DNA of 64,000 bases, taken from the IMG/VR virus record IMGVR_UViG_2574180019_000006. One strand, 5' to 3'. Of this stretch, positions 1-64,000 are shown piece after piece (position 1 is the first letter of the stretch; the number at the start of each line of letters is the position of its first letter). The DNA is from a virus. Lineage: Duplodnaviria; Heunggongvirae; Uroviricota; Caudoviricetes. Both the position numbers and the translations under genes were made by a program. The notes under the pieces are model-generated. The model saw nothing but the letters and a program-made list of their open reading frames with translations. It did no database searches and was not told where the DNA came from.

Positions 1-43
1 TTTTTCAAAATCGTTACAAAAAGAAGTCGATCCTGAGCAGTAC

Positions 44-1177
44 TTGGCGCTAAAGAATTTAGATGACAGCTCGGTTCATGCTATTGCCCGTGACGATATC
101 ATCTGCCCCATTTGCAAAGTTGGAGGTGGTTCGTTCGTTAGAGCCACTAGGAATGGTGGCTATCACAAGAAGGCGCATTTCAGATTTACCGGTGAAGATG
201 GTCAAGGCCATCATCCATCATGTGATTTCTATGGAGATAGATTAACATCTGAGGTGAAGCAGCACCTTGTCTCATTCACAAAAGATCGAACAAAGTATTC
301 GCAGGTAATACGAAAGCTGGTCTGTGCCGGCATACAGGAAGGGATATTTACTCAAGAAAAAATGTGGCAGATGAGGGAATGGTTCTTCAATAAGCGAAAG
401 GATTCCACATTTGAAATATGGTTAGAAAGCGAGCATTTAGACTGGCTTTATTATATTAGTGGGTTACGTGATGCATATCTAGCATGGACAACTCCTGATA
501 TTCTACCTTTCGCGCCCATTCAGGTTACTGTCCCTGGTTTTTCTTGGAGGCGTGCGATTGACAAAGAGGTGCTAAGAGTTCACATCAAGACTCTCCAGCA
601 ATTGCGTGAAATTTCAGTCTCACATAGTGACATTGCTGTAATCTTAGAACACATAAACAATAATCGTGACCGCACAATTCTCGATCCATCGCATTTGGAG
701 GACGAGATAAGTAAGACCTATAAGCTTACTAGTTTTGTGATGGGCAATTACATTGAGTTTCAGACAAAAACGGTTAGCGACAGAGCATACGGGGAAGCTA
801 AGTTTCTGGCATTTGCAGCACTTTTGTTGTTCGTGTCAGATTGGGACCTCAACATTGCTATTGGTAAGTTTTCTAAGATTGCCAGAGTGAAGGAGGTTGA
901 TGACATGCTGGCTGGTAATTTCATTGGTCTTAATCCTTACTTCCGATACGACCTGGCTAATGCAGTGAAGAGATTGCAGGATAACTGGCCGATTGAATAC
1001 CAAGAGTTGGAGCATTGGAATGTTGAGAAATCCATGCGTGACGCATATGAAAAGTGGCGTGCGACAGAGCCTGAATTCGCTCCACCCCTATTGCCAGACT
1101 TGTATATTGCCAAACATGAGAAAGAAGTCGCACAAGACGAGCAAGTCAGGCAGTGGATTAAGAACGGGGATGTTTGA
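44..1177 (+). CDS. hypothetical protein, Cys/His-rich N-terminus (CPICK...HHPSCDF); may be 5'-truncated by the window edge
   Basis: Long ORF; track start at 44 is a TTG and the frame is open back to position 2. No motif I can assign. Confidence 0.5.
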   Translation: MALKNLDDSSVHAIARDDIICPICKVGGGSFVRATRNGGYHKKAHFRFTGEDGQGHHPSCDFYGDRLTSEVKQHLVSFTKDRTKYSQVIRKLVCAGIQEGIFTQEKMWQMREWFFNKRKDSTFEIWLESEHLDWLYYISGLRDAYLAWTTPDILPFAPIQVTVPGFSWRRAIDKEVLRVHIKTLQQLREISVSHSDIAVILEHINNNRDRTILDPSHLEDEISKTYKLTSFVMGNYIEFQTKTVSDRAYGEAKFLAFAALLLFVSDWDLNIAIGKFSKIARVKEVDDMLAGNFIGLNPYFRYDLANAVKRLQDNWPIEYQELEHWNVEKSMRDAYEKWRATEPEFAPPLLPDLYIAKHEKEVAQDEQVRQWIKNGDV

Positions 1178-1319
1178 GTGTAATTAGCTTAATCAATCAG
1201 TTGATAATGGCGGTCACAATTTGATTCTTTTCTATAAGAATCCGTTGATCGCCACTACTCCCCTTCCATAGCTGCAATCATACCCTTAAATATCAATAGG
1301 TTATGGTTGTTTATACAAA

Positions 1320-2060
1320 TAAGAAAACAACTAAATAACAGATCAACGAAACGTCAACGCTTTCACCCGATTTGGTCTAAAAAATTGACGTTTTCACACA
1401 TCACTTCTTATACCCGTAACTCTACGCAGCAGACAGCGCCACAGCGTCCAATTTTCACCACAGACGACCCAACACACTACCAACAAAAACACACGCTCAA
1501 AATCGCTCCCGTTGCGTTACACAACCATATAAACAACTTATTTTCAGGCATAACAAAACAACTAAATAACACACATGCCATTCCCAAAAACAACCAACCT
1601 CTTTATGGCAGGCTACCGAAAAGACCCACCTCTTCTCCCCAGGCTACCGGACAACCAACCTAACTTTCACAGGCAATCCGAAAACATTCATACGCGCAAT
1701 ACCCACGACACGCCATTCCCCAAACAGCGAAGAAACACCAGAATCACTGAAACCCCAACGAAGCCTGTAACCGCAAGGATTCTCTCAATCCCAAAAGACA
1801 CGAAACATAACAATCACGGGAAATACCATTACCCAATACACGAATAACTACAAAAGCCTTTCACACACTCCAGACAAACAACTCAAACACAATAACGAAA
1901 GGAATCGCCCACCTGCCATTACTCCATACACGGAGAAGAACAATCACCAAAACGACGAGAACACCCCATAGAAGAACCACCGCAAAACGAACGAAACCAC
2001 ATACACCGACAGAGAGAACAACACACCCAATTCACCAACAGAAATAGTCGCCGTATAGAA
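1320..2060. other. A+C-rich, G- and T-depleted non-coding tract
   Basis: Sampled 60-nt lines contain about 5-9 G each by eye; track ORFs here translate to low-complexity T/P/Q/N/H strings with no RBS. Confidence 0.6.
1590..1695. repeat. three tandem ~30-bp direct repeats (AGGCTACCG...CCACCT family), copy 1
   Basis: Units caggctaccgaaaagacccacct / aggctaccggacaaccaacct / aggcaatccgaaaac; same family recurs at 5119-5207. Confidence 0.6.
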
Positions 2061-2246
2061 CGTTCTGGAAGGAGTGAGCATTAACGCCTATAGAGAGGTT
2101 GAGACAGATAAAAACAACATGTATAGCGAAGAAGCCAGGTATGTATAAGTGGGGAGGGAAGGAGGGGTGTCGCCTCCTTTTTCGTATTTATTCAACTCCT
2201 GATTTTATCCCCCCGTAACACCCCTACGGTCAGCCTTCGGTCCATA

Positions 2247-2390
2247 CAGGGAAAAGGTTGCATCCCGCTACAGAAACGGCTGGGTTGCCTTCGGGGAACG
2301 GCTGGGGATTTTCAGGGAAACGGTCGAGTTGCCTGTGTGGATTTCGGGAAAAGGCTCGATGCCGGTTCAGGAACGGCGGCGTACCGGTAT
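2247..2390. repeat. six tandem ~22-bp iteron-like direct repeats (C[A/G]GGGAAACGGCT family), copy 1
   Basis: Units cagggaaaaggttgc / cagaaacggctggg / cggggaacggctgggg / cagggaaacggtcgag / cgggaaaaggctcg / caggaacggcggcg; related array at 5770-5897. Confidence 0.65.
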
Positions 2391-2711
2391 AGCGAGAGGG
2401 AGAGTTGCGGCTACCCACCTGTAATGTGCGGGAAGAAGAGAGGCGCTCACGTAGGCGGACTTGCTTACCGCTGGATTCCCTCTGAATGCCCAGCTACAGC
2501 GTAATTGTGCCAGACAGCCAACGGGGCACAATCGATTTCAGTAGGTTTTTGGGGAGAGGATTACTCTGCCACCAGCCACTTTCGGCCACTAAATCAGAAT
2601 AATGTAAAAAGTGTACTCGGTACTGAACCTGAAAACTCACTGCCAAAACCACATTCACCGGAATAAAATCCTTTTTCGCCTGTGCGTTATTGCGATAATA
2701 ACACCAACAAG

Positions 2712-2726
2712 TAAACAACATGTTTA
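2712..2726. promoter_or_regulatory. AAACA-N3-TGTTT palindrome (operator-like) upstream of the 2758 gene
   Basis: taaacaacatgttta; member of a recurring motif family. Confidence 0.4.
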
Positions 2727-2757
2727 GACGTTATATAAACGAAGTGAGGATGAAGAG

Positions 2758-2976
2758 ATGATTAAGATGCCTGTGACGGTTGAGGTGTGGGGCGTGGATT
2801 CCCTGGCTGAGTGTCTGGATGCAGTGGGGCCGGAGTTGTACCGCAAGTTGTGGTCGTTCGTCCCGGCAGAAGGGGAATCGCCCAAAGGGAAGGATATCTG
2901 GCACCTGCTGAGTGAAGATGAAAAGCGGGAGCTGGTGGACGCGGTACACAGCGAGTTCCCGGGCGACGAAGATTAA
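2758..2976 (+). CDS. hypothetical small acidic protein
   Basis: ORF with a purine-rich stretch (aagtgaggatgaagag) ahead of the ATG. Confidence 0.45.
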   Translation: MIKMPVTVEVWGVDSLAECLDAVGPELYRKLWSFVPAEGESPKGKDIWHLLSEDEKRELVDAVHSEFPGDED

Positions 2977-3114
2977 GAGTGAGGCCACCAGCACGGTGGC
3001 TTTTGTCGCTATTAACCTCCGGGCAGCGCAGCACCGTAACGATATACTTTGTGGCCGTTTTCTTACTGGTATTATTTACGCAATTCAGAAAACAACATGT
3101 TTAAGGATTGCGTT

Positions 3115-3444
3115 ATGTTTGCAAATATCGACATCAACCAAATCAAGAAAATGACTCAAAAAGAGTTTGACCAGTTTTATGAGTTAGAAGGTTGGTCTTC
3201 CACGCTGATCAATTCGCGCTGGGTGCTTGAGCTGATGACTCGTGATGATGCTCCTGCTTTGATTATTTGCGACCTGGGTGAAGATGCTGACTTTATGGAT
3301 ATGAGCGAATTTTGTGTGGACACATACAACCGCAGCCAGAAGTACTACTTCACATGCGATAGCGAGAATGACGTTATTTCTAAGGTCTATCTTCACCTCG
3401 TCCAGCATTGGGACGTTCAGGAGTTTCTTGAAGTATTCGAGTAA
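3115..3444 (+). CDS. hypothetical protein
   Basis: In-frame ATG at 3115 with AAGGA 7 nt upstream; the track start 3049 lies inside a repeated upstream element. Confidence 0.55.
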   Translation: MFANIDINQIKKMTQKEFDQFYELEGWSSTLINSRWVLELMTRDDAPALIICDLGEDADFMDMSEFCVDTYNRSQKYYFTCDSENDVISKVYLHLVQHWDVQEFLEVFE

Positions 3445-3572
3445 CCCCAACCAAAGCCAGCATTGCTGGCTTAATTTCTCTATAGCCGCAGGGAAGAACC
3501 TGCATATCGCTCATGCGCCTGATCAATATGCTTTGTAGCCGTTTTCTTACTGGTATTATTTACGCCATTGAG

Positions 3573-3587
3573 AAAACAAGTTGTTTA
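3573..3587. promoter_or_regulatory. AAACAA-G-TTGTTT palindrome (operator-like)
   Basis: aaaacaagttgttta, 11 nt ahead of the 3598 start, inside a ~50-bp element duplicated at 3040-3110 and 3530-3597. Confidence 0.45.
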
Positions 3588-3597
3588 CGGAGTTGTA

Positions 3598-3909
3598 ATG
3601 AAAAAATCATTGGTTCTTGGTCTGGACAAAGACCAGAAGAGAAAAGAGAAGCCTGCGCTGGTTGCTCAATTAACTTTGCTGGACATCGTTGCCAATGGAA
3701 CCTCTATTCGTCTGTTCCGTGAAACAGCGGTGTCTTTCGATAAAAACACCTTTACTCGTTATGTAATGAATGTTCGTCGCCAGCGTGGAAAAGGCTGGGT
3801 GGCATTTCAAAGAATGTGGCCGGAACATCAGCTCGAACTGGCTTTGATGGAAGTTAACCGCGTGGCCCAGCAAGAGATTCAGAGAGCATCAGTGATGGCA
3901 ATAGCCTGA
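3598..3909 (+). CDS. hypothetical protein
   Basis: ATG at 3598 preceded by GGAG; track start 3568 is less likely. Confidence 0.55.
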   Translation: MKKSLVLGLDKDQKRKEKPALVAQLTLLDIVANGTSIRLFRETAVSFDKNTFTRYVMNVRRQRGKGWVAFQRMWPEHQLELALMEVNRVAQQEIQRASVMAIA

Positions 3910-3944
3910 TAATGTGCAAGTGGCAATTAGTCGACAGTACGACA

Positions 3945-3972
3945 GCCCCGCCATCCTTACGGGGCTTTTTTG
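3945..3972 (+). terminator. rho-independent terminator
   Basis: gccccg-ccatcctta-cggggc followed by a T run. Confidence 0.6.
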
Positions 3973-3976
3973 TATT

Positions 3977-3992
3977 GTAAGTATATACTTAC
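3977..3992. promoter_or_regulatory. perfect 16-bp palindrome GTAAGTATATACTTAC
   Basis: Identical 16-mer recurs at 24623-24638; about 45 bp ahead of the 4036 start. Confidence 0.5.
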
Positions 3993-4035
3993 GATCATAG
4001 AATATAAAAATAACCAAAACACTACGGAGAGTGAA

Positions 4036-4431
4036 ATGACCGTTAAACGCGAAAAACTGACAGTTGATGTTTACTATGCCTCTGAAACCGCCGAAGGTAA
4101 GAATGTGGCAAAAATTACCGTTGTTACGTACAACACCGAAACTGGTGCCGAAGTCCAGGCCAGTACGATCGTTCGTAAAGGTGATGCCTCCGGCGGCGAG
4201 TACGCGACTCAATACCAGTCCATTCTCGATGCAACTGACCCGCTGCTGCTGAAAATCGAGAACTACTTCCGCCAGGTTGATGAAGAGGTGTTTGAAACCA
4301 TGATGAATATGGTTAACACCGTATTCGCCTCCAGCCTGAATACCAACACTACCTGGATTGGTCAGTACGGCCTGCGCATTACCTCTGGCATTCCTGCCGA
4401 CACCTTAATCCCTGAAAGCGTATTCGCTTAA
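4036..4431 (+). CDS. hypothetical protein
   Basis: ATG at 4036 preceded by GGAGAG; followed by a terminator. Confidence 0.6.
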   Translation: MTVKREKLTVDVYYASETAEGKNVAKITVVTYNTETGAEVQASTIVRKGDASGGEYATQYQSILDATDPLLLKIENYFRQVDEEVFETMMNMVNTVFASSLNTNTTWIGQYGLRITSGIPADTLIPESVFA

Positions 4432-4440
4432 TCCTCTTTA

Positions 4441-4468
4441 AATGGCGCGTAAACCGCGCCATTTTATT
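4441..4468 (+). terminator. rho-independent terminator
   Basis: aatggcgcg-taaa-ccgcgccatt then ttatt. Confidence 0.6.
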
Positions 4469-4548
4469 AAGCCCGATAACAATTTGTTTTCTGCCTTATC
4501 TGATTTGTGAAAATGATTTCACTGAAGCAACTTAATAAGGAAACCATC

Positions 4549-4923
4549 ATGGGACTTGATATCTATATCGAGACACAGCCTAAAAACGATCTGAATAACG
4601 AGGCATCCAGAAAGCAGGTTGCTTACTTCCGTAAGTTCAATGCGCTCGTTGGGTGGATGGAGCGCAACGTAGGTGAAGTCGAAAATTGTGAGCTTTTAGA
4701 ATTAACGATGAATGACATTTGTTTTCTGAAGGCTCATTTGATGCACATAAACGAAAGTAATTGCGAAGAGTACTTGCCTACCCGGGAAGGTTTTTTCTTC
4801 GGCAGTCAGGAGTACGATGAAGGTTACTGGCATGATGTGGGGCAGTTGAAAGAGCTTGTGGAAGATCTGATTAAGAACCACGACTTTCACAATAACAGAC
4901 TGACCTTCTGCGCCTGGTGGTAA
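4549..4923 (+). CDS. hypothetical protein
   Basis: ATG at 4549 preceded by AAGGAAACC; track start 4507 lacks an RBS. Confidence 0.55.
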   Translation: MGLDIYIETQPKNDLNNEASRKQVAYFRKFNALVGWMERNVGEVENCELLELTMNDICFLKAHLMHINESNCEEYLPTREGFFFGSQEYDEGYWHDVGQLKELVEDLIKNHDFHNNRLTFCAWW

Positions 4924-4925
4924 AT

Positions 4926-5069
4926 ATGGGCGATTTCAAGAAACGCCTGAAGGAAAGAGCCGAGATGGTCAGAAAGCAAAACGCCTCTTCTGTCATCAGA
5001 TACGCAAGGCAGTTTAGTCGCAACAACAAATCAGTTGAGGAAAAGATCCTTAGCGTAATCGTGCGATAA
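4926..5069 (+). CDS. hypothetical small basic protein (47 aa)
   Basis: ATG overlapping the upstream stop (taaATGg); translated by hand; below the track length cutoff. Confidence 0.3.
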   Translation: MGDFKKRLKERAEMVRKQNASSVIRYARQFSRNNKSVEEKILSVIVR

Positions 5070-5118
5070 TTATTAAGGCCATCAGCATTGGTGGCCTTAA
5101 ATGACCATCTTGTTTCCC

Positions 5119-5207
5119 GCAGGCTAAAAACACCAACCTCTTACCTCCAGGCAACCGACAAACCCACCTGTTCCCGTCCGGCTACCGCAACTTTCCACTT
5201 TGACGCC
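5119..5207. repeat. three tandem ~30-bp direct repeats (AGGCTACCG...CCACCT family), copy 2
   Basis: caggctaaaaacaccaacct / caggcaaccgacaaacccacct / cggctaccgcaactttccac. Confidence 0.6.
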
Positions 5208-5273
5208 TTATTCGTACAACGATAATTAACACCAACAAGAAAACAATTTGTTATTTACGATAAGGAATTAATC

Positions 5274-5756
5274 ATGAATTTTATCGCTACTGTAAACGCA
5301 CCCGCACATGGCAATATCGCTGTAACGTTCTCTGACATTGAAAAACGAGTACTTGGTGCATGGCGCGACAATGAGACGGTAGAACTGTCAGCACAAGAAA
5401 AATGCATTATTGCACGCGACATCATTGGCAATCGTCGTTACTCGCGGGTATTTGAGAAAGCGTATGTGGTAAATTCTGGATTCGGAACGTTCGTCTTTCC
5501 GGTGCGCTCCGGGCGATTCTGCCAGTCCAAGCTGATTGAGTTCGCTACGCAGATTTCTTTCTGGATTAAAACTCAATCGTCGTTCAAATTTTCCGACGAT
5601 GAAGCAGTATCGCAGGGGATGCGGATCGCCAACAATGCAATTAAATGCAAAAACATTACGTATACCGCTGGCGTTGATACATGGAAACTGTTTTGCGCTA
5701 ACTTTATGCTGAATGTATACGCAAGCAACCGCATCCACATCCTTGATGGCGTGTAA
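5274..5756 (+). CDS. hypothetical protein (160 aa) lying between the two repeat arrays of locus 2
   Basis: ATG with AAGGA RBS; AAACAA-T-TTGTT palindrome 20 nt upstream. Confidence 0.6.
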   Translation: MNFIATVNAPAHGNIAVTFSDIEKRVLGAWRDNETVELSAQEKCIIARDIIGNRRYSRVFEKAYVVNSGFGTFVFPVRSGRFCQSKLIEFATQISFWIKTQSSFKFSDDEAVSQGMRIANNAIKCKNITYTAGVDTWKLFCANFMLNVYASNRIHILDGV

Positions 5757-5769
5757 CTGAGAAGAGGGC

Positions 5770-5897
5770 CAGAAACGGCCCTTTCTCTATAGCCACCAGC
5801 TGCCGCAGGGAAATTTTCAGAAACGGCGAGGAACGTATTCATGAGCCGACGGGGAACGGCCAGGATTTTTTCGGGAAACGGCTGCATTTGCCTTTGT
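5770..5897. repeat. iteron-like direct repeats (GGGAAACGGC family), copy 2
   Basis: cagggaaattttcagaaacggcgagg / cggggaacggccagg / cgggaaacggctgcatttgcc. Confidence 0.55.
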
Positions 5898-6362
5898 GTA
5901 GAAAAAACATCGGGAAGCTGGTGGAATCCAACCAGCGGTTGTCGGACAGGTGAGCGGGGAAAATTATGATGACTTTCGTCACCTGAGACATCCAGATTTC
6001 TTTCGTAGCATAATCACATACGTGATTAAGTGGTGTGATTATGTGAAAAATCACGCGCACATAATACGCGAGCGGATACGGAACAAAACAAAATGCCGAT
6101 CCGCGCCGACAAATAAACGCGGATCATAAAGCAAGACTAAAAGCCAATGATTAACTATGCGCTATAACGCGTTTTAAGCGCGTTAATGTGTTAAGTAATG
6201 GGTATGTACTGGCAAGGATATAAAAGCGCGTCTATGGCGTTATTTTGGCGCTTATTTTTATGTTGTTGGAGTGAGTTAAAGACAATAAAAAACGCGCCAT
6301 CAATGGCGCGTTATTGTGGAAGTATTGGAAACGAAAAAAGCGCCCATAGTGGGCGCTCGATT

Positions 6363-6593
6363 TTATTTGTGTAAACTGATTTTAAATCCCATTTCTACGA
6401 ACGCTTTTAACATTAAAAATATATCAGCGTCGTTCACGTCTGCTTTTTTTCGCTCCTGGTCGCTCAATAAGTCAATTTTGCGCGTCGTTTCATCTATAAG
6501 CTCGACTACACGCCCAGCGTAACCAGCGATCCCAGCGATGCGATTAACATAATATTCATTATGGACGTTAACGCCAGCGATAAGAACAAACAT
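6363..6593 (-). CDS. hypothetical protein
   Basis: ORF in an AT-rich minus-strand block; no motif. Confidence 0.4.
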   Translation of the reverse strand: MFVLIAGVNVHNEYYVNRIAGIAGYAGRVVELIDETTRKIDLLSDQERKKADVNDADIFLMLKAFVEMGFKISLHK

Positions 6594-6614
6594 GATTAAG
6601 CTCCTTAAAAAAAA

Positions 6615-6818
6615 TTAAATAGAATTTTGAAGTTTTCCGATTAATGCGCTTAAGCGTAAGTATTCACGTTTGCGCTTGCAATCTCGCTTGCTGTTAAGCA
6701 AATCAGAAAACGTAAAATTTAATTGGTCGCGTTGCGCGATCAAATCGTCGATTAATTCCAGTTTATAAGCGCGATAATTTGCGCGATATTCTGCGCGGAT
6801 CTTGTCATAGCTGACCAT
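6615..6818 (-). CDS. hypothetical protein
   Basis: ATG at 6818 with AAAGGAG RBS; the track start 6863 would place a hairpin inside the ORF. Confidence 0.45.
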   Translation of the reverse strand: MVSYDKIRAEYRANYRAYKLELIDDLIAQRDQLNFTFSDLLNSKRDCKRKREYLRLSALIGKLQNSI

Positions 6819-6866
6819 CTTTAAAGCTCCTTTAAAGCGCCCATTGTGGGCGCTTGATTCCATTAA

Positions 6867-7526
6867 TTACGCTTTAAAAGCATCAGCTAAATAATTGTAG
6901 AAATCATTCTTGATAAAGCGATATTGCTGTGTACCAGCTTTGGCGCTCCCAGCTCCTTTGACTTTTTCAACAAGTCCGAGACGTTCGCAAAGATTGATCA
7001 ACTGGTTGGCTTGAGTATAGCCAGCGTCCAATTTAATTTCACACGCTTTTTTAGCTTCATTCATTAAATCGAAAACAGCGCCATTGGTGAACGTGTCGAT
7101 CTCGTCGTTAATCATATCGATTAAAGCGAATACACGAGATCCAGACATATCAGCGATGGAATAAATGCATTTACCAGATTTAATTGATTTAACCAGATAA
7201 ACCAGTTTTTCCAGAGAATAACTATTAGTCATTGCATCACGAAAAAATACTTCTGGCGCTTGTTTGCTTGCTTTAATCGCATAGTAGAAAACAGAGCACA
7301 ATTTTTCGTCTTCTACAGCGTTTACAACGTTGTTGATGAAGTAAGCTAGTTTAGTGGTCGCAGCTTGCATATTTGCTTTGTCTGCTTTGGTGTGCGTACC
7401 ATTTTTATAATGTTCGTTATATGTTTGAGTTGCCAGATCTGCTTTTTCGCGCAGCTCGTCGGATACAATAGATGCAGCTTCAATGATGGACTTTTTAGAA
7501 ATGATAATGTTAGCCATGATGGACAT
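6867..7526 (-). CDS. hypothetical protein (219 aa)
   Basis: ORF, AT-rich, no motif. Confidence 0.55.
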   Translation of the reverse strand: MSIMANIIISKKSIIEAASIVSDELREKADLATQTYNEHYKNGTHTKADKANMQAATTKLAYFINNVVNAVEDEKLCSVFYYAIKASKQAPEVFFRDAMTNSYSLEKLVYLVKSIKSGKCIYSIADMSGSRVFALIDMINDEIDTFTNGAVFDLMNEAKKACEIKLDAGYTQANQLINLCERLGLVEKVKGAGSAKAGTQQYRFIKNDFYNYLADAFKA

Positions 7527-7812
7527 CCTTACGAAAAATTAAAATGAATTTATTTTTTACTGTCGTTAGCTAGCTCGCTTTCGACGAGTTCAATTATCGA
7601 TACGTGAAAAAAGATTGCAAGTATTTTTTTTAAATTTTCTGCAGGGATGAAAGTCCTAGAAATAAAAGCGAGATCGTCGAAGGTGTTCCCTAAATAAATA
7701 ATCAATTCGGGCCTTTAACCTTATATATTTATACGGAGTGGCATCGAAAGAGTTTTAAATGAATGGCATGTAAAATAATAACCGGACTTAGCCGGTTATT
7801 ACCCTTATAGAT

Positions 7813-8337
7813 TTAAAATGGAAGGATTCGTTCAACCCAATCGAAGAAAACAAGTATTTTTCTGCCGTCTTCTAACTTAAGAGTGACCTGGCAAGCATCA
7901 ACGCCTCTTGACACCCCTTCTATTTCACGACCGTCTGTCATGTAGACCCTTATAGATTGGTCGTTTTGATAAGCCTTGCGACATATCGCAAAAAAGTCAC
8001 GGCGTGATGGCTGATTGTCAACATAGTCTGGATGTATTGTTAGCCTACCTTTGAACTCGCGAGCAATGTCATCGATTACACCTGATTCAATTGTGCTAAT
8101 GCGCTCAAGTGGGAGTCTTATACGATTTTCTTTATCATATGGAATCGGGCATAAATCTAGCTTATTGCGTGAAGGCATTGTCCCCTGAACGTACATGCAA
8201 AACACCTGACCGTCTTCAAGCGTGACTCTTACAGGAATGTTGTTCTTCCGCCAGAACATAAGTATGTTCTCAGCATGTTCGTAGTCTCGCGGCCAGACTT
8301 CAGCCGGTATGCCGTAGGTGATGTCCAATGTTCTCAT
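7813..8337 (-). CDS. hypothetical protein (174 aa)
   Basis: ORF whose start overlaps the upstream gene end (8334-8337). Confidence 0.55.
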   Translation of the reverse strand: MRTLDITYGIPAEVWPRDYEHAENILMFWRKNNIPVRVTLEDGQVFCMYVQGTMPSRNKLDLCPIPYDKENRIRLPLERISTIESGVIDDIAREFKGRLTIHPDYVDNQPSRRDFFAICRKAYQNDQSIRVYMTDGREIEGVSRGVDACQVTLKLEDGRKILVFFDWVERILPF

Positions 8338-8933
8338 TCTGATACTCTTAGAGGTGTTTTCAGCAATCCAAATTTAAATTCTTTATTACCAACGACCAAG
8401 AAGGGGACTTCAACATAGATTTTTTTATCGACGGATTTAGAGTTCGCTGTTTTCTTGATGTCGCGAACGATACGTTTTGTTGTGTTTTCATCAATAAACA
8501 ATACCTTCCCACTGGTATTCCCTTCAGTCTTAGCATAAGTGACAATAGGTTCTTCATTGCCAACTCTGATGTTCACTTGGCAACCCGTTGTAGCCATTTC
8601 ATCACAATAGAGTGTACCGTCTTGAATTTCTAAAACAATTCCAGATGGCTTCATGGCCTCGTTAGAGCTTACATTAGCGTTTTCTGGTACTGCGGTCCCG
8701 TTAATTTGCAACCGTAATCTTTCTGTTCCTGCATGAAGTATTGTTTCTTCTGCGTTATCTGAGAATCTATACCAGACTGGTTGAATCAGACCTCGTGATT
8801 TGTATTTTAGTACGTCTTCAGAAGTATACATGCTGTACGTTTTTTGCATGTCAGAGACGAAATCTGATAATGCGTTGGCGGAAAACGCCGGGAGGCATAT
8901 ACAAGCAAGGAGTAACGAAAGTTTCATTTTCAT
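8334..8933 (-). CDS. hypothetical secreted protein (signal peptide MKMKLSLLLACICLPAFSANA)
   Basis: N-terminal signal-peptide-like segment; track start 8948 is TTG, so I chose the in-frame ATG at 8933. Confidence 0.55.
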   Translation of the reverse strand: MKMKLSLLLACICLPAFSANALSDFVSDMQKTYSMYTSEDVLKYKSRGLIQPVWYRFSDNAEETILHAGTERLRLQINGTAVPENANVSSNEAMKPSGIVLEIQDGTLYCDEMATTGCQVNIRVGNEEPIVTYAKTEGNTSGKVLFIDENTTKRIVRDIKKTANSKSVDKKIYVEVPFLVVGNKEFKFGLLKTPLRVSE

Positions 8934-8948
8934 ATCATGATAATCCAA

Positions 8949-9437
8949 TTATTTAACATCACACTTTCTAAGTTTTTCTATTTGTTCTAATTTTTCATGA
9001 TCATCATTTAGATTTCCTTTGACTATCTCCGTTTCAAGTTTGCTGATTAGCATGTTAAGTGCGTTGTAGTTATTGCATTTTACTTTGTAGGCGTAGTATG
9101 ACCTTGTCCCTGGTTTTTGTACACCCATATCATTAAAGTTAGAGCTTAAAGTATAACCTTCAAGTTCAACCCCTTTTATTGTTGGAAGAATTATATTTAA
9201 TGGTTCTAATTTAAATGGGTAGATATAAATATGTGATATGAAGTACTCTTCTGAAGAGATTTTCTTCATGTCTTTTGTGATTGAAACTGAATATTTACGG
9301 TCCCGAGCGATATAAAATTTTGTACATTTGTACGGCTCTAAGTTGAATAGATAATATCTGTCTTTAAAAAGAACATCTTTTCCATGTGATATTTTATGTC
9401 GTAAAGAGTTAATTATTTTGTTTATAGAAATACTCAT
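8949..9437 (-). CDS. hypothetical protein (162 aa)
   Basis: ORF, AT-rich. Confidence 0.5.
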   Translation of the reverse strand: MSISINKIINSLRHKISHGKDVLFKDRYYLFNLEPYKCTKFYIARDRKYSVSITKDMKKISSEEYFISHIYIYPFKLEPLNIILPTIKGVELEGYTLSSNFNDMGVQKPGTRSYYAYKVKCNNYNALNMLISKLETEIVKGNLNDDHEKLEQIEKLRKCDVK

Positions 9438-9582
9438 CTACAGTATCCGACCTTAGTTATCAATTGAAAAGCCTACAAATATCGTTCAGCCAATCAAGAA
9501 ATTTTTTCAGCCGGAGGTATGTACTTCAAAAAATGTGATGAATGTCACATGCAGGTGCTCTCATACACCTGCATGTAGACTA

Positions 9583-10149
9583 TTAATCATTCAATAATCT
9601 ATATTTTCTTTTGATTAAATCTTCACCTTTTTTGGTGAACACAAAACCAAATTGCGATTTTTTGTTCAGCCTAAGGACTCTGTTATCCAACGCATCGGTT
9701 GATGGAATCAATGTTTGATCATCTATCCAATTAAGTAGCGTAAGAAAGTTCAGCAGCCTCAACGTTGTTGTGCGAAGCTCTTTCGATATATTTTCAATGC
9801 TGGCAATTCGTCTTTCTTTTTTCTCAGGTGGTACAGATAATTGTTCTTGAGGTTTCGTGGGTAGATAATCAATTTCGTTTGCTGAATCGAATGATATGTG
9901 TGGCGTAATTTTGCTAAAAAAGCCTTTCGCTGACTCACTTGATAATAAACCAGACCTATTCATATCGTTTGTTATTCTGTACAGGAGTGGACTGTGTTTC
10001 ATTTCAGGATAACGTTGATAAAAGTTAAGCAATTCAAAAGCAGCATTAGCACCAACAAGAAAATCAGAAGGATCGCTGACTTTCCAGAAAGAATGATTTT
10101 TCTTAGCGCCAGTGGTGTCAACAAATGATAATTCTTTTAACCAACTCAT
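9583..10149 (-). CDS. hypothetical protein
   Basis: ATG at 10149 with AAAGGAG RBS; the RBS is flanked by an 11-bp perfect inverted repeat. Confidence 0.5.
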   Translation of the reverse strand: MSWLKELSFVDTTGAKKNHSFWKVSDPSDFLVGANAAFELLNFYQRYPEMKHSPLLYRITNDMNRSGLLSSESAKGFFSKITPHISFDSANEIDYLPTKPQEQLSVPPEKKERRIASIENISKELRTTTLRLLNFLTLLNWIDDQTLIPSTDALDNRVLRLNKKSQFGFVFTKKGEDLIKRKYRLLND

Positions 10150-10214
10150 GATGTGCTCCTTTCTAACAAGTGAGCACATCATAGAATTAGTAGATAGGGG
10201 GTAAATATGAAATG

Positions 10215-10493
10215 TTACGGCAACCTGCTCAGTATTTCCTCTAGATCTTTTTTTGTCATATTGGAGTTCTCATAGATGCGCATGATTTTCTCACGCGTCT
10301 TAGCGGAAACCCCAACGGCAGATGTGACTTTGTCAAATTCAGCCATAGTCATCGTCTCCAGAATGGCATTGATAACTTCAGCCTTAGACATCTTGATTTT
10401 TTTCTCTTTGAGTTTTATTTGAAATTTTCCAAGTTTTTCATTGGCCTTATCAGACAATGCCACTTGGCAATAAGTTGTTTTCTTTTCGCTCAT
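10215..10493 (-). CDS. hypothetical small protein (92 aa)
   Basis: ORF immediately upstream of, and co-oriented with, the helicase. Confidence 0.5.
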   Translation of the reverse strand: MSEKKTTYCQVALSDKANEKLGKFQIKLKEKKIKMSKAEVINAILETMTMAEFDKVTSAVGVSAKTREKIMRIYENSNMTKKDLEEILSRLP

Positions 10494-10495
10494 AA

Positions 10496-12055
10496 CTAAT
10501 CTCGTTTCAGAACTCCAAAATCGAATGCGCCATCAACAGGCAATACACCTTCTGCAAAGCCAGGTGTGGTGTCGATGATGTGTTTTCGCTCATAAGAGTG
10601 AGACAACAGGTATTTGTTGCTAATGTCAATGAAATCAGTGATAAAACACACGTTTGCCTGATTCTTCTTGGCTCGTAAGCCACGACCGACACGTTGTCTC
10701 ATTTCAACTTCTGCTTTCCCACCACCAGCAAGAATGACCGCACCAACGCTTGGCACATCAACACCGACATCCAGAATAGTCGAGCCTATTAAAACATCTA
10801 TGTCGCCAGACGCTAAACTGTTCAGCTTTGCTTGCCTTGTCGACTGGTTCGATTCCCCATAAATGAAGTCAACTCTAAGGCCGGACTCTTTCATCATTTC
10901 CATCAGGATTTGCCCGTGGCGTTTAAGACGAACCAGAGTCATACAATTGAGAGAATGTTGCTTATAGAGCAATGCTTCGCGAACAATGGCCTCATTACGT
11001 CCCAAATTATACACGATCCCCAACTGATAAGCCTTTTGGTAGGCAGTGCTCATACCTACTCTAAAATTGAGGTGTTTGTTGGCAAGTTCTGCCTTGATTC
11101 TGGTCTCGTCCGGCTTGTAGGCAACTTTATGATAAAGGAAGTATGGCTTTGCCAGAATGCCTCTATCAATCAGGTACTTTTCCGTGACTTTTATTTCAAT
11201 TCGCCCGGCCACTGCCATCAGACGCATGTTGGCTTCCGTAGAATCCTTCATGAACGGCGTTGCCGTAAGCGCCAGGCGATAGTCTGCGTTCGCACATAAT
11301 CTGGCAATGTCATAGAAATTAGAGCCTGAAGACTCATGCGCCTCTTCCAGAATAAGAAGAGAGACACTTGAAAGGAAGCGTTTCACCAAGTCCCGACGTT
11401 TGAGGTGGTAGCTCTTCTTATCTGGAGTTGCATCGCGTGGTGGTTCTTCAAGGAAACTTGCCAGAGTTTGAACTGTAGCGACGTTGATATGTCGTGATAC
11501 CTGGAACTCACCCGAGCCAATGACTCCAACCTTTTGGTCTTTTAACCACGGTTCGCCATTTTCGGCGCGGTAGTCGATGGATCTCTGGAAGTTTTCGGCC
11601 ATCTGAAACATCAGAACAGAGCGGGTTGTTAAAAATAATGTCATTCGACCGATACGTGCAGCTGCTTTGCAGGCAACATTAGATTTCCCGCCACCAGTAG
11701 CGATCTGCGCAATCATCATTCCCTCTCGAACCAGTGTTTCCACAGTCTGATCCTGATATGCATAATCAGGATTGTATGGGAATGGGTTGACCGCCGGATT
11801 TGGCTTTCCAAGCGCCGGAGCTTTGTCTTTGCGGATATGAACACATTTGATGCCCGCCTTGTTCAAGTTCGCCGCTACAGGCTTGGCAAAGCCAGCAGGG
11901 AACGAGTTTTTACTCCAGTTGAACATCGTGCTTGTGCCCTTCCAGTCGCCAGTCTCGACTTCGTAGCTCAACATCTGTTGCACCAGTTGCTTTACCTTGT
12001 CATCTGCGCCAGAAATAAGTGCATTTACTGCGTTAGATACAATCCGAACAGTCAT
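10496..12055 (-). CDS. superfamily 2 (DEAD/DEAH-type) helicase
   Basis: Walker A ATGGGKS, motif II LILEEAHE, motif VI QRVGRGLR. Confidence 0.8.
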   Translation of the reverse strand: MTVRIVSNAVNALISGADDKVKQLVQQMLSYEVETGDWKGTSTMFNWSKNSFPAGFAKPVAANLNKAGIKCVHIRKDKAPALGKPNPAVNPFPYNPDYAYQDQTVETLVREGMMIAQIATGGGKSNVACKAAARIGRMTLFLTTRSVLMFQMAENFQRSIDYRAENGEPWLKDQKVGVIGSGEFQVSRHINVATVQTLASFLEEPPRDATPDKKSYHLKRRDLVKRFLSSVSLLILEEAHESSGSNFYDIARLCANADYRLALTATPFMKDSTEANMRLMAVAGRIEIKVTEKYLIDRGILAKPYFLYHKVAYKPDETRIKAELANKHLNFRVGMSTAYQKAYQLGIVYNLGRNEAIVREALLYKQHSLNCMTLVRLKRHGQILMEMMKESGLRVDFIYGESNQSTRQAKLNSLASGDIDVLIGSTILDVGVDVPSVGAVILAGGGKAEVEMRQRVGRGLRAKKNQANVCFITDFIDISNKYLLSHSYERKHIIDTTPGFAEGVLPVDGAFDFGVLKRD

Positions 12056-12101
12056 AAACCTCTTTCCTTAGTGCCTTTTGTATGTTATTTGGCTATTATA
12101 A

Positions 12102-12119
12102 TAAGTAAGTGATTACTTA
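12102..12119. promoter_or_regulatory. palindrome TAAGTA-agtgat-TACTTA in a divergent promoter region
   Basis: Sits between the helicase (minus) and ParB-like gene (plus) starts. Confidence 0.45.
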
Positions 12120-12818
12120 ATGGATTGTAGCAATAAAATGGATGTAAAAATCACGATTTTGCAGGTTGATGTTGCCAACCTTCGCCCGAATACCTGGAAC
12201 ACCAATTCGGTTGGTGCGCAGAATTTTGAAAAACTGAAAGGTTCTATCGAAAAATTGGGCTTTTTTAAGCCAATTTTGGCTCGTGAACTTGAAGATGGAT
12301 TTTTTGAAATCCTCGGCGGCGAACATCGCTGGCGTGCCGCTATTGAGCAAGGAATTTCAACGGTTCCGGTGCTTTCTGTGGGCAAAATTAGCGATGTCGT
12401 AGCTAAACAGATGTCACTGGTGGACAACGAGCGATACGGTGAAGACGACCAAATCGCATTGCAACGCTTCATTGAAGAAATTCAGTCAGAGCTTGACTAT
12501 CAACTGTCTGAAATCGCCCCGTATGACGACGAAATCTCGATGGTTTTAGCAAAAGAGGCGGCAATCGACCTTGAAGCACTGGAGGCGTTGTCTCGTGGTA
12601 GTGATGAGCCTGTCGATACCGACAAACGAGAGAAAACCGAACGTGTGGGTGCGGAACATCAGACCATGCGCTTCAAAGTAACTTTCGATGCGTCAGATCG
12701 TGTTGCAGAAACCATAAAAAACATCATCAAAGAGCAGGCTATTAACACCGGTAATGAAATGGAGAACGCTGGTGAGGCTCTGGTGTGGCTGGTTGACTAC
12801 TACAAGGAGCGTATGTAA
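12120..12818 (+). CDS. ParB N-terminal-domain protein
   Basis: ILGGEHRWRAAIEQGISTVPV resembles the ParB/Srx arginine-rich box; start uncertain (12120 or 12138). Confidence 0.65.
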   Translation: MDCSNKMDVKITILQVDVANLRPNTWNTNSVGAQNFEKLKGSIEKLGFFKPILARELEDGFFEILGGEHRWRAAIEQGISTVPVLSVGKISDVVAKQMSLVDNERYGEDDQIALQRFIEEIQSELDYQLSEIAPYDDEISMVLAKEAAIDLEALEALSRGSDEPVDTDKREKTERVGAEHQTMRFKVTFDASDRVAETIKNIIKEQAINTGNEMENAGEALVWLVDYYKERM

Positions 12819-13486
12819 TGACCAAAAAGTTTGAAATCGTATATCGCGACCCGGCAGATCTTATTCCCTATGAGATGAATGCCAAAAAGCATGATGAACA
12901 GCAGATCCGAGATCTAGCCGCAGCCATTAAAAAGCGCGGATTTGACCAGCCAATTACGGTCGATAAGAACGACGTAATTATTACTGGCCACGGCCGCCGT
13001 GAGGCTGCAATTTTTGCTGGACTTGAGCGCGTACCGGTTATTGTTCGCGATGATCTCAGTGATGACGAGGTTCGTGCGAAGCGCCTTGAAGATAACCGAC
13101 TTGCCAGCATTGATTACGATGCAATTAAGCTACAGAAAGAGCTTGAGTCGCTTGTTCTGGACGATATCGAGGTTTTCGGCTTTGAAGAGCGTGAGTTGAA
13201 TGTTCTCGTTGGCAGTATGACAGAAGAAATGGACACCGACTCGCTAGTTATCGATCTTGGCGAAGAAACTAAACGACAGAAGGATGAACACACCGAGATC
13301 AGTCGTGAAGTTGCAGCGGAAGAAGTACGTGTTGTCGACGTATTGGGCTTTAAAACGCTCCCTGCTGGCTCTGCCATTGTTGTTGGTGATTTGCTTGCCC
13401 ACATGGAAGAAATGACGGGAGAAAGCGGGGTAGACGCATTTGTGGCATATGCGGAGAAGATCTCTTCCGGGGAGATGGCTGCATGA
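12818..13486 (+). CDS. ParB N-terminal-domain protein (second copy)
   Basis: ITGHGRREAAIFAGLERVPV; start overlaps the upstream stop. Confidence 0.65.
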   Translation: MTKKFEIVYRDPADLIPYEMNAKKHDEQQIRDLAAAIKKRGFDQPITVDKNDVIITGHGRREAAIFAGLERVPVIVRDDLSDDEVRAKRLEDNRLASIDYDAIKLQKELESLVLDDIEVFGFEERELNVLVGSMTEEMDTDSLVIDLGEETKRQKDEHTEISREVAAEEVRVVDVLGFKTLPAGSAIVVGDLLAHMEEMTGESGVDAFVAYAEKISSGEMAA

Positions 13487-14121
13487 GCAAATACATCATC
13501 AACGTATCGTTTCAGACACGCGTAAATAAAACCACGCGCACGTTGGAAATCGCTGAGTCGTTCGGGCTTGGCCTGGACGAAAAAGAGTGGACGCTTTACG
13601 ACAATCTGGAGCTGGAAGTGAAGCAGGGCGATGTGGTGTACATTACCGGCCAATCCGGTTCCGGCAAATCCGTTGTGCTGCGCGAGCTGCAACACCAGAT
13701 GAAGGATGAAGGGCTATCTGTGGCCTCCATCGATGATTTTACCTTCGATAATGAGGTTAACGTCATTGACCAACTGGGCAAAACTACCAGTGATGCGCTT
13801 GGGTTGTTATCTATGGCTGGTCTGAACGATGCATATCTGTTTGTTCGCAAGCCTTCTGAAATGTCAGACGGTCAGAAATATCGTCTCAAGATTGCCAAAC
13901 TGATTGAGTCAGGCGCTAAAGTGTGGGCTGCTGACGAGTTCGGCGCTGTTCTCGACCGTGTAACCGCTCAGGTTGTGGCATCTAACCTCCAGCGTGCCGC
14001 TCGAAAGGTTGGTGCGACGGTAATGGTGGCGACGACTCACGAAGACCTGAAGAACGCGCTGCGCCCGGATATGCAGATCACCAAGCACTACAAAGAACGC
14101 GTGAAGGTGGAATATGCCTGA
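13483..14121 (+). CDS. small ABC-type ATPase
   Basis: Walker A GQSGSGKSV, signature-like SDGQKYRL, Walker B VWAADEF. Confidence 0.7.
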   Translation: MSKYIINVSFQTRVNKTTRTLEIAESFGLGLDEKEWTLYDNLELEVKQGDVVYITGQSGSGKSVVLRELQHQMKDEGLSVASIDDFTFDNEVNVIDQLGKTTSDALGLLSMAGLNDAYLFVRKPSEMSDGQKYRLKIAKLIESGAKVWAADEFGAVLDRVTAQVVASNLQRAARKVGATVMVATTHEDLKNALRPDMQITKHYKERVKVEYA

Positions 14122-14368
14122 TTTGAAGATCGTAGAGCTGAAGCCATCGAAAGAGACTGATAACAACAACGTGGAAGTCATCCGCCTGCTGGAAGAAGCA
14201 CTTCAGCACGCCAGAGAAGGAAAAAGCCAGAGCCTGGCGCTGTTGATGATCAACAACGACGGCAGTGTTCTTGATTGCTGGCATAACGGCGGGCGCCCGT
14301 ATGTCATGGTAGGGGCGATGGAGTCTCTTCGCCTGGATTTCATCAATGCCAATATCGAGCGCAGGTGA
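14114..14368 (+). CDS. hypothetical protein (84 aa)
   Basis: Start overlaps upstream stop (translational coupling). Confidence 0.5.
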   Translation: MPDLKIVELKPSKETDNNNVEVIRLLEEALQHAREGKSQSLALLMINNDGSVLDCWHNGGRPYVMVGAMESLRLDFINANIERR

Positions 14369-15264
14369 TCGAGATGGCAGATATCATCATCAAACGCTAC
14401 CGCCCTGAAGAGTTTCCGCGTCATCTGGACTTTCTGGAGCGAATGACTGTCACAAAGGGAACTGTAGAGGACTGGCACGCTCTTAAATCGCTTCACTACA
14501 AAACAGACGGCAAACCTTTCGCGCCAACATACTATCGCTGCGAACTGGATGACCGTCTGGTGGGCGTCGTGGTTATGGCTTACCCGAAACTTCTGCTGGC
14601 ACCTCGCCATCGCATGTTTCCTAAGTTGAAACCAACTACCAATACCACCGTGGCTAACCAGTACTGGGGCCGGTACGTGAATAACAACTTTGCGGTGATC
14701 AGCCGCTCAGTTGTGGATACTCAGTACCGTGGCGTAGGCGTCTCTTATCGAATGATTAACCTGGTTAGCAGGATGCATGACCGGCCAATCATTGAGATCC
14801 AGTCATCGATGAGCAAATACAATCCCTTCGCCATGAAAGCAGGGTTTAAGTTCATCCGCCCTGAGCGACCGAAGAGCTATGAAAGTGCACTGCGTGTGTT
14901 CCAGCGCCATTTCCGCTCCGACCCGGGTGATAACGAGGCGATCGTCAAAGAGTTGTTCGCTATGAGCGAGTCTCGTCGTCGCCGTGCACTGCGTGATCTG
15001 GTGGCGGACTACCACAAGAACAGTTCCCTGGCAAAAGCTGGGCGGAATCGTGGCACGACGATTCAGGACATTGCCGACAGTCTGGTGGACGAGGCCAGCA
15101 TTGTGAAGCTGCTCAAGGACATTCACAACCTGAGCTTTACGTCTCCGTTGTATGGTGTGTATCGAAACCCTGACTTTGGTCGTCGACTGCCTGACACGCT
15201 GCCACTGCTGGCATTCGACAAACAACCTTTGGATAAACCGTTAGAAATTGCTTTACCGGCATAA
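14365..15264 (+). CDS. hypothetical protein, possibly GNAT-fold acyltransferase
   Basis: YRGVGVS fits the R/Q-x-x-G-x-G/A acyl-CoA motif; assignment is weak. Confidence 0.4.
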   Translation: MIEMADIIIKRYRPEEFPRHLDFLERMTVTKGTVEDWHALKSLHYKTDGKPFAPTYYRCELDDRLVGVVVMAYPKLLLAPRHRMFPKLKPTTNTTVANQYWGRYVNNNFAVISRSVVDTQYRGVGVSYRMINLVSRMHDRPIIEIQSSMSKYNPFAMKAGFKFIRPERPKSYESALRVFQRHFRSDPGDNEAIVKELFAMSESRRRRALRDLVADYHKNSSLAKAGRNRGTTIQDIADSLVDEASIVKLLKDIHNLSFTSPLYGVYRNPDFGRRLPDTLPLLAFDKQPLDKPLEIALPA

Positions 15265-15273
15265 GGATTTGCC

Positions 15274-15540
15274 ATGACGTTAACCGATAAACAAAAGGAC
15301 ATCATCAAAACGCTCAATCTCGGTTATGAGCGAGGTCATCTACTTGACCTGGACGAATTGCTTGAAGTTTTGCCGTACAAGACAACCAAGCAAAGTATCC
15401 AGTTCTCAATTCGCGCTCTGATAAAAAAGGGGCTGGTGGAGAAAGGGCATACGCGCCAACGCAGTGACAATCGCTATCACCGCCGAACTCTTGGGTTAAC
15501 TACTTTAGGTCGAGCCAAAGCGAAGTTACTGGTGATGTAA
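15274..15540 (+). CDS. small basic protein, possibly winged-helix DNA-binding
   Basis: 88 aa with a helix-turn-like segment (QSIQFSIRALIKKGLVEK) and basic C-terminus. Confidence 0.4.
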   Translation: MTLTDKQKDIIKTLNLGYERGHLLDLDELLEVLPYKTTKQSIQFSIRALIKKGLVEKGHTRQRSDNRYHRRTLGLTTLGRAKAKLLVM

Positions 15541-15564
15541 TCGGTCTGGGAGCTTATTTAAAGA

Positions 15565-15619
15565 CCTGTTTCTGTATATATAAATAATAAGTAACTTATT
15601 AAATATATACGGAAGCAGG
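15565..15619. repeat. 55-bp element, copy 1 (exact duplicate at 51287-51341), containing near-palindrome ATAAGT-A-ACTTAT
   Basis: cctgtttctgtatatataaataataagtaacttattaaatatatacggaagcagg occurs identically at both loci. Confidence 0.7.
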
Positions 15620-15681
15620 CTTCGTAAGACATGCCAGACCTAATTAAACACCCCAGAAAACAAGTTGGTTAGCAGATGCAG

Positions 15682-15697
15682 TAAACAAGTTGTTTTA
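15682..15697. promoter_or_regulatory. AAACAA-G-TTGTTT palindrome upstream of terminase small subunit
   Basis: taaacaagttgtttta, 39 nt ahead of the 15736 ATG. Confidence 0.45.
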
Positions 15698-15735
15698 GAG
15701 CGCATGGACGCGCTCTGTGTGTTTTAGAGGGATCT

Positions 15736-16368
15736 ATGACGGTCGAAAAAGACGAGGTAAAAACTCGCCTGACACCAGCGGAGTGGGCCGAAGCTGAAGC
15801 CAAATGGACGTCAGGCGAATATACACTCTCAAAGCTGGAGGAAGAGTACGGCATTCGTCGTGAAACACTCTCCAGACATTTCAAAAAGCGAGGATTAGAG
15901 AAAGGCGCGGACTCTGTTGGGAAGATGGTTCGTGAGTCTCTTAAATCTGACGCAGAGCTTCGCGCTAAAGCCCGTGCGGAAAAGATAGAAGAACGTCGTA
16001 CACGTTATGACGGCTGGGCGTATGCGTTGGGGCAGATGGTGATGGTCGAAGTCACTACGGCCAAACGTGAGGGTAAGCCTTTAGGGGCGATTGAGGATTC
16101 TCTCAAGAGCTTACAGAGAGCCAGTAATACCCTTGCAAAATGCTTTGAAGTTTCGTCCAAAGCATTGGGCATGGATCATGCGGAAAATGACGAGGAAGAA
16201 ATTCCGAACCTGGTATTTGGTGAGCTTACGCCTTCCCAGGTGGCGAAATTACGTCAGGAAGACGACGAGCCTGAAATCATCGATGACGAATTGCTTGAGA
16301 CGTTGGAAGAAGAAGCTCTAAGCGAATTTGATGCGACAGATGATGGAAGTGAAGGGGAGGACGAATAA
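15736..16368 (+). CDS. terS: terminase small subunit (putative)
   Basis: Directly upstream of the large subunit; N-terminal HTH-like segment and acidic C-terminus. Confidence 0.6.
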   Translation: MTVEKDEVKTRLTPAEWAEAEAKWTSGEYTLSKLEEEYGIRRETLSRHFKKRGLEKGADSVGKMVRESLKSDAELRAKARAEKIEERRTRYDGWAYALGQMVMVEVTTAKREGKPLGAIEDSLKSLQRASNTLAKCFEVSSKALGMDHAENDEEEIPNLVFGELTPSQVAKLRQEDDEPEIIDDELLETLEEEALSEFDATDDGSEGEDE

Positions 16369-17624
16369 TGGCAATCCCGTCCTCGCTCAGTCTTGTGCAA
16401 CTGCATTCTGGACAGATGAAAGTCTTCCAGTCTCCGCATCGATTTAAAGTTGTTTGTGCTGGTCGACGCTGGGGAAAATCCCGGTTGTCGATCTCCACTA
16501 TTATTCGTGCGGCGGCAAAGGAAAAAAAGCAAAGGGTCTGGTATGTCGCTCCTACTTACCAGATGGCTCGCCAGATTTTGTGGGACGATCTACAGGAAGT
16601 TCTGCCTCGTAAGTGGGTTAGGAAAAAGAACGACACCACGATGACAATCGTGTTGAAGAACGGTTCGGAGATCGCCCTCAAAGGTGCTGATAAGCCTGAC
16701 ACTCTGCGCGGCGTAGCGTTGCATTTTGTAGTGCTTGATGAATTTCAGGATATGAAGGCTGACACCTGGTACAAGGTGTTACGACCTACTCTTTCATCGA
16801 CACGCGGCGGTGCACTGATCATTGGTACGCCAAAAGGCTTCTCGGAATTTCACAAACTGTGGACTATAGGCCAGAACGTAGAGCTGCAAAGAAAGGGACA
16901 GTGGAAGAGCTGGCAGTTTGTAACTGCCGATTCTCCGTTTGTGCCTACGGCGGAAATTGAAGCTGCTAAGAACGATATGGACCCCAAATCGTTCGCTCAG
17001 GAGTACCTGGCCAGCTTTGAGAACATGTCCGGGCGCGTTTACTACCCGTTCGATCGTAACGTGCATGTAAAACCGCTTCAGTTCAACCCTCGGTTGCCTA
17101 TATGGGTAGGGCAGGACTTCAACATTGACCCGATGTCTTCAGTAATTTTGCAACCTCAGCCAAATGGTGAGCTATGGGCAATTGATGAATTGGTGCTCTT
17201 TTCCTCTAACACGGCAGAAGTTTGTGATGAGCTTGAGAGACGCTTCTGGCGCTGGAAATCACAGGTAACGGTATTTCCAGATCCGGCAGGTGCTTATCGC
17301 CAACATGCTCGTGGGGAGTCTGACGTAGACATATTCAAAGAGAAGGGATTCTTACGTGTCGATTATTCGAAAAAGCACCCGCCAATTGCGGATCGTGTTA
17401 ATGCTGTTAACCGAATGCTGATGTCCGCATCTGGAGATATCCGGCTGTATATCGATCCGAAGTGCAAGCATTTGATTGATTCACTGGAAAAAGTCATCTA
17501 CAAGCCTGGAACACGAGATATGGATAAGACAGGTGGCATTGAGCATAGTGCAGACGCATTGGGCTATCCAGTACATCGTAGGTATCCAGTCAAAAACCGT
17601 GTTATTCTTGGTGGTTCTCGATAG
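16368..17624 (+). CDS. terL: terminase large subunit
   Basis: Walker A CAGRRWGKS, Walker B HFVVLDEFQDM. Confidence 0.9.
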   Translation: MAIPSSLSLVQLHSGQMKVFQSPHRFKVVCAGRRWGKSRLSISTIIRAAAKEKKQRVWYVAPTYQMARQILWDDLQEVLPRKWVRKKNDTTMTIVLKNGSEIALKGADKPDTLRGVALHFVVLDEFQDMKADTWYKVLRPTLSSTRGGALIIGTPKGFSEFHKLWTIGQNVELQRKGQWKSWQFVTADSPFVPTAEIEAAKNDMDPKSFAQEYLASFENMSGRVYYPFDRNVHVKPLQFNPRLPIWVGQDFNIDPMSSVILQPQPNGELWAIDELVLFSSNTAEVCDELERRFWRWKSQVTVFPDPAGAYRQHARGESDVDIFKEKGFLRVDYSKKHPPIADRVNAVNRMLMSASGDIRLYIDPKCKHLIDSLEKVIYKPGTRDMDKTGGIEHSADALGYPVHRRYPVKNRVILGGSR

Positions 17625-17650
17625 GTAAGTAGTTATCTAAGGTTATTCAA

Positions 17651-19225
17651 ATGGAATTGAACGACAAACAAATTAAGGATCTGGTGGCGCGACGCCACCC
17701 GGAATACGAAAAGAAAAAAGAACATTGGGACTTCCTCGCCAGCACTTACGCTGGCGGGCGTGGTTGGTTTACAGACAATATCTTTCGTTACTTTAAAGAG
17801 GGAGATCAGGAGTTTAAGGAGCGAGTTGAACGTGCTTATCGCTTCAACCACACTCGTGAGGTGGTAAACCTCATCAACAAATATCTCTTTAAAGAAGACA
17901 TTCATAGAAATATCGAAGAGGCACCAGAGCAGATCCGCAATTTCTGGAAACGTGCGACTCGCCAGAATGCCTCTATTGACTCATTTATGGCCGCTATTGA
18001 TTTGCAGTCGTCTATTTACGGTCGCATATGGGTTGTTGTCGATAGCACGATGAGTGGTGATGTTGAGTCAGTAGCTGACGAGAAAAAGAAAGATGCTCGC
18101 GCCTACGCCTACTGGATTTCACCTCAGCAAATGCTGGATGTGGCATGGGACGACGACGGGAATATGTTGTGGGCGTTAATTGTGGAAGTCGCTCGTGATG
18201 ACGCAGATCCTTTTACTTCTACAGGTCAGGAATACCAACGTTATCGTCTGTGGGCACAAAACGAGTGGTATCTGTTCCGTGAGGAAGTGAAGAAGGGCGC
18301 TGGTGGAGCAGGTCGCCGTCAGGCAAAAGTTATTTTAGAGGATAGCGGTGAGCATAATCTCGGCGTAGTTCCTGTGTTTCCTGTTGATTGTATTGGAGAA
18401 AGTGAATCACCGTATTTCAGCCCATCGTTGATCGATGATATCGCTTATCTTGATCGTGCGGTTGCAAACTATCTGTCAAACCTTGATGCCATTATTCAGG
18501 ATCAGACATTTAGCCAGTTGGCTATACCGGTACAGTCGCTTTTACCTGGTGATGAAAACCACACTAAAGTGCTTGAAATGGGCACAAAGCGAGTCTTCAC
18601 CTACGATTCTGAAGGTGGAAACCAGCCGTTTTATCTGTCACCAGACCCGAAACAAGCTCAGATGATCATCACTACGATTAAGACGGTGATTAACGAAATC
18701 TACCATTCAGTTGGTGTAGCTGGTGAGCGAACGAAGCAGGACAACGCACAGGGAATCGATAATTCATCTGGTGCCGCAAAAATGTATGACTTCCAGCGTG
18801 TAAATAGCTTGCTTGTCACAAAAGCAGAGCGTCTGGAAAGGGCTGAACGCCAAATCATGCTACTGGTTGCGAAATGGATGGGGGCAGATCTGGACGAAGA
18901 CCACTCTTTAATTGCGTATCCAGAAAGTTTCGATATTCGTGGCCTTACTGATGAATTTTCTGTTGCCGAGAAACTGTCATTACTTCAGGCACCGGACTCT
19001 GTACGTCGTCACCAGATGGAAATGCTTATTGAGAAGATTTTCCCGAACATTACTGAGGCGATGAAAAAGGAATTTGATAAAGATCTCTTGAATTTTCCTC
19101 CAAAAAATGATCTAAATACCCTTGAAAATAAGTCAGTACTTACTTATGATCGTGGTACAGCCCAAGAAAGCGGGCAAGATCAACCCCGAGGGAATGGGGA
19201 CTCATCTACTCAAGAGAACGAGTGA
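17651..19225 (+). CDS. portal protein
   Basis: 524-aa protein immediately after terL; call by position and size. Confidence 0.75.
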   Translation: MELNDKQIKDLVARRHPEYEKKKEHWDFLASTYAGGRGWFTDNIFRYFKEGDQEFKERVERAYRFNHTREVVNLINKYLFKEDIHRNIEEAPEQIRNFWKRATRQNASIDSFMAAIDLQSSIYGRIWVVVDSTMSGDVESVADEKKKDARAYAYWISPQQMLDVAWDDDGNMLWALIVEVARDDADPFTSTGQEYQRYRLWAQNEWYLFREEVKKGAGGAGRRQAKVILEDSGEHNLGVVPVFPVDCIGESESPYFSPSLIDDIAYLDRAVANYLSNLDAIIQDQTFSQLAIPVQSLLPGDENHTKVLEMGTKRVFTYDSEGGNQPFYLSPDPKQAQMIITTIKTVINEIYHSVGVAGERTKQDNAQGIDNSSGAAKMYDFQRVNSLLVTKAERLERAERQIMLLVAKWMGADLDEDHSLIAYPESFDIRGLTDEFSVAEKLSLLQAPDSVRRHQMEMLIEKIFPNITEAMKKEFDKDLLNFPPKNDLNTLENKSVLTYDRGTAQESGQDQPRGNGDSSTQENE

Positions 19226-19246
19226 TAAGTAACAAAAGGAATTTTT

Positions 19247-20134
19247 ATGAATCTGTGGCAAATGCTTTTGGCCCGTCGTGGTCTGATGGATGTCGCTGAA
19301 GCGCATGAGCGTGGAGGCGCTGGCGGTGTAGCTGCTGATAATGAGCAGAGCACACAAGATCCTGACAAACAGGGTGAACAAAAAGAGCAGCCGAAGGGCG
19401 ATGACGAATACGCTGGCATGACTCAGGAAGAGTTACTGGCCGAACTTCGTAAAACCAAGAAAGCTGGTGCTGAACTGCTGAAGGAGAACATGAAGCGCAA
19501 AGAGAAAGAGCGCACATTGGCCGATCAGCTTGCTCAGTACGGTGATATCGACCCGGCGCGTGCTCGCCAGCTTTTAGAAGCTGAACAGGCCGCAGAAAAT
19601 GCACGTCGTGAGGCGGAGCAAGCTGAACTGGAGCGTCGTGGTGAGTTCGATGCTGTTAAAAAACAGATGATCGAAGCACACCAGGCAGAGCTGGCACAGC
19701 GTGACGAACGTTATACAGCACTGGAAAGTGAAAACGCATCACTGAAATCTCAATTAGTCGAGATGACCGTGGGCGCTTCCTTCAGTAACTCTCTCTTCCT
19801 ACGTGACAAAGTTCTGATGACCCCGGCAAAAGCCCGCGTGATCTACGGTTCTCATTTTGAAGTGGGTGAAGACGGTAGCGTAGTGGGTTATGACAAACCG
19901 GCAGGTCATAAAGAACGAGCTGTTCTGGTTGACGGTGAAGGTAAGCCGTTGCCGTTTGAATCCGCGATTGAACGCATTGTGCGGGCAGATCCGGAAGCTG
20001 ACGCATTGATGCGTAGCGAAGCCAAGCAGGGTGTAGGCTCACATTCCAAATCGACCTACACAATATCCCAACCGAAGAACAAGTCGACTATGGATAAGTT
20101 GGCCTCCGGTCTGGGGAAAATTGGACTTAAGTAA
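19247..20134 (+). CDS. scaffolding protein
   Basis: Charged, Ala/Glu-rich coiled-coil protein between portal and capsid. Confidence 0.65.
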   Translation: MNLWQMLLARRGLMDVAEAHERGGAGGVAADNEQSTQDPDKQGEQKEQPKGDDEYAGMTQEELLAELRKTKKAGAELLKENMKRKEKERTLADQLAQYGDIDPARARQLLEAEQAAENARREAEQAELERRGEFDAVKKQMIEAHQAELAQRDERYTALESENASLKSQLVEMTVGASFSNSLFLRDKVLMTPAKARVIYGSHFEVGEDGSVVGYDKPAGHKERAVLVDGEGKPLPFESAIERIVRADPEADALMRSEAKQGVGSHSKSTYTISQPKNKSTMDKLASGLGKIGLK

Positions 20135-20159
20135 CATCTAAATCAAAGGGAATTGATAG

Positions 20160-21035
20160 ATGCCATTACTGCGTGAAGAAGCTGAAAAGCTGTCTAACAA
20201 CGAACTCGAACAGGGTGTGATCGAAACCATCATTGATCGCGATGACCTGTTTGCCATCCTGCCTTTTATGAAAATTAATTCAAAGGCATATCTGTACAAC
20301 CGTGAAAAAACGCTGAGCGAAGCTACTTTCATTGATGTGAACGACACCATCACCGAAGGTGCAGCAACCTTCGAAGAGAAAGTTGCGAAGCTGCGCATTC
20401 TGGCTGGCGACGTTGACGTCGACAAATTCCTGGCTACCACTATGGCTGATACCAACAACCAGCTGGCTATCCAGGTTCGTCAGAAAGTCAAAGGTCTGGC
20501 TCGTGCCTTCCGTCGCAATCTGATTGTTGGCGACTCCACCACTAACAACAAAGCCTTCGACGGCATTCCACGCCTGATGCACGCAGATCAGAAGATCGAC
20601 ATTGCAGGTGCATCTATGACTTTCTCCATGTTCGACGAACTGGTCGATGCGGTGAAAGATCTTGGTGCTGACTGCATCATGATGCGTTCTGAGCATCTTC
20701 GCGCATATCGTGCGCTGCTGCGAACTGTAAACGTAGGCCCGTCCGAAATCATGATGGAAAACTTCGGTCGACCAATGCTGTGCCATAACGGCGTTCCGTT
20801 TATCGTAAACGACTTCATTCCGACCGATGCTGGCAAAGCAAGCATCTACTGCCTGCATCTGTCAGAAGAGAACGGCGTTACTGGTCTGTATGGCGGCGAC
20901 AACGCAGGTATCGTTGTTGAAAACATTGGTACTGTACAGAACAAAGATGCAGTACGTACCCGTGTGAAGTGGTACTGCTCTCTGGCGAATAAGCACGATA
21001 AGGCTATCGCTGCACTGACCAATGTAAAAATTTAA
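20160..21035 (+). CDS. major capsid protein
   Basis: Position after scaffold and followed by a strong terminator; call by position and size. Confidence 0.7.
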   Translation: MPLLREEAEKLSNNELEQGVIETIIDRDDLFAILPFMKINSKAYLYNREKTLSEATFIDVNDTITEGAATFEEKVAKLRILAGDVDVDKFLATTMADTNNQLAIQVRQKVKGLARAFRRNLIVGDSTTNNKAFDGIPRLMHADQKIDIAGASMTFSMFDELVDAVKDLGADCIMMRSEHLRAYRALLRTVNVGPSEIMMENFGRPMLCHNGVPFIVNDFIPTDAGKASIYCLHLSEENGVTGLYGGDNAGIVVENIGTVQNKDAVRTRVKWYCSLANKHDKAIAALTNVKI

Positions 21036-21069
21036 TCAGTGTTGTAGATAAGTAATTATCTATGTTTAA

Positions 21070-21095
21070 GGGTGGGCTATACGCCCACCCTTTTT
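21070..21095 (+). terminator. rho-independent terminator after the capsid gene
   Basis: gggtgggc-tatac-gcccaccc then ttttt. Confidence 0.65.
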
Positions 21096-21108
21096 GTAGG
21101 AGCAAGAA

Positions 21109-22029
21109 ATGCCAGAACAAAAGATGAAGATTACGGAAGAGGCATTTTCGGATTTTACGGGGCATATGTGCCGCGCCGGATTTACCAATTCTATCTCCGA
21201 TGAACCTTTAACCGAGCGGCAACAAAGTCAGCTATCTGCTTGTTTGCAGGCGGTTCCCTTCTCCCAATCCGTAAACATAACTCCGGCTTCACCATCAGTT
21301 TTGGTTGGGAAAACTGTTCAACTTAGTGCAGGTATTAGTATGGGTAAGAGTGCCAGTTCATTTACCTGGAAGTCAGCCAATGATCAAATTGCAACCGTTA
21401 ACGGCACTGGATTAGTAACTGGCGTAGCCCCAGGCAAAGTAAAAATTACTGCAACTGATCAGGAAACCCAGCTTTCCGCTTCAGTGGAAGTCACCGTAAA
21501 TCCGGTAGCCGTTAAATCCGTAACGGTAACGCCAGACTCAACCTCTGTTGAGAAAGGGAAATCAGTCAGTCTGAAAGCGAATGTTCAGCCGTCAAATGCG
21601 ACGAATAAGGCAGTTACCTGGTCTTCCAAAAATGAAGACAAGGCAACGGTAGACCAGAGCGGGAACGTTACTGGTGTAGAAGTTGGCACTGCGACGATTG
21701 AGATCGTTTCCCAAGATGGCAGCAAAAAGGCAACTGCAACGGTGGAAGTAACTGCGCCTGTTGTGGCTGTTACCGGCGTCGAAATCGACCCAAATAGCAC
21801 AACCGTTGAGGCAAACAAAACTGTTCAGCTGACCGCAAATGTCGAGCCGGCAGGAGCCACAAATAAAACCGTTACTTGGGAATCCAAAAATACCGAGTTT
21901 GCAACGGTGGACAGCGAAACCGGTGTTGTAACTGGTGTTGCGGCTGGTACTGCCACAATCGAGGTTACTACCCAAGATGGTAGCCACAAAGCGACAGCGA
22001 CCGTAGAGGTCACTGCCGCACAGGAATAA
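21109..22029 (+). CDS. Ig-like (BIG2-type) repeat protein, likely head decoration
   Basis: Three tandem ~80-aa repeats (...VTPDSTSVEKGKSVSLKANVQP...ATVDQSGNVTGV...). Confidence 0.75.
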   Translation: MPEQKMKITEEAFSDFTGHMCRAGFTNSISDEPLTERQQSQLSACLQAVPFSQSVNITPASPSVLVGKTVQLSAGISMGKSASSFTWKSANDQIATVNGTGLVTGVAPGKVKITATDQETQLSASVEVTVNPVAVKSVTVTPDSTSVEKGKSVSLKANVQPSNATNKAVTWSSKNEDKATVDQSGNVTGVEVGTATIEIVSQDGSKKATATVEVTAPVVAVTGVEIDPNSTTVEANKTVQLTANVEPAGATNKTVTWESKNTEFATVDSETGVVTGVAAGTATIEVTTQDGSHKATATVEVTAAQE

Positions 22030-22073
22030 CCGATATTGGGCGGCGAAAGCCGCCCAAGAGGAGAGAAAGCGTT

Positions 22074-22508
22074 ATGAAACCAGCAAAAATTGTTTTATTA
22101 GAACCGCAATTTTCCGGTTATTCGGGAATGCTGTGTGGCGTTCAGTTCGAGAACGGGGTATCCGTAGCGGAGTTGCCTTTTATCGATCAGCAAAGGATTT
22201 GTGCCTCAATGCGAGCATCAACAGTCGAGGGCAAAAATGTTTCTCCGTCTGCCGCATACAGTGATCGTGGCGAGTTGACCGCAGACCTGATTACCGAGCC
22301 AGCAGCACCTGGCATTGTGCCAATGAAACGTGGGACACCAGATGAACCGGCCAAACAGATCCAGACTTTCACACGAGAAGAGTTGGAGTCAATTGCAGAC
22401 AATGAAGGCATTGCCGGTCTACGTGTGATTGGTAATCAGGTTGGTGTCAAAGCGAAAGGAATTGTCGAGATGATTGAAGGCATCCTGAAAGCACAAGGCG
22501 GTGAGTAA
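22074..22508 (+). CDS. head-associated hypothetical protein
   Basis: ORF with RBS in the head module. Confidence 0.5.
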   Translation: MKPAKIVLLEPQFSGYSGMLCGVQFENGVSVAELPFIDQQRICASMRASTVEGKNVSPSAAYSDRGELTADLITEPAAPGIVPMKRGTPDEPAKQIQTFTREELESIADNEGIAGLRVIGNQVGVKAKGIVEMIEGILKAQGGE

Positions 22509-23341
22509 TGGCGCAGATCGACTCGTATCGTAGCGGTGAAGCTGTTTCCCTTTCATTTGCCTTCAACGTGCTGGATATCGAATCTGCTACCTACACAGTA
22601 AAGGACAGCACCGGGGCTATTCTCGTTGATGGCGAGCCGCTAGAAATTACCAGCGGTCAAATGTCGATTCCGGTTGTCGTGTCGGCTGAATATAACCAGC
22701 TCTCTGAGAAAGAGCGAGATCTGCGGTACGTCATTGTGAAGGCTGTTGCATCGGGTCTGACGCATGAAGAGCGGCAAATGTATGTTCTGCTGAATAGTTT
22801 TGAACTGTCGATACCAGAACAGTCGTTTGCAACTGTCGCTGATGCTCAAATGCAGGCGATCGATATGCTGAATGGGGACACTTTGCTGTCGGATGGTGAA
22901 GGCTTAATGCGCAAGCGTCTCATTGAGGCTACCAGACGAATTAAAACTTTACCGTTCTCAATCCGCAAAATTCTACGTATCGACTTTGACCGATACGATC
23001 GCCCTCAAAATATGCTGAATGTGTATGACATTCCGTGGGGAGCAGATGGAGCGTACCGGCATGATTTAGTCGATTGGGAAAAGATGACGCAGGAGAAGTT
23101 TGAAGAGTTCCCTGACTACTTCAAAGAAGCGTTGATGCTTGCCGTTGTCAACGAAGCGTGTGAGATCGCAAATGGCAATGATGTAGCCGCAGCACGAGAG
23201 GATGGCATTTTGTCAGAGTCCATCGGTGAAACAACCAACATGTACCGTACCGGTAAAGCTGCAAACGTGCATGTGGCTCGTAGTACCTGGCGCTTGCTGG
23301 TCAGTTACATCAACAACCGTATGATTGTTCGCCGTGCGTAA
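22508..23341 (+). CDS. head completion hypothetical protein
   Basis: ORF coupled to the upstream stop. Confidence 0.5.
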   Translation: MAQIDSYRSGEAVSLSFAFNVLDIESATYTVKDSTGAILVDGEPLEITSGQMSIPVVVSAEYNQLSEKERDLRYVIVKAVASGLTHEERQMYVLLNSFELSIPEQSFATVADAQMQAIDMLNGDTLLSDGEGLMRKRLIEATRRIKTLPFSIRKILRIDFDRYDRPQNMLNVYDIPWGADGAYRHDLVDWEKMTQEKFEEFPDYFKEALMLAVVNEACEIANGNDVAAAREDGILSESIGETTNMYRTGKAANVHVARSTWRLLVSYINNRMIVRRA

Positions 23342-23420
23342 CGCCAGTCGCATTATTTACTTTTGGTCGAAAGGGTTTTTGGCCAGTAATGAGAGCGACC
23401 GACAACAACAGGGAGAGAGC

Positions 23421-23765
23421 ATGAATATTTCATGGCAAACAGAAATTGCGATCTACCGCTTTGGCGCAAAGAACGTTTACGGCGAGGCGCAATTACAATT
23501 CGTCAGGAAGACGAATGTCGGCGTGGTTAAGTTCGAACAGAGTAATGAGAAATCGTCAGTTCGTGCTGATAGCTCTGGTAGTCGTGGTAAGGCGAGTCTG
23601 GAGCTGTTTGATGCTGTGTTAGTTGTCCCTTTAGAAGCGGCTGTACAACTTGATGATGTGCTGATCCTTGAAGGTCAAAAATTAAAGGTGTCCAGTGTTC
23701 ATCGCCGCTGGGGGCTACGAGGAAGACCTGGGCATCTTGAAGTGGGGGCGAATATATGGGTCTGA
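23421..23765 (+). CDS. head-tail connector hypothetical protein
   Basis: ATG at 23421 with GGGAGAG RBS; the longer track ORF from 23325 is less likely. Confidence 0.5.
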   Translation: MNISWQTEIAIYRFGAKNVYGEAQLQFVRKTNVGVVKFEQSNEKSSVRADSSGSRGKASLELFDAVLVVPLEAAVQLDDVLILEGQKLKVSSVHRRWGLRGRPGHLEVGANIWV

Positions 23766-24229
23766 AATACGATGCGCATCAGTTCAAACGTGCGGGGAAT
23801 AGACTCAATAACAGCCAGAAAGCATTTAAGCGATATCTTATTCGGGACATGGAAAAGCTGGCGCGTTTGGTTGAGCGTCTCAGCCGTGCAATGGCCCCGC
23901 TGGAAACCGGATCTCTGGAGACAGCCATCTTTGCCAGGGTGATTAAAGAAGGTTATTCAGGGCTGCGCATTGAGCTTTCTGTGTCTGGAGCAAAACCACG
24001 TCAGGGGCATCCGGGCGTAGAAGTCGGTGACTATGCTAAGTACATGGAGCTGGGTAAATACCGACTCGGTTATCTTTCTCGAATGAAGAACGTGACAAAC
24101 CCACCAATTGCCGGTGTTAAACCTCGTGTTGGGCCACACTTTCTGGAAAGAGCGGTGGAAATTAGCGAGAAGCAGTTCTCAGAAGCGATTCTTGAGGCTG
24201 CAAGAAAAGCCGGTTTTACGAGAGGTTAA
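23756..24229 (+). CDS. head-tail joining hypothetical protein
   Basis: ORF in conserved module position. Confidence 0.5.
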   Translation: MGLKYDAHQFKRAGNRLNNSQKAFKRYLIRDMEKLARLVERLSRAMAPLETGSLETAIFARVIKEGYSGLRIELSVSGAKPRQGHPGVEVGDYAKYMELGKYRLGYLSRMKNVTNPPIAGVKPRVGPHFLERAVEISEKQFSEAILEAARKAGFTRG

Positions 24230-24230
24230 T

Positions 24231-24614
24231 GTGTTTATCGAAGCGTTTGCAAGTTTGATGCAGAAGGCAAAGATTGGCACGGTCGGGACTGACATTTTCT
24301 GTCACTACTTGCCTGCCAATGTGAAATCTGGCGTCCTGCTTATTAACCCAAATACCGGTATCAGCATCGATCATGAGCTACAGGGCTTTTATCACGAATC
24401 ATTCACAATCATTGTGCGTGGTTCGTCAATTACTACGACGGTTGAGAAAGCCAATAAAATCATTGAGATGTTTCCAGTAGAGGAAACGGAATCTGGTGGT
24501 GTTTATTTTCGACTTGTACGACCGATGGCGATGCCAATCATTTATCCCAAAAATGATGGGGCATTAATAGAAGCAGGCATTCCTGTTGAATTTGCTGGCT
24601 ATTTATTGAATTAA
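24231..24614 (+). CDS. tail completion hypothetical protein
   Basis: GTG at 24231 preceded by GAGAGG; the track ATG at 24108 overlaps the upstream gene. Confidence 0.45.
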   Translation: MFIEAFASLMQKAKIGTVGTDIFCHYLPANVKSGVLLINPNTGISIDHELQGFYHESFTIIVRGSSITTTVEKANKIIEMFPVEETESGGVYFRLVRPMAMPIIYPKNDGALIEAGIPVEFAGYLLN

Positions 24615-24622
24615 CTCAATTG

Positions 24623-24638
24623 GTAAGTATATACTTAC
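24623..24638. promoter_or_regulatory. perfect 16-bp palindrome GTAAGTATATACTTAC upstream of the major tail gene
   Basis: Identical to the 3977-3992 copy. Confidence 0.5.
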
Positions 24639-24688
24639 TATTAGCGCAATGAATGCGTAGAATTAACGGAAAAAGGAGTTTTCCATCA

Positions 24689-25435
24689 ATGTCTAATACC
24701 CATGTAAAAAACATCAAACTTGGTGCCTGTAAGGTGTCGTTTGGTGGTGTGGATTTGGGTTACACCAAAGGTGGTGTTCAGGTTGAAATCGCAACCGAAA
24801 CGCTGAAAGTGACCGTAGACCAGCTGGGCCAGACCACGATCTCCGAGCTGATCCAGGGCCGCAACATCACCATTACTGCGCCGCTGGCTGAATCCGTGTT
24901 GAAAAACATGGTCGATCTGATGCCAGGTTCCACGCTGAGTTCTGGCGAAGATACCGTAACCATCACGTCTGCGCAGGGAGTGAACCTGATCGACGTTGCG
25001 AAAGAGTTGGTGCTGACCCCGCAGGATGCGACGGATTATATTCTGACCATCCCTAAAGCAGCAACCGCGGGTAACTTCACCATGACCTACCAGTCTGACG
25101 ACGTTCGCGTGTTCTCAGTTGAGTTTTCCGCTTACCCGGACGACGCTGGCGTGTTGGGGAAAATGAGCCTCCCAAAGCCGGTTGAGAGCGTCACGCTGAC
25201 CCCGTCTTCACCGACCGTAAAAGTGGGCACTAAAGTTCAATTGAGCGCAACCTTCACCCCGGCCGATGCAACCAATAAGACTGGCGTGTGGAGCTCTGAT
25301 GCGACTGATAAAGCGACCGTAGATCAGAACGGACTGGTAACTGGTAAAGCTGTCGGTTCAGCCAATATCACCTTCACAACTAATGACGGTGCCAAGAAGG
25401 CGACCAAAGCCGTCTCTGTAACTGCCGCAAGCTAA
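24689..25435 (+). CDS. major tail protein (lambda V-like) with C-terminal Ig-like domain
   Basis: ATG at 24689 with AAAGGAG RBS; C-terminal BIG2-like segment; sits before the chaperone/tape-measure genes. Confidence 0.75.
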   Translation: MSNTHVKNIKLGACKVSFGGVDLGYTKGGVQVEIATETLKVTVDQLGQTTISELIQGRNITITAPLAESVLKNMVDLMPGSTLSSGEDTVTITSAQGVNLIDVAKELVLTPQDATDYILTIPKAATAGNFTMTYQSDDVRVFSVEFSAYPDDAGVLGKMSLPKPVESVTLTPSSPTVKVGTKVQLSATFTPADATNKTGVWSSDATDKATVDQNGLVTGKAVGSANITFTTNDGAKKATKAVSVTAAS

Positions 25436-25496
25436 ATTGTGATAACCCAAGAGGCCCATGGATGGGCCTCTGTATGAGTTTAAAAGGATTTAAACC

Positions 25497-25814
25497 ATGA
25501 CCAAATTACTCGATCTCGACTCCATTCTGCCGCCGAAAAAAAGCATCAAATTTGGTGGCAAAGAATATCCCATCGTTGAAATGACCGTCGGCCTCTTTGT
25601 TTCCATCAAGCAGATGGAAGGCAAAGATCTCATGAACATGTCTCCTGTTGAGCAAGTGACAGCTTATGCAGATCTGGTTCGTAAGGTTATCCCTTCAGTA
25701 CCTGACGAAGTTCTTGAAAAACTGACTGTTCCGCAACTCCAGCAGATCTTCACCTTCGCTATGGAAGTGATTGATGAAGAAAACGAAAAAGCGGCTGGCG
25801 AAGGGGCAAAGTAA
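25497..25814 (+). CDS. tail assembly chaperone (lambda G-like)
   Basis: Small acidic protein directly upstream of the tape measure. Confidence 0.6.
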   Translation: MTKLLDLDSILPPKKSIKFGGKEYPIVEMTVGLFVSIKQMEGKDLMNMSPVEQVTAYADLVRKVIPSVPDEVLEKLTVPQLQQIFTFAMEVIDEENEKAAGEGAK

Positions 25815-26164
25815 TTTCCCGCGATGAATCCGGGACAAGGACCGTCTCAATAGATCTCGGATTCTATTTCAGTCGTGTAGTTGCTCACTACGCCGTGTCG
25901 CCATTAGAGCTACTGAACGTTCCTCTCACGATGTTCTGGATGCTCAGTCGCAATATAGACCGTCTGCGTGCGGAAGAGGATGTCCGCAACTTACAAGTCG
26001 CTCGTGCGTCCCAGGCGGATGGCGAGGCTGTGAAGGCGTTCATGGAGGGTTTGCAACTCAGGATTGGAAGACCAGTCGTAACAGATAAAGTCTACGATCC
26101 AAGCCAGGATAAGGCAGACCCTGACGCCAAAGAGCAACTGATGCAAATATTTGGCAGAGGATGA
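25778..26164 (+). CDS. candidate frameshift extension of the tail chaperone (lambda GT-like)
   Basis: The -1 frame is open from 25778 to 26164, overlaps the G-like 3' end and stops just before the tape measure start; no slippery site confirmed. Confidence 0.45.
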   Translation, partial: RKRKSGWRRGKVISRDESGTRTVSIDLGFYFSRVVAHYAVSPLELLNVPLTMFWMLSRNIDRLRAEEDVRNLQVARASQADGEAVKAFMEGLQLRIGRPVVTDKVYDPSQDKADPDAKEQLMQIFGRG

Positions 26165-26171
26165 CAAGGGA

Positions 26172-29100
26172 ATGTCACAAAACGTAGAGTTTATCCTGTC
26201 GCTGGAAGACAAACAGTTTACAGCGTCAATCGATCGTGCGGGGAAACTGCTTACTCGATTTGGTGAGCAGGTAACAAAGCCTGCTCAAAAAATCCAAACC
26301 TTTGAACGCTCTTTGGGTTCGGTCGCCCGTATCATTGGCGTTCTGGAAAGCAAGCTCGATTCTACGGCAGATAAACTACAGGATGTAGCTGCCGGTTTTG
26401 AGCTTGCTTCAGATGCTACGCGTAAAATGCGTGGCAACATCACCAGCCTCAATTCTGGTCTTAAAGCCCTGATTGAGCGCGTCGATACGACAACTTCTTC
26501 AGTAGATAAACTCACCGCGTCATTACGTAAAGTGCAATCAGAGCTAAATGATTTCTCTGATTGGGCGACCTATGCAAGCAAAAGCGCAAGCCGCTTTGGT
26601 ACGGAGGTCAAAGAAGCCTCTGCGTCCGTGAGTGGCATGAATACGCGCCTTAATACCACGACGAAGCGACTCAGTAATTGGGGTGTCACAACGAGTCAGG
26701 CTGCCGAGGGACTGAAAAAGGTTCGTGAGCAGATGGACGAAGTTATCGGACGTCAGCAACTGATTAGCAAGCCGGTACGCGTTCGTACATCTGGAAGTGG
26801 CGATGGTGGTAGCGGGCGGCGTAGCGGCGCTTCTGGCCATAGCGGTAAAAGTAACGAAGGAGGTATGTTCTCTGGCCTTCGTGGCAACATTTTCCTGCTT
26901 GGCGAGATCGGAGATGCAGCCAGAACGGTTACTGACATCATGTTTGGGTGGCAGAAGCCTATTGTTGAAGCTGCGGCCGAAATGGAACGTATGCGGGTGA
27001 TGCTTCGAGGGTTGAATAAGGAGAAGTCCAACCCTGGCCAGGCTGCCGCCGATGACATGAAGTACATCGTAGACATGGCTCAAAATGCGCCGTTCGCGAT
27101 GCAGGCGTTAACAGATTCCTTCGTGAAGTTTCGTTCTGCTGGCTTAGATCCAACCGATGGTTCTCTGAAGGCGCTGGTGGACTCCGTTGCTCGTTTTGGT
27201 GGTGATAGTGAGCTGTTGAAACGTGCGGCTGTGGCCGTTCAGCAGATGTCCGGTAAGGGCGTTGTGTCAATGGAAGAGCTACGTCAGCAATTAGGTGAAG
27301 CCGTTCCTAACGCGATGCAGGCAATGGCAGACGCCGCAGGCATCACTATGGGGGAACTGACTAAAGCCGTTGCCAGCGGTACGGTTGAGGCAAAACAGGC
27401 GTTGTCTCTGATGTTTGTTGGTCTGCGTGCGGAGAATGAGAACGCAGCGAAAGACATGATGCAAACCTACACAGGTGCGCTGGCGCAACTTCAGACGTCA
27501 TTCACGTTATTTGCTGATCGGGTTGGTCAGGCCGGATATCTGGATTCTCTATCGAAGGGGATGAAAGAACTGGCTTCAATCATGAATAGCGCCGAAGGGA
27601 TTTCGTTTGCCAATTCTTTAGGTTCGGGGTTAACAACGGCAATCGATGGGTTGCGTCAGCTTGCTCAATGGTTAGCAAAGAACCAAGAGCTGGTAATTAA
27701 TCTCGGTAAGATCGTGGCCGCGATGGTTGCGTTCAAACTGATGCGAGCAGGGATCATGGGGGTAGTTGGCGCTGGGAGCCAGATGGTTAGCACCTTTGCC
27801 ACGATGGCGACCGCCATACAGACTCCATTTAACCTCGGCGCTACAGCAGTAACTCGATTCAATCGTGCGGCACGTATGGGGCTGGCTCCGATCCCCTCTC
27901 TTATTTTCGCCATCCGTGGGGCGATTACGGGGCTTAAAGGCGCTTTTGCTGGATTAACGGCGTTCATTGCAGCAAACCCTATAGGGGCAGCATTTACAGT
28001 TGCCACAGTAGCTGTTGCTGGCCTAATCACGTACATGACCATGCTCCGCAGCGAAACTTCAAAGGTCGTTGACGAGATTAGGAAAATACCAGAGGCGATG
28101 ACGGCGGCCAAACGTGCACAGATGGCGGAGTATAAAGCGCGTCTTGAGCAACAAATCACGCAAAAGGAACAAGAGTTAAAATCTGGCGAAAAGGTGGTTT
28201 ATGGGCCGGGTATGGCCGGAACTACAGTAAAGATTAATCAGGATGAACGTAAGCGTATAGAAAATGAGCTAAATGACCTTCGTAAGAAACGCGATAAAAC
28301 TACTGGGGCAATTGAACGCGGAGACATTGCCGTAGCCAAACGTCTTGCAAAAGATGCGGCAGAATCACAGATAGAGAAAATACGGGAAGAGAATAGAGAC
28401 TTTGCGGCAACATTCGCTAAAGCTCGTCAAGAGGCTCTGGAGAAGATCCAAAAAATCAATGATGACGATTCACTTTCTGATGACGAAAAGAACAAGCTAT
28501 TGGCACCGTTACGTGAAACGGTAAACAAAAGCTATCTGGAGCCTGCGCAAAAACTGGTTGATTCACTTTCTTCTCGTAAGAATGCGACCGAGAAGCAAAT
28601 TGCGACTCTTAATGATCAGCTTGAAAAAGCCAAAAAGGATGGAAATACCGAGCAGATCCAGAAACTGCAAGGCAGTATTCGTGGTTATCAGGAGCATTTG
28701 GAAGCCGTTGCTCAGGAGCTGACTCAGGCAGAGTTCGAGAGAGATAACGCGGCCAAAACTGGTAAGGGCGTAATGTCAAACCAGGGGACTGTTCTTGGGT
28801 TAGGTACAACTGATAAAGCTGCTCAGAAGGCGTTGGCGCAATATATGCGAAACCAGATGGATTCTGCGACTTATCAGCGTACTTTGCCTGACGGCACTCC
28901 GATGATGGACTTCGAAGGTAAGCCGATTATTGGGCCTAAACAACTCAAGACGCAGCTTAATTTGCAGAAAGCATCCAGTGCCAGCTCTCTGGAGAAAATG
29001 AGCGATGAAGAGCGTGCCGCAGCCATTGCTGCACTGACTAAAGCTCGTGAACAGGATGCAGCAGCTGCCGAGAAAGCAGCCCAACGATCAGCTAACGCCT

Positions 29101-30749
29101 CGCAGCGTGCGGCCAAGAAGGAACAGGCAGCGCAACAGAAACTGGCAGCCGGATACCAGAAGGCTCTGGACAAAGCCGATCAGCTTATGGGGCAAATGGG
29201 TGAAAGCTCTAAGGCTACGGTATCGTTTGATCAGTCTCTTCGTGATACAACGAAATCGCTGACAGATTTGGCTAATGCGGTTCCTAACGAGTTCATCACT
29301 CAAGAGATGATCGACAAGGCGAAAAAACGTCTTGAAGACCTCAAAAATGCGACACCTGAATATCGCGAGATGTTTAATCGCCGCAATGTTGAGCAGATGA
29401 TCTCCACTTGGGCACCGGAGGCGGATTCCATTATTAGTGCTGGCTATACGCCGTCTCGCGAAGAGAAAGTTGCTGATTTCGAAGACACCTACAACCGCAA
29501 TCTCAAAGCGTTGATAGAACTTCGTGATAAGGCGTCTGATCCTAAAGTTGTGGCGCTTTATACAAAGAAAATCAATCAACTGATTGCTGCTGGCAATACC
29601 GCGCTTATTAAAGAGACGGGGACTGCGACGCAGAAGTTGGCACTGGAATACGAAAACCTGGCAGAGCAGATCGAAAGCACCTGGACTGATTTGTTTAGTG
29701 GCTTAACTGATGTCCTGACTGATTTCGTTATTAACGGGAAGATGAGCTTCTCCAGCCTATCTCAGTCCATTTTGAAAGATATCACCAATATGGTCGTGAA
29801 GTCGCAGATCACGCTGCCTCTAATGAACATGTTGGGGATGGGAACCACCGCAGCTGGTAGTTCACAGAGTGGTAATTTGCTGACCGGGGTTGCTTCCGCC
29901 GTTGCCAATCAAGGGGTACGAATGGGCAACACTGTTAACGGCGACAAGTCGGTAGGAGAAGCCACGAAGGAGACGTCCAGTTCGGTAACTGGATTGGGGC
30001 AAACAACACAGCAGACCACCAGCGCAATTGGCACAGCAACAAATGCGATTGGTAGCTGGGTATCGGGGCTATTTGATAGCACCGAAGCCAAAGATGCTGA
30101 GACAAAAGCCGTGAAGGACTCCATCTTCTCGATGCAGAACCTCAGCTCTGTTACCGGCGCGCTGTCTGCCGCGTTTGCAATGCTTGGAGCTAATGCTTCC
30201 GGCTCTGGTAATAAGTGGTTGAGTTTTGGAGCAACGGTTGCATCTGGTCTTGTTTCAGCTTGGGCTGGCGGTGGATTCGATGGATTGATGTCCGGTTCTT
30301 CTGGCTCAACTTCCGGGTTCAACAATCTGACCAGTTCTGCTGCCGATGGCACGAATGGTATTCCTGCAATTCCGAAGTTTGCAAATGGTGGCATATTCGG
30401 AAAAGACGGCGTGATCCCGCTCCGGGCATACCAGAAAGGCGGTATTGCTAACTCGCCTCAATTAGCGTTGTTTGGGGAAGGTTCTATGAATGAGGCGTAT
30501 GTTCCATTGCCTGATGGCCGAACAATCCCTGTAACGCTCAGTACCGATGGTATGAGTGGAGGCGGAAATGTTCTTTCTCCTGTATCAATTGAGATCAACG
30601 TCCATAGTGACGGTAGCACGACAGAATCCGGCGATACAGAAAGCATATGGAACAATGCCGCTCAACGGATGAAAGCAATCGCGCTTGAGACTATCGCTCA
30701 AGAGAAACGCCCTGGCGGATCACTCAACCCAAACACTCAACGTAACTAA
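26172..30749 (+). CDS. tail tape measure protein
   Basis: About 1525 aa, long helical Ala/Gln/Lys-rich regions; ATG at 26172 with AAGGGA RBS. Confidence 0.9.
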   Translation: MSQNVEFILSLEDKQFTASIDRAGKLLTRFGEQVTKPAQKIQTFERSLGSVARIIGVLESKLDSTADKLQDVAAGFELASDATRKMRGNITSLNSGLKALIERVDTTTSSVDKLTASLRKVQSELNDFSDWATYASKSASRFGTEVKEASASVSGMNTRLNTTTKRLSNWGVTTSQAAEGLKKVREQMDEVIGRQQLISKPVRVRTSGSGDGGSGRRSGASGHSGKSNEGGMFSGLRGNIFLLGEIGDAARTVTDIMFGWQKPIVEAAAEMERMRVMLRGLNKEKSNPGQAAADDMKYIVDMAQNAPFAMQALTDSFVKFRSAGLDPTDGSLKALVDSVARFGGDSELLKRAAVAVQQMSGKGVVSMEELRQQLGEAVPNAMQAMADAAGITMGELTKAVASGTVEAKQALSLMFVGLRAENENAAKDMMQTYTGALAQLQTSFTLFADRVGQAGYLDSLSKGMKELASIMNSAEGISFANSLGSGLTTAIDGLRQLAQWLAKNQELVINLGKIVAAMVAFKLMRAGIMGVVGAGSQMVSTFATMATAIQTPFNLGATAVTRFNRAARMGLAPIPSLIFAIRGAITGLKGAFAGLTAFIAANPIGAAFTVATVAVAGLITYMTMLRSETSKVVDEIRKIPEAMTAAKRAQMAEYKARLEQQITQKEQELKSGEKVVYGPGMAGTTVKINQDERKRIENELNDLRKKRDKTTGAIERGDIAVAKRLAKDAAESQIEKIREENRDFAATFAKARQEALEKIQKINDDDSLSDDEKNKLLAPLRETVNKSYLEPAQKLVDSLSSRKNATEKQIATLNDQLEKAKKDGNTEQIQKLQGSIRGYQEHLEAVAQELTQAEFERDNAAKTGKGVMSNQGTVLGLGTTDKAAQKALAQYMRNQMDSATYQRTLPDGTPMMDFEGKPIIGPKQLKTQLNLQKASSASSLEKMSDEERAAAIAALTKAREQDAAAAEKAAQRSANASQRAAKKEQAAQQKLAAGYQKALDKADQLMGQMGESSKATVSFDQSLRDTTKSLTDLANAVPNEFITQEMIDKAKKRLEDLKNATPEYREMFNRRNVEQMISTWAPEADSIISAGYTPSREEKVADFEDTYNRNLKALIELRDKASDPKVVALYTKKINQLIAAGNTALIKETGTATQKLALEYENLAEQIESTWTDLFSGLTDVLTDFVINGKMSFSSLSQSILKDITNMVVKSQITLPLMNMLGMGTTAAGSSQSGNLLTGVASAVANQGVRMGNTVNGDKSVGEATKETSSSVTGLGQTTQQTTSAIGTATNAIGSWVSGLFDSTEAKDAETKAVKDSIFSMQNLSSVTGALSAAFAMLGANASGSGNKWLSFGATVASGLVSAWAGGGFDGLMSGSSGSTSGFNNLTSSAADGTNGIPAIPKFANGGIFGKDGVIPLRAYQKGGIANSPQLALFGEGSMNEAYVPLPDGRTIPVTLSTDGMSGGGNVLSPVSIEINVHSDGSTTESGDTESIWNNAAQRMKAIALETIAQEKRPGGSLNPNTQRN

Positions 30750-30791
30750 CTATCGACTGCCCCGACCGGGGCGGTCTCACAAGGATGTGAG

Positions 30792-31127
30792 ATGGAAAGA
30801 CAAACGTTTAATTGGTATCCAGATTACGAATCTGAAAAGAGCGTAAAACCGAATGTAACGGTACTTAATTTTGGTGATGACTACGAGCAGCGACAGGCTC
30901 AAGGTCTTAATCGTATTAAAGAAGAATGGTCGTTAACCTTTACCAGATCATACAACGAAATTAATGCAATCGATGACTTCCTGACTGAGCGAGCAGGCGT
31001 TGAGTCGTTCTATTGGGTTAATCCAAGAGGAAAACGGATTGTAGTTGTATGTGACAGTCATACGGTCAAGCGATATCAGGGGTACTGTGTCTTAACTGCT
31101 ACATTCAGACAAGTATTTGAGGCTTAA
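30792..31127 (+). CDS. minor tail protein (lambda M-like)
   Basis: 111 aa, immediately after the tape measure. Confidence 0.6.
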   Translation: MERQTFNWYPDYESEKSVKPNVTVLNFGDDYEQRQAQGLNRIKEEWSLTFTRSYNEINAIDDFLTERAGVESFYWVNPRGKRIVVVCDSHTVKRYQGYCVLTATFRQVFEA

Positions 31128-31176
31128 GCATCTGGATAAGTAAGTACTAATTTACTATCATTGTGGCGTTGACAGG

Positions 31177-31908
31177 ATGTTAGCGCCTACTTATTTCAAG
31201 GATGAAACAATGGGAATTAAAGCTGATATTCAGAGCTTATCTCCCTCTGCACTCATTGAGTTGTTCGTACTGGATATGTCGAACACAACTTCAGGGGGGA
31301 AGCTATTCTTCCACGCCGGAACAAACGAACTGATGCAACCGGTCGTCTGGCAAGGAGTGACATACGAGCCGTGGCCAATCAAAGCATCAGGCTTTGACAA
31401 AACTGGCCAGGGAACGTTGCCACGTCCAAAAATTCAGGTATCGAACTTTGCCGGAACCGTCTCTGCGGAAGTTCAGGCGAACGACGATCTTGTTGGCTGC
31501 CGCATTATTCGCAAGATGACGCTGGCTCGCTTCCTCGATGCCGTTAATTTTAAAGACGGTAATCCAACAGCAGATCCAAACCAACATTTCCCGGATGAAA
31601 TGTGGTTTATCGAACAGAAAACGCTCGAAACTCATCAGGTTGTCGAGTTTGAGTTGTCCAGTGTGTTCGATTTGATGGGGGTGCAACTGCCGTATCGTCA
31701 GATCATTAAAAACACCTGCCCGTGGAAATACCGAGGGCCAGAATGCGGCTATACCGGTCCATATTTCGACAAAAATAACCAGCAGACGTCTATGTCTGGT
31801 GCTGATTACTGCACAAAACGTTATGACGCCTGTAATGCGCGTCGGAATTATTTTGCCAACGGAGTGATCCATTTTGGCGGGTTTATTGGAGCTACGCGAT
31901 ATGGGTAA
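31177..31908 (+). CDS. minor tail protein (lambda L-like)
   Basis: C-terminal cysteine cluster (CPWKYRGPECGY...C...C), as in the lambda L Fe-S motif. Confidence 0.65.
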   Translation: MLAPTYFKDETMGIKADIQSLSPSALIELFVLDMSNTTSGGKLFFHAGTNELMQPVVWQGVTYEPWPIKASGFDKTGQGTLPRPKIQVSNFAGTVSAEVQANDDLVGCRIIRKMTLARFLDAVNFKDGNPTADPNQHFPDEMWFIEQKTLETHQVVEFELSSVFDLMGVQLPYRQIIKNTCPWKYRGPECGYTGPYFDKNNQQTSMSGADYCTKRYDACNARRNYFANGVIHFGGFIGATRYG

Positions 31909-32698
31909 TAAAGCAATCCCTGAGCTTGGCTCTGATGTTATGCAGCAAATCTATCTCTGCGCCATAAATCGCTACCCTAATGAAGCGTGTGGCTTTCTGG
32001 TGAGAACTAATGGCGACAAATATCGCTTTATGGAAGCGCGAAATGTTTCGGAGAACCCGCAGAACACTTTTGTAATGCACGTTGACGACATTATGGCGGC
32101 AGAGGATGCGGGTGATGTTATCGCAATCTGGCATTCACATACTGATGAATCAGCAGAAGCATCTGATGCCGATCGTGCAGGCTGTGAAGCGACGGAAGTT
32201 CCGTGGATGATTCTGGCTATTCGCAAGAATGTTGAGGGAGATGCCCCTTTCCATTTTAGCGAGATGAATGTGATCACACCTGATGGTTTCGAAATGCCAT
32301 ACCTGGGTAGACCGTATGTATTTGGCGTATTCGATTGCTGGATGTTGTGTCGGGACTATTTGAAGCGTGAGTTTAACGTCGAACTGAACCCGAACGCACA
32401 CCTGCATATTCCATCGTGGTACACCGGCGATAACGACATTCTCGACCAGAACTACCGAAACGAAGGATTGGTACGGCTTGCGCCTGGAACAGAACCTCAA
32501 CGTGGGGACGTCTTCTTTATCCAATACGGAAAAATGCCTGACCACTGTGCGGTTTATATCGGCGATGGAATGATTCTTCATCACCAGATCGACCGCCTTA
32601 GTTGTCGTGCTTATTACGGCGGGATGTATCAGAAACATACGACGCATCACTTGCGTCACAGAGACTTGCTCAAGGGAGATGAGACGTGTCTGAGTTAG
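31901..32698 (+). CDS. tail assembly protein (lambda K-like; MPN/JAB plus NlpC/P60 domains)
   Basis: JAMM-like HSHTDES...S..D and NlpC/P60-like Cys (FDCW) and His; ATG at 31901. Confidence 0.7.
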   Translation: MGNKAIPELGSDVMQQIYLCAINRYPNEACGFLVRTNGDKYRFMEARNVSENPQNTFVMHVDDIMAAEDAGDVIAIWHSHTDESAEASDADRAGCEATEVPWMILAIRKNVEGDAPFHFSEMNVITPDGFEMPYLGRPYVFGVFDCWMLCRDYLKREFNVELNPNAHLHIPSWYTGDNDILDQNYRNEGLVRLAPGTEPQRGDVFFIQYGKMPDHCAVYIGDGMILHHQIDRLSCRAYYGGMYQKHTTHHLRHRDLLKGDETCLS

Positions 32699-33279
32699 TT
32701 CATGTGCAGCTTGGCGGCCCTATGGCCAAACATTTTGGCCGCCACTGGCATCTAAAGGTGCGCAATACAAAACAGGCTCTGGATTTAATTGAGGCCAACA
32801 AGCCTGGGTTTAAAGCATGGATGAAGCGCAACATCAAAACCTATGACAGATACCACATCCAGATCACCAATAAACAGGGCCACAAGTGGTCTGTGGACGA
32901 GAGTGAATATCAGATGATGGGGCAGTCTGACAACATAGCCAAAATCCGCATTACCCCTGTTCCGCGAGGAAGCGGCGGTTCTGCTTTTGGGTGGTTTCAG
33001 ACGGTAGTAGGAGCCGCTTTGTTGGTTGTATCGGCGGTAATGATGCCCGCTCTTGCGCCTCTCGGTTTGTCACTGATGATGGGCGGTATAGCGCAAATCA
33101 TATCTCCGCAAGCCACTAACGAAAGTGTGAGGCAGGCGGATAACTCGAACTCTTATTACTTTGATGGACCTCAAAACACAACAAACCAGGGGAACCCTGT
33201 ACAGCTTATCTATGGCGAGGAAATTTTAGTTGGCTCACAGGTCGTGAGTTCTTCTATCACCATCGACCAGCTTATGTAA
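32686..33279 (+). CDS. tail assembly protein (lambda I-like)
   Basis: C-terminal hydrophobic segment; position between K and J homologues. Confidence 0.65.
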   Translation: MSELVHVQLGGPMAKHFGRHWHLKVRNTKQALDLIEANKPGFKAWMKRNIKTYDRYHIQITNKQGHKWSVDESEYQMMGQSDNIAKIRITPVPRGSGGSAFGWFQTVVGAALLVVSAVMMPALAPLGLSLMMGGIAQIISPQATNESVRQADNSNSYYFDGPQNTTNQGNPVQLIYGEEILVGSQVVSSSITIDQLM

Positions 33280-33296
33280 TCAAGGATTTTTTGGAC

Positions 33297-36200
33297 ATGG
33301 AACAGTTCAAGAAGAAAAAATTACCGCTTCTTATTGCCGGTGCTGGAGGCAAGAAAAGTAAAAGCTCCAGCCGTACCCCGGTTGAAGCTGATGATACTGT
33401 CAATTCTCGTGCTATGGCAGCCATCCTCGACCTTCTTGGCGAGGGGGTTATCGGTGGCCTGGTAAATGGCGCAAAGTCGATCTTCATCGACGATTTACCG
33501 ATCTTGAATGAAGATGGCTCTTCCAACTTCAGCGGTATTACATGGGATTTTCGTGACGGCTCACAAGACCAGACGCCAATGGCTGGTTTTGATTTTGTCG
33601 AAACGCCTAAGTCCGTAAATATTCAGCTTAAAAAAACACACGACGTTACGGTTTCAATCGATAACGATGAAGCTGATCGCGTTCGTGTCATCATGAAATT
33701 CCCCTCTTTACGTAGCGTTGATAAAAGCTCTGGCGATACAAATGGCACTACGGTGAAGTACAAATTCCAGATCGCCAACGGAGACGCAACATTTTCTGAT
33801 GTAGTGGCAGAAGGTGAGAAAAGCGTTGATATCACGCTAACGGCAAAGAAAACCGGCGTGTATTACCGTAGCTATGAGCTGAAACTGCCTAAACCTGGCC
33901 GTGCATACAAGGTTCGGGTGATTCGTCTTACGGATGATAACAGTAGCCAGTACCTCTACAACGATACCTGGGTTGATTCCATCGGTGAGATTGTAGATAC
34001 CCCCATGAACTACCCTAACTCTGCACTTGTTGGCTTAAAGGTCAATTCAGAGCAGTTTGGTAGCACAATGCCTTCCCGTTCGTATTTGGTGCGCGGTATC
34101 AAAATTCGAGTGCCGTCAAACTACAACGAATACACCAATACTTATGTCGGCGTATGGGACGGTACTTTTAAGCTGTTGTCTTCTTCAAACCCTGCGTGGA
34201 TTCTCTACGATTTGCTTACCAATACTCGGTATGGTCTTGGGCAATTTGTGTCGGAATCCATGATTGACCTCGGCCAGCTCTACCAGATTGGTCGATATTG
34301 TGACGAAGAGGTCGATGATGGCTTTGGGGGTAAAGAGAAACGCTTTGCAATCAATACGCAGATCACCAGTCGACAAGACGCATACCGATTAATTCAGGAT
34401 ATTGCCGGTGCATTCCGCGGCATGGTGTTTTGGGCTGGTGGCATGGTTAACATCATGCAGGATAGCCCATCAGATCCGGTAATGATGTTTACCAACTCCA
34501 ACGTCAAAGATGGACTGTTTACCTATAAAGGTTCTGCGCGTAAAGATCGCCCATCCGTTGCGCTCGTAACCTACAACAACAAGGAGGACGGTTATAAGCA
34601 AAACATCGAGTACGTTGAAGATCAGGACGCAATGCGCCGTTATGGTGAGCGTAAAACAGAAGTCGTAGCATTTGGATGTACAAGCCGAGGCCAGGCTCAC
34701 CGAGTTGGTTTGTGGCTTTTGTATACCGCCAGAATGGAGTCGGATGTAATTACATTTACTGCCGGCTTAGACGCCTCATTTCTGATGCCCGGTGAAACCG
34801 TTCTGATTCAGAACAAATATCGTGCAGGTAAACGTAACTCCGGTCGAATTGTGGAGTTTACCAAAAACAGCATCACTCTCGATGCGCCTGTGTCGTTAGC
34901 TAAAAGCGGCAGCTTTATTCGGATATTGAATCAGGAAGGCAAAATCGTTGAACGCGATGTTCTTGAAACTGGCGAAAACATAACAAAGGTTACGTTTTCA
35001 AAAGCCCTGTCGTCAGCGGAAACGCCTGTTTTGAACGGTGTCTGGACAATTACAGAACCAGATCTCGAACCTATGCGCGTTCGCATCGTTAACATCGCAC
35101 AGGGGGAAACGTCGGGTAGCTTTGACATCACCGCTGTTGAGAACAATCCGTCTAAATATGAGGCAATCGACAATGGTGCAACGCTGATCCCGCAGAATAC
35201 GACGGTATTGGACCCAACTTACTCCAAGCCATCTAATCTGCAAATCACTGAAGGGACTTATCTCTCAAGCCCGGGCAACCTGTCAGTAAAACTGACTGCA
35301 ACATGGGAAGGGAAATCTCCAGAGTATTGGATCAGTTGGCGACGTTCTGATGAAAACAATGTATCGAACTGGCAATCGGCGCGTGTAACCGAAGAGCAAT
35401 ACGAAATCGTTAATGTCGCGGAGAATGGACGCTACGACTTCCAGCTGTATGCGGTTTCATTCAACGGTAAAAAAACAGAGATTATCAGTACCGTTTATCA
35501 GGTGTTGGGCACAATGACACCGCCTGATGCCCCAACGTCATTAACGGCCGTTGGAGACTATCGTAATGTGATACTGAATTGGGTTAATCCAGATTCGGTA
35601 GACCTTGATCACATTAATGTTTACGCATCCCAGACCAACAATCTGGATACGGCGAAACTGATCGCAGAGTCTGCAAGCACCACCTTTACACATGCTGGTC
35701 TTGGGGATAGCGAAACGTGGTATTACTGGGTTCGAGCATCGAACAAGCGAGGTATGTTAAGTCCTCCGAACTCAAACTTGGGTACAGAGGCGACAACTCG
35801 CGATGTACTGTCGTTCCTGACTGGCAAAATTACATCTTCCGAGCTTGGTCAGGCTCTGCTTGAAGACATCAACAGCAAAGTCTCTCAAGAAGCAGTTGAC
35901 GAGTTAAATGAGCATATCAACCAGAGCGTCGAATCTTTAGAGGGGGCGGTAAACGACGTTAAGGAAGATATAGCTGAATTAGATAAGCAGTTCAGCGATA
36001 ACCTCGCGGGTTTTGAAATAAAATTCAACGAGCGTAGCGATGCTTTGGAGAACGCACAAACCGAGCTTAAAGGTGAGGTTTCGGCAACGATTGACAAGGT
36101 CAATGAAGCGTTTGAAAAAATTGATGCTACTGATGCTGCAATTGTTGAAATCGAAAACACCGTATCTGAACACGATAAAGCTCTCGCTAATACAGTCGAG

Positions 36201-38021
36201 GCAATAAAGGCTGCAAGAGATGAAGCGGCGGCTCTTATTGCTAAGGAAAGCGAGGCTCGTGTTGAAGGCGATGCTGCAAACGCTAAACAACTGGAAGTGT
36301 TGCAGTCAACGGTAGAGGAAAGTTCCGCAGCCGTTGAAGAAATGAAAAAGACGGTTGCAGAGGTCGATCGTGCCAGTGCAGAACTGACTACGAACATTGA
36401 AGCGTTAGCTAAAACAAATATTGACCTGGCTCTTCGTCAAGATGAAGACCAGCACAAGCAGATGGTCAATAACGCGAAGATCGCAACAACACAGAAAACC
36501 TTTGCTGATGATATGTCTGCAATGGCCACGAAGGTTGAGGAAATTCGCGTAGAAATTGGCGAAGACATTAAGGCCAGTATTCTGGAAGAGTCCACCGCTC
36601 GTGCCGATGGCGATGAAGCGTTGGCAAAGCGTGTCACTCAGCTGCAATCTAAGTTTGAAGGAGATATCAGCGCGGCGATTAGTACAGAACAGGAGGCTCG
36701 TACATCTGCCGATGAAGCTTTGACGAAACAAATAACTCAGCTTGAGTCGAAAGTAAGCAACGATATTGTCGCAGCCATTAAGGAAGAGCAAGAAGCCCGA
36801 GCAACGGAAGATTCGGCTCTGGCAAGCCAGATCACCCAACTTCAGGCAAAAGTTGATGATGATATTTCTGCTGCAATACGCAGTGAGCAGGAGGCCCGAG
36901 CAAGCGGGGACTCTGCGTTAGCCAAACAAATAAACCAGCTTCAGTCAAAGGTTGACGGTGATATATCCGCTGCCATCACTCAGGAGCAGGAGGCCAGAGC
37001 AAGTGCTGACCAGGCGCTCTCACGAGAAATTAACAGCCTGCGAGCACAAACCGGAACTGATATTGCCGCAGCGGTTGCTGTAGAGACAAAAGCAAGGACT
37101 GATGCCGATAGTGCATTGTCTACCCAGATTACGTCTCTTACAGCAAAAGCTAATGATCTCAAGGCGTCTCTTGCCAGAGAAACAACGGCTCGTGCAGATG
37201 GTGATACCGCTTTAACAAAAGAGGTTTCAAGTTTAAAAGCACAGACAGCGAAAGATATTAGTGCGGCCGTTGCAGTTGAAACGCAGGCTCGAACTGATGC
37301 TGACTCGGCGTTGTCGTCTCAGATCACCAAGCTGACCTCTCAATACAAAGAGGATATTAAAGCGGCTGTAGTAACCGAAACGAAAACGCGTACAGAGCAA
37401 GATGCTGCATTGGCGACTCAAATCACAAACTTAGAGTCTCAAACGGCAGCCAACATTTCCGCGGCGGTCACAACTGAAACGACAGCGAGAACGCGGGCAG
37501 ATAATGCTCTGAGTGGGCGAATCGATACTCTGAAAGCAGAGGTGAATGGAAATACCGCGACAATTCAACAGCAGGCAACAGCTATTGCTGATACCAACAA
37601 AAAAGTGTCAACCGCGTGGACGTTGAAAATGGAGACTTCAACGAGCGGAGGGCAGAAGTATGTTGCCGGTATTGCGCTTGGTATTGACACCACTGGGCTA
37701 TCTCAGTTTTTGGTTCAGGCGGACAGGTTTGGTTTGGTCAACTCTGTTAACGGGAAGATCACAACGCCATTTGTTATCGAAAACAGTATCGCCTATATGA
37801 ATGGAGCGTATATCAAGGATGGCACAATCACCAATGCAAAAGTAGGCGATCTGCAATCTACCAATTTTGTTAGCGGTAGATCTGGATGGCGATTCGGCAA
37901 AAATGGAACGCTTGAGATCAACGGTAATAGCGGCGGCAATGGGCGATTGGTTATAAATGGTCAGCGGATTGACGTTTATGACGATAACAACGTCCTACGA
38001 GTAAGAATTGGCCGTCTGTGA
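33297..38021 (+). CDS. central tail fibre / host specificity protein (lambda J-like) with internal coiled-coil repeat insertion
   Basis: Segments recalled from lambda J (YPNSALVG..SEQFGS, AFGCTSRGQAHRVGLWL, GKITSSELG); ATG at 33297. Confidence 0.9.
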   Translation: MEQFKKKKLPLLIAGAGGKKSKSSSRTPVEADDTVNSRAMAAILDLLGEGVIGGLVNGAKSIFIDDLPILNEDGSSNFSGITWDFRDGSQDQTPMAGFDFVETPKSVNIQLKKTHDVTVSIDNDEADRVRVIMKFPSLRSVDKSSGDTNGTTVKYKFQIANGDATFSDVVAEGEKSVDITLTAKKTGVYYRSYELKLPKPGRAYKVRVIRLTDDNSSQYLYNDTWVDSIGEIVDTPMNYPNSALVGLKVNSEQFGSTMPSRSYLVRGIKIRVPSNYNEYTNTYVGVWDGTFKLLSSSNPAWILYDLLTNTRYGLGQFVSESMIDLGQLYQIGRYCDEEVDDGFGGKEKRFAINTQITSRQDAYRLIQDIAGAFRGMVFWAGGMVNIMQDSPSDPVMMFTNSNVKDGLFTYKGSARKDRPSVALVTYNNKEDGYKQNIEYVEDQDAMRRYGERKTEVVAFGCTSRGQAHRVGLWLLYTARMESDVITFTAGLDASFLMPGETVLIQNKYRAGKRNSGRIVEFTKNSITLDAPVSLAKSGSFIRILNQEGKIVERDVLETGENITKVTFSKALSSAETPVLNGVWTITEPDLEPMRVRIVNIAQGETSGSFDITAVENNPSKYEAIDNGATLIPQNTTVLDPTYSKPSNLQITEGTYLSSPGNLSVKLTATWEGKSPEYWISWRRSDENNVSNWQSARVTEEQYEIVNVAENGRYDFQLYAVSFNGKKTEIISTVYQVLGTMTPPDAPTSLTAVGDYRNVILNWVNPDSVDLDHINVYASQTNNLDTAKLIAESASTTFTHAGLGDSETWYYWVRASNKRGMLSPPNSNLGTEATTRDVLSFLTGKITSSELGQALLEDINSKVSQEAVDELNEHINQSVESLEGAVNDVKEDIAELDKQFSDNLAGFEIKFNERSDALENAQTELKGEVSATIDKVNEAFEKIDATDAAIVEIENTVSEHDKALANTVEAIKAARDEAAALIAKESEARVEGDAANAKQLEVLQSTVEESSAAVEEMKKTVAEVDRASAELTTNIEALAKTNIDLALRQDEDQHKQMVNNAKIATTQKTFADDMSAMATKVEEIRVEIGEDIKASILEESTARADGDEALAKRVTQLQSKFEGDISAAISTEQEARTSADEALTKQITQLESKVSNDIVAAIKEEQEARATEDSALASQITQLQAKVDDDISAAIRSEQEARASGDSALAKQINQLQSKVDGDISAAITQEQEARASADQALSREINSLRAQTGTDIAAAVAVETKARTDADSALSTQITSLTAKANDLKASLARETTARADGDTALTKEVSSLKAQTAKDISAAVAVETQARTDADSALSSQITKLTSQYKEDIKAAVVTETKTRTEQDAALATQITNLESQTAANISAAVTTETTARTRADNALSGRIDTLKAEVNGNTATIQQQATAIADTNKKVSTAWTLKMETSTSGGQKYVAGIALGIDTTGLSQFLVQADRFGLVNSVNGKITTPFVIENSIAYMNGAYIKDGTITNAKVGDLQSTNFVSGRSGWRFGKNGTLEINGNSGGNGRLVINGQRIDVYDDNNVLRVRIGRL

Positions 38022-38114
38022 TGGTGGAAAAAAAATTTTATATCGGTAAAAATAGGTAGGTATATACTTAATGGCGGGCAAGGATAGCCCGCCAAATCAA
38101 GGAGCATATTCAAC

Positions 38115-41100
38115 ATGTGGTACAGGGAAGGTACTATCACATTTACACAGGGCAGCAATACTCTGGTTGGGGCAGGGACAGCCTGGAACGTAACAGCTAA
38201 TGGTGTGTTGCCGGGGATGATCGTCATTGGCCCCGACAATAAGCTGTATGAGATCAAGCGCGTAACCAGTGATACGAACATTGTTCTCTCAGAACCTTAT
38301 ACCGGCGAAACTCAGTCTGAAGTTCCGTGCCGAATCATTACGACCTATGAAGGCGACTTAACACAGTTTAGCGCGCGCTTTACTGCGCTAATGTCGCGTA
38401 TGTCGGCTGATTCCAAGTCCATACGCAGTTGGTTGACTGCGCTGGATGAGGTGACAATCGAGCGTGAAGACGGTACAGAAGTGACCGTTAAGCCGCTAAT
38501 GCAGATCGTCAACGAGCACAACGAAAACGTTGAGTGGTATAAAAATAACACTGACGCGATTGATGCTGCTGGCGACAAAGCTCGTGAGGCGGCGGCCAGT
38601 GCTGCCGCAGCAGCAAAAAGCGCCAATGCCGCTGGAGAAAAAGCCTCTCAAGCGTCTCAAAGTGCATCCGCTGCGGCATCCTCACAAAGTGCCGCAAGTG
38701 CGAGTGCAACTGCTGCGAAAAAATCTGAAACGAATGCCGCAGCATCACAAAAATCTGCGGCCACTTCTGCATCCACCGCGACCACGAAAGCGTCAGAAGC
38801 TGCCACCTCAGCCCGGGATGCGTCGGCTTCAAAAGTGGCGGCAAAATCATCAGAAACGAGCGCAGCCTCGAGCGCCGGCAGTGCAGCTTCCTCGGCAACG
38901 GCGGCAGGAAATTCCGCGAAGGCCGCAAAAACGTCTGAGACGAATGCGGATAACAGCGCACAGGCGGCAGCAGACTCACAAACTGCATCGGCAAATTCCG
39001 CGACAGCAGCCAAAAAATCAGAAACCAACGCGAAAAATAGTGAGTCAGCAGCAAAGGTCAGCGAAACCAACGCTAAAGCGTCAGAGAACAAGGCGAAAGA
39101 ATATCTCGACAAGGTCGGGGGACTCGTCAGCCCGATGACGCAATACGATTGGCCCGTTGTTACTGGTAATGAGTCTTTTTACATCAAGATCGCGAAACTT
39201 TCCGATCCCGGAAGCAACAATTGCCATGTAACGCTAATGGTTACTAATGCCGGTAACTACGGCTCCACTTACGGAAACATTGACTTTATCGAGATCTCGG
39301 CGCGCGGTCTACCTTCTTCGCTTACTGCTGATAATGTATCCCGTTACCTGAGTATACGCCGTTTAGGGGCAACCGGGCTGACCGATGACAACCAGATGCG
39401 TTACGGCCTGGTTAAAGGTGATGGCTTTATTGAGGTTTGGGCCCTCCAGCGTGCATTTATCAACGGCGCAAAGGTTGCGGTACTGGCGCAGACGGCACGC
39501 ACGGAATTATACATTCCAGACGGATTTGTTAAGCAAACCGCCGCGCCTTCTGGATATGTTGAAGGCAACGTTGTAAGGATTTACGACCAGGTAAACAAGC
39601 CGACTAAAGCAGATTTGGGTCTTTCTAATGCTATGCTTACAGGCGCTTTCGGTCTTGGCGGTAGCGGGATAGCAACAACCGGCAAGATGAGCGATGTAGA
39701 GATCTTAAAAGCTCTGCGTGACAAAGGTGGTCATTTCTGGCGCGGTGATAAGCCGACCGGAAGTACGGCGACCATTTATAGCCACGGTTCTGGTATATTC
39801 TCGCGGTGCGGCGATACGTGGTCAGCGATCAATATCGACTACTCAAGCGGGAATGTTAAGGTATACGCTGGAAATGATAGAGGTCTTGACGGCGGGACTT
39901 TTAAAGTTAATCAGCTATACGGCTCGGCAAACAAGCCGTCGAAATCGGATGTTGGACTTGGCAACGTAACGAACGATGCGCAGGTAAAAAAAACCGGCGA
40001 TACAATGACCGGTGGGCTTACTTTTGCAAACGACTCAATCCTTGCCTGGATTCGGAATACTGACTGGGCGAAGATTGGATTTAAAAATGATGCCGATGGT
40101 GACACTGATTCATACATGTGGTTTGAAACAGGCGACAACGGCAATGAATATTTCAAATGGAGAAGCCGCCAGAGCACCACAACAAAAGACCTGATGAATC
40201 TTAAATGGGATGCTTTGTCTGTTCTTGTTAAAGCCCTTTTCAGCAGTGAAGTAAAAATATCGACAGTCAATGCACTGAGGATTTTTAATTCATCCTTTGG
40301 TGCTATTTTTCGCCGTTCTGAAGAAAGCCTGTATATCATCCCTACACGAGAAAATGAGGGTGAAAATGGAGATATTGGGCCATTAAGGCCATTCAACATC
40401 AACTTAAGAACAGGAGTTGTGTCTGTTGGTCATGGACTAAATGTTACTGGTGGCGTTAATGGTAGTTTGAACGGTAATGCTTCAACAGCTACGAAGTTGC
40501 AGACTGCGCGTACTATTAATGGGGTGTCGTTTGACGGTTCTAAAAACATTGAGCTAACTCCAAGGTCTATAGGAACGATCAACTCAGCAACAATGTCTTT
40601 TAGTGGTGGTGCCGGATGGTTCAAGCTGGCAACTGTAACCATGCCACAGGCCAGTTCCGTGGTTTACATAAGCCTGATTGGTGGTGCAGGGTATAACGTT
40701 GGCTCCCCGCAGCAAGCAGGCATCTCTGAGCTGGTTCTGCGTGCCGGAAATGGAAATCCAAAGGGTATTACTGGTGCATTATGGCGACGGACATCGGTTG
40801 GATTTACTAATTTTGCATGGGTGAATACATCCGGTGATACCTATGACATTTATGTAGAAATAGGTAATTACGCCACAGGTGTTAATATCCAGTGGGATTA
40901 TACAAAGGATGCAACTGTACAAATTCATACATCACCAACTTATACAGCGAATAAACCAACTGGTCTTACTGATGGAACGGTATATGTCATTTACAGTTCG
41001 CACATTAAACCGACCGCCACGGATGTCGGCGCATTACCAATAACCGGAGGAAATCTCAACGGCGGTTTAACGGCTACTGGTGAGATCATTTCAAAATCGG

Positions 41101-42473
41101 CGAATGGTCTGCGCATTGCCTACGGAAACTACGGATTCTTTATCCGAAACGATGGTTCAAACACATACTTCATGTTGACCGATTCGGGTAACAGCCTGGG
41201 AACCTATAATAGGTTAAGGCCGCTTATCATTAACAATGCCAATGGTGCTGTTACGATCGGTAATGGACTCAATGTTACTGGCGGCATCAATGGTAGTTTG
41301 AACGGTAATGCTGCAACTGCAACAAAACTGCAAACAGCACGCACAATAGGCGGCGTGTCATTCGATGGCTCCGCCAATATCAACCTGCCGGGTGTAAACA
41401 TTGCTGGTAACCAGAACACAACCGGTAATGCAGCGACAGCGACCAAGTTACAAACTGCTAGAACTATAAATGGGGTGTCGTTTGATGGTTCTAAAAATAT
41501 TGAGCTAACGGCGGAAGATTTAAATCTTGAGCAAACTGTAGAATTAGCCGCAGGAGCATTGCAGAAAAACCAGAACGGCGCAGATATACCGGGAAAAGAT
41601 ACCTTCACAAAAAATATTGGTGCATGTCGCGCTTTTCACAGTGCTATTAGTACAGGGGCAGGGAACTGGACAACGGCACAATTGATTGAATGGCTGGATT
41701 CTCAAGGGGCATTCAATCACCCATACTGGATGTGCAAATGTTCATGGTCATACGGCAATAATAAAATTATTACCGATACTGGCTGTGGAACTATTCATCT
41801 TGCAGGTTGCGTTATTGAGGTTATGGGTAATAAAGGTGCCATGACCATCCGTGTAACCACCCCGAGCACTTCCAGCGGTGGCGGAACTACTAATGCACAA
41901 TTCACTTATATTAATCATGGTGATGCTTATGCTCCTGGCTGGCGACGAGACTACAACACGAAAAACCAGCAGCCTGCATTTGCTTTAGGGAAAACAGGAG
42001 GCACTGTCGGAAATGATAAAGCTGTTGGCTGGAACTGGAATAGCGGGGTCTATAACGCAAATATTGGTGGCGCAACGACATTAATCCTCCATTTCAATAT
42101 GAGCGAGGGGAGTTGCCCTGCCGTACAGTTCCGTGTGAATTATAAGAACGGCGGTATTTTTTATCGTTCAGCACGTGATGGTTATGGCTTTGAAGCTAAC
42201 TGGTCAGAGTTTTACACCACAACACGCAAACCCTCTGCGGGAGATGTTGGTGCATATACGCAGGCAGAATGTAACTCAAGGTTTATTACAGGTATTCGCC
42301 TTGGCGGTCTGTCATCTGTTCAGACATGGAATGGTCCTGGCTGGTCTGACAGGTCAGGTTATGTCGTTACAGGTTCAGTTAACGGAAACCGTGATGAATT
42401 AATTGATACAACTCAGGCAAGGCCAATTCAGTATTGCATTAATGGAACGTGGTATAACGCGGGGAGTATTTAA
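38115..42473 (+). CDS. side tail fibre protein
   Basis: N-terminal Ala/Ser/Thr repeats (KKSETNA...), internally duplicated Ig-like segments, followed by an assembly-chaperone gene. Confidence 0.85.
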
Positions 42474-42475
42474 TT

Positions 42476-43003
42476 ATGATGCACTTAAAAAATATTACTG
42501 CTGGCAACCCTAAAACAAAAGAGCAATACCAGCTAACGAAACGATTTAACATCAAATGGCTTTATACAGAGGATGGGAAGAACTGGTATGAGGAACAAAA
42601 GAACTTTCAGCCTGATACGTTGAAAATGGTATATGACCACAACGACGTTATTATTTGTATTGAAAAGGATGTTTCAGCAATTAATCCAGAAGGCGCAAGC
42701 GTCGTTGAATTACCTGATATTACAGCAAATCGCCGGGCTGATATTTCGGGTAAATGGATGTTCAAGGACGGAGCTGTGGTTAAACGGATTTATACGGCAG
42801 ACGAGCAACAACAACAGGCCGAATCACAAAAGGCCGCGTTGCTTTCTGAAGCTGAAAGCGTTATTCAGCCACTGGAACGCGCTGTCAGGCTGAATATGGC
42901 GACGGATGAGGAGCGTACACGACTGGAGTCATGGGAACGCTACAGCGTTCTGGTCAACCGTGTGGATACAGCAAAGCCCGAATGGCCACAAAAGCCTGAA
43001 TAA
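42476..43003 (+). CDS. tail fibre assembly protein
   Basis: About 175 aa immediately downstream of the fibre gene. Confidence 0.7.
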
Positions 43004-43165
43004 AAATTAAGGCCCGCTATCGGGCCTTGTCTCATTCATCATATTCAGCAATTGACCAAAAGGGTTGAGGAGCTTGAAACGAAGTTAAATTCACCTAAAG
43101 AATAAACAACTTCAATCGGGGCTGGAGCTAAACCAGCCCCTGCTTAAAAGTATAAGGATATATTT

Positions 43166-43420
43166 ATGAGCTATGGTGCACAGGTTTGGTCGCCATCAAG
43201 ACAGGAGATGGTCAATGCGTTGGCCCCTGTTTATTACCTCGATTATTTTACTCCCTCTGGTTCAGGAAGTAGAACATATGAGGTTGAGGCGGGATTGGGA
43301 ATCGACTATTACATAATGGACGTAACCAATGGAAAATACACAAGTCTTACGGTTTCTGGAAATACCATTTCGTGGTCTGGAGCTAGTGGCAATTTAAACA
43401 TATTGGTTTTTCAAAAATAA
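43166..43420 (+). CDS. hypothetical protein
   Basis: ORF after two terminator-like hairpins. Confidence 0.45.
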   Translation: MSYGAQVWSPSRQEMVNALAPVYYLDYFTPSGSGSRTYEVEAGLGIDYYIMDVTNGKYTSLTVSGNTISWSGASGNLNILVFQK

Positions 43421-44028
43421 TGTACGGAAGCAAGATATATCGATCTGACGGGAAGGTCTGGATGTCTCCTTCTTTGTCTCCTATCGTTTTTCAGAGAAAG
43501 CAGGTTGTTTCTTTGTCTGGCGGGACAGAGTTTAACACCCAAATATCTCCAGATCGTTCACCGATGATTTTTGTTGCCTATTCGAAAGCTGTTTCATTAA
43601 TAGCCAACAGAATAGTGCGTAATAACCAGGTGATTTACAGTTTCGGAGGTCGGGGTAGCGACTCTAGTGCCACGATATACGTATTTTCGAAAGGTATAGC
43701 CAAAAAAGAAACTTGGGGCATGAGTTTTTTCAATGCACAAGGGGAGGAAATCTATAATACGGCAAATATCCCACTTTCATTTACCTTTCTTAATAATACG
43801 GAGTGGAACAGCTCTGGAGGGCATGTTTTTGATTACCCTCCAGCGATAATCCCAACATATGCGAATGTGTCCGCTGTTCCAGTACCGGGCGGAGCCATGA
43901 CAATGGTTTATGGATATGCGGCATATGGAAATACTGTTAGCTCGATATTCGTAAACCAACTTAATGGCGGCCATAGTTTTAGCGTAAATGGCAGAGTACC
44001 GGTAATAAATAGAAATCTGTATAACTGA
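43420..44028 (+). CDS. hypothetical protein (202 aa, Gly/Ser/Asn-rich)
   Basis: ORF coupled to the upstream stop. Confidence 0.5.
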   Translation: MYGSKIYRSDGKVWMSPSLSPIVFQRKQVVSLSGGTEFNTQISPDRSPMIFVAYSKAVSLIANRIVRNNQVIYSFGGRGSDSSATIYVFSKGIAKKETWGMSFFNAQGEEIYNTANIPLSFTFLNNTEWNSSGGHVFDYPPAIIPTYANVSAVPVPGGAMTMVYGYAAYGNTVSSIFVNQLNGGHSFSVNGRVPVINRNLYN

Positions 44029-44035
44029 TGAGTAA

Positions 44036-44269
44036 ATGATGAAAAGATTATTTCTAACAATAGCTGTTGTTCTCTCTCTTACTGGCTGCCAGAAATTGCC
44101 GACACCTATATGTTACGGTGAGGCTATCATTGGTGGACAGGAGACAGTCATACCCATATATGCTGTTAAAAAAGTGAACAACTATACCTTATACAAAGCG
44201 GGTAGCATCTATAACTGGCGATGGGTAGGAGTAGGTGCTTTCTCATCAGTCCGTTGCAATGCTGAATGA
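44036..44269 (+). CDS. putative lipoprotein
   Basis: Signal peptide with lipobox LTGC. Confidence 0.5.
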   Translation: MMKRLFLTIAVVLSLTGCQKLPTPICYGEAIIGGQETVIPIYAVKKVNNYTLYKAGSIYNWRWVGVGAFSSVRCNAE

Positions 44270-44350
44270 TAGGTAAGTACACACCTACAACAAAAGGGTG
44301 AAATGTGATATAAATCCGCCATCCCGATTTGACTTTTCATGGAGGAAAAC

Positions 44351-44674
44351 ATGTCGAACGAGATGGCGGGCGTTACAACAGAGCAAGTTGAGCGTATTGC
44401 CGCGATCGTTGCTCGGGAGGTTGTTGGCAAATTAGGTAAAGAGCTACGTGAAGAAATTGGCCAGGAGGTCAACGATCAGCTGAAAACCTACTTTGGTGAT
44501 ATGACCCCGGCGCAACATAGTATTCAACACTCCAACCTGGACAAACTCCTTAACCGGTTAGATTCCATCTCAAGTGGGTTCTTTGGCGGCATTGTTTCTA
44601 AAATAACGTCGTTCATTATTACCGCACTGCTTTTGGGGTTAGCCGCGTATGGCGTAAAAAATGGACTGCAATAA
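44351..44674 (+). CDS. putative holin-like membrane protein
   Basis: ATG at 44351 with GGAGGA RBS; C-terminal transmembrane segment; sits before lysis genes. Confidence 0.4.
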   Translation: MSNEMAGVTTEQVERIAAIVAREVVGKLGKELREEIGQEVNDQLKTYFGDMTPAQHSIQHSNLDKLLNRLDSISSGFFGGIVSKITSFIITALLLGLAAYGVKNGLQ

Positions 44675-44687
44675 CAGGAGATCAAGG

Positions 44688-45380
44688 ATGAAGACTCCGA
44701 GAGGTATTCGTAATAATAACCCCGGTAATCTTGATAAAGGATCACCGTGGCAAGGTCTGGTTGCGAATCCAGACGAACCGCGCTTTTGCACGTTTAAAGA
44801 CCCTGTTTGGGGGATTCGTGCACTGGCGGTGACTCTAATTACCTACCACGACAAGCGTCGCGCAAAAGACGGCTCAAGTATCGATACCATTCGTGAAGTT
44901 ATTGAACGTTGGGCACCGCCGAATGAAAACAATACTGACGCCTACATTAATGAGGTGTCTAAAGCCGTTGGTGTAACCGCAGACATGATTATCGATCTGC
45001 ATGATTACGACATTCTTCGACCTTTGGTTGAGGCAATCATTCGCCATGAGAATGGGCGAGGTCCGCTAAAAACGCTGAACACCTGGTATGCGGCAGAAGT
45101 TATTGAGGAAGGTCTGCGTCGAGCTGGCGTTGTTAAGCCGGTGAAAACCGTGAAGGCTGTTCCTGTAACTAAAGAAACCGCAGGCGCAACTGTTACAGCA
45201 GGTATTGGTCTGGCGCAGCTGGCCGATGTTATGCCGCAGGTTTCCGCTGCTATGGATAAAGCACAAGGTCATATCTCTAGCGGGGATACAGTACGCATCA
45301 TCTTCGGTATTGCCACTATTGTTGTGGCAGGATTCATTGCCTGGTCGCAGGTAAGAAAACACCAGAAAGGGATGGTCTAA
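44688..45380 (+). CDS. putative lysis protein with C-terminal membrane anchor (possible peptidoglycan hydrolase)
   Basis: ATG at 44688 with AGGAG RBS; followed by a spanin pair; enzymatic class not assignable by eye. Confidence 0.4.
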   Translation: MKTPRGIRNNNPGNLDKGSPWQGLVANPDEPRFCTFKDPVWGIRALAVTLITYHDKRRAKDGSSIDTIREVIERWAPPNENNTDAYINEVSKAVGVTADMIIDLHDYDILRPLVEAIIRHENGRGPLKTLNTWYAAEVIEEGLRRAGVVKPVKTVKAVPVTKETAGATVTAGIGLAQLADVMPQVSAAMDKAQGHISSGDTVRIIFGIATIVVAGFIAWSQVRKHQKGMV

Positions 45381-45381
45381 T

Positions 45382-45633
45382 ATGCTAGGCAGCCTGATGA
45401 CAAAGCTAAAAGTTGCTTTGATTACGCTGGCTGCCGTTCTTTTCGTTCTTGTCGGCGCTTACACGATGGGCGGGAATGCGGCGCGACGAGCAATGGAAGA
45501 GAAGGCAAAACAGGAAGACAGAAAACGACTTCAAAGCACAGTGGAAGTGGTGAATGAGACGAGCAATAAAATACGTCAGAAAGATGCTTCTGCCGTTCAT
45601 CGTGAGTTGTATGATAAGTGGGTGCGTCATTAA
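45382..45633 (+). CDS. inner-membrane spanin component (Rz-like)
   Basis: N-terminal TM segment then charged coiled coil; overlapped by a lipoprotein ORF in another frame. Confidence 0.6.
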   Translation: MLGSLMTKLKVALITLAAVLFVLVGAYTMGGNAARRAMEEKAKQEDRKRLQSTVEVVNETSNKIRQKDASAVHRELYDKWVRH

Positions 45634-45769
45634 ACCACAAACCGCCAGCGTATTGTTCTGCGATGGAGCTGGGCCTATCTATATCAGCAATAATGATGTG
45701 ATGACCGAAGAAACCGAACGCCAAATCCTTTTTCACAATACGATGGGAGAGAGAGTTTGCGGTTGGTGA
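45554..45769 (+). CDS. outer-membrane spanin component (Rz1-like lipoprotein)
   Basis: Signal peptide with lipobox (MISGC); overlaps the 3' end of the Rz-like gene. Confidence 0.55.
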   Translation: MRRAIKYVRKMLLPFIVSCMISGCVIKPQTASVLFCDGAGPIYISNNDVMTEETERQILFHNTMGERVCGW

Positions 45770-45800
45770 TGCGAAGTTCCCCTCACTTGAGGGGAGTACA

Positions 45801-46322
45801 TTATTCTTCGAACAATTTTTCGATAGATTTTGTAGGATAGAACAAAGAACGCTCGTTGTTACCAACCAGCTGGATAAAGTCTAAACTTTTATAAAACGCC
45901 TTGGCTTTGTCATTTAACGCCTCAACGAAAAGTCCATGAATGCCTACAGCAAGAGATGCATTGTACACAACGCGCATTGCATGTGTTACAAGCATTGAGC
46001 CAAATCCTTGACCTTGAAGGGACTTGTCCAAAGCCAGCCTACCCAAAGTAACACTTGGAACATTCCGATAAGGTACCTTCTTTTGCTGGCTTCTTGAAGG
46101 TAAGGACTCCTTTTCAAAGCAGCTACCTGACAAAGTGTAATACCCTAACACTTTTGGTCTGCCTTCTTTCGTGCAAAGCACATAAGCGCGAAGAATTTTT
46201 CCCTCATGCTGCCTTTTTAAGTGGTTGGTTAAAAAGGCATTTAGTGATTCTTCACCGCAATCAAAACCATTCAAATCATAATGTTTCTCTCCAGAGAAAA
46301 TTTCTATCTTTATATTATCCAC
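45801..46322 (-). CDS. GNAT-family toxin of a type II toxin-antitoxin pair (TacT/KacT-like)
   Basis: FDCGEE, HLKRQ, GYYTLS, VTLGRLA, LQGQGFG, GLFVEALNDKA, LFYPTKSIE match the TacT/KacT family as I recall it. Confidence 0.8.
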   Translation of the reverse strand: MDNIKIEIFSGEKHYDLNGFDCGEESLNAFLTNHLKRQHEGKILRAYVLCTKEGRPKVLGYYTLSGSCFEKESLPSRSQQKKVPYRNVPSVTLGRLALDKSLQGQGFGSMLVTHAMRVVYNASLAVGIHGLFVEALNDKAKAFYKSLDFIQLVGNNERSLFYPTKSIEKLFEE

Positions 46323-46329
46323 GAGTAAA

Positions 46330-46599
46330 CTACTCCATGCTTTTCAGACGATCAGCAGCTCGTTTCAGCTTGTCGTTCGGTGCCGGAGGATTGCTTATAG
46401 CGTCCATAACCAGATTCCAGGATTCTTCATTCAGAACTAGTCTACGGTGTTGCTCTATAACTTTCACGGCACGTTCAGATGCACTGCTAACCATAAACTG
46501 AGTAATGCTCTGGTTAGACATTGCGGCAGCTTCCTCGATGATGCTTTTATCGTCATCGGTTAATCTCAAATCGATGCGCTGCTTTTTTAGTGCTGACAT
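46330..46599 (-). CDS. DUF1778-type antitoxin (TacA/KacA-like)
   Basis: ATG at 46599 with AGGAGGA RBS; directly upstream of and co-oriented with the GNAT toxin. Confidence 0.7.
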   Translation of the reverse strand: MSALKKQRIDLRLTDDDKSIIEEAAAMSNQSITQFMVSSASERAVKVIEQHRRLVLNEESWNLVMDAISNPPAPNDKLKRAADRLKSME

Positions 46600-46867
46600 G
46601 TATTCCTCCTGATGGCCGTGATGTAGGAAGGCCATCAATCTCCTCTGTTCAAACTGAGTTTTCGACTCAAAAATTACTTTAAAAGGCTATAGCCCATTAC
46701 GTGTGCATTATCAAATTGTGTACGGCATATCACCGTACTTGTAATATAGATGTCATTGTTACTTTTTTCAACAGACAAATACAAGCTATGTTTGCCAATT
46801 GTTAATCACAACCTACCATTTAACCTTTACACCGCAGCCGTAGGCATTTAGGCTATATCACATATAA

Positions 46868-46883
46868 GAAAACAAGTTGTTTC
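46868..46883. promoter_or_regulatory. AAACAA-G-TTGTTT palindrome upstream of parA
   Basis: gaaaacaagttgtttc, 35 nt ahead of the parA ATG. Confidence 0.45.
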
Positions 46884-46917
46884 AGACGATAATTATATAC
46901 GCAAAGGGAACTCTCCA

Positions 46918-47586
46918 ATGACCAAGATCTTTGTGGTTGGCGGCACAAAGGGCGGGCCTGGCAAATCCACCGTTGCCCAGCAAATTGCCGTTTGCCTGAA
47001 AGTCAAAAAGAAGAAGAAGGTTTATATTACCGATATAGATATTCAGCGCACGACAACGAGCTGGTGTGAAGACCGTCGACAGAACGAAGACCTTGAGCTG
47101 ATTCCTTTTGCATACGTTCAGGATGACATCATTAAGCATCTAAAATCGCTTCAGGGTAGAGCTGAGTTTGTAGTGGTAGATGCTGGTGGCTTCGACTCCG
47201 AAATTCAGCGACAAGCGATGCTGATGGCTGACGTTATCATTATCCCGCTGCGTCCTAAGCGTCGTGATTTGAAATCTTTACGTGACATCGATCCTATTAT
47301 CGACAATGTTCGCAATGTAAACGATAAAGTGAAGGTCCGCGCGGTCATGAACCAGTGCCCGGCTTTGCCATCACAAGTGTCTCGCATTCTGGCGGCTAAA
47401 GAGATTGTTGAGACGTTTGGAATCGAGTCTGCGCCAGTCAATCTATATAACCGCAACGTCTATGATGATGCGGAAGAGTCTGGTCGTTCTATCTTTGAAA
47501 TGACCGGTAGCGAGCGCGACAAAAAGGCGGAAGCCGAGTTTGAAGAATTTGTAGATTATCTGTTGAGTCTGGAGGAAGAAGAATAA
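46918..47586 (+). CDS. parA: ParA-family partition ATPase
   Basis: Deviant Walker A GGTKGGPGKST; small ParF/SopA-like size. Confidence 0.85.
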   Translation: MTKIFVVGGTKGGPGKSTVAQQIAVCLKVKKKKKVYITDIDIQRTTTSWCEDRRQNEDLELIPFAYVQDDIIKHLKSLQGRAEFVVVDAGGFDSEIQRQAMLMADVIIIPLRPKRRDLKSLRDIDPIIDNVRNVNDKVKVRAVMNQCPALPSQVSRILAAKEIVETFGIESAPVNLYNRNVYDDAEESGRSIFEMTGSERDKKAEAEFEEFVDYLLSLEEEE

Positions 47587-47945
47587 TGTCCATGAAAATG
47601 GGTGACCTAGCAAAGCGCAAAGAGCCTGATGCACCGGCTAAGAACACAACTCCTTTGCGCCAACCAGTCAGACCACAGGGACGCCCGACTCGTGGCAAAG
47701 AGAAAATTAAAAGCCGCACAATGTCACTGGAGGACGAATACTTCGAACTGCTGGAGATGATGAAGTTCATCCCTCGCTTCGAGAAGTTCACTCGTTCTGA
47801 CGTGATTCGAGCAGCCATTTTCCATCTGGCAGAGAAGTCACCGCAGGAAATCGAGGACATCGTGAAATTGAATGAGGCGATCACCGCTGCCGATGTCACG
47901 ATGCGTACCGATGAAATCAAACGAGAGTTGATGAAGAAAGGTTAA
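47586..47945 (+). CDS. partition centromere-binding protein (ParG/ParB-like, small)
   Basis: Basic disordered N-terminus and helical C-terminus; coupled to parA. Confidence 0.55.
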   Translation: MSMKMGDLAKRKEPDAPAKNTTPLRQPVRPQGRPTRGKEKIKSRTMSLEDEYFELLEMMKFIPRFEKFTRSDVIRAAIFHLAEKSPQEIEDIVKLNEAITAADVTMRTDEIKRELMKKG

Positions 47946-47950
47946 AAATC

Positions 47951-47981
47951 ATGCATTGGCGCGTACATTGCGCCAATGCAT
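47951..47981. promoter_or_regulatory. 31-bp palindrome (12-bp arms ATGCATTGGCGC / GCGCCAATGCAT)
   Basis: Immediately after the partition operon; no T run follows. Confidence 0.5.
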
Positions 47982-48075
47982 AACTACAGTGTCAGCTTTA
48001 TGCCGCGCTAACACTATGTTCAGTCCTAACCACCCCAACCTTCACAAAAGGGCTACCGTAGCTTGGTGGCTTCTT

Positions 48076-50655
<2,580 letters not shown>

Positions 50656-50701
50656 TAGCGGAAACGGAATGGGGAAACTCATTCCGTTTTTGTTTATCGC
50701 C

Positions 50702-51046
50702 TTAGACGGCAAAAGTGCTGTCGCCCACCTGCGCTTGCGCATACCAGGCCATAAGCTCCGTGGTTCCTGGTTCTCCTTCCGCTGGAGCCCAGTGCGCATA
50801 GTCATCGGCAGCCACGGGTTGATAGCCACCGTGTTTTACTTCAAAAATTATGCCACCGGTATCCAGCGACAGCACGGCATGCCAGGTTCCTGCGGCCATC
50901 TCCAGCACCGTACAGGTTTCCCCCAATATCGCCCGATGGGTGACGGTACCCCGATCGTCAAAATTCAGCACCACGAAACGACCCCTTAATGGCAACAGTA
51001 GCTCGAAGGTGTGAGGGTGTCGGTGCGGGCGCACGTAGGTCCCAGG
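50702..51046 (-). CDS. orf477 fragment (cupin-like), 5'-truncated at the unit boundary
   Basis: Minus-strand frame stays open up to 51046, where the unit ends. Confidence 0.75.
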   Translation of the reverse strand, partial: PGTYVRPHRHPHTFELLLPLRGRFVVLNFDDRGTVTHRAILGETCTVLEMAAGTWHAVLSLDTGGIIFEVKHGGYQPVAADDYAHWAPAEGEPGTTELMAWYAQAQVGDSTFAV

Positions 51047-51286
51047 TCATATTCCTTCCGGCGTCCGGCATTTTACCGCCAGACAGCTCGGGATTCGTGA
51101 TATCACCGTTCTTGCAGAATACGGTTAGTATTTAGCCTTATCCAATGATCTCGCGTATACCGATAAATCGTCCATTATTGCATCTCTTTGCTACTGACTA
51201 ATGCGTTCTATTTTACACATAAGTTTTTAATCAATTTAACAGGCTCAAAGTGTAGAGCTTCTGGGCGTCTAAGACGACAAGTTATG

Positions 51287-51341
51287 CCTGTTTCTGTATA
51301 TATAAATAATAAGTAACTTATTAAATATATACGGAAGCAGG
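51287..51341. repeat. 55-bp element, copy 2 (exact duplicate of 15565-15619)
   Basis: Identical sequence upstream of the 51458 gene. Confidence 0.7.
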
Positions 51342-51457
51342 TCTTTTAAAAGACACCACCAGAACAACTCCCTTCCGTTTCCACTTCCAAAAACTGCCAC
51401 CAGTCGCTATCATCCGCTCATTGTGATAAGTAAGTAACTACCTACCAGGTGAGCCAC

Positions 51458-52198
51458 ATGAGCCAAATCTTTTTCGATACCATCGACAACGACCAGTACG
51501 ACTTCATGACAGAGTGGAATACCGCTGTTATGGACAAGTGGGTCGCTGAAAACATTGGTTTGTCGCGCTGTAAAGACGAGGCTGAACTCTTCGAGACGAA
51601 GTGGTTTGATTACCGCGACATGCATCCTCTCATGGCCACCTGTCTTTTTACGGAGGCATACAAACGTCAGTACTCAAATATCATGCTGACGCACGGTCGC
51701 GAACACTTTGAAACAGCTCCGTTCACCACCGGGTTAAAACGCCTGCCTTATCAGGAGTTGTCGACTGCCAATAAAACGTCGCTATGGAAAGCACGCCAGT
51801 TTGCGGATCGCTATTGCTGCTCATACGACTACTTTATCTCCACCGTTCTTTCCGCAGCTGCACGACGGCTGTGGGACAAGCTGCCGCGCCCACAGCATTT
51901 GTGGCAGCCAGAACTGATTGAGATATTTGAAGAGAAATTAGCCAGACGCGCAACAACCCGTCTGGATGACTCTCTGGTTAGCTTTAAGCATATGGGAGAC
52001 ATGCAGTTCAACCCGATTCAGGAAAGCTATTTTGAGTGGATTCTGGAGCGTTTGCGCACCATCCCTCGCAGCAAGCGCATACGCGCAATTTTCTCCGCTA
52101 TCTGGCTAATGGAAATCGTTCCAGAGCGCCTTATTTCCGCCCACTTTCCAGAAGAACTGGAAGAAGCACGGCGGTTTATTGATCCCCTATCTAATTAA
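51458..52198 (+). CDS. hypothetical protein (about 246 aa)
   Basis: ATG at 51458 after AGGTGA; track start 51449 is GTG. Confidence 0.55.
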   Translation: MSQIFFDTIDNDQYDFMTEWNTAVMDKWVAENIGLSRCKDEAELFETKWFDYRDMHPLMATCLFTEAYKRQYSNIMLTHGREHFETAPFTTGLKRLPYQELSTANKTSLWKARQFADRYCCSYDYFISTVLSAAARRLWDKLPRPQHLWQPELIEIFEEKLARRATTRLDDSLVSFKHMGDMQFNPIQESYFEWILERLRTIPRSKRIRAIFSAIWLMEIVPERLISAHFPEELEEARRFIDPLSN

Positions 52199-52207
52199 CT
52201 AATACTA

Positions 52208-52224
52208 GAAAACAATTTGTTTAA
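52208..52224. promoter_or_regulatory. AAACAA-T-TTGTTT palindrome upstream of the replicative helicase
   Basis: gaaaacaatttgtttaa, 28 nt ahead of the 52242 ATG. Confidence 0.45.
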
Positions 52225-52241
52225 AAAACAAAGGAAAGCAC

Positions 52242-53582
52242 ATGACCGAACTTTGCCATACAGGACGCGGGCTGTCCGAAGAGTTTGATGAAGATTTCCA
52301 GAACAGACTGACGGCATATTTTTGTCGTGATCACGAGTTTCTTACTCGTGCGGGAGATCTGGTTGTGCCTAGCCAGTTTGCCAATGCGGCCAATGCCATA
52401 TTGGTTAATATGGTTTCGGGCTATTACCGTATGTACAAGAGCGCGCCCTCTTCATCTGCAATTCTGGATATGCTTAAGCGTGCGAAACGCGATAAGACTA
52501 TCCGTGAGGAACTATTCGCCGATGTTGTTGCTGCGTTTAAGCGCATTCTTGCAGAAAAATTGTCTGATACCTCGTACATGGTTGACCAGGTATCCACATT
52601 CGCAAAAAGTGTAGCGTTTGATGATGCTCTGATTAAAGCTGCTGAACTGAAAGAGAAGGGCGACTTTCAGGGGGCGATGGCAATCATGGCCAAGGTTCAG
52701 CAGATAGGCTCGAACGAAGCGACCGGAATCTATGACTACTACACCTCCGCAAGTGAGCGATTGAAAGCGCGTGAATATGAGGCTTCAGAGGAGTATGTAC
52801 CAAACAGTATTACAACTGGACTCCCTCTTCTCGATAGGTTGCTGTACCAAAAAGGCTGGGCAAAGCGCGAAATGGTGCTCTTCATGGGGTTCGCTAAATC
52901 CGGTAAATCGACCGCAATGGGTGAGTTTTCCATAAACGCAACGCTTGCTGGCTACAATGTTCTGTATCTCTCGCTGGAGGTTCACACCACCATTTTATCC
53001 GACCGTTTTGATGCAAGATTGTCGGAGACAGAAATGTCCAAGCTGGTGGAACGGCGCGATGAGGTTCATCGTAAGTTGGCAGAGTTGGGAGCCACGAAGG
53101 GGATTGGTAGTTTGTGGGTGGTTGAGCGTCCGTCAGGAAGTATGTCACCGGCAGATCTGGACCGTATGCTTAACAGCATGAAAGCCAACGGCATGGTACC
53201 TGACATGGTTGTTGTCGACTACGCAGATTTGATGCGTGCCAGTTATGACCTTCGTGATGATCGCGCCAACATTCGTAGTATCTACACCGATTTACGTGCT
53301 CTTTATGACAAGCATAACGTTGCTGGGATCACGGCATCGCAGACAAACCGTGAAGGTGGCGCGTCAGAAGTTGCCACAATGATGCACGCTGCCGACAACA
53401 TCGAAAAAGTACGTATTGCTGACCTGGTAATAACGATCAACAAAACCGAAGAAGAAGAAGCGAAAGGAGAGGCTCGTCTCTACTTTGCCGGTTCACGTAA
53501 CCAGCAGGGAGGGATCAGCATTCGCGTTAAACAAAACCTCGAACAAATGCGCTTCATTGAGCGAATCTTAGACGTTACCTAA
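52242..53582 (+). CDS. DnaB-like replicative helicase
   Basis: RecA-fold C-terminal domain with Walker A GFAKSGKST. Confidence 0.75.
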   Translation: MTELCHTGRGLSEEFDEDFQNRLTAYFCRDHEFLTRAGDLVVPSQFANAANAILVNMVSGYYRMYKSAPSSSAILDMLKRAKRDKTIREELFADVVAAFKRILAEKLSDTSYMVDQVSTFAKSVAFDDALIKAAELKEKGDFQGAMAIMAKVQQIGSNEATGIYDYYTSASERLKAREYEASEEYVPNSITTGLPLLDRLLYQKGWAKREMVLFMGFAKSGKSTAMGEFSINATLAGYNVLYLSLEVHTTILSDRFDARLSETEMSKLVERRDEVHRKLAELGATKGIGSLWVVERPSGSMSPADLDRMLNSMKANGMVPDMVVVDYADLMRASYDLRDDRANIRSIYTDLRALYDKHNVAGITASQTNREGGASEVATMMHAADNIEKVRIADLVITINKTEEEEAKGEARLYFAGSRNQQGGISIRVKQNLEQMRFIERILDVT

Positions 53583-53663
53583 AAAATAAGCGTGGAGAAC
53601 ACCTCCACGCTTGATTCATTGGTGAAACAACTTTTCTTTTGCCAAACCACAAAAGAAAAACAC

Positions 53664-54842
53664 ATGAGCCTTTATGTTATATCAACATTTAGGTTGGTCA
53701 CAATATTGCCTGTTAAAAGTGGAATTATCGTGAGCGAGCTGAAAGAGCTAATTACCGAATTAGATTTTGAACAATGGTTGGATACTGAAGGTATCGTTTA
53801 TCGACGTGGAGGCGTGAGTACTCGCGGTCGTGAAGTGAATATCAAGGAGTGTCCGGTATGTGGCAGCTCCAACTGGAAGGTATATTTCAATCTGACCAGT
53901 GGCGTCGGTAAATGCTTCGCTGGTGATCATCCCGAAGAGATTCAGTTCAATAAGCTGGTCTTCCTCAAGCACTACAGCGGCAAATCACGACGACAGTTCG
54001 AGGAATATGTGCAGAACGCCCTTCTTTCCCAGGGGTGGGCACCAAAGAAAGAAGAGCTAGTGCTTGCAAGCACAGTCGAGTTAGAGGGGCCAGTTGCACT
54101 CCCTCGTCATTACGAGCTTCCTATAGATGGTCGTCTTCCAGACTATCTGGTTGAACGAAACATATCGCCTGAAATGGCAAAGTATTTTGACCTACGATAC
54201 TGCGTCGAAGGCAAGCACGCCTATGTAGATCCGTATACAGATCAGGTTAAAGGACAGATATTCGATATGCGAATACTGATACCGGTTTACGATCTGGATG
54301 GGGTAATGAAGACATTTCAGGGACGAGACATTACCGGTACAGCAGAACGCCGCTACCTCTTTCCTATGCAACTTCCAGCTTCAGGTAAGTTTCTCTACAA
54401 CGGCCATAATGCAGTCGGCAAACAGACTGTAGTTGTCTGTGAGGGGGCGTTCGATGTTATGGGGGTTAAACGAGCTATTTTTGACGAAGAAACATTACGT
54501 GATTACGTGGAACCAATAGGAACGTTCGGGATGCATCTATCTGGTAACACCACTCAGGATGCAGAAGATCAGTTAGGCGCGTTCCTGACGCTCAAGGCGC
54601 GTGGATTACGTAATGTGATCATGATGTGGGATAGTGAAAAGCAAGCTATACGCAACACGATGGCCGCAGCCAGGCGACTGACCAGTATTGGTCTTAATGT
54701 CAAAGTGGCGTGTTTGGGCGAGGAAGGACTCGACCCGGGCGATGCAACGCCAGAGCAAATCATCAAAGCCTATTATCGGGCAAAACCGTATACCAAGCAG
54801 TTGGAGTTACAAAGCAAGGTTTTGGGCATTAAGGCTCTATGA
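53664..54842 (+). CDS. DNA primase (zinc finger plus Toprim-like)
   Basis: CPVCGSSNW...GKCFAGDH zinc ribbon and acidic VVVCEGAFDVMG; start uncertain (53664 or GTG 53730). Confidence 0.7.
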   Translation: MSLYVISTFRLVTILPVKSGIIVSELKELITELDFEQWLDTEGIVYRRGGVSTRGREVNIKECPVCGSSNWKVYFNLTSGVGKCFAGDHPEEIQFNKLVFLKHYSGKSRRQFEEYVQNALLSQGWAPKKEELVLASTVELEGPVALPRHYELPIDGRLPDYLVERNISPEMAKYFDLRYCVEGKHAYVDPYTDQVKGQIFDMRILIPVYDLDGVMKTFQGRDITGTAERRYLFPMQLPASGKFLYNGHNAVGKQTVVVCEGAFDVMGVKRAIFDEETLRDYVEPIGTFGMHLSGNTTQDAEDQLGAFLTLKARGLRNVIMMWDSEKQAIRNTMAAARRLTSIGLNVKVACLGEEGLDPGDATPEQIIKAYYRAKPYTKQLELQSKVLGIKAL

Positions 54843-54859
54843 TAACTATCACCTTTAAA

Positions 54860-54879
54860 ATAAGTAGATGATTACTTAT
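54860..54879. promoter_or_regulatory. palindrome ATAAGTA-gatgat-TACTTAT
   Basis: Same family as the 12102-12119 motif. Confidence 0.45.
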
Positions 54880-54920
54880 CTTTCTGTGAGAATACTTTCA
54901 TCTGTTAGCTAGGAGTTGGT

Positions 54921-55697
54921 ATGAAAGACGAAATTCAGAAATTAGCCTGCGACATCATTGATAAAACTGGTTTAGAAATCAGCGAGAGCAATCGGCTAGA
55001 CATCATTGAAAAAGCCGTAAAAACAGCAATGGATCATATCGCCACTCGTTTGGTCGAGATCCCGCTACCGGGGCTACCTTATCTGAAGGTTAAGTTACAC
55101 GTATGGGGTGAACCTTCTTGTGCACGACGTTCTGCATTAGTTGTTTTTATTAGCAAAGAAAACCCGCTCAGTCTTAAAGTGCAGGTTGGAGCATGGCTTG
55201 ATGGCAGAGTGATCTACACAAATACCGTTTTTTGTCTTTCAAACGACGAAACTATTGAAGCGGCCATTCAAGAAGCAGTTCTAGCAATGCGCAGCAGCGG
55301 TTTGATGAAGAATAACTACGAAGAGTACTTGCGTTCGATAAGTGGTGAAAAGACATTATCTCTGAAAGCAGATTTCGTTACCCCGAAAAATCTGTTGGAA
55401 GTCTTGCTTAATAAAGGGGCTAATGATGCCGTAAATGTAATCAGAGAGAGTGAGTATGCGTCTCTTTGCGACATGTGCAAAAGCCAGTTGGATCTGGTGC
55501 ATATCGTTATTGATGCTGGGAAGGCATGTGATGGCGTAATGGCGGAGTTTGCTGGGAAGATGGTCAGGATTGCTAATGAATTACCGATGATAGAGCAAGA
55601 GGCTAAATCATACGCCACCAATCATGTCACAGAGCTTCTTGTCCCCTATCGCTTAGAAAGCGATCAGCGCAAGATGATTAGCTGGGGAAGTTGGTAA
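54921..55697 (+). CDS. hypothetical protein (258 aa)
   Basis: ORF with RBS; no motif. Confidence 0.5.
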   Translation: MKDEIQKLACDIIDKTGLEISESNRLDIIEKAVKTAMDHIATRLVEIPLPGLPYLKVKLHVWGEPSCARRSALVVFISKENPLSLKVQVGAWLDGRVIYTNTVFCLSNDETIEAAIQEAVLAMRSSGLMKNNYEEYLRSISGEKTLSLKADFVTPKNLLEVLLNKGANDAVNVIRESEYASLCDMCKSQLDLVHIVIDAGKACDGVMAEFAGKMVRIANELPMIEQEAKSYATNHVTELLVPYRLESDQRKMISWGSW

Positions 55698-55752
55698 GCT
55701 CTCAGTGTGTCGTTTTTTACGCAAATAATGATAGGTAAGCACAAGATTATTT

Positions 55753-56235
55753 TTGGCGGTAATTGTGAAAGCTGATTTGTCAAAAATCCCCTCTATTTCA
55801 GGAAATAATGGTTATTCACTTCGTTGTGAGGAAGTAAAGATAAACGGTGAGTCGGCATATTGCAGCTACTCCGTTTGCCAGCACACCATTCTTGCCTTCA
55901 AAGAAAACCGTCTTCCTCGAACTTCATTCCAGTCGTGCGCAACCGCTATCAAAGCAGGCAAATGCAAGGCGTTAAAAATGATGGTTGAAGAGATTCGTAA
56001 AGGAGAATCTCTGTATTTCGAAGATATGACCGCGCTCATTAAGGAGGTTGAAGAACGGAATAAACAAGCCAGAACTTTAAAACGAAAACGTGACAGTGTA
56101 ACGATTAATAGCATGGTTAAGAAGAGCACCACATCACAAACAGCGATCACTGACGTGTATGCGGCGTTGCTTGAAGAAACAACAAAAGAAACACATGGGC
56201 AAATCGATCAACATATGGAGGTAAAACAACAATGA
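55753..56235 (+). CDS. hypothetical protein
   Basis: ORF; start uncertain (TTG 55753 or GTG 55756). Confidence 0.45.
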   Translation: MAVIVKADLSKIPSISGNNGYSLRCEEVKINGESAYCSYSVCQHTILAFKENRLPRTSFQSCATAIKAGKCKALKMMVEEIRKGESLYFEDMTALIKEVEERNKQARTLKRKRDSVTINSMVKKSTTSQTAITDVYAALLEETTKETHGQIDQHMEVKQQ

Positions 56236-57554
56236 AAAAGTTGATCGCACTTAAACATAAGCTGGACGAAATGAAAGCTATGGGAACCAATGCAAAAAAA
56301 GAGGCATTGGCCAACATGGATGACTTTGAACAAAGCATGGTTTCATTGATGCTCAACCCTTTCATCCGTTTTGGGGTAAAGAAATACAAAGTGGCAGAGC
56401 CGCTTAGTGAGTCCATCCCAAGTGACGAAAAAGCCATTGATGTACTGAATAAGCTGGCCTCTCGCGAGCTAACGGGGAACGCAGCAATAACAGCTGTTGA
56501 GTCTATCGTGGCGTCAATGTGCGCCGATGGGCAGGACGTGTTCCGTCGTTTCCTCTTAAAAGACCCGAAAGCAGGTGTTGGGATTAGCCTATGCAACAAG
56601 GTTTTTGAAAATCCCATTCCGAAATTCGAGGTGCAGCTGGCGTCACCGTATAAAGAAAAAGGCGACAAATACCCCTTCAAGCCAAATCCTAAAGCAAAAT
56701 GGCCGATGATTGGCAGTCTTAAGCTCGATGGTTTGCGAGTAATTTGCGAGGTTATTGTTGACGAGGAAGAGGTTAACTTCCTTTCTCGTACTGGTAATCC
56801 AATCACGTCTCTCGATCACCTAAAGCCAGCAATGCTCGAATTAGGCAAACTTTCAGGCCACAAACACATCTTCTTCGATGGTGAAGGAACTGCCGGTTCA
56901 TTTAACCAGTCCGTATCTGCATTGCGCAAAAAGAACGTGCAGGCAATTGGCGCTATTTATCATGTTTTCGACTTCTTCCTACCGGAATGGCGAGCACAGG
57001 CTAAATCCAAAGAGTATGCAAAGACAGGTATGAAGCTGAAAGAGCGCCTGGCTATTCTCGTGGCGTTGTTCAAAAACGATCGCAGTGAAGGCTACACACA
57101 AGACATTCACCTGCATCCGTTCTATATCATCCATAGCCACGAAGACTTCATCGAACGCTTCATGAAACGCCTGGACGATAACGAAGAAGGGGAGATGGGC
57201 AAAGATCCGAACTCTGTTTACGAGTTTAAACGTACCCGCAGCTGGTGGAAGTTAAAAGACGAAGATTCAGAAGATGGTGAAATTATCGACTTTGAGCCGG
57301 GCGACCCGGACTCTGGTTTTGCCAACACACTTGGAAAAATTGTTATTCGTCTTGAAAACGGCGTCATCGTTCGTGCGAGCGGCATTAAGCATAAATATCT
57401 GGATGAGATCTGGAACAACAAAGAGAAGTACCGTGGTCGTATTGTCGAGGTTCATTGTCACGAGAAAACACCGGACGGCAGCTTACGCCACCCACGACTG
57501 AAATGGCCGCGTTGCTTACGCGATACAGAAGATCGAATCGGAGATAAAGAATGA
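56232..57554 (+). CDS. ATP-dependent DNA ligase
   Basis: Motif I KxDG (SLKLDGLR). Confidence 0.7.
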   Translation: MKKLIALKHKLDEMKAMGTNAKKEALANMDDFEQSMVSLMLNPFIRFGVKKYKVAEPLSESIPSDEKAIDVLNKLASRELTGNAAITAVESIVASMCADGQDVFRRFLLKDPKAGVGISLCNKVFENPIPKFEVQLASPYKEKGDKYPFKPNPKAKWPMIGSLKLDGLRVICEVIVDEEEVNFLSRTGNPITSLDHLKPAMLELGKLSGHKHIFFDGEGTAGSFNQSVSALRKKNVQAIGAIYHVFDFFLPEWRAQAKSKEYAKTGMKLKERLAILVALFKNDRSEGYTQDIHLHPFYIIHSHEDFIERFMKRLDDNEEGEMGKDPNSVYEFKRTRSWWKLKDEDSEDGEIIDFEPGDPDSGFANTLGKIVIRLENGVIVRASGIKHKYLDEIWNNKEKYRGRIVEVHCHEKTPDGSLRHPRLKWPRCLRDTEDRIGDKE

Positions 57555-57730
57555 TGCTCGGCTGGATGATTGCATTTTTAGCAGTTGGTTTTTTCATAGG
57601 TATTGTGGTGATGTCCAGTTGCATCAATGACTACATTAAAAGCGGTGTTATAGAAAGACGCGGTCGTATTTATCGCATTGTAGAAATAACCAACACCCTG
57701 AAGGAGATTAAGGATGATCGTATTAAGTAA
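57551..57730 (+). CDS. small membrane protein (59 aa)
   Basis: Hand-translated; ATG overlaps the ligase stop; TM helix then GRIYRIVEIT. Confidence 0.35.
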   Translation: MMLGWMIAFLAVGFFIGIVVMSSCINDYIKSGVIERRGRIYRIVEITNTLKEIKDDRIK

Positions 57731-57929
57731 ACGGGAGAAGGAAACGCTTCATGAAATCAGTAAGTGGCCGGAGTTCCCTGAGTACTGGAAGCCTAAAACG
57801 CGAGCTAAGTTAGAGCGTTTAGGGTTGGTTGCAAACGTTTCTGAAACGTGGTGTTCGGCCAACTACCAGTTAACTGATAAAGGGAAAGTATTGCTACAGC
57901 AATTAGTAGAATCAGGAGCGTTAAAATGA
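57714..57929 (+). CDS. hypothetical protein (71 aa)
   Basis: ATG with AAGGAG RBS. Confidence 0.45.
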   Translation: MIVLSKREKETLHEISKWPEFPEYWKPKTRAKLERLGLVANVSETWCSANYQLTDKGKVLLQQLVESGALK

Positions 57930-58078
57930 TTCCATACATCTCATTAGCTTTTATGGGTGGCTTCCTTATCGGCTTCGGCATCTGTCGTGATTTAATTAAG
58001 CAGGAACTTAAAACCAAAACACTGTGCATCGGAAAGCGTGTGTATCGGGTAGTTCATGAAACAAAGGTGAAAAAATGA
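57926..58078 (+). CDS. small membrane protein (50 aa), paralogous to 57551-57730
   Basis: Hand-translated; TM helix then KRVYRVVHET. Confidence 0.35.
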   Translation: MIPYISLAFMGGFLIGFGICRDLIKQELKTKTLCIGKRVYRVVHETKVKK

Positions 58079-58365
58079 GCAATTTAACTTCTTGGGAATG
58101 GTGGTTGGCCACCTATTTCTTAGCGGCCGGAGTCGCATTCGCCTTTTACGTAGGTCAGTTAGTCGTAAAACTGTTGCTGATTAAATTTGCTAGTCATAAA
58201 CGTATCGATGATGGTCTGTGGCGTCTTGGCACCCTGGTGGAAACTCGCTACGGGCAACTTAAGGAGAACGAAACCATTACTATCCAAGCGAAACGATTCA
58301 CTGCCACCATTACAAGAACACCTAGTCGTAGAGTGGCCTTGATCAAAAAAGTCACAACCGAATAA
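58075..58365 (+). CDS. membrane protein (96 aa)
   Basis: ATG overlapping the upstream stop; N-terminal TM helix. Confidence 0.45.
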   Translation: MSNLTSWEWWLATYFLAAGVAFAFYVGQLVVKLLLIKFASHKRIDDGLWRLGTLVETRYGQLKENETITIQAKRFTATITRTPSRRVALIKKVTTE

Positions 58366-59141
58366 AAACATATTGATAAGTATTTACTTACTTATCTTTT
58401 GTGTATAAGATGACTTTGTTTTCGTTGAGACGCGACTGTTTGAACTTAAATACAAGTGCAAACGAAGAAGTCTATCTGGCAGTAGCCTAATAAGCCAAAC
58501 ACCAGCGAGGTCAGTTTCCAGCCTCGTTACCGAAATGGGACACACTGAGCGAGTGTGATTGCAGAACGCAGGAGGGAACATGAATGTTCCCTCCGATGAA
58601 GTAACAGAATGGGCGGTTGGTATATTTTCAACTCCATATGACTCCCGGATTCTTAGCCACTGACCGCCCATCCTGTTACGTCATTTTGTTCAATTATGTC
58701 GTTTATACTGGGTTAAAAAGCGGCGACGTAGCCCGGCTGGTATGGTTAGCCAGCACACAACGTTGAGGCCATTACATTTTTATCAATTCTAAGGTTCTAT
58801 TCACAGAGATACCGGCGAGCGTTGATATGTAACATGTTGGGCAAACATTCAATCGGAGTAGTGGCCTCAACGTTGTGAAGACAGGATTGTTGTGTAGGTT
58901 TAACCACTGTTGCCATTGGTGCCTGTTTTCACAACAAATGATTCCATACATCACATTGTATAAATTACAAAGTAGGTGCTGTCCTCAGAAACATCATCTA
59001 CTTAAAGATTTAGCCTTCTATTGAGCGAAGTCGAAAACGTCTGGCACTAACGAAAAGTGCAAGTAGCGGTGCGTTTCCTGGCAGAAACTAACACCGCCGC
59101 GATTGGCACTGTTGAGTAATAAATACTGTCAGTGCTGAATT

Positions 59142-59216
59142 GATGGTGTAGCTCAGCGGTAGAGCAGTTGGCTGTTAACCAACTGGTCGGTGGTTCGAAT
59201 CCACCCACCATCGCCA
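59142..59216 (+). tRNA. tRNA-Asn (anticodon GTT)
   Basis: Cloverleaf folded by hand: 7-bp acceptor GATGGTG/CACCATC, anticodon loop CTGTTAA, T loop TTCGAAT, encoded CCA. Confidence 0.85.
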
Positions 59217-59218
59217 AT

Positions 59219-59294
59219 GCCGGTTTAGCTCAGTTGGTAGAGCGCCTGCCTTGTAAGCAGGATGTCAGCGGTTCGATCCCGTTAACCGGCACCA
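59219..59294 (+). tRNA. tRNA-Thr (anticodon TGT)
   Basis: Acceptor GCCGGTT/AACCGGC, anticodon stem CCTGC/GCAGG with loop CTTGTAA, T loop TTCGATC, encoded CCA. Confidence 0.85.
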
Positions 59295-59614
59295 ACACAA
59301 CAGGTAAGAGCATTGGGCGAATCGGCGATACTGACCCACAAGGCCGTAAATCGATAGAGTCAGACCAGTGCTCTTACCGTTGTGAGGAAGTGCAGCTCTT
59401 TGAAGCAACCAGAAGATAAGCATCTGGCTTCACAACACAACGATAAGATCATTACGGTTAATCGTCGTTCATGTGCACAATGACTGGTCGAAAGGTAGTG
59501 ATCTTACCGTTGTGATGAATGCACAGGCTGATGTGCCGCAACTACAGTAGTGCGCGCTTTGCGGGGCTTGCTACAACCCTGTGTCGGAGTTCAGCACCGA
59601 CCATCACAATAGCT

Positions 59615-59701
59615 GGAGAGTAGGGAGCATGGTGCTCAAGCGGTCTTGAAAACCGTCCCATTGCGCAAGCGATGATGGTTCGATTCCATTACTCTCCGCC
59701 A
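59615..59701 (+). tRNA. tRNA-Ser (anticodon TGA), class II with long variable arm
   Basis: Acceptor GGAGAGT/ACTCTCC, anticodon arm CGGT-CTTGAAA-ACCG close to the E. coli tRNA-Ser arm I recall, T loop TTCGATT; D-arm is irregular. Confidence 0.6.
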
Positions 59702-59850
59702 GACACAGCGTTGAGCGGTTTGGCCTTTTAATCAACTCGATTAAGACTCCGCTAACATAAACCAGACCGCTCAACGCTGTGATAGACAATTACGGCAGAC
59801 GTTCTTAACCATAGCTTGCTAACATCCTAGCAACACTTTTTTCAGCGCAA

Positions 59851-59878
59851 AATCCAAAGGGGCTTCGGCCCCTTTTTT
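59851..59878. terminator. terminator hairpin flanked by A and T runs
   Basis: aaaggggc-ttcg-gcccctttttt at the 3' end of the minus-strand gene 59881-60771. Confidence 0.6.
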
Positions 59879-59880
59879 GG

Positions 59881-60771
59881 TTACTGATTATCTAGGTATG
59901 CTGTTAACTCATTTTTAATGATCAGTGAATATTCTAAAATCTCACCTAGTAAATACTCTGCTTTTTTAAAATGCCACCCCATAGAGCCTAATTTTTCTGA
60001 AGGTCTTTCTAACAACATTATAATATCGCTGTCTTGCTCTTTGGCAATGTATTGTCTTATTTCTCTCTCCCAATTATTTCTTGTCTTTCCACTTATTGAT
60101 GATTCATCCAAAACTTTGTTTATAAACTTTTCCGTGTCGGCGAACTTTCCTGCATTATGCACAATTGTATGTCTTAGCAACTCAATTAGAGTGATCTCGA
60201 AACGATAGTTTTTACCTATCTTGTTATTTATTTCTACGTCTCTGAAATTGGGTAATTTTCTTCTAAATACTTTCAGGAATGTTTTTAGTGATTTATTTTT
60301 TATCGCCTCGTAATAGGTTTCCATAGCTCCATTTTTATCAATCTGAACCTTTGGAAATTCACTAGGTGACCAAAAATGGTAATGTATGCTCACTGTATGG
60401 GCATATATTTTCTTAATATAATCTTCAAACAATTCAAAAGCTTCAGTTATAACCCATTGATATTGTTTGTTTTTTAACGCTTCGCATAATTTTATCTTCT
60501 CTGAGATATCTATTGTGCTATGCCCAATTCCAAATGTTGAACCTGTATATGGATTTGAGCATGTATGGTTTGTTAACGTTGTCCCGCATGTTATTGGGGG
60601 GGTATTATTAGCATCTAGAGTTTGTGCGTTTTCAAGTGTATGCTTAAATCGCTTTATGTTGTCTTTCGTTGTAACATTTATATGACCTAACAAGTCACAA
60701 CGCAAAATTATTTCGTTTCTTAATTCAGTGAATATGTTTTCAACAAAAGAACCTAGCGGGTTTTCAATCAT
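59881..60771 (-). CDS. hypothetical protein (296 aa), possibly HEPN-like
   Basis: AT-rich compared with flanking DNA; single Rx4H motif (LLRHTIVHNAG); no recombinase motifs. Confidence 0.5.
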   Translation of the reverse strand: MIENPLGSFVENIFTELRNEIILRCDLLGHINVTTKDNIKRFKHTLENAQTLDANNTPPITCGTTLTNHTCSNPYTGSTFGIGHSTIDISEKIKLCEALKNKQYQWVITEAFELFEDYIKKIYAHTVSIHYHFWSPSEFPKVQIDKNGAMETYYEAIKNKSLKTFLKVFRRKLPNFRDVEINNKIGKNYRFEITLIELLRHTIVHNAGKFADTEKFINKVLDESSISGKTRNNWEREIRQYIAKEQDSDIIMLLERPSEKLGSMGWHFKKAEYLLGEILEYSLIIKNELTAYLDNQ

Positions 60772-60946
60772 CTAAACCTCAACGAAAATCTTACCTATAA
60801 GACAGTCCTTAATGTAATCTATTTTCTCCACTACTTCAAATTACCTCACAATCTACCGATAGGTGACTACCTACTTACATACAAAGTTGATTTATAGTAT
60901 AGTCCCTCTGTTGCGTATTAGTATTTTTAAAGGCATTTGTTAAGTT

Positions 60947-61192
60947 ATGACGATCACTATCTACGGACGAGATAACTGCTCATACTGCAAACGTGCGGTC
61001 GAGCTGGCGAAGCAACTAAAGGGACATGGCTACGGTGATTATGAGTACATCGACATCACCACTGCCGGTATCGACAAGGAAAAACTAAGTGAAATTGTTG
61101 GTAAACCGGTAGAGACTATCCCCCAGGTGCTGATCGATGGCCAGCCGATTGGCGGATACACAGAACTGGCTGCATACGTCAGCACCCTCTGA
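60947..61192 (+). CDS. glutaredoxin
   Basis: CSYC active site in an 81-aa thioredoxin-fold-sized protein. Confidence 0.8.
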   Translation: MTITIYGRDNCSYCKRAVELAKQLKGHGYGDYEYIDITTAGIDKEKLSEIVGKPVETIPQVLIDGQPIGGYTELAAYVSTL

Positions 61193-61195
61193 TTT

Positions 61196-61225
61196 TAACG
61201 GCTCACAGGAGCCGTTTTTATTCCC
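61196..61225 (+). terminator. rho-independent terminator
   Basis: acggctc-acag-gagccgt then ttttatt. Confidence 0.55.
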
Positions 61226-61402
61226 ACCAAACTCACTCCCATTTCCCTTAAAATTCAAAAAACAACGTCAAAATGATTCCATACCTACTATGTATGGAAT
61301 CATTGCTGAAAATGAGTTACTTTTACTCTTGATCCTATAAGAATCTATGCCTAATATACTGTTTACTTATACAGTACATCGGCGTAACTCGGTGATTGTC
61401 AT

Positions 61403-62506
61403 ATGAAAAATAGCTTTGACAGAGCACGCGCTGCGGAGAACACCTCAAAAGAGGCGATAGAGTATCTCGAAAGAGCATCTCAAATGCAGGCCGTTATGAT
61501 CTCGCAGGTTAGCAATGACATGAGATTCTCGGACGCATTCATGTTATTCACTCGCTTATCTCTGCTGATAACCAGACGTCGGCCAGAGATCGCTGTTCAT
61601 TGTATTTTGATACATGTTTTGCCGCACATTGCCGATGTAAAAGTAAGTGACATTAATAGGTTCATGGTGAACCAACTGGTCAACCCACTAATACTGGATG
61701 GCAAAATTGTTATGGGCCGCCGCGTTTTCTCTCTGATGAAGCAGTTCCTTAGCTGGTGCGCCTTCCAGGGGATGATAGACGTGTCACCGTTAAACGATAT
61801 GTCACTTAACAAAGTTGCCGGTGGCGCAAAGCCCACACCTCGCGAGCGGAAGCTGACCGACGCAGAGGTATGGGTGTTCTGGAATATATGGGACTACTTC
61901 AATGTGTGCGCTGGTACAAAATGGGCGGCCAGGCTGTGTCTTGTATCAGCAAGACGACCTGACGAAGTACTGCGGGCTAAAAAAAGTGAGTTCAATCTTA
62001 AGCGTGGAGTTTGGAATCAAGGCAAGAGAAACAAGTCAGCACGTGAGCATTCGCTGCCTTTAAGCACATTAATGCGCACATGTATTGAAGAGTTGTTCGA
62101 ATACGGTAAAGGCAGCCAGTGGCTCGTGCCTTCGAATAAAAAAATCGGGAAAGACCTTCCTATGTCTAAAGTGGCAATAGCCCAGGCATTACGTCGTATT
62201 CTGGAACGACCAGAACTGATGGAGCTTGAGCCATTTACACCCCGAGACTTGCGCCGTACTGCGCGTAGTTACTTCCCAGCTTTAGGCATAAGCCAGGAGG
62301 TATCACGCAAAATCATGAACCACAGTCTTGAGGGGATAGATCGAGTCTACGACCGGCACGATTATATGGACGAGATGCGAGACGCCTTAGAAAGTTTCTC
62401 GACGTACATCGCATCAATCGTAGAGCAACCGGATTTAGACGAAATTGACCACAAATTCAAGGGAGATCGTCTATCAACAGAGCTTATTCGTGTAAATTTT
62501 TCATAG
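61403..62506 (+). CDS. tyrosine site-specific recombinase
   Basis: C-terminal RDLRRT...NHSLEG...VYDRHDY fits the R..HxxR..Y catalytic pattern. Confidence 0.7.
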   Translation: MKNSFDRARAAENTSKEAIEYLERASQMQAVMISQVSNDMRFSDAFMLFTRLSLLITRRRPEIAVHCILIHVLPHIADVKVSDINRFMVNQLVNPLILDGKIVMGRRVFSLMKQFLSWCAFQGMIDVSPLNDMSLNKVAGGAKPTPRERKLTDAEVWVFWNIWDYFNVCAGTKWAARLCLVSARRPDEVLRAKKSEFNLKRGVWNQGKRNKSAREHSLPLSTLMRTCIEELFEYGKGSQWLVPSNKKIGKDLPMSKVAIAQALRRILERPELMELEPFTPRDLRRTARSYFPALGISQEVSRKIMNHSLEGIDRVYDRHDYMDEMRDALESFSTYIASIVEQPDLDEIDHKFKGDRLSTELIRVNFS

Positions 62507-62887
62507 AGACTTTATGGCCTCAACAACCTTTTGTGATGCGCCTTTCTCTTTACCGAATCGCTCGTTATATGCAGCAAGAACCTGTTTTTCGTCCTCGTTA
62601 AGAGGAGCGGTGCCTTCTTTGTATAAAAATGCTGCGAGTTCAGGTTGGCGTTCTTCCAGCACCATCATCATAAGACGACTTGGCTCAATACCCAGCGCCA
62701 GCGCCAACGGACGAACCTTATCGATAGGCAAAGGAATTTTGCCACTTTTAATTAAAGAAAGGTTGTTGGCATTTTTATAACCAATAAGTCTGGCTATTTG
62801 GGCCTGACTCATAGGTGAGGATTCAATCAGCCCTGCGATAAAAGCAGCATAGCGACTTTCTATAAATTCAATCTTGTTGTCAGACAT
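62501..62887 (-). CDS. XRE-family helix-turn-helix regulator
   Basis: HTH segment SQAQIARLIGYKNANNLSLIKSG. Confidence 0.7.
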   Translation of the reverse strand: MSDNKIEFIESRYAAFIAGLIESSPMSQAQIARLIGYKNANNLSLIKSGKIPLPIDKVRPLALALGIEPSRLMMMVLEERQPELAAFLYKEGTAPLNEDEKQVLAAYNERFGKEKGASQKVVEAIKSL

Positions 62888-63137
62888 TGTTACAACCTTT
62901 GCGCGTTCAATTCTCTCTGGTAAGTGCTTACCGATATTACATCAAAGGTTAGGGTTGTAAAGCTATTATCATTTTTTCGATAGGCACTTAAAAGACCGGT
63001 TAAAGGCCATTGCACGGAGAAAAATTAGCCCAAAACAGGTAAGAAAATTAACTTGCATATGATATGAATGTATTCAGTATTGATATAAATTTTAGTAGTA
63101 TTCCTTACCATAGTATAAGTTAGAATGGATTGATTGA

Positions 63138-63350
63138 ATGAACACCACTATTTCCAGCCTAATCGCTCTTGAGATCGGACACGTACAGAAATTAGCTGAT
63201 GAGTGTGTAGCTGACATCCTCACCGATCTACCGAATGAGCAGATTCAGGTTGGTGTGAATGACACAACTGGCTTTATATTCGAACTTAACAACAAACGCT
63301 TCACGCTTCTCAATATCGGCTCCGGGTCTTTAGCCGTCAGAATCTGTTAA
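63138..63350 (+). CDS. hypothetical small protein
   Basis: ORF divergent from the XRE regulator. Confidence 0.4.
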   Translation: MNTTISSLIALEIGHVQKLADECVADILTDLPNEQIQVGVNDTTGFIFELNNKRFTLLNIGSGSLAVRIC

Positions 63351-63449
63351 CCCCTCTTCTCCCTGCGCGAATGGCTTAGTTCCCTGTTCGCGCAGTGCTA
63401 CATTAAACACACTAGTAAATAATTTGTTTTCATAACAAAGGATTAGCCA

Positions 63450-64000
63450 TGTCTAAAAAACGTTCCATCAAAGAGGTTCAGGACTTCCGTGACAGTGTAA
63501 AACGAGTAGTCGCTCTCCTTTCAGGTAAAAACATCCCTGTTGCAGAACGAGGGGACGACGCTTATGTACGCTATAACGATGATGGAGAGCCAATTCTCGT
63601 AAACATCCCATCAATCCCGGATAACGCAACACCGGCATTGATGAATGCTGTGCGCGGATTTCTCGATCATGAGGTTGCTCACATTTTGTTTACCGATATT
63701 CGTGTGTCCAACAAAATGAGAGAAAAAGGACGCGTTCCTTCCTGGTCGCTATGGAATGCCTTAGAAGACGTGTTCATCGAGCGAAAAATGGGTCAGGTCT
63801 TTAACGGAACAAGACGTAATCTGATGGCAACTCAGCGCCTTATAATCGAAAAAGTCTTTAAACCAAAGGCTTCAGAGGCTATTGCTTATTGTGGCAAAGA
63901 TCAGCGCGCGCTTTTTCTAAACTTCTTTCTCTGTCCGGTTGTAAGAGCCTGGGATGGCCAAGCACCGTTCGTAGATTTCATGGATGAACATTGGCCTGTC
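63450..64000 (+). CDS. hypothetical protein, 3'-partial at window edge (contains HEVAH)
   Basis: ATG at 63450 after aaaggattagcc; frame open to the window end. Confidence 0.5.

Follow-up and report, generated by a model that had tools for sequence, protein, structure and literature searches.

Long-stem RNA hairpins between tRNA and other small-RNA genes form an unannotated family in many enterobacterial phages

Organisation of the noncoding operon

The window, as we call the whole 64-kb stretch of DNA analysed, is an SSU5-like phage-plasmid. Its noncoding stretch at 58366–59883 carries a plus-strand operon in which a tmRNA-tag-like RNA is followed by hairpins, tRNA-Asn and tRNA-Thr, further hairpins, tRNA-Ser, one more hairpin and a terminator (Table 1). 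The best Rfam match of tRNA-Ser is tRNA-Sec (44.6 bits, under the cut-off of 47). The conserved leader between H4 and tRNA-Ser has no Rfam match in the window; related stretches come after hairpins in two other loci (L026 and L043), and the window at 59497–59608 is 95.5% identical to P1 (L004 1962–2073). STnc100 was rejected as the identity of this leader, the match being sub-threshold, confined to P1 and not reproduced in the window, L043 or HK620. The terminator is the only one in the noncoding stretch; three weaker plus-strand matches all lie in coding DNA outside it. No sigma-70-like promoter was found within the stretch, and a convergent minus-strand ORF starts at 59881. Small ORFs overlap the hairpins on both strands. 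Because their annotated counterparts in relatives (plp of P1 and CYRAN_40 of Cyrano) overlap tRNA genes, they are treated here as presumably spurious.

Table 1. Features of the operon, in window coordinates (hairpin arms H1–H5 and H2b from an inverted-repeat search; bit scores of H1–H5 from the family covariance model)
Feature	Position	Strand	Remarks
tmRNA-tag-like RNA module, outside the hairpin family	58418..58597	+	conserved 5′ end GTTTTCG..GCGAC
Tag-like frame ANEEVYLAVA	58458-58487	+	GCA AAC GAA GAA GTC TAT CTG GCA GTA GCC
Tag stop codons TAA TAA	58488-58493	+	enclosed by a helix; two small hairpins downstream
Perfect 11-bp hairpin closing the tag module	58571..58594	+	arms 58571-58581 / 58584-58594; −17.9 kcal/mol, z = −5.6
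H1	58596..58684, core 58601-58679	+	GTAACAG..CTGTTAC type; arms 58596-58617 / 58663-58684 (22 nt, 91% complementary); 29.2 bits
H2	58756..58877	+	20-bp stem, 82-nt loop; arms 58756-58775 / 58858-58877 (20 nt, 95% complementary); 50.8 bits
H2b, shorter hairpin GTTGTG..CACAAC	58872..58935	+	arms 58872-58885 / 58922-58935 (14 nt, 93% complementary); z = −3.9
tRNA-Asn(GUU)	59142-59216	+	encoded CCA; ARAGORN; Rfam tRNA model 75.5 bits
tRNA-Thr(UGU)	59219-59294	+	encoded CCA; ARAGORN; Rfam tRNA model 73.1 bits
H3	59296..59384	+	begins 2 nt past tRNA-Thr CCA; arms 59303-59316 / 59365-59378 (14 nt); 51.2 bits
H4	59433..59517, core 59436-59514	+	arms 59433-59455 / 59495-59517 (23 nt, 87% complementary); 49.3 bits
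97-nt conserved leader, H4 to tRNA-Ser	59518..59614	+	starts ATGAATGC, finishes CCGACCATCACAA
tRNA-Ser(UGA), class II	59615..59701	+	encoded CCA; ARAGORN
H5	59704..59781	+	20-bp stem; begins 3 nt past tRNA-Ser CCA; 51.1 bits
Intrinsic terminator, operon end	59856..59883	+	8-bp GC-rich stem, then T run

The tag-like module

[quoted passage not shown] A GCA resume-like codon follows an A-rich AUAAAU stretch, the ten-codon tag starts AN(D/E) and has two small hydrophobic residues last, one or two in-frame stops lie in a helix, and a 5′ segment resembles ..UUCGAC... In an alignment with nine homologues, the tag is conserved codon by codon as AN[DE][DEN]x[YF]LAVA, or with the endings ..MAA or ..VAA; across the ten modules (the window and nine loci), codon changes are synonymous or conservative. 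Rfam places the region on the tag portion of its tmRNA models, with sub-threshold scores in the window (tmRNA_permuted, 14.9 bits; beta_tmRNA, 14.4 bits) and scores of 22–31 bits in other phages, against cut-offs of 47–84. Unlike the tmRNA tag, which ends LAA, the tag of the module ends LAVA, and the tRNA-like domain (acceptor stem with G3·U70, T-arm and 3′ CCA) is missing. Searches gave no acceptor 3′ strand, T-arm or CCA partner; a 3′ partner of the GTTTTCG 5′ end was found neither beside a T-loop downstream nor elsewhere in the window, where ARAGORN calls no tmRNA. The module is conserved in hundreds of phages, and our search of the literature on phage tmRNA-like RNAs, and for exact tag strings, found no description of it.

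The perfect stem at 58571–58594, listed with 10 bp in the first-pass annotation, is real, has 11 bp and belongs to this module. Its position is kept in SSU5, pMT1 and Klebsiella relatives, where the sequence differs and still pairs. A family hairpin comes after the module in every phage examined. Where the module is embedded in a late operon (L043, HK620), a hairpin also precedes it; none does where the module has its own promoter (TTGACA-17-TATAGT or TTGACA-17-TAGATT; SUSP1, Bas81).

Structure of the hairpins

Five related hairpins (H1–H5) lie within the operon, all on the tRNA strand, with stems of 19–22 bp and loops of 39–82 nt. Four of them had been listed in the first-pass annotation, and inverted repeats and folding place them there or within a few bases; the stem and loop ranges given then (16–20 bp and 45–90 nt) are revised by our measurements, and H5 had been missed. 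The family covariance model finds these five sites in the 64 kb and no further copy. On the plus strand the folding energies of H1–H4 range from −31 to −48 kcal/mol. Compared with 200 dinucleotide shuffles, their z-scores are −4.1 to −6.8, and for each of the four none of the shuffles folds equally well. H5 folds at −41.2 kcal/mol (z = −9.8), so that z runs from about −4 to −10 overall. When the whole 58400–59890 transcript is folded, the minimum-energy structure retains all five stems.

H2b, which had been placed at 58887–58937, also exists; it lies at 58872–58935, shares 6 nt with the 3′ arm of H2 and is left unmatched by the covariance model (R1), which places it outside the family. Relatives (SSU5, Klebsiella and Cronobacter) keep its stem through compensatory changes; the minimum-energy fold of the whole transcript lacks it. 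The loop of H2 contains conserved sub-hairpins.

Conservation in the family is strongest at the base of the stem, CACAAC(A)G / CGTTGTG, and not in the loop. A bulge or an A·C mismatch recurs 7–9 bp from the base, and a U·G pair recurs at position 17–18. In H3 a bulged A, 7 nt from the base, separates the inner arms from the CACAAC/GTTGTG base. In H1 an A·C mismatch is located 8 bp from the stem base; the position is G–C in SSU5, A–U in two other orthologues (L003, L012) and A·C in the window.

Covariation and strand

The stems of 49 distinct members, drawn from many phages, have 96.4% of their cells paired, a figure inflated by the hairpin formation required of collected members, against baselines of 75% in shuffles and 35–52% with the partners slid. 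Both sides have changed at 17 of the 21 stem pairs. Compensatory differences between orthologues, which share one genomic position, are not subject to this inflation. RNAalifold gives the same 19-pair stem for eight H2 orthologues, with three pairs changed on both sides, and a 20-pair stem for eight H5 orthologues, with two such pairs. In the virulent Phapecoctavirus DE16, a myovirus, the homologue of H4 has a conserved loop and arms changed in compensatory fashion. The first-pass annotation had read preserved pairing despite sequence divergence as selection on RNA structure; the pairing, the double changes and the compensation in homologous loci strongly support this. On the tRNA strand G·U pairs outnumber A·C by 76 to 14 cells (48 to 10 distinct contexts); the structure is therefore RNA, made on the sense (tRNA) strand. 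The paired fraction drops to 90.1% when the alignment is read as the minus strand.

Several catalogued identities were considered for the hairpins and rejected. Intrinsic terminators are discounted by the long loops and the missing T run, and a scan of 58366–59883 returns only 59856–59875. A MITE or REPIN does not fit five copies within 1.2 kb and none elsewhere in the 64 kb, with arms that differ at 17 of 21 positions and flanks without duplications. For an integron attC site, ACACAAC and GTTGTGA both depart from the RYYYAAC / GTTRRRY consensus, the annotated relatives inspected offer no integron context and the strand bias of the wobble pairs indicates RNA. As for tRNA or tRNA-like genes, ARAGORN and Rfam call only the three tRNAs in the window and leave the P1 hairpins uncalled despite the T-arm in one of them (P1_b). 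No hairpin matches a curated Rfam family, including C4 antisense RNA, DicF, YrlA and STnc100, at the gathering threshold. Gathering and permissive thresholds yield no family for the hairpins of the window, P1, lambdoid and virulent-phage loci; the sub-threshold matches are only of microRNA type and at chance level.

Distribution of the family

The hairpins are an unannotated and widely conserved family of long-stem RNAs between tRNA or other small-RNA genes of many enterobacterial phages. Members occupy matching positions in pHCM2, Yersinia pestis pMT1, plasmids of Klebsiella, Enterobacter and Cronobacter, and the ban operon of P1, P7 and D6; they also occur in lambdoid prophages and in the tRNA clusters of virulent phages. 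Stems reach 25 bp in relatives. This wide distribution had gone unnoticed in the first-pass annotation. At no fewer than seven independent types of junction, a hairpin begins 0–3 nt past a tRNA CCA or overlaps it; in SUSP1 a hairpin ends 3 nt upstream of tRNA-Arg. The tRNA nearest to H1 and H2 is 460–540 nt away.

A family-model search found no member in the Escherichia coli K-12 prophages Qin, DLP12 and Rac, and an exact-pattern scan of one genome per species gave no match. Published RNase III data sets exist for K-12. Literature searches on P1 tRNA-region hairpins, stable RNAs of phage tRNA clusters and exact motif strings returned nothing relevant. A small-RNA sequencing study of Y. pestis (PMC3770706) reports no sRNA for the hairpin copies of pMT1, although the operon may be silent in that state; its two pMT1 sRNAs, sR082 and sR083, are unrelated to the hairpins. 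In a CRISPRi screen the P1 genes annotated across the hairpin region scored as non-essential (PMC10695390), which is compatible with an accessory role and gives no support to a role in processing.

Close relatives vary in module content, with junctions within shared motifs. In alignments, H3 is missing from both Cyrano, which is without 59295–59613 and has two alignment blocks sharing 10 nt at the junction, and CMS-2020a CP053388, where the overlap is 21 nt. The tRNA sets of relatives run from Asn-Tyr-Thr-Ser through Asn-Thr-Ser and Asn-Ser to Asn alone, and the same arm types carry different loops in unrelated phage groups. Such variation would be expected if the hairpins acted at the DNA level, as MITE-like elements or as palindromes bounding cassettes. 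Their shared ends (CACAAC / GTTGTG) would then promote recombination, and phages would gain, lose and shuffle tRNA and noncoding RNA modules among themselves. We regard this as improbable. The wobble strand asymmetry is unexpected for a DNA palindrome, and the copies are diverged and kept by compensatory changes, whereas active MITEs and REPINs are near-identical. Target-site duplications are not visible in the flanks, and the rest of the window, the three K-12 prophages and the exact-pattern scan hold no copies; any recombination at the shared ends may simply result from their being conserved.

The settings of some copies recall transcriptional control. Some lambdoid prophage copies have a pL-like promoter, beside cI, about 12 nt upstream (L019), others come directly past the tR′ terminator in the interval between Q and holin genes (L043), and P1 copies lie in the leader of the C1-controlled ban operon. 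The hairpins could on this evidence be cis-acting transcription elements, pause or attenuation sites or put-like antitermination RNAs, that aid read-through of long noncoding leaders by RNA polymerase in early and late phage operons. This is very unlikely, as the stems have no downstream U tracts and occur in several tandem copies, show no similarity to HK022 put or to nut sites, match no Rfam cis-regulatory family and are also found in virulent-phage tRNA clusters that have no such regulatory setting.

Proposed function

The RNase III-site and small-RNA roles proposed in the first-pass annotation both fit the anatomy: the stems, about 20 bp long, lie directly against the mature ends of adjacent RNAs. 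E. coli RNase III cleaves helices of about two helical turns, and 19–25 bp is within its range; the window stems have the roughly ≥20 bp, two-turn, intramolecular helix of such substrates. Our preferred reading, held tentatively and at somewhat less than an even chance, is that the hairpins are processing stems for a double-strand-specific, RNase III-type nuclease in one long noncoding precursor and may also release stable hairpin RNAs. The five hairpins would be co-transcribed on the tRNA strand within this precursor, and the closing helix of about 20 bp would be the substrate of host RNase III or a comparable enzyme. Its cleavage would separate the neighbouring RNAs and leave the upstream tRNA, whose 3′ end the helix base would otherwise block, open to trimming to the CCA by exonucleases; the upper stem and loop would be released as a discrete small hairpin RNA. 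The analysis establishes the structures themselves, how they are conserved and covary, their strand and their placement relative to the ends of other RNAs; we infer the cleavage, the identity of the enzyme and any function of a released loop RNA. RNase III requires neither a conserved sequence at the helix base nor loops conserved across distant phages, and the presence of both suggests extra or different functions. The bulge or mismatch at 7–9 bp and the U·G pair at position 17–18 are also left unexplained by processing, and the distance from H1 and H2 to the nearest tRNA and the Y. pestis sequencing result count against it.

The loops themselves could be the functional part. The hairpins would then be autonomous structured small RNAs whose loops bind protein or RNA, or act as decoys for host tRNA-directed or defence factors; the stem would provide only stability and defined ends, and the neighbouring tRNAs would be processed without it. 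Loops are conserved while arms covary between distant phages (H4 and DE16, DE16 hairpin 1 and Bas81, L043a and SUSP1), and orthologue sets of eight contain invariant loop motifs, AAGACTCCGC in H5 and, in H2, CACAGAG with a ATGTNGGG..ACAT sub-hairpin. Some loops contain T-arm-like hairpins (GGGTTCGAATCCC in P1_b, GGGKTCATATCCC in P1_c and P1_d), and the stable RNAs 'species 1 and 2' of the T4 tRNA cluster offer an analogy. However, the loops of paralogues in the same operon are wholly different, conservation across the family is highest at the stem base, the tight abutment to tRNA ends is left unexplained and our tools identified no target or partner. We consider loop function unlikely as the whole account, if far from negligible; it is compatible with processing of the stems and does not exclude it.

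A more speculative proposal, to which we give a low probability, is that the hairpins are part of an unrecognised modular system of phage noncoding RNAs built round a tmRNA-derived tag RNA without its own tRNA-like domain. The carriers would be P1-like, SSU5-like and lambdoid temperate phages, the virulent FelixO1-like (Ounavirinae), Kuttervirus and Phapecoctavirus groups, and the siphovirus Bas81. The hairpins, which may derive from tRNA-like domains because some of them keep a T-arm and an acceptor-like inner stem, would work together with this tag RNA and the tRNAs of the phage, either diverting ribosome rescue in the host or countering defences that target tRNA.

The same remnants could mean that the hairpins descend from genes for tRNAs or tRNA-like domains, with extended leader–trailer pairing, and are now decayed and without function. 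P1_b has a canonical T-arm beside its 3′ arm and the acceptor-like inner stem GGGTATT/AGTACCC, and its Klebsiella/Cronobacter homologue has a degraded version of that T-arm. Loss of function is nevertheless extremely improbable: pairing over 19–25 bp is kept by repeated compensatory substitutions across groups of only 72–80% identity, and neither the tRNA model nor ARAGORN scores any hairpin. With purifying selection on the stems already seen, the idea survives only as a statement about origin.

Significance

The covariation of this family, which neither Rfam nor the genome annotations inspected contain, is unusually clear. Members occur even in P1, a model phage in which the other strand carries the annotated ORFs plp and upl, and in plasmids of medical relevance (Salmonella Typhi pHCM2, Y. 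pestis pMT1 and Klebsiella phage-plasmids). In current annotation some 1.5 kb of conserved genes for noncoding RNA is left empty or filled with spurious ORFs. If the hairpins are processing stems, they would account for the maturation of phage tRNAs and small RNAs from long operon leaders and would offer portable 'punctuation' parts for the expression of RNA arrays. The tag module, present in hundreds of phages, raises a testable question, namely whether phages tamper with trans-translation.

Comparison with known systems

The STnc100/PasD prophage sRNAs (RF02076) resemble a P1 stretch past one family hairpin (L004 2237–2356), which scores 33.4 bits and starts GGTGAATGC, similar to the stretch past H4 in the window. 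The score is, however, under the gathering score of 47, and the window, L043 and HK620 give no match.

REPIN, BIME, ERIC and MITE elements are likewise units of 80–120 bp with terminal inverted repeats of about 20 bp and a variable centre, occur in several copies and can form long RNA hairpins. The phage hairpins differ in being confined to phage noncoding RNA islands, in their strong divergence with compensatory changes, in their one-strand wobble pairs and in having no target-site duplications.

The T4 tRNA cluster encodes the stable RNAs species 1 and 2 (rnaC and rnaD), which are dispensable in the laboratory and of unknown function. They too are structured RNAs of about 100 nt, co-transcribed among phage tRNA genes; the present family differs in being defined by a 20-bp closing stem with a CACAACG base.

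Known RNase III stems include those of the 16S and 23S RNAs in the E. coli rRNA operons with their spacer tRNAs, the early T7 sites R1–R5 and the hairpin of the lambda N leader. The likeness lies in helices of about two turns that carry a bulge or mismatch, form in a long precursor between functional RNAs, are on the sense strand and have no U tract after them. In the phage family, by contrast, the helix base has a conserved sequence, the 39–82 nt that it encloses are conserved between distant phages, and the helix, a putative cleavage site, starts 0–3 nt from tRNA CCA ends.

Results

Hairpins and tRNA genes in the window

Sequence comparison puts the identity of the region around the hairpins at 96–98% with Escherichia phages CMS-2020a and Cyrano and at about 80% with Salmonella phage SSU5, which makes the window an SSU5-like phage-plasmid. 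The tRNA-bearing segment is also common to P1, P7 and D6 (85–95% identity), and ARAGORN places three tRNA genes in the window, all on the + strand. An inverted-repeat scan recovers every hairpin listed in the first-pass annotation. The "perfect 10-bp stem" at 58571–58594 is indeed perfectly paired, with a length of 11 nt in the scan, and the shorter hairpin put at 58887–58937 is present as a 14-nt pair at 58872–58935. The count of four long hairpins was too low, as a fifth of the same kind (H5) had been overlooked. Folded as + strand RNA, the four long hairpins listed there reach -31 to -48 kcal/mol (z-scores -4.1 to -6.8), and none of 200 shuffles folds as well.

Features of the tRNA region
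Feature	Coordinates	Strand	Details
Tag frame	58458–58493	+	GCA AAC GAA GAA GTC TAT CTG GCA GTA GCC TAA TAA, ANEEVYLAVA and two stops
H1 inverted repeat	58596–58684	+	arms 20–23 nt, 87–95% complementary (range common to H1, H2, H4)
H2 inverted repeat	58756–58877	+	same range as H1
tRNA-Asn	59142–59216	+	ARAGORN
tRNA-Thr	59219–59294	+	ARAGORN
H3	59296–59384	+	14-nt upper helix, bulged A, CACAAC/GTTGTG base
H4 inverted repeat	59433–59517	+	same range as H1
tRNA-Ser	59615–59701	+	ARAGORN
H5	59704–59781	+	3 nt after tRNA-Ser; 20 bp; z = -9.8
Terminator	59856–59883	+	sole one in noncoding stretch 58366–59883
Convergent ORF	starts 59881	-	ORF scan

When the transcript 58400–59890 is folded as one molecule, the five long stems each retain 19–20 expected pairs; the 58872–58935 hairpin, which has six bases in common with the 3' arm of H2, is lost. 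Inverted repeats with arms of at least 20 nt occur only in the 1.2-kb hairpin stretch in a mechanical scan of the 64 kb (loop range 20–140 nt). The proposed covariance-model search, with a model built from the 49-sequence family alignment, returns the five hairpins as the only matches in the whole window. Elsewhere, 15565–15619 and 51287–51341 are identical copies of a hairpin (CCTGTTTCTGTATATAT..ATATATACGGAAGCAGG), 35.7 kb apart, with a close variant in a Cronobacter plasmid (L014 138–200); this hairpin has no relation to the tRNA-region family.

Covariation and strand

The arms of the family have the consensus CACAAC(A)GKTRAGRNYAYTGG plus its complement; H1 is a GTAACAG variant, connected to the other members by intermediate forms in P1 and D6. 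Members were taken from the window and 40-odd related loci and cut down to the two arms with some bases of the loop; the alignment holds 49 distinct sequences. Standard pairs occupy 96.4% of the cells of the 21-pair stem, a value inflated by ascertainment because a hairpin was required for collection; shuffling the 3' letters gives 75.3% and sliding the partners by 1–3 columns gives 35–52%. Both sides change in 17 of the 21 pairs, and the covariation score is 0.63 versus 0.23. Orthologue comparisons are free of this ascertainment bias. RNAalifold independently predicts the same stems from full-length orthologues of H2 (19 pairs, three changed on both sides) and H5 (20 pairs, two changed on both sides), with most remaining stem changes leading to G·U. 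The H5 arms are GCGTTGAGCGG/CCGCTCAACGC in the window and GCGCTGAACGG/CCGTTCAGCGC in pHCM2 and Enterobacter plasmids. At the site of the A·C mismatch in H1, SSU5 has a G-C pair and two E. coli relatives have A-U. The alignment-wide pairing, the double changes and the compensatory changes in the orthologues bear out the earlier claim that pairing is kept despite sequence divergence; set beside them, a reading of the hairpins as dead relics is unlikely.

On the tRNA strand, the 49-member alignment holds 76 G·U pairs versus 14 A·C mismatches (an A·C on this strand being a G·U on the opposite strand), or 48 versus 10 in distinct sequence contexts (binomial p about 5e-7, the events being not fully independent). 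Read as the + strand, 96.4% of cells are paired; read as the - strand, 90.1% are. One collection script allowed G·U on the oriented strand, possibly adding strand bias; a strict-complement scan recovered the same loci as the G·U-tolerant collection. A promoter scan detects no sigma-70-like promoter on the + strand between 56000 and 59880. The wobble-pair bias, together with this promoter and terminator context, indicates that the hairpins are RNA structures, predicted to be co-transcribed with the tRNAs on the + strand. Modules gained or lost between close relatives, with junctions within shared motifs, suggest that the hairpins act in DNA as cassette boundaries, but the strand bias and the compensatory divergence speak against such a role being the primary constraint. 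A role as transcription-control elements is unlikely; as terminators the hairpins were rejected, being without a U tract downstream.

Placement and possible origin

Hairpins after tRNAs begin 0–3 nt past the encoded CCA, or overlap it with their base. This abutment is seen at Thr–H3 and Ser–H5 in the window and at Asn, Ser and Thr junctions of Klebsiella, Cronobacter, Enterobacter, pHCM2, CMS-2020a, D6 and Phapecoctavirus DE16; in the Ounavirinae phage SUSP1 (Suspvirus), a hairpin ends 3 nt upstream of tRNA-Arg. The 97-nt leader before tRNA-Ser (59518–59614) is 95.5% identical to P1 while the hairpins around it diverge. The two ends of this leader, 5' TTGTGATG and 3' CATCACAA, are able to pair with each other, and 59574–59585 can pair with 59702–59713 across tRNA-Ser, competing with the 5' arm of H5. 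The P1 ORFs plp and upl (NC_005856, L004 1629–2198) and Cyrano CYRAN_40 (L001 2419–2631) are annotated on the strand opposite the hairpins, plp overlapping tRNA-Thr and CYRAN_40 overlapping tRNA-Thr and tRNA-Ser; they are probably spurious ORF calls over RNA genes. Between a family hairpin and tciA, P1 (L004 2237–2356) has a sub-threshold STnc100 match (33.4 bits, cut-off 47), with none in the window. STnc100 and PasD are Hfq-dependent sRNAs of prophages.

In the P1 hairpin P1_b, a canonical T-arm (GGGTTCGAATCCC) adjoins the 3' arm and the inner stem GGGTATT/AGTACCC resembles an acceptor stem; the T-arm persists in degraded form in its Klebsiella and Cronobacter homologue, and the P1 hairpins P1_c and P1_d contain GGGKTCATATCCC. 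The T-arms and acceptor-like stem suggest that at least some members may derive from tRNA-like genes, the acceptor helix having been lengthened by leader–trailer pairing. On a lambdoid prophage contig (L019 6990–7060), a tRNA-like 3' fragment immediately follows a family hairpin, with a CCU anticodon arm, the T-arm GCGGGTTCAACTCCCGC and then CGCCCGACCA; it has no 5' half and no ARAGORN call.

A tmRNA-tag-like module upstream of H1

The 58571–58594 hairpin forms the 3' end of a distinct module (58418–58597) that is strongly conserved. The homologous stretch of an E. coli prophage matches 758 phage records (72–94% identity), including HK620, P1, Kuttervirus, Felixounavirus and relatives, siphovirus Bas81 and Klebsiella phages, and in all matches listed it is without annotation or under hypothetical ORFs only. 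Homologues of the tag are ANEDTYLAVA, ANDNQYLAVA, ANEEMYLAVA, ANDNTFLAVA, ANDNAFLAVA, ANDDLMMVAA and ANDDVVLMAA, the codons showing synonymous and conservative changes with a hypervariable fifth codon. In several homologues an in-frame stop lies eight codons upstream, with no ATG, GTG or TTG between. In every phage tested, the Rfam tmRNA models align with the module over their tag region, with all scores below threshold (14–31 bits versus cut-offs of 47–84). A search for an acceptor 3' strand, T-arm or CCA partner of the module found none, and ARAGORN calls no tmRNA. The module appears to be a tag-encoding RNA of tmRNA origin in which no tRNA-like domain can be recognised. The literature searched yielded no description of it; two tmRNA surveys list ssrA among phages in mycobacteriophages and Bacillus phage G only (PMC4131195, PMC11915505).

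Every phage examined has a hairpin following the module. Where it lies inside a late operon (E. coli prophage, HK620), a family hairpin is also directly upstream; SUSP1 and Bas81 have no upstream hairpin and carry the strong promoter-like sequences TTGACA-17-TATAGT (11/12) and TTGACA-17-TAGATT (10/12), respectively. In the window, a candidate weak promoter at 58383–58411 (TTTACT-17-TAAGAT, 8/12, below the scan threshold) ends 7 nt upstream of the GTTTTCG start of the module, and its spacing equals that of the strong sites in SUSP1 and Bas81.

Distribution

Orthologues of the H1–H2 region occur in 766 plasmid records of Klebsiella, Escherichia, Enterobacter, Yersinia, Salmonella, Citrobacter and Cronobacter, S. 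Typhi pHCM2 and Y. pestis pMT1 included, and the H3–H4 region matches 937 plasmid records. In P1, P7 and D6, several members lie in the ban operon, which is under C1 control. Scanning viral contigs by pattern gives 27 loci, mostly SSU5- or P1-like and some lambdoid; one lambdoid member lies about 12 nt downstream of a pL-like promoter adjoining cI, another between a repressor and a recE-like gene. An E. coli chromosome carries two copies directly past the tR' terminator, where a noncoding region separates Q from the holin gene. Family members are also present in tRNA clusters of virulent phages. In DE16, tRNA-Asn and tRNA-Thr are followed 2 nt on by a family hairpin and then by an H4 homologue with the conserved loop GATTGATCGTCGT..TGTGCACAAGG..CTCGAAAG, whose arm differences from H4 are compensatory. 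The Bas81 loop is that of the first DE16 hairpin, with arms GGGCA/TGCCC replacing GAACA/TGTTC; SUSP1 and a lambdoid copy have a common loop and differing arms. The K-12 prophages Qin, DLP12 and Rac contain no member, and an exact-pattern scan of one genome per species returned none.

In pMT1 (L013 1761–2795), the F1 capsule locus (caf1R, then caf1M) starts 14 nt past the H2 orthologue, where other SSU5-like plasmids have the tRNA-Asn block; the caf locus therefore appears to have inserted at the noncoding RNA island.

Discussion

We tentatively propose that the closing helices may be double-strand-specific processing sites punctuating a polycistronic precursor of tRNAs and small RNAs, a reading of sequence data to which we give somewhat less than even chances. 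Helices of about two turns are substrates of E. coli RNase III. One of about 20 bp that starts at the CCA would leave no single-stranded trailer for RNase E or 3' exonucleases; a cut by RNase III inside it would leave a short trailer open to trimming and would set free a small hairpin RNA made up of the upper stem and its loop. Such processing would explain why the hairpins have the length, strand, placement and covariation observed, and why either a promoter or a hairpin stands before the tag module. Left unexplained are the conserved helix-base sequence, the recurrent bulge or A·C mismatch 7–9 bp from the base, the recurrent U·G at position 17–18 and the conserved loops. The main rival, partly compatible with processing, is that the hairpins are autonomous small RNAs with the loops as the functional part.

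No Rfam family matches any hairpin, and no description of the family was found in Rfam, the annotations of the fetched records or the literature searched. What gives the family its moderate to high interest is chiefly the clarity of its covariation, its reach into model phages and plasmids of clinical importance, and the present lack of annotation over the surrounding 1.5 kb of RNA genes. The family is apparently new. It seems nearest in kind to RNase III processing stems and the stable RNAs of the T4 tRNA cluster, from which it is set apart by the conservation of its base sequence and payload loops and by a distribution that is wide and modular.

Follow-up and report, generated by a model that had tools for sequence, protein, structure and literature searches.

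A probable HEPN-type nuclease gene as exchangeable, possibly anti-phage cargo of an SSU5-type phage-plasmid of Escherichia coli

The window (the whole stretch of 64,000 nucleotides that was analysed) is an SSU5/pHCM2-type phage-plasmid of E. coli. The region of the gene described here matches the Escherichia phages Cyrano and CMS-2020a and is 99.5% identical to plasmid pECAZ155_2. The neighbourhood contains: a DNA ligase gene, a cluster of tRNA genes, grxA, an integrase gene and a repressor gene, and, between the terminator behind tRNA-Ser and grxA, a minus-strand ORF of 296 codons that starts with ATG (see the table). A first-pass annotation, made from the sequence alone, had described this ORF as an AT-rich gene that stands alone, and both descriptions hold: its GC content is 0.327 (32.7%) against a mean of 0.459 (45.9%; sd 0.043) for the window, and the cassette in which it lies holds neither a partner ORF nor tandem repeats. 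Only 1.7% of the segments of equal length are as AT-rich, all of them from two other islands, and the alleles of the gene are AT-rich throughout (29-33% GC). The candidate promoter remained below the threshold of the consensus promoter scan and was not reported there; the promoter-like pair is retained as TTGAAG / TAGAGT in the class of alleles with 59% identity.

Features of the locus (nucleotide positions in the window) and of the encoded protein (residues of the AF2 model)
Feature	Position	Strand	Basis or remark
296-aa CDS, phrog_35492 member, probable solo HEPN-type nuclease	59881..60771	-	ORF and family match
Swappable cargo cassette, 1,067 bp: gene, 5' region, divergent grxA promoter region	59880..60946		Cyrano homology break
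Bidirectional intrinsic terminator hairpin, AAAGGGGC-UUCG-GCCCCUUU	59856..59875		Backbone; shared with convergent tRNA cluster
tRNA-Asn(GUU), tRNA-Thr(UGU), tRNA-Ser(UGA)	59142-59701	+	Convergent with gene
R200-H201-T-I-V-H205 (RHTIVH), predicted catalytic Rx4H motif	60157..60174	-	C-terminal end of helix 189-206
Invariant E113 codon	60433..60435	-	Helix 89-129; candidate HEPN helix 2 acidic residue
Variable N-terminal module, residues 1-88: 50-residue helix and beta-hairpin	60507..60771	-	Low conservation, model secondary structure
Shine-Dalgarno GAGG	60777..60780	-	5 nt upstream of ATG; kept in 59%-identity allele
Candidate sigma-70 promoter TTGAAG-17 nt-TACATT	60811..60839	-	Weak, 8/12
Helix	residues 5-55		AF2 model
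Beta-hairpin	residues 65-87		AF2 model
Helix with E113	residues 89-129		AF2 model
Three short helices, candidate insert	residues 150-181		AF2 model
Helix ending in R200-H201-x3-H205	residues 189-206		AF2 model
Helices	residues 213-239		AF2 model
Small hairpin	residues ~242-251		AF2 model
Helix	residues 270-295		AF2 model

Homology to Cyrano ends at position 59879 and restarts at 60947, which is the start codon of grxA, and therefore the gene, together with the 175 bp on its 5' side, constitutes a replaceable cassette of 1,067 bp. Scans of the cassette for partner ORFs and tandem repeats found none, and neither Rfam nor a tandem-repeat scan revealed an RNA antitoxin or any further RNA in it. 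The terminator that had been assigned to the gene as its own proved to be a shared bidirectional terminator of the backbone: the hairpin is situated inside the flank that is kept in Cyrano and in pLR-48_2 (homology to 59879) despite their different cargo, it folds on both strands (-15.8 kcal/mol for the minus and -14.8 kcal/mol for the plus strand), and it was scored as a plus-strand terminator for the tRNA cluster. The position next to tRNA genes, which had been put forward as a common site of defence cargo, is real in this element and weak as an argument: the tRNA genes are phage-borne and do not constitute an integration site, and the adjacency is limited to the SSU5-like phage-plasmid lineage, being absent at some 48 other loci of the family. 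The tRNA cluster was also found in relatives that do not have the gene. The cluster itself is polymorphic among phage-plasmids: the window has the order Asn-Thr-(320 bp)-Ser, CMS-2020a and an IMG/VR relative (loci L002, 2645-3202, and L045, 9077-10078) have an additional Tyr gene, Asn-Tyr-Thr-(225 bp)-Ser, and Cyrano (locus L001, 3646-3893) has a spacer of 8 bp, Asn-Thr-(8 bp)-Ser; an Rfam scan of the 320-bp spacer (59295-59614) gave no match.

The slot is occupied differently in related elements. Cyrano and many E. coli phage-plasmids have a gene for a 116-aa N4 gp49/Sf6 gp66-like protein (PF13876, E 5.5e-29), which is the commonest alternative cargo, and in pLR-48_2 the slot contains, in the same orientation, the gene of an unrelated protein of 432 aa (NZ_AP027545.1; locus L063, 6295-7593). 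With 22.1 bits the latter protein just reached the gathering score (22 bits) of the Pfam family putAbiC ('putative phage abortive infection protein'), and it had no match in a PADLOC search; on this sequence similarity it is another candidate Abi gene product. Further phage-plasmids carry divergent alleles of the present gene in the cassette slot. With tblastn the gene was recovered on 58 plasmid records (29 from Escherichia, 27 from Klebsiella, and one each from Citrobacter and Pseudomonas), almost all of them non-mobilizable plasmids of 105-126 kb, and all alleles were annotated as 'hypothetical protein'. The alleles form discrete classes, with identities of about 99, 88, 59 and 39%, and differ by a dS of about 1.2 within flanks that differ by about 2%, and therefore represent old lineages that have been exchanged by recombination. 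The dN/dS between alleles is 0.23-0.45, at dS values up to about 1.2: the ORF is real and under purifying selection. The gene is missing from most related phage-plasmids and hence is not needed for their life cycle. A second variable slot was observed between grxA and the integrase gene (61193-61402); it is empty in the window (210 bp, with a terminator at 61197-61216) and holds in Cyrano the minus-strand gene CYRAN_43 (locus L001, 4893-5447), whose product of 184 aa had no match in Pfam and PADLOC searches.

The protein matches phrog_35492 in the PHROGs collection (E 4.7e-113; residues 6-295 on positions 6-301 of the 302 in the profile), a group that is annotated as of unknown function. A homology search with the single protein and a word index returned 6 close clusters only, and it was an exhaustive profile search that revealed the family: 345 representatives (clusters at 50% identity) at E ≤ 1e-3, nearly all of about 290 aa. 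They derive from Beta-, Gamma-, Epsilon- and Deltaproteobacteria, Bacteroidales, spirochaetes and others, and members occur on 14 viral contigs of IMG/VR. The family is thus widespread and has neither a name nor a characterised member. More than 50 family loci were searched for a conserved neighbouring gene and none was found; the neighbours are heterogeneous and often related to mobility or defence, and include: integrases, Bro-N, P2 GpR, Eco57I and restriction-modification genes, PDC-S15/FRG, AriA/PtuA-like ATPases and mad3. In Lonsdalea quercina two homologous loci (39% identity; locus L003, 5967-7319, and locus L004) can be called defence-island-like in context, because the gene is directly adjacent to that of an FRG-domain protein with a match to the PADLOC candidate system PDC-S15 (E 3e-93).

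Conservation was evaluated in an alignment of 98 members that share 21-35% identity with the query. Three columns alone are invariant, those of E113, R200 and H205 (98/98 each). H201 is found in 97 of the 98 members, the lone exception being an N, V204 and G208 are equally frequent (97/98 each), and N101, Q103, Y104, W106, Y112 and Y123 are each conserved in at least 90% of the sequences. These positions concentrate in two segments, the helix 89-129 with consensus NKQYQWLLAEAYExFED and the region of helix 189-206 with consensus LIExLRHxIVHxxG. The mean frequency of the top residue is 0.57-0.62 in these two helices versus 0.29-0.31 in residues 1-88; the variable parts of the protein are these N-terminal 88 residues, which form a candidate sensor or oligomerisation region, and the C-terminal third. 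The motif RHTIVH (residues 200-205), on which the first-pass annotation had based its suggestion of a HEPN-type nuclease, is present, but its occurrence in one sequence does not exceed chance: 34% of shuffled versions of the protein contain Rx4H and 71% contain Rx4-6H, and a second match of the query to Rx4-6H, R24-x5-H30, is unconserved in the family. It has meaning at the level of the family only, because there R200 and H205 are invariant. An AF2 model calculated on the 98-sequence alignment was confident (pLDDT 93.4, pTM 0.90) and supplied the secondary structure given in the table; a model calculated from 5 sequences (pLDDT 46) was set aside.

According to the published definition (PMC3710099), a HEPN domain is an up-down bundle of four helices. 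Helices 2 and 3 are separated by an insert, helix 3 ends in an Rx4-6H motif whose R is followed by a polar residue (N, D or H), and helix 2 in most cases bears a conserved acidic residue that is close to the motif in space. As far as sequence and the secondary structure predicted by the model go, the features of the family fit this definition point by point. The Rx4-6H motif is conserved without exception, the residue after R200 is polar in all members (H or, once, N), the motif lies in the model at the end of helix 189-206 and is followed there by the near-invariant G208, and the invariant E113, a candidate for the acidic residue of helix 2, is located in the long conserved helix that precedes the motif helix in the model. 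N is the commonest residue directly after the motif R in HEPN proteins.

Statistical comparison of the family with known ones gave a different picture. The query had no significant match in Pfam, PADLOC or NCBIfam, and none with a named Abi or HEPN family even at E ≤ 10. Pfam and PADLOC scans of the 98 members similarly yielded no significant or recurrent match to a named Abi or HEPN family; the families without match were: Abi_2/AbiD/F, AbiU2, AbiV, AbiJ, ApeA, RiboL-PSP, RnlA/LsoA, PrrC/RloC and Csm6/Csx1. What appeared were scattered weak matches of individual members, several of them in agreement with a HEPN assignment: three to DUF3644, which is a HEPN family (EC042_2821 HEPN), one to PF05168 and one to Csx1/Csm6. 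Member A0A923KM28 is named 'RiboL-PSP-HEPN domain-containing protein' in UniProt, a label that a search with the current Pfam did not return, even at E ≤ 10. Sequence searches of the PDB with shallow and deep profiles found nothing relevant; a match to CmlS (E 0.002) covered a helix only and was rejected as a chance similarity. Foldseek searches of the model against the PDB and the viral BFVD gave nothing at E ≤ 1e-3. Direct profile comparisons were made by hhalign with the DUF3644 prototype from E. coli 042 and a DUF3644 alignment of 30 sequences, both full-length and trimmed. In the comparison with EC042_2821/DUF3644 the motif RHxIVH was placed in register on RDQAVH over about 117-135 columns, with P values of about 0.04-0.1 that are not significant; the comparisons with DUF3644 profiles gave 0.6-1.4%, that with the full-length DUF3644 profile had a spurious top match, and that with RnlA gave 0.1%. 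Significant profile similarity to HEPN or Abi families, on which the first-pass annotation had in part made its reading depend, was therefore absent from Pfam, PADLOC and NCBIfam, which taken literally speaks against that reading, and the protein is not a member of any of the named HEPN or Abi families tested. Taking the conserved residues and these searches together, we consider the assignment of the family to the HEPN superfamily probable, with a chance appreciably better than even.

The closest functional precedent is HepS, which had been identified from evidence of the same type as that for the present family. HepS is a solo HEPN anticodon nuclease for abortive infection, encoded in an accessory slot of the Gifsy-1 prophage; the enzyme stays inactive until a phage tail-tip protein activates it, and then cuts the anticodon loops of tRNA-Thr, tRNA-Ile and tRNA-Ser (PMC13043305). 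The present gene resembles HepS in its general class, that of putative solo HEPN Abi genes on temperate elements, since it has no partner and is found on 58 phage-plasmid records and, through its family, on 14 viral contigs. It does not belong to the HepS family, whose members are shorter than 250 aa and have the motif near residue 100, whereas the protein described here has 296 aa and the motif at 200-205. DUF3644 (PF12358) is the sole HEPN family in Pfam that was weakly matched by more than one member (3/98). In that family an upstream F-R...E segment is also in register with ours, although the similarity is not significant, and both families occur in mobile islands; DUF3644 proteins, however, also contain fused wHTH and REase domains and are encoded in restriction-modification operons, whereas the present family is solo. 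In E. coli 042 the gene of the DUF3644/EC042_2821 HEPN-REase protein adjoins that of a DNA methyltransferase and lies downstream of an integrase gene at the tmRNA gene (the ssrA island, reference locus L062, 13188-16559).

In size the family is similar to the clade of Abi2 (AbiD/AbiF) and RiboL-PSP-HEPN proteins, which are HEPN proteins of about 300 aa. The lactococcal members act as single-gene abortive infection systems. The RiboL-PSP-HEPN family has been placed near AbiD/AbiF (PMC3710099). The present family differs from this clade in that there is no Pfam match to Abi_2 or HEPN_RiboL-PSP at E ≤ 10 and no L-PSP fusion. The HEPN toxins of the HEPN-T/MNT-associated type (HI0074, 1jog; AF0298, 2hsb; TTHA0636, 1wwp; TT1696, 1ufb) are proteins of about 120-135 aa that are accompanied by a nucleotidyltransferase antitoxin; the protein studied here is twice as large and has 7-13% identity to them. 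A HEPN-MNT toxin-antitoxin arrangement of type II or VII was not encountered either: neither the cassette nor the conserved neighbours include an MNT ORF, and a search for MNT-HEPN pairs among the fetched family loci found none. In concept the protein would be comparable to ApeA and the other single-protein HEPN defence systems in PADLOC, in which one HEPN protein suffices, although the PADLOC models for ApeA, AbiD/F/J/U/V, RloC, PrrC and RnlA had no significant match in the query or in the 98 members. Nothing relevant on HEPN genes of phage-plasmids was retrieved from the literature.

We propose that the product of the gene is a HEPN-superfamily nuclease that works without a partner, is encoded in the exchangeable cargo of phage-plasmids and aborts infection by competing phages, a reading to which we give a slightly better than even chance. 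This is in essence what the first-pass annotation had suggested; the invariant residues and the model agree with the HEPN part of it, albeit without a significant profile match. We infer the HEPN fold, the RNase activity, its trigger and target, and the role in defence; for the abortive-infection role in particular the support comes from the solitary state of the gene, the temperate nature of the element and a slot that elsewhere houses a putAbiC-like protein. By analogy with HepS, the protein would be a latent RNase, made in the plasmid (lysogenic) state and kept inactive, in which the variable N-terminal helix and hairpin and the C-terminal third would provide the sensor or oligomerisation surface. 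Upon infection by a competing phage two protomers might join their R200-H201-x3-H205 motifs, with E113, into a composite site, and this site would then act as a metal-independent RNase that cuts tRNA, mRNA or rRNA, such that the infection is aborted and the clone that carries the phage-plasmid is protected.

Other explanations have to be weighed against this proposal, and they concern both the nature of the protein and its role. The notion that the ORF is spurious or in decay, a product of AT-rich junk DNA, has a negligible probability. In its favour stand the chance scarcity of stop-free frames in AT-rich DNA and the annotation of every database entry as 'hypothetical protein'; against it are the dN/dS values, the 345 homologous clusters of the same length across many phyla, the confident AF2 model and the conserved Shine-Dalgarno sequence, and it is effectively refuted by selection, family size and model. 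A non-HEPN helical bundle, in which E113, R200, H201 and H205 would form another site, for instance one for a metal bound by His and Glu (HxxxH plus E) or one for a ligand, is a real though rather improbable alternative. It retains its place because all statistical tests of homology to known HEPN families, by sequence profile as well as by Foldseek, failed, and a metal might in principle be coordinated by H201-x3-H205 and the invariant Glu. Yet the combination of an invariant R, a polar next residue, an H in Rx4H spacing at a helix end that is followed by Gly, a preceding helix with an acidic residue, and an insert between the two helices agrees point by point with the HEPN definition; the lone substitute of H201 is an N, which is typical of HEPN domains and a poor metal ligand; and the best hhalign paths place the motif in register with the HEPN motif.

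If the protein is a HEPN-type RNase, it might still have no anti-phage role and be an addiction toxin or a tool of the lytic cycle for host shut-off or RNA processing, which we consider unlikely. The HEPN evidence is shared by this explanation and the defence reading, a low-copy plasmid-like element would gain from post-segregational killing, the gene adjoins tRNA genes, and the commonest alternative cargo of the slot, the N4 gp49/Sf6 gp66-like protein, belongs to an ordinary phage protein family and is not a known defence gene. An addiction role is opposed by the cassette, which has no antitoxin ORF and no RNA repeats, and by the lack of a conserved neighbour in more than 50 loci, and the gene is therefore not part of a classical toxin-antitoxin pair; a function in the phage cycle is opposed by its being missing from most of the related phage-plasmids. 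A role in tRNA processing was rejected: the gene is convergent with the tRNA cluster and not co-transcribed with it, and outside this lineage it is not linked to tRNAs. A related reading takes the protein as a new solo anticodon nuclease that is paired with the adjacent tRNAs of the phage-plasmid (Asn-GUU, Thr-UGU, Ser-UGA and, in relatives, Tyr). Sensing of a rival phage would then lead to the destruction of specific host tRNAs, and the element's own tRNAs would resist cleavage or refill the pool, so that the phage-plasmid could keep translating. The set of neighbouring tRNAs is suggestive because HepS cleaves tRNA-Thr, tRNA-Ile and tRNA-Ser, but such a coupling is unsupported, because some relatives have the tRNA cluster but not the gene, and elsewhere the gene is not accompanied by tRNAs, and we regard it as quite improbable.

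If the proposal of a HEPN nuclease that aborts infection is confirmed, a fairly widespread family of about 345 clusters, which come from several bacterial phyla and from viral contigs and have no entry in Pfam, NCBIfam or PADLOC, would join the single-protein HEPN immune nucleases, and the tRNA-Ser/grxA junction of SSU5-type phage-plasmids would be a hotspot of defence cargo. The class of defence-type nucleases concerned is very well populated, and solo HEPN Abi proteins on temperate elements are already established (AbiD/F, ApeA, HepS), so that the advance would be incremental and not conceptual. Cargo that excludes rival phages would also help to explain the persistence of phage-plasmids in E. 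coli and Klebsiella.

SSU5-type phage-plasmids are clinically relevant, and the present one, of a clinically common type, bears blaCTX-M-15. This gene is part of another AT-rich island of the window (48070-51130), which consists of an ISEcp1 transposase gene (48262-49524, plus strand), blaCTX-M-15 (about 49780-50655, plus strand) and the wbuC cupin gene (50702-51034, minus strand) and is 99.9-100% identical to thousands of plasmids; the phage-plasmid thus carries an ESBL gene. The third AT-rich island (8334-9437, minus strand; GC about 0.32) contains two adjacent ORFs of 204 and 162 aa, the former with a signal-peptide-like N-terminus, and these ORFs may represent further foreign cargo.
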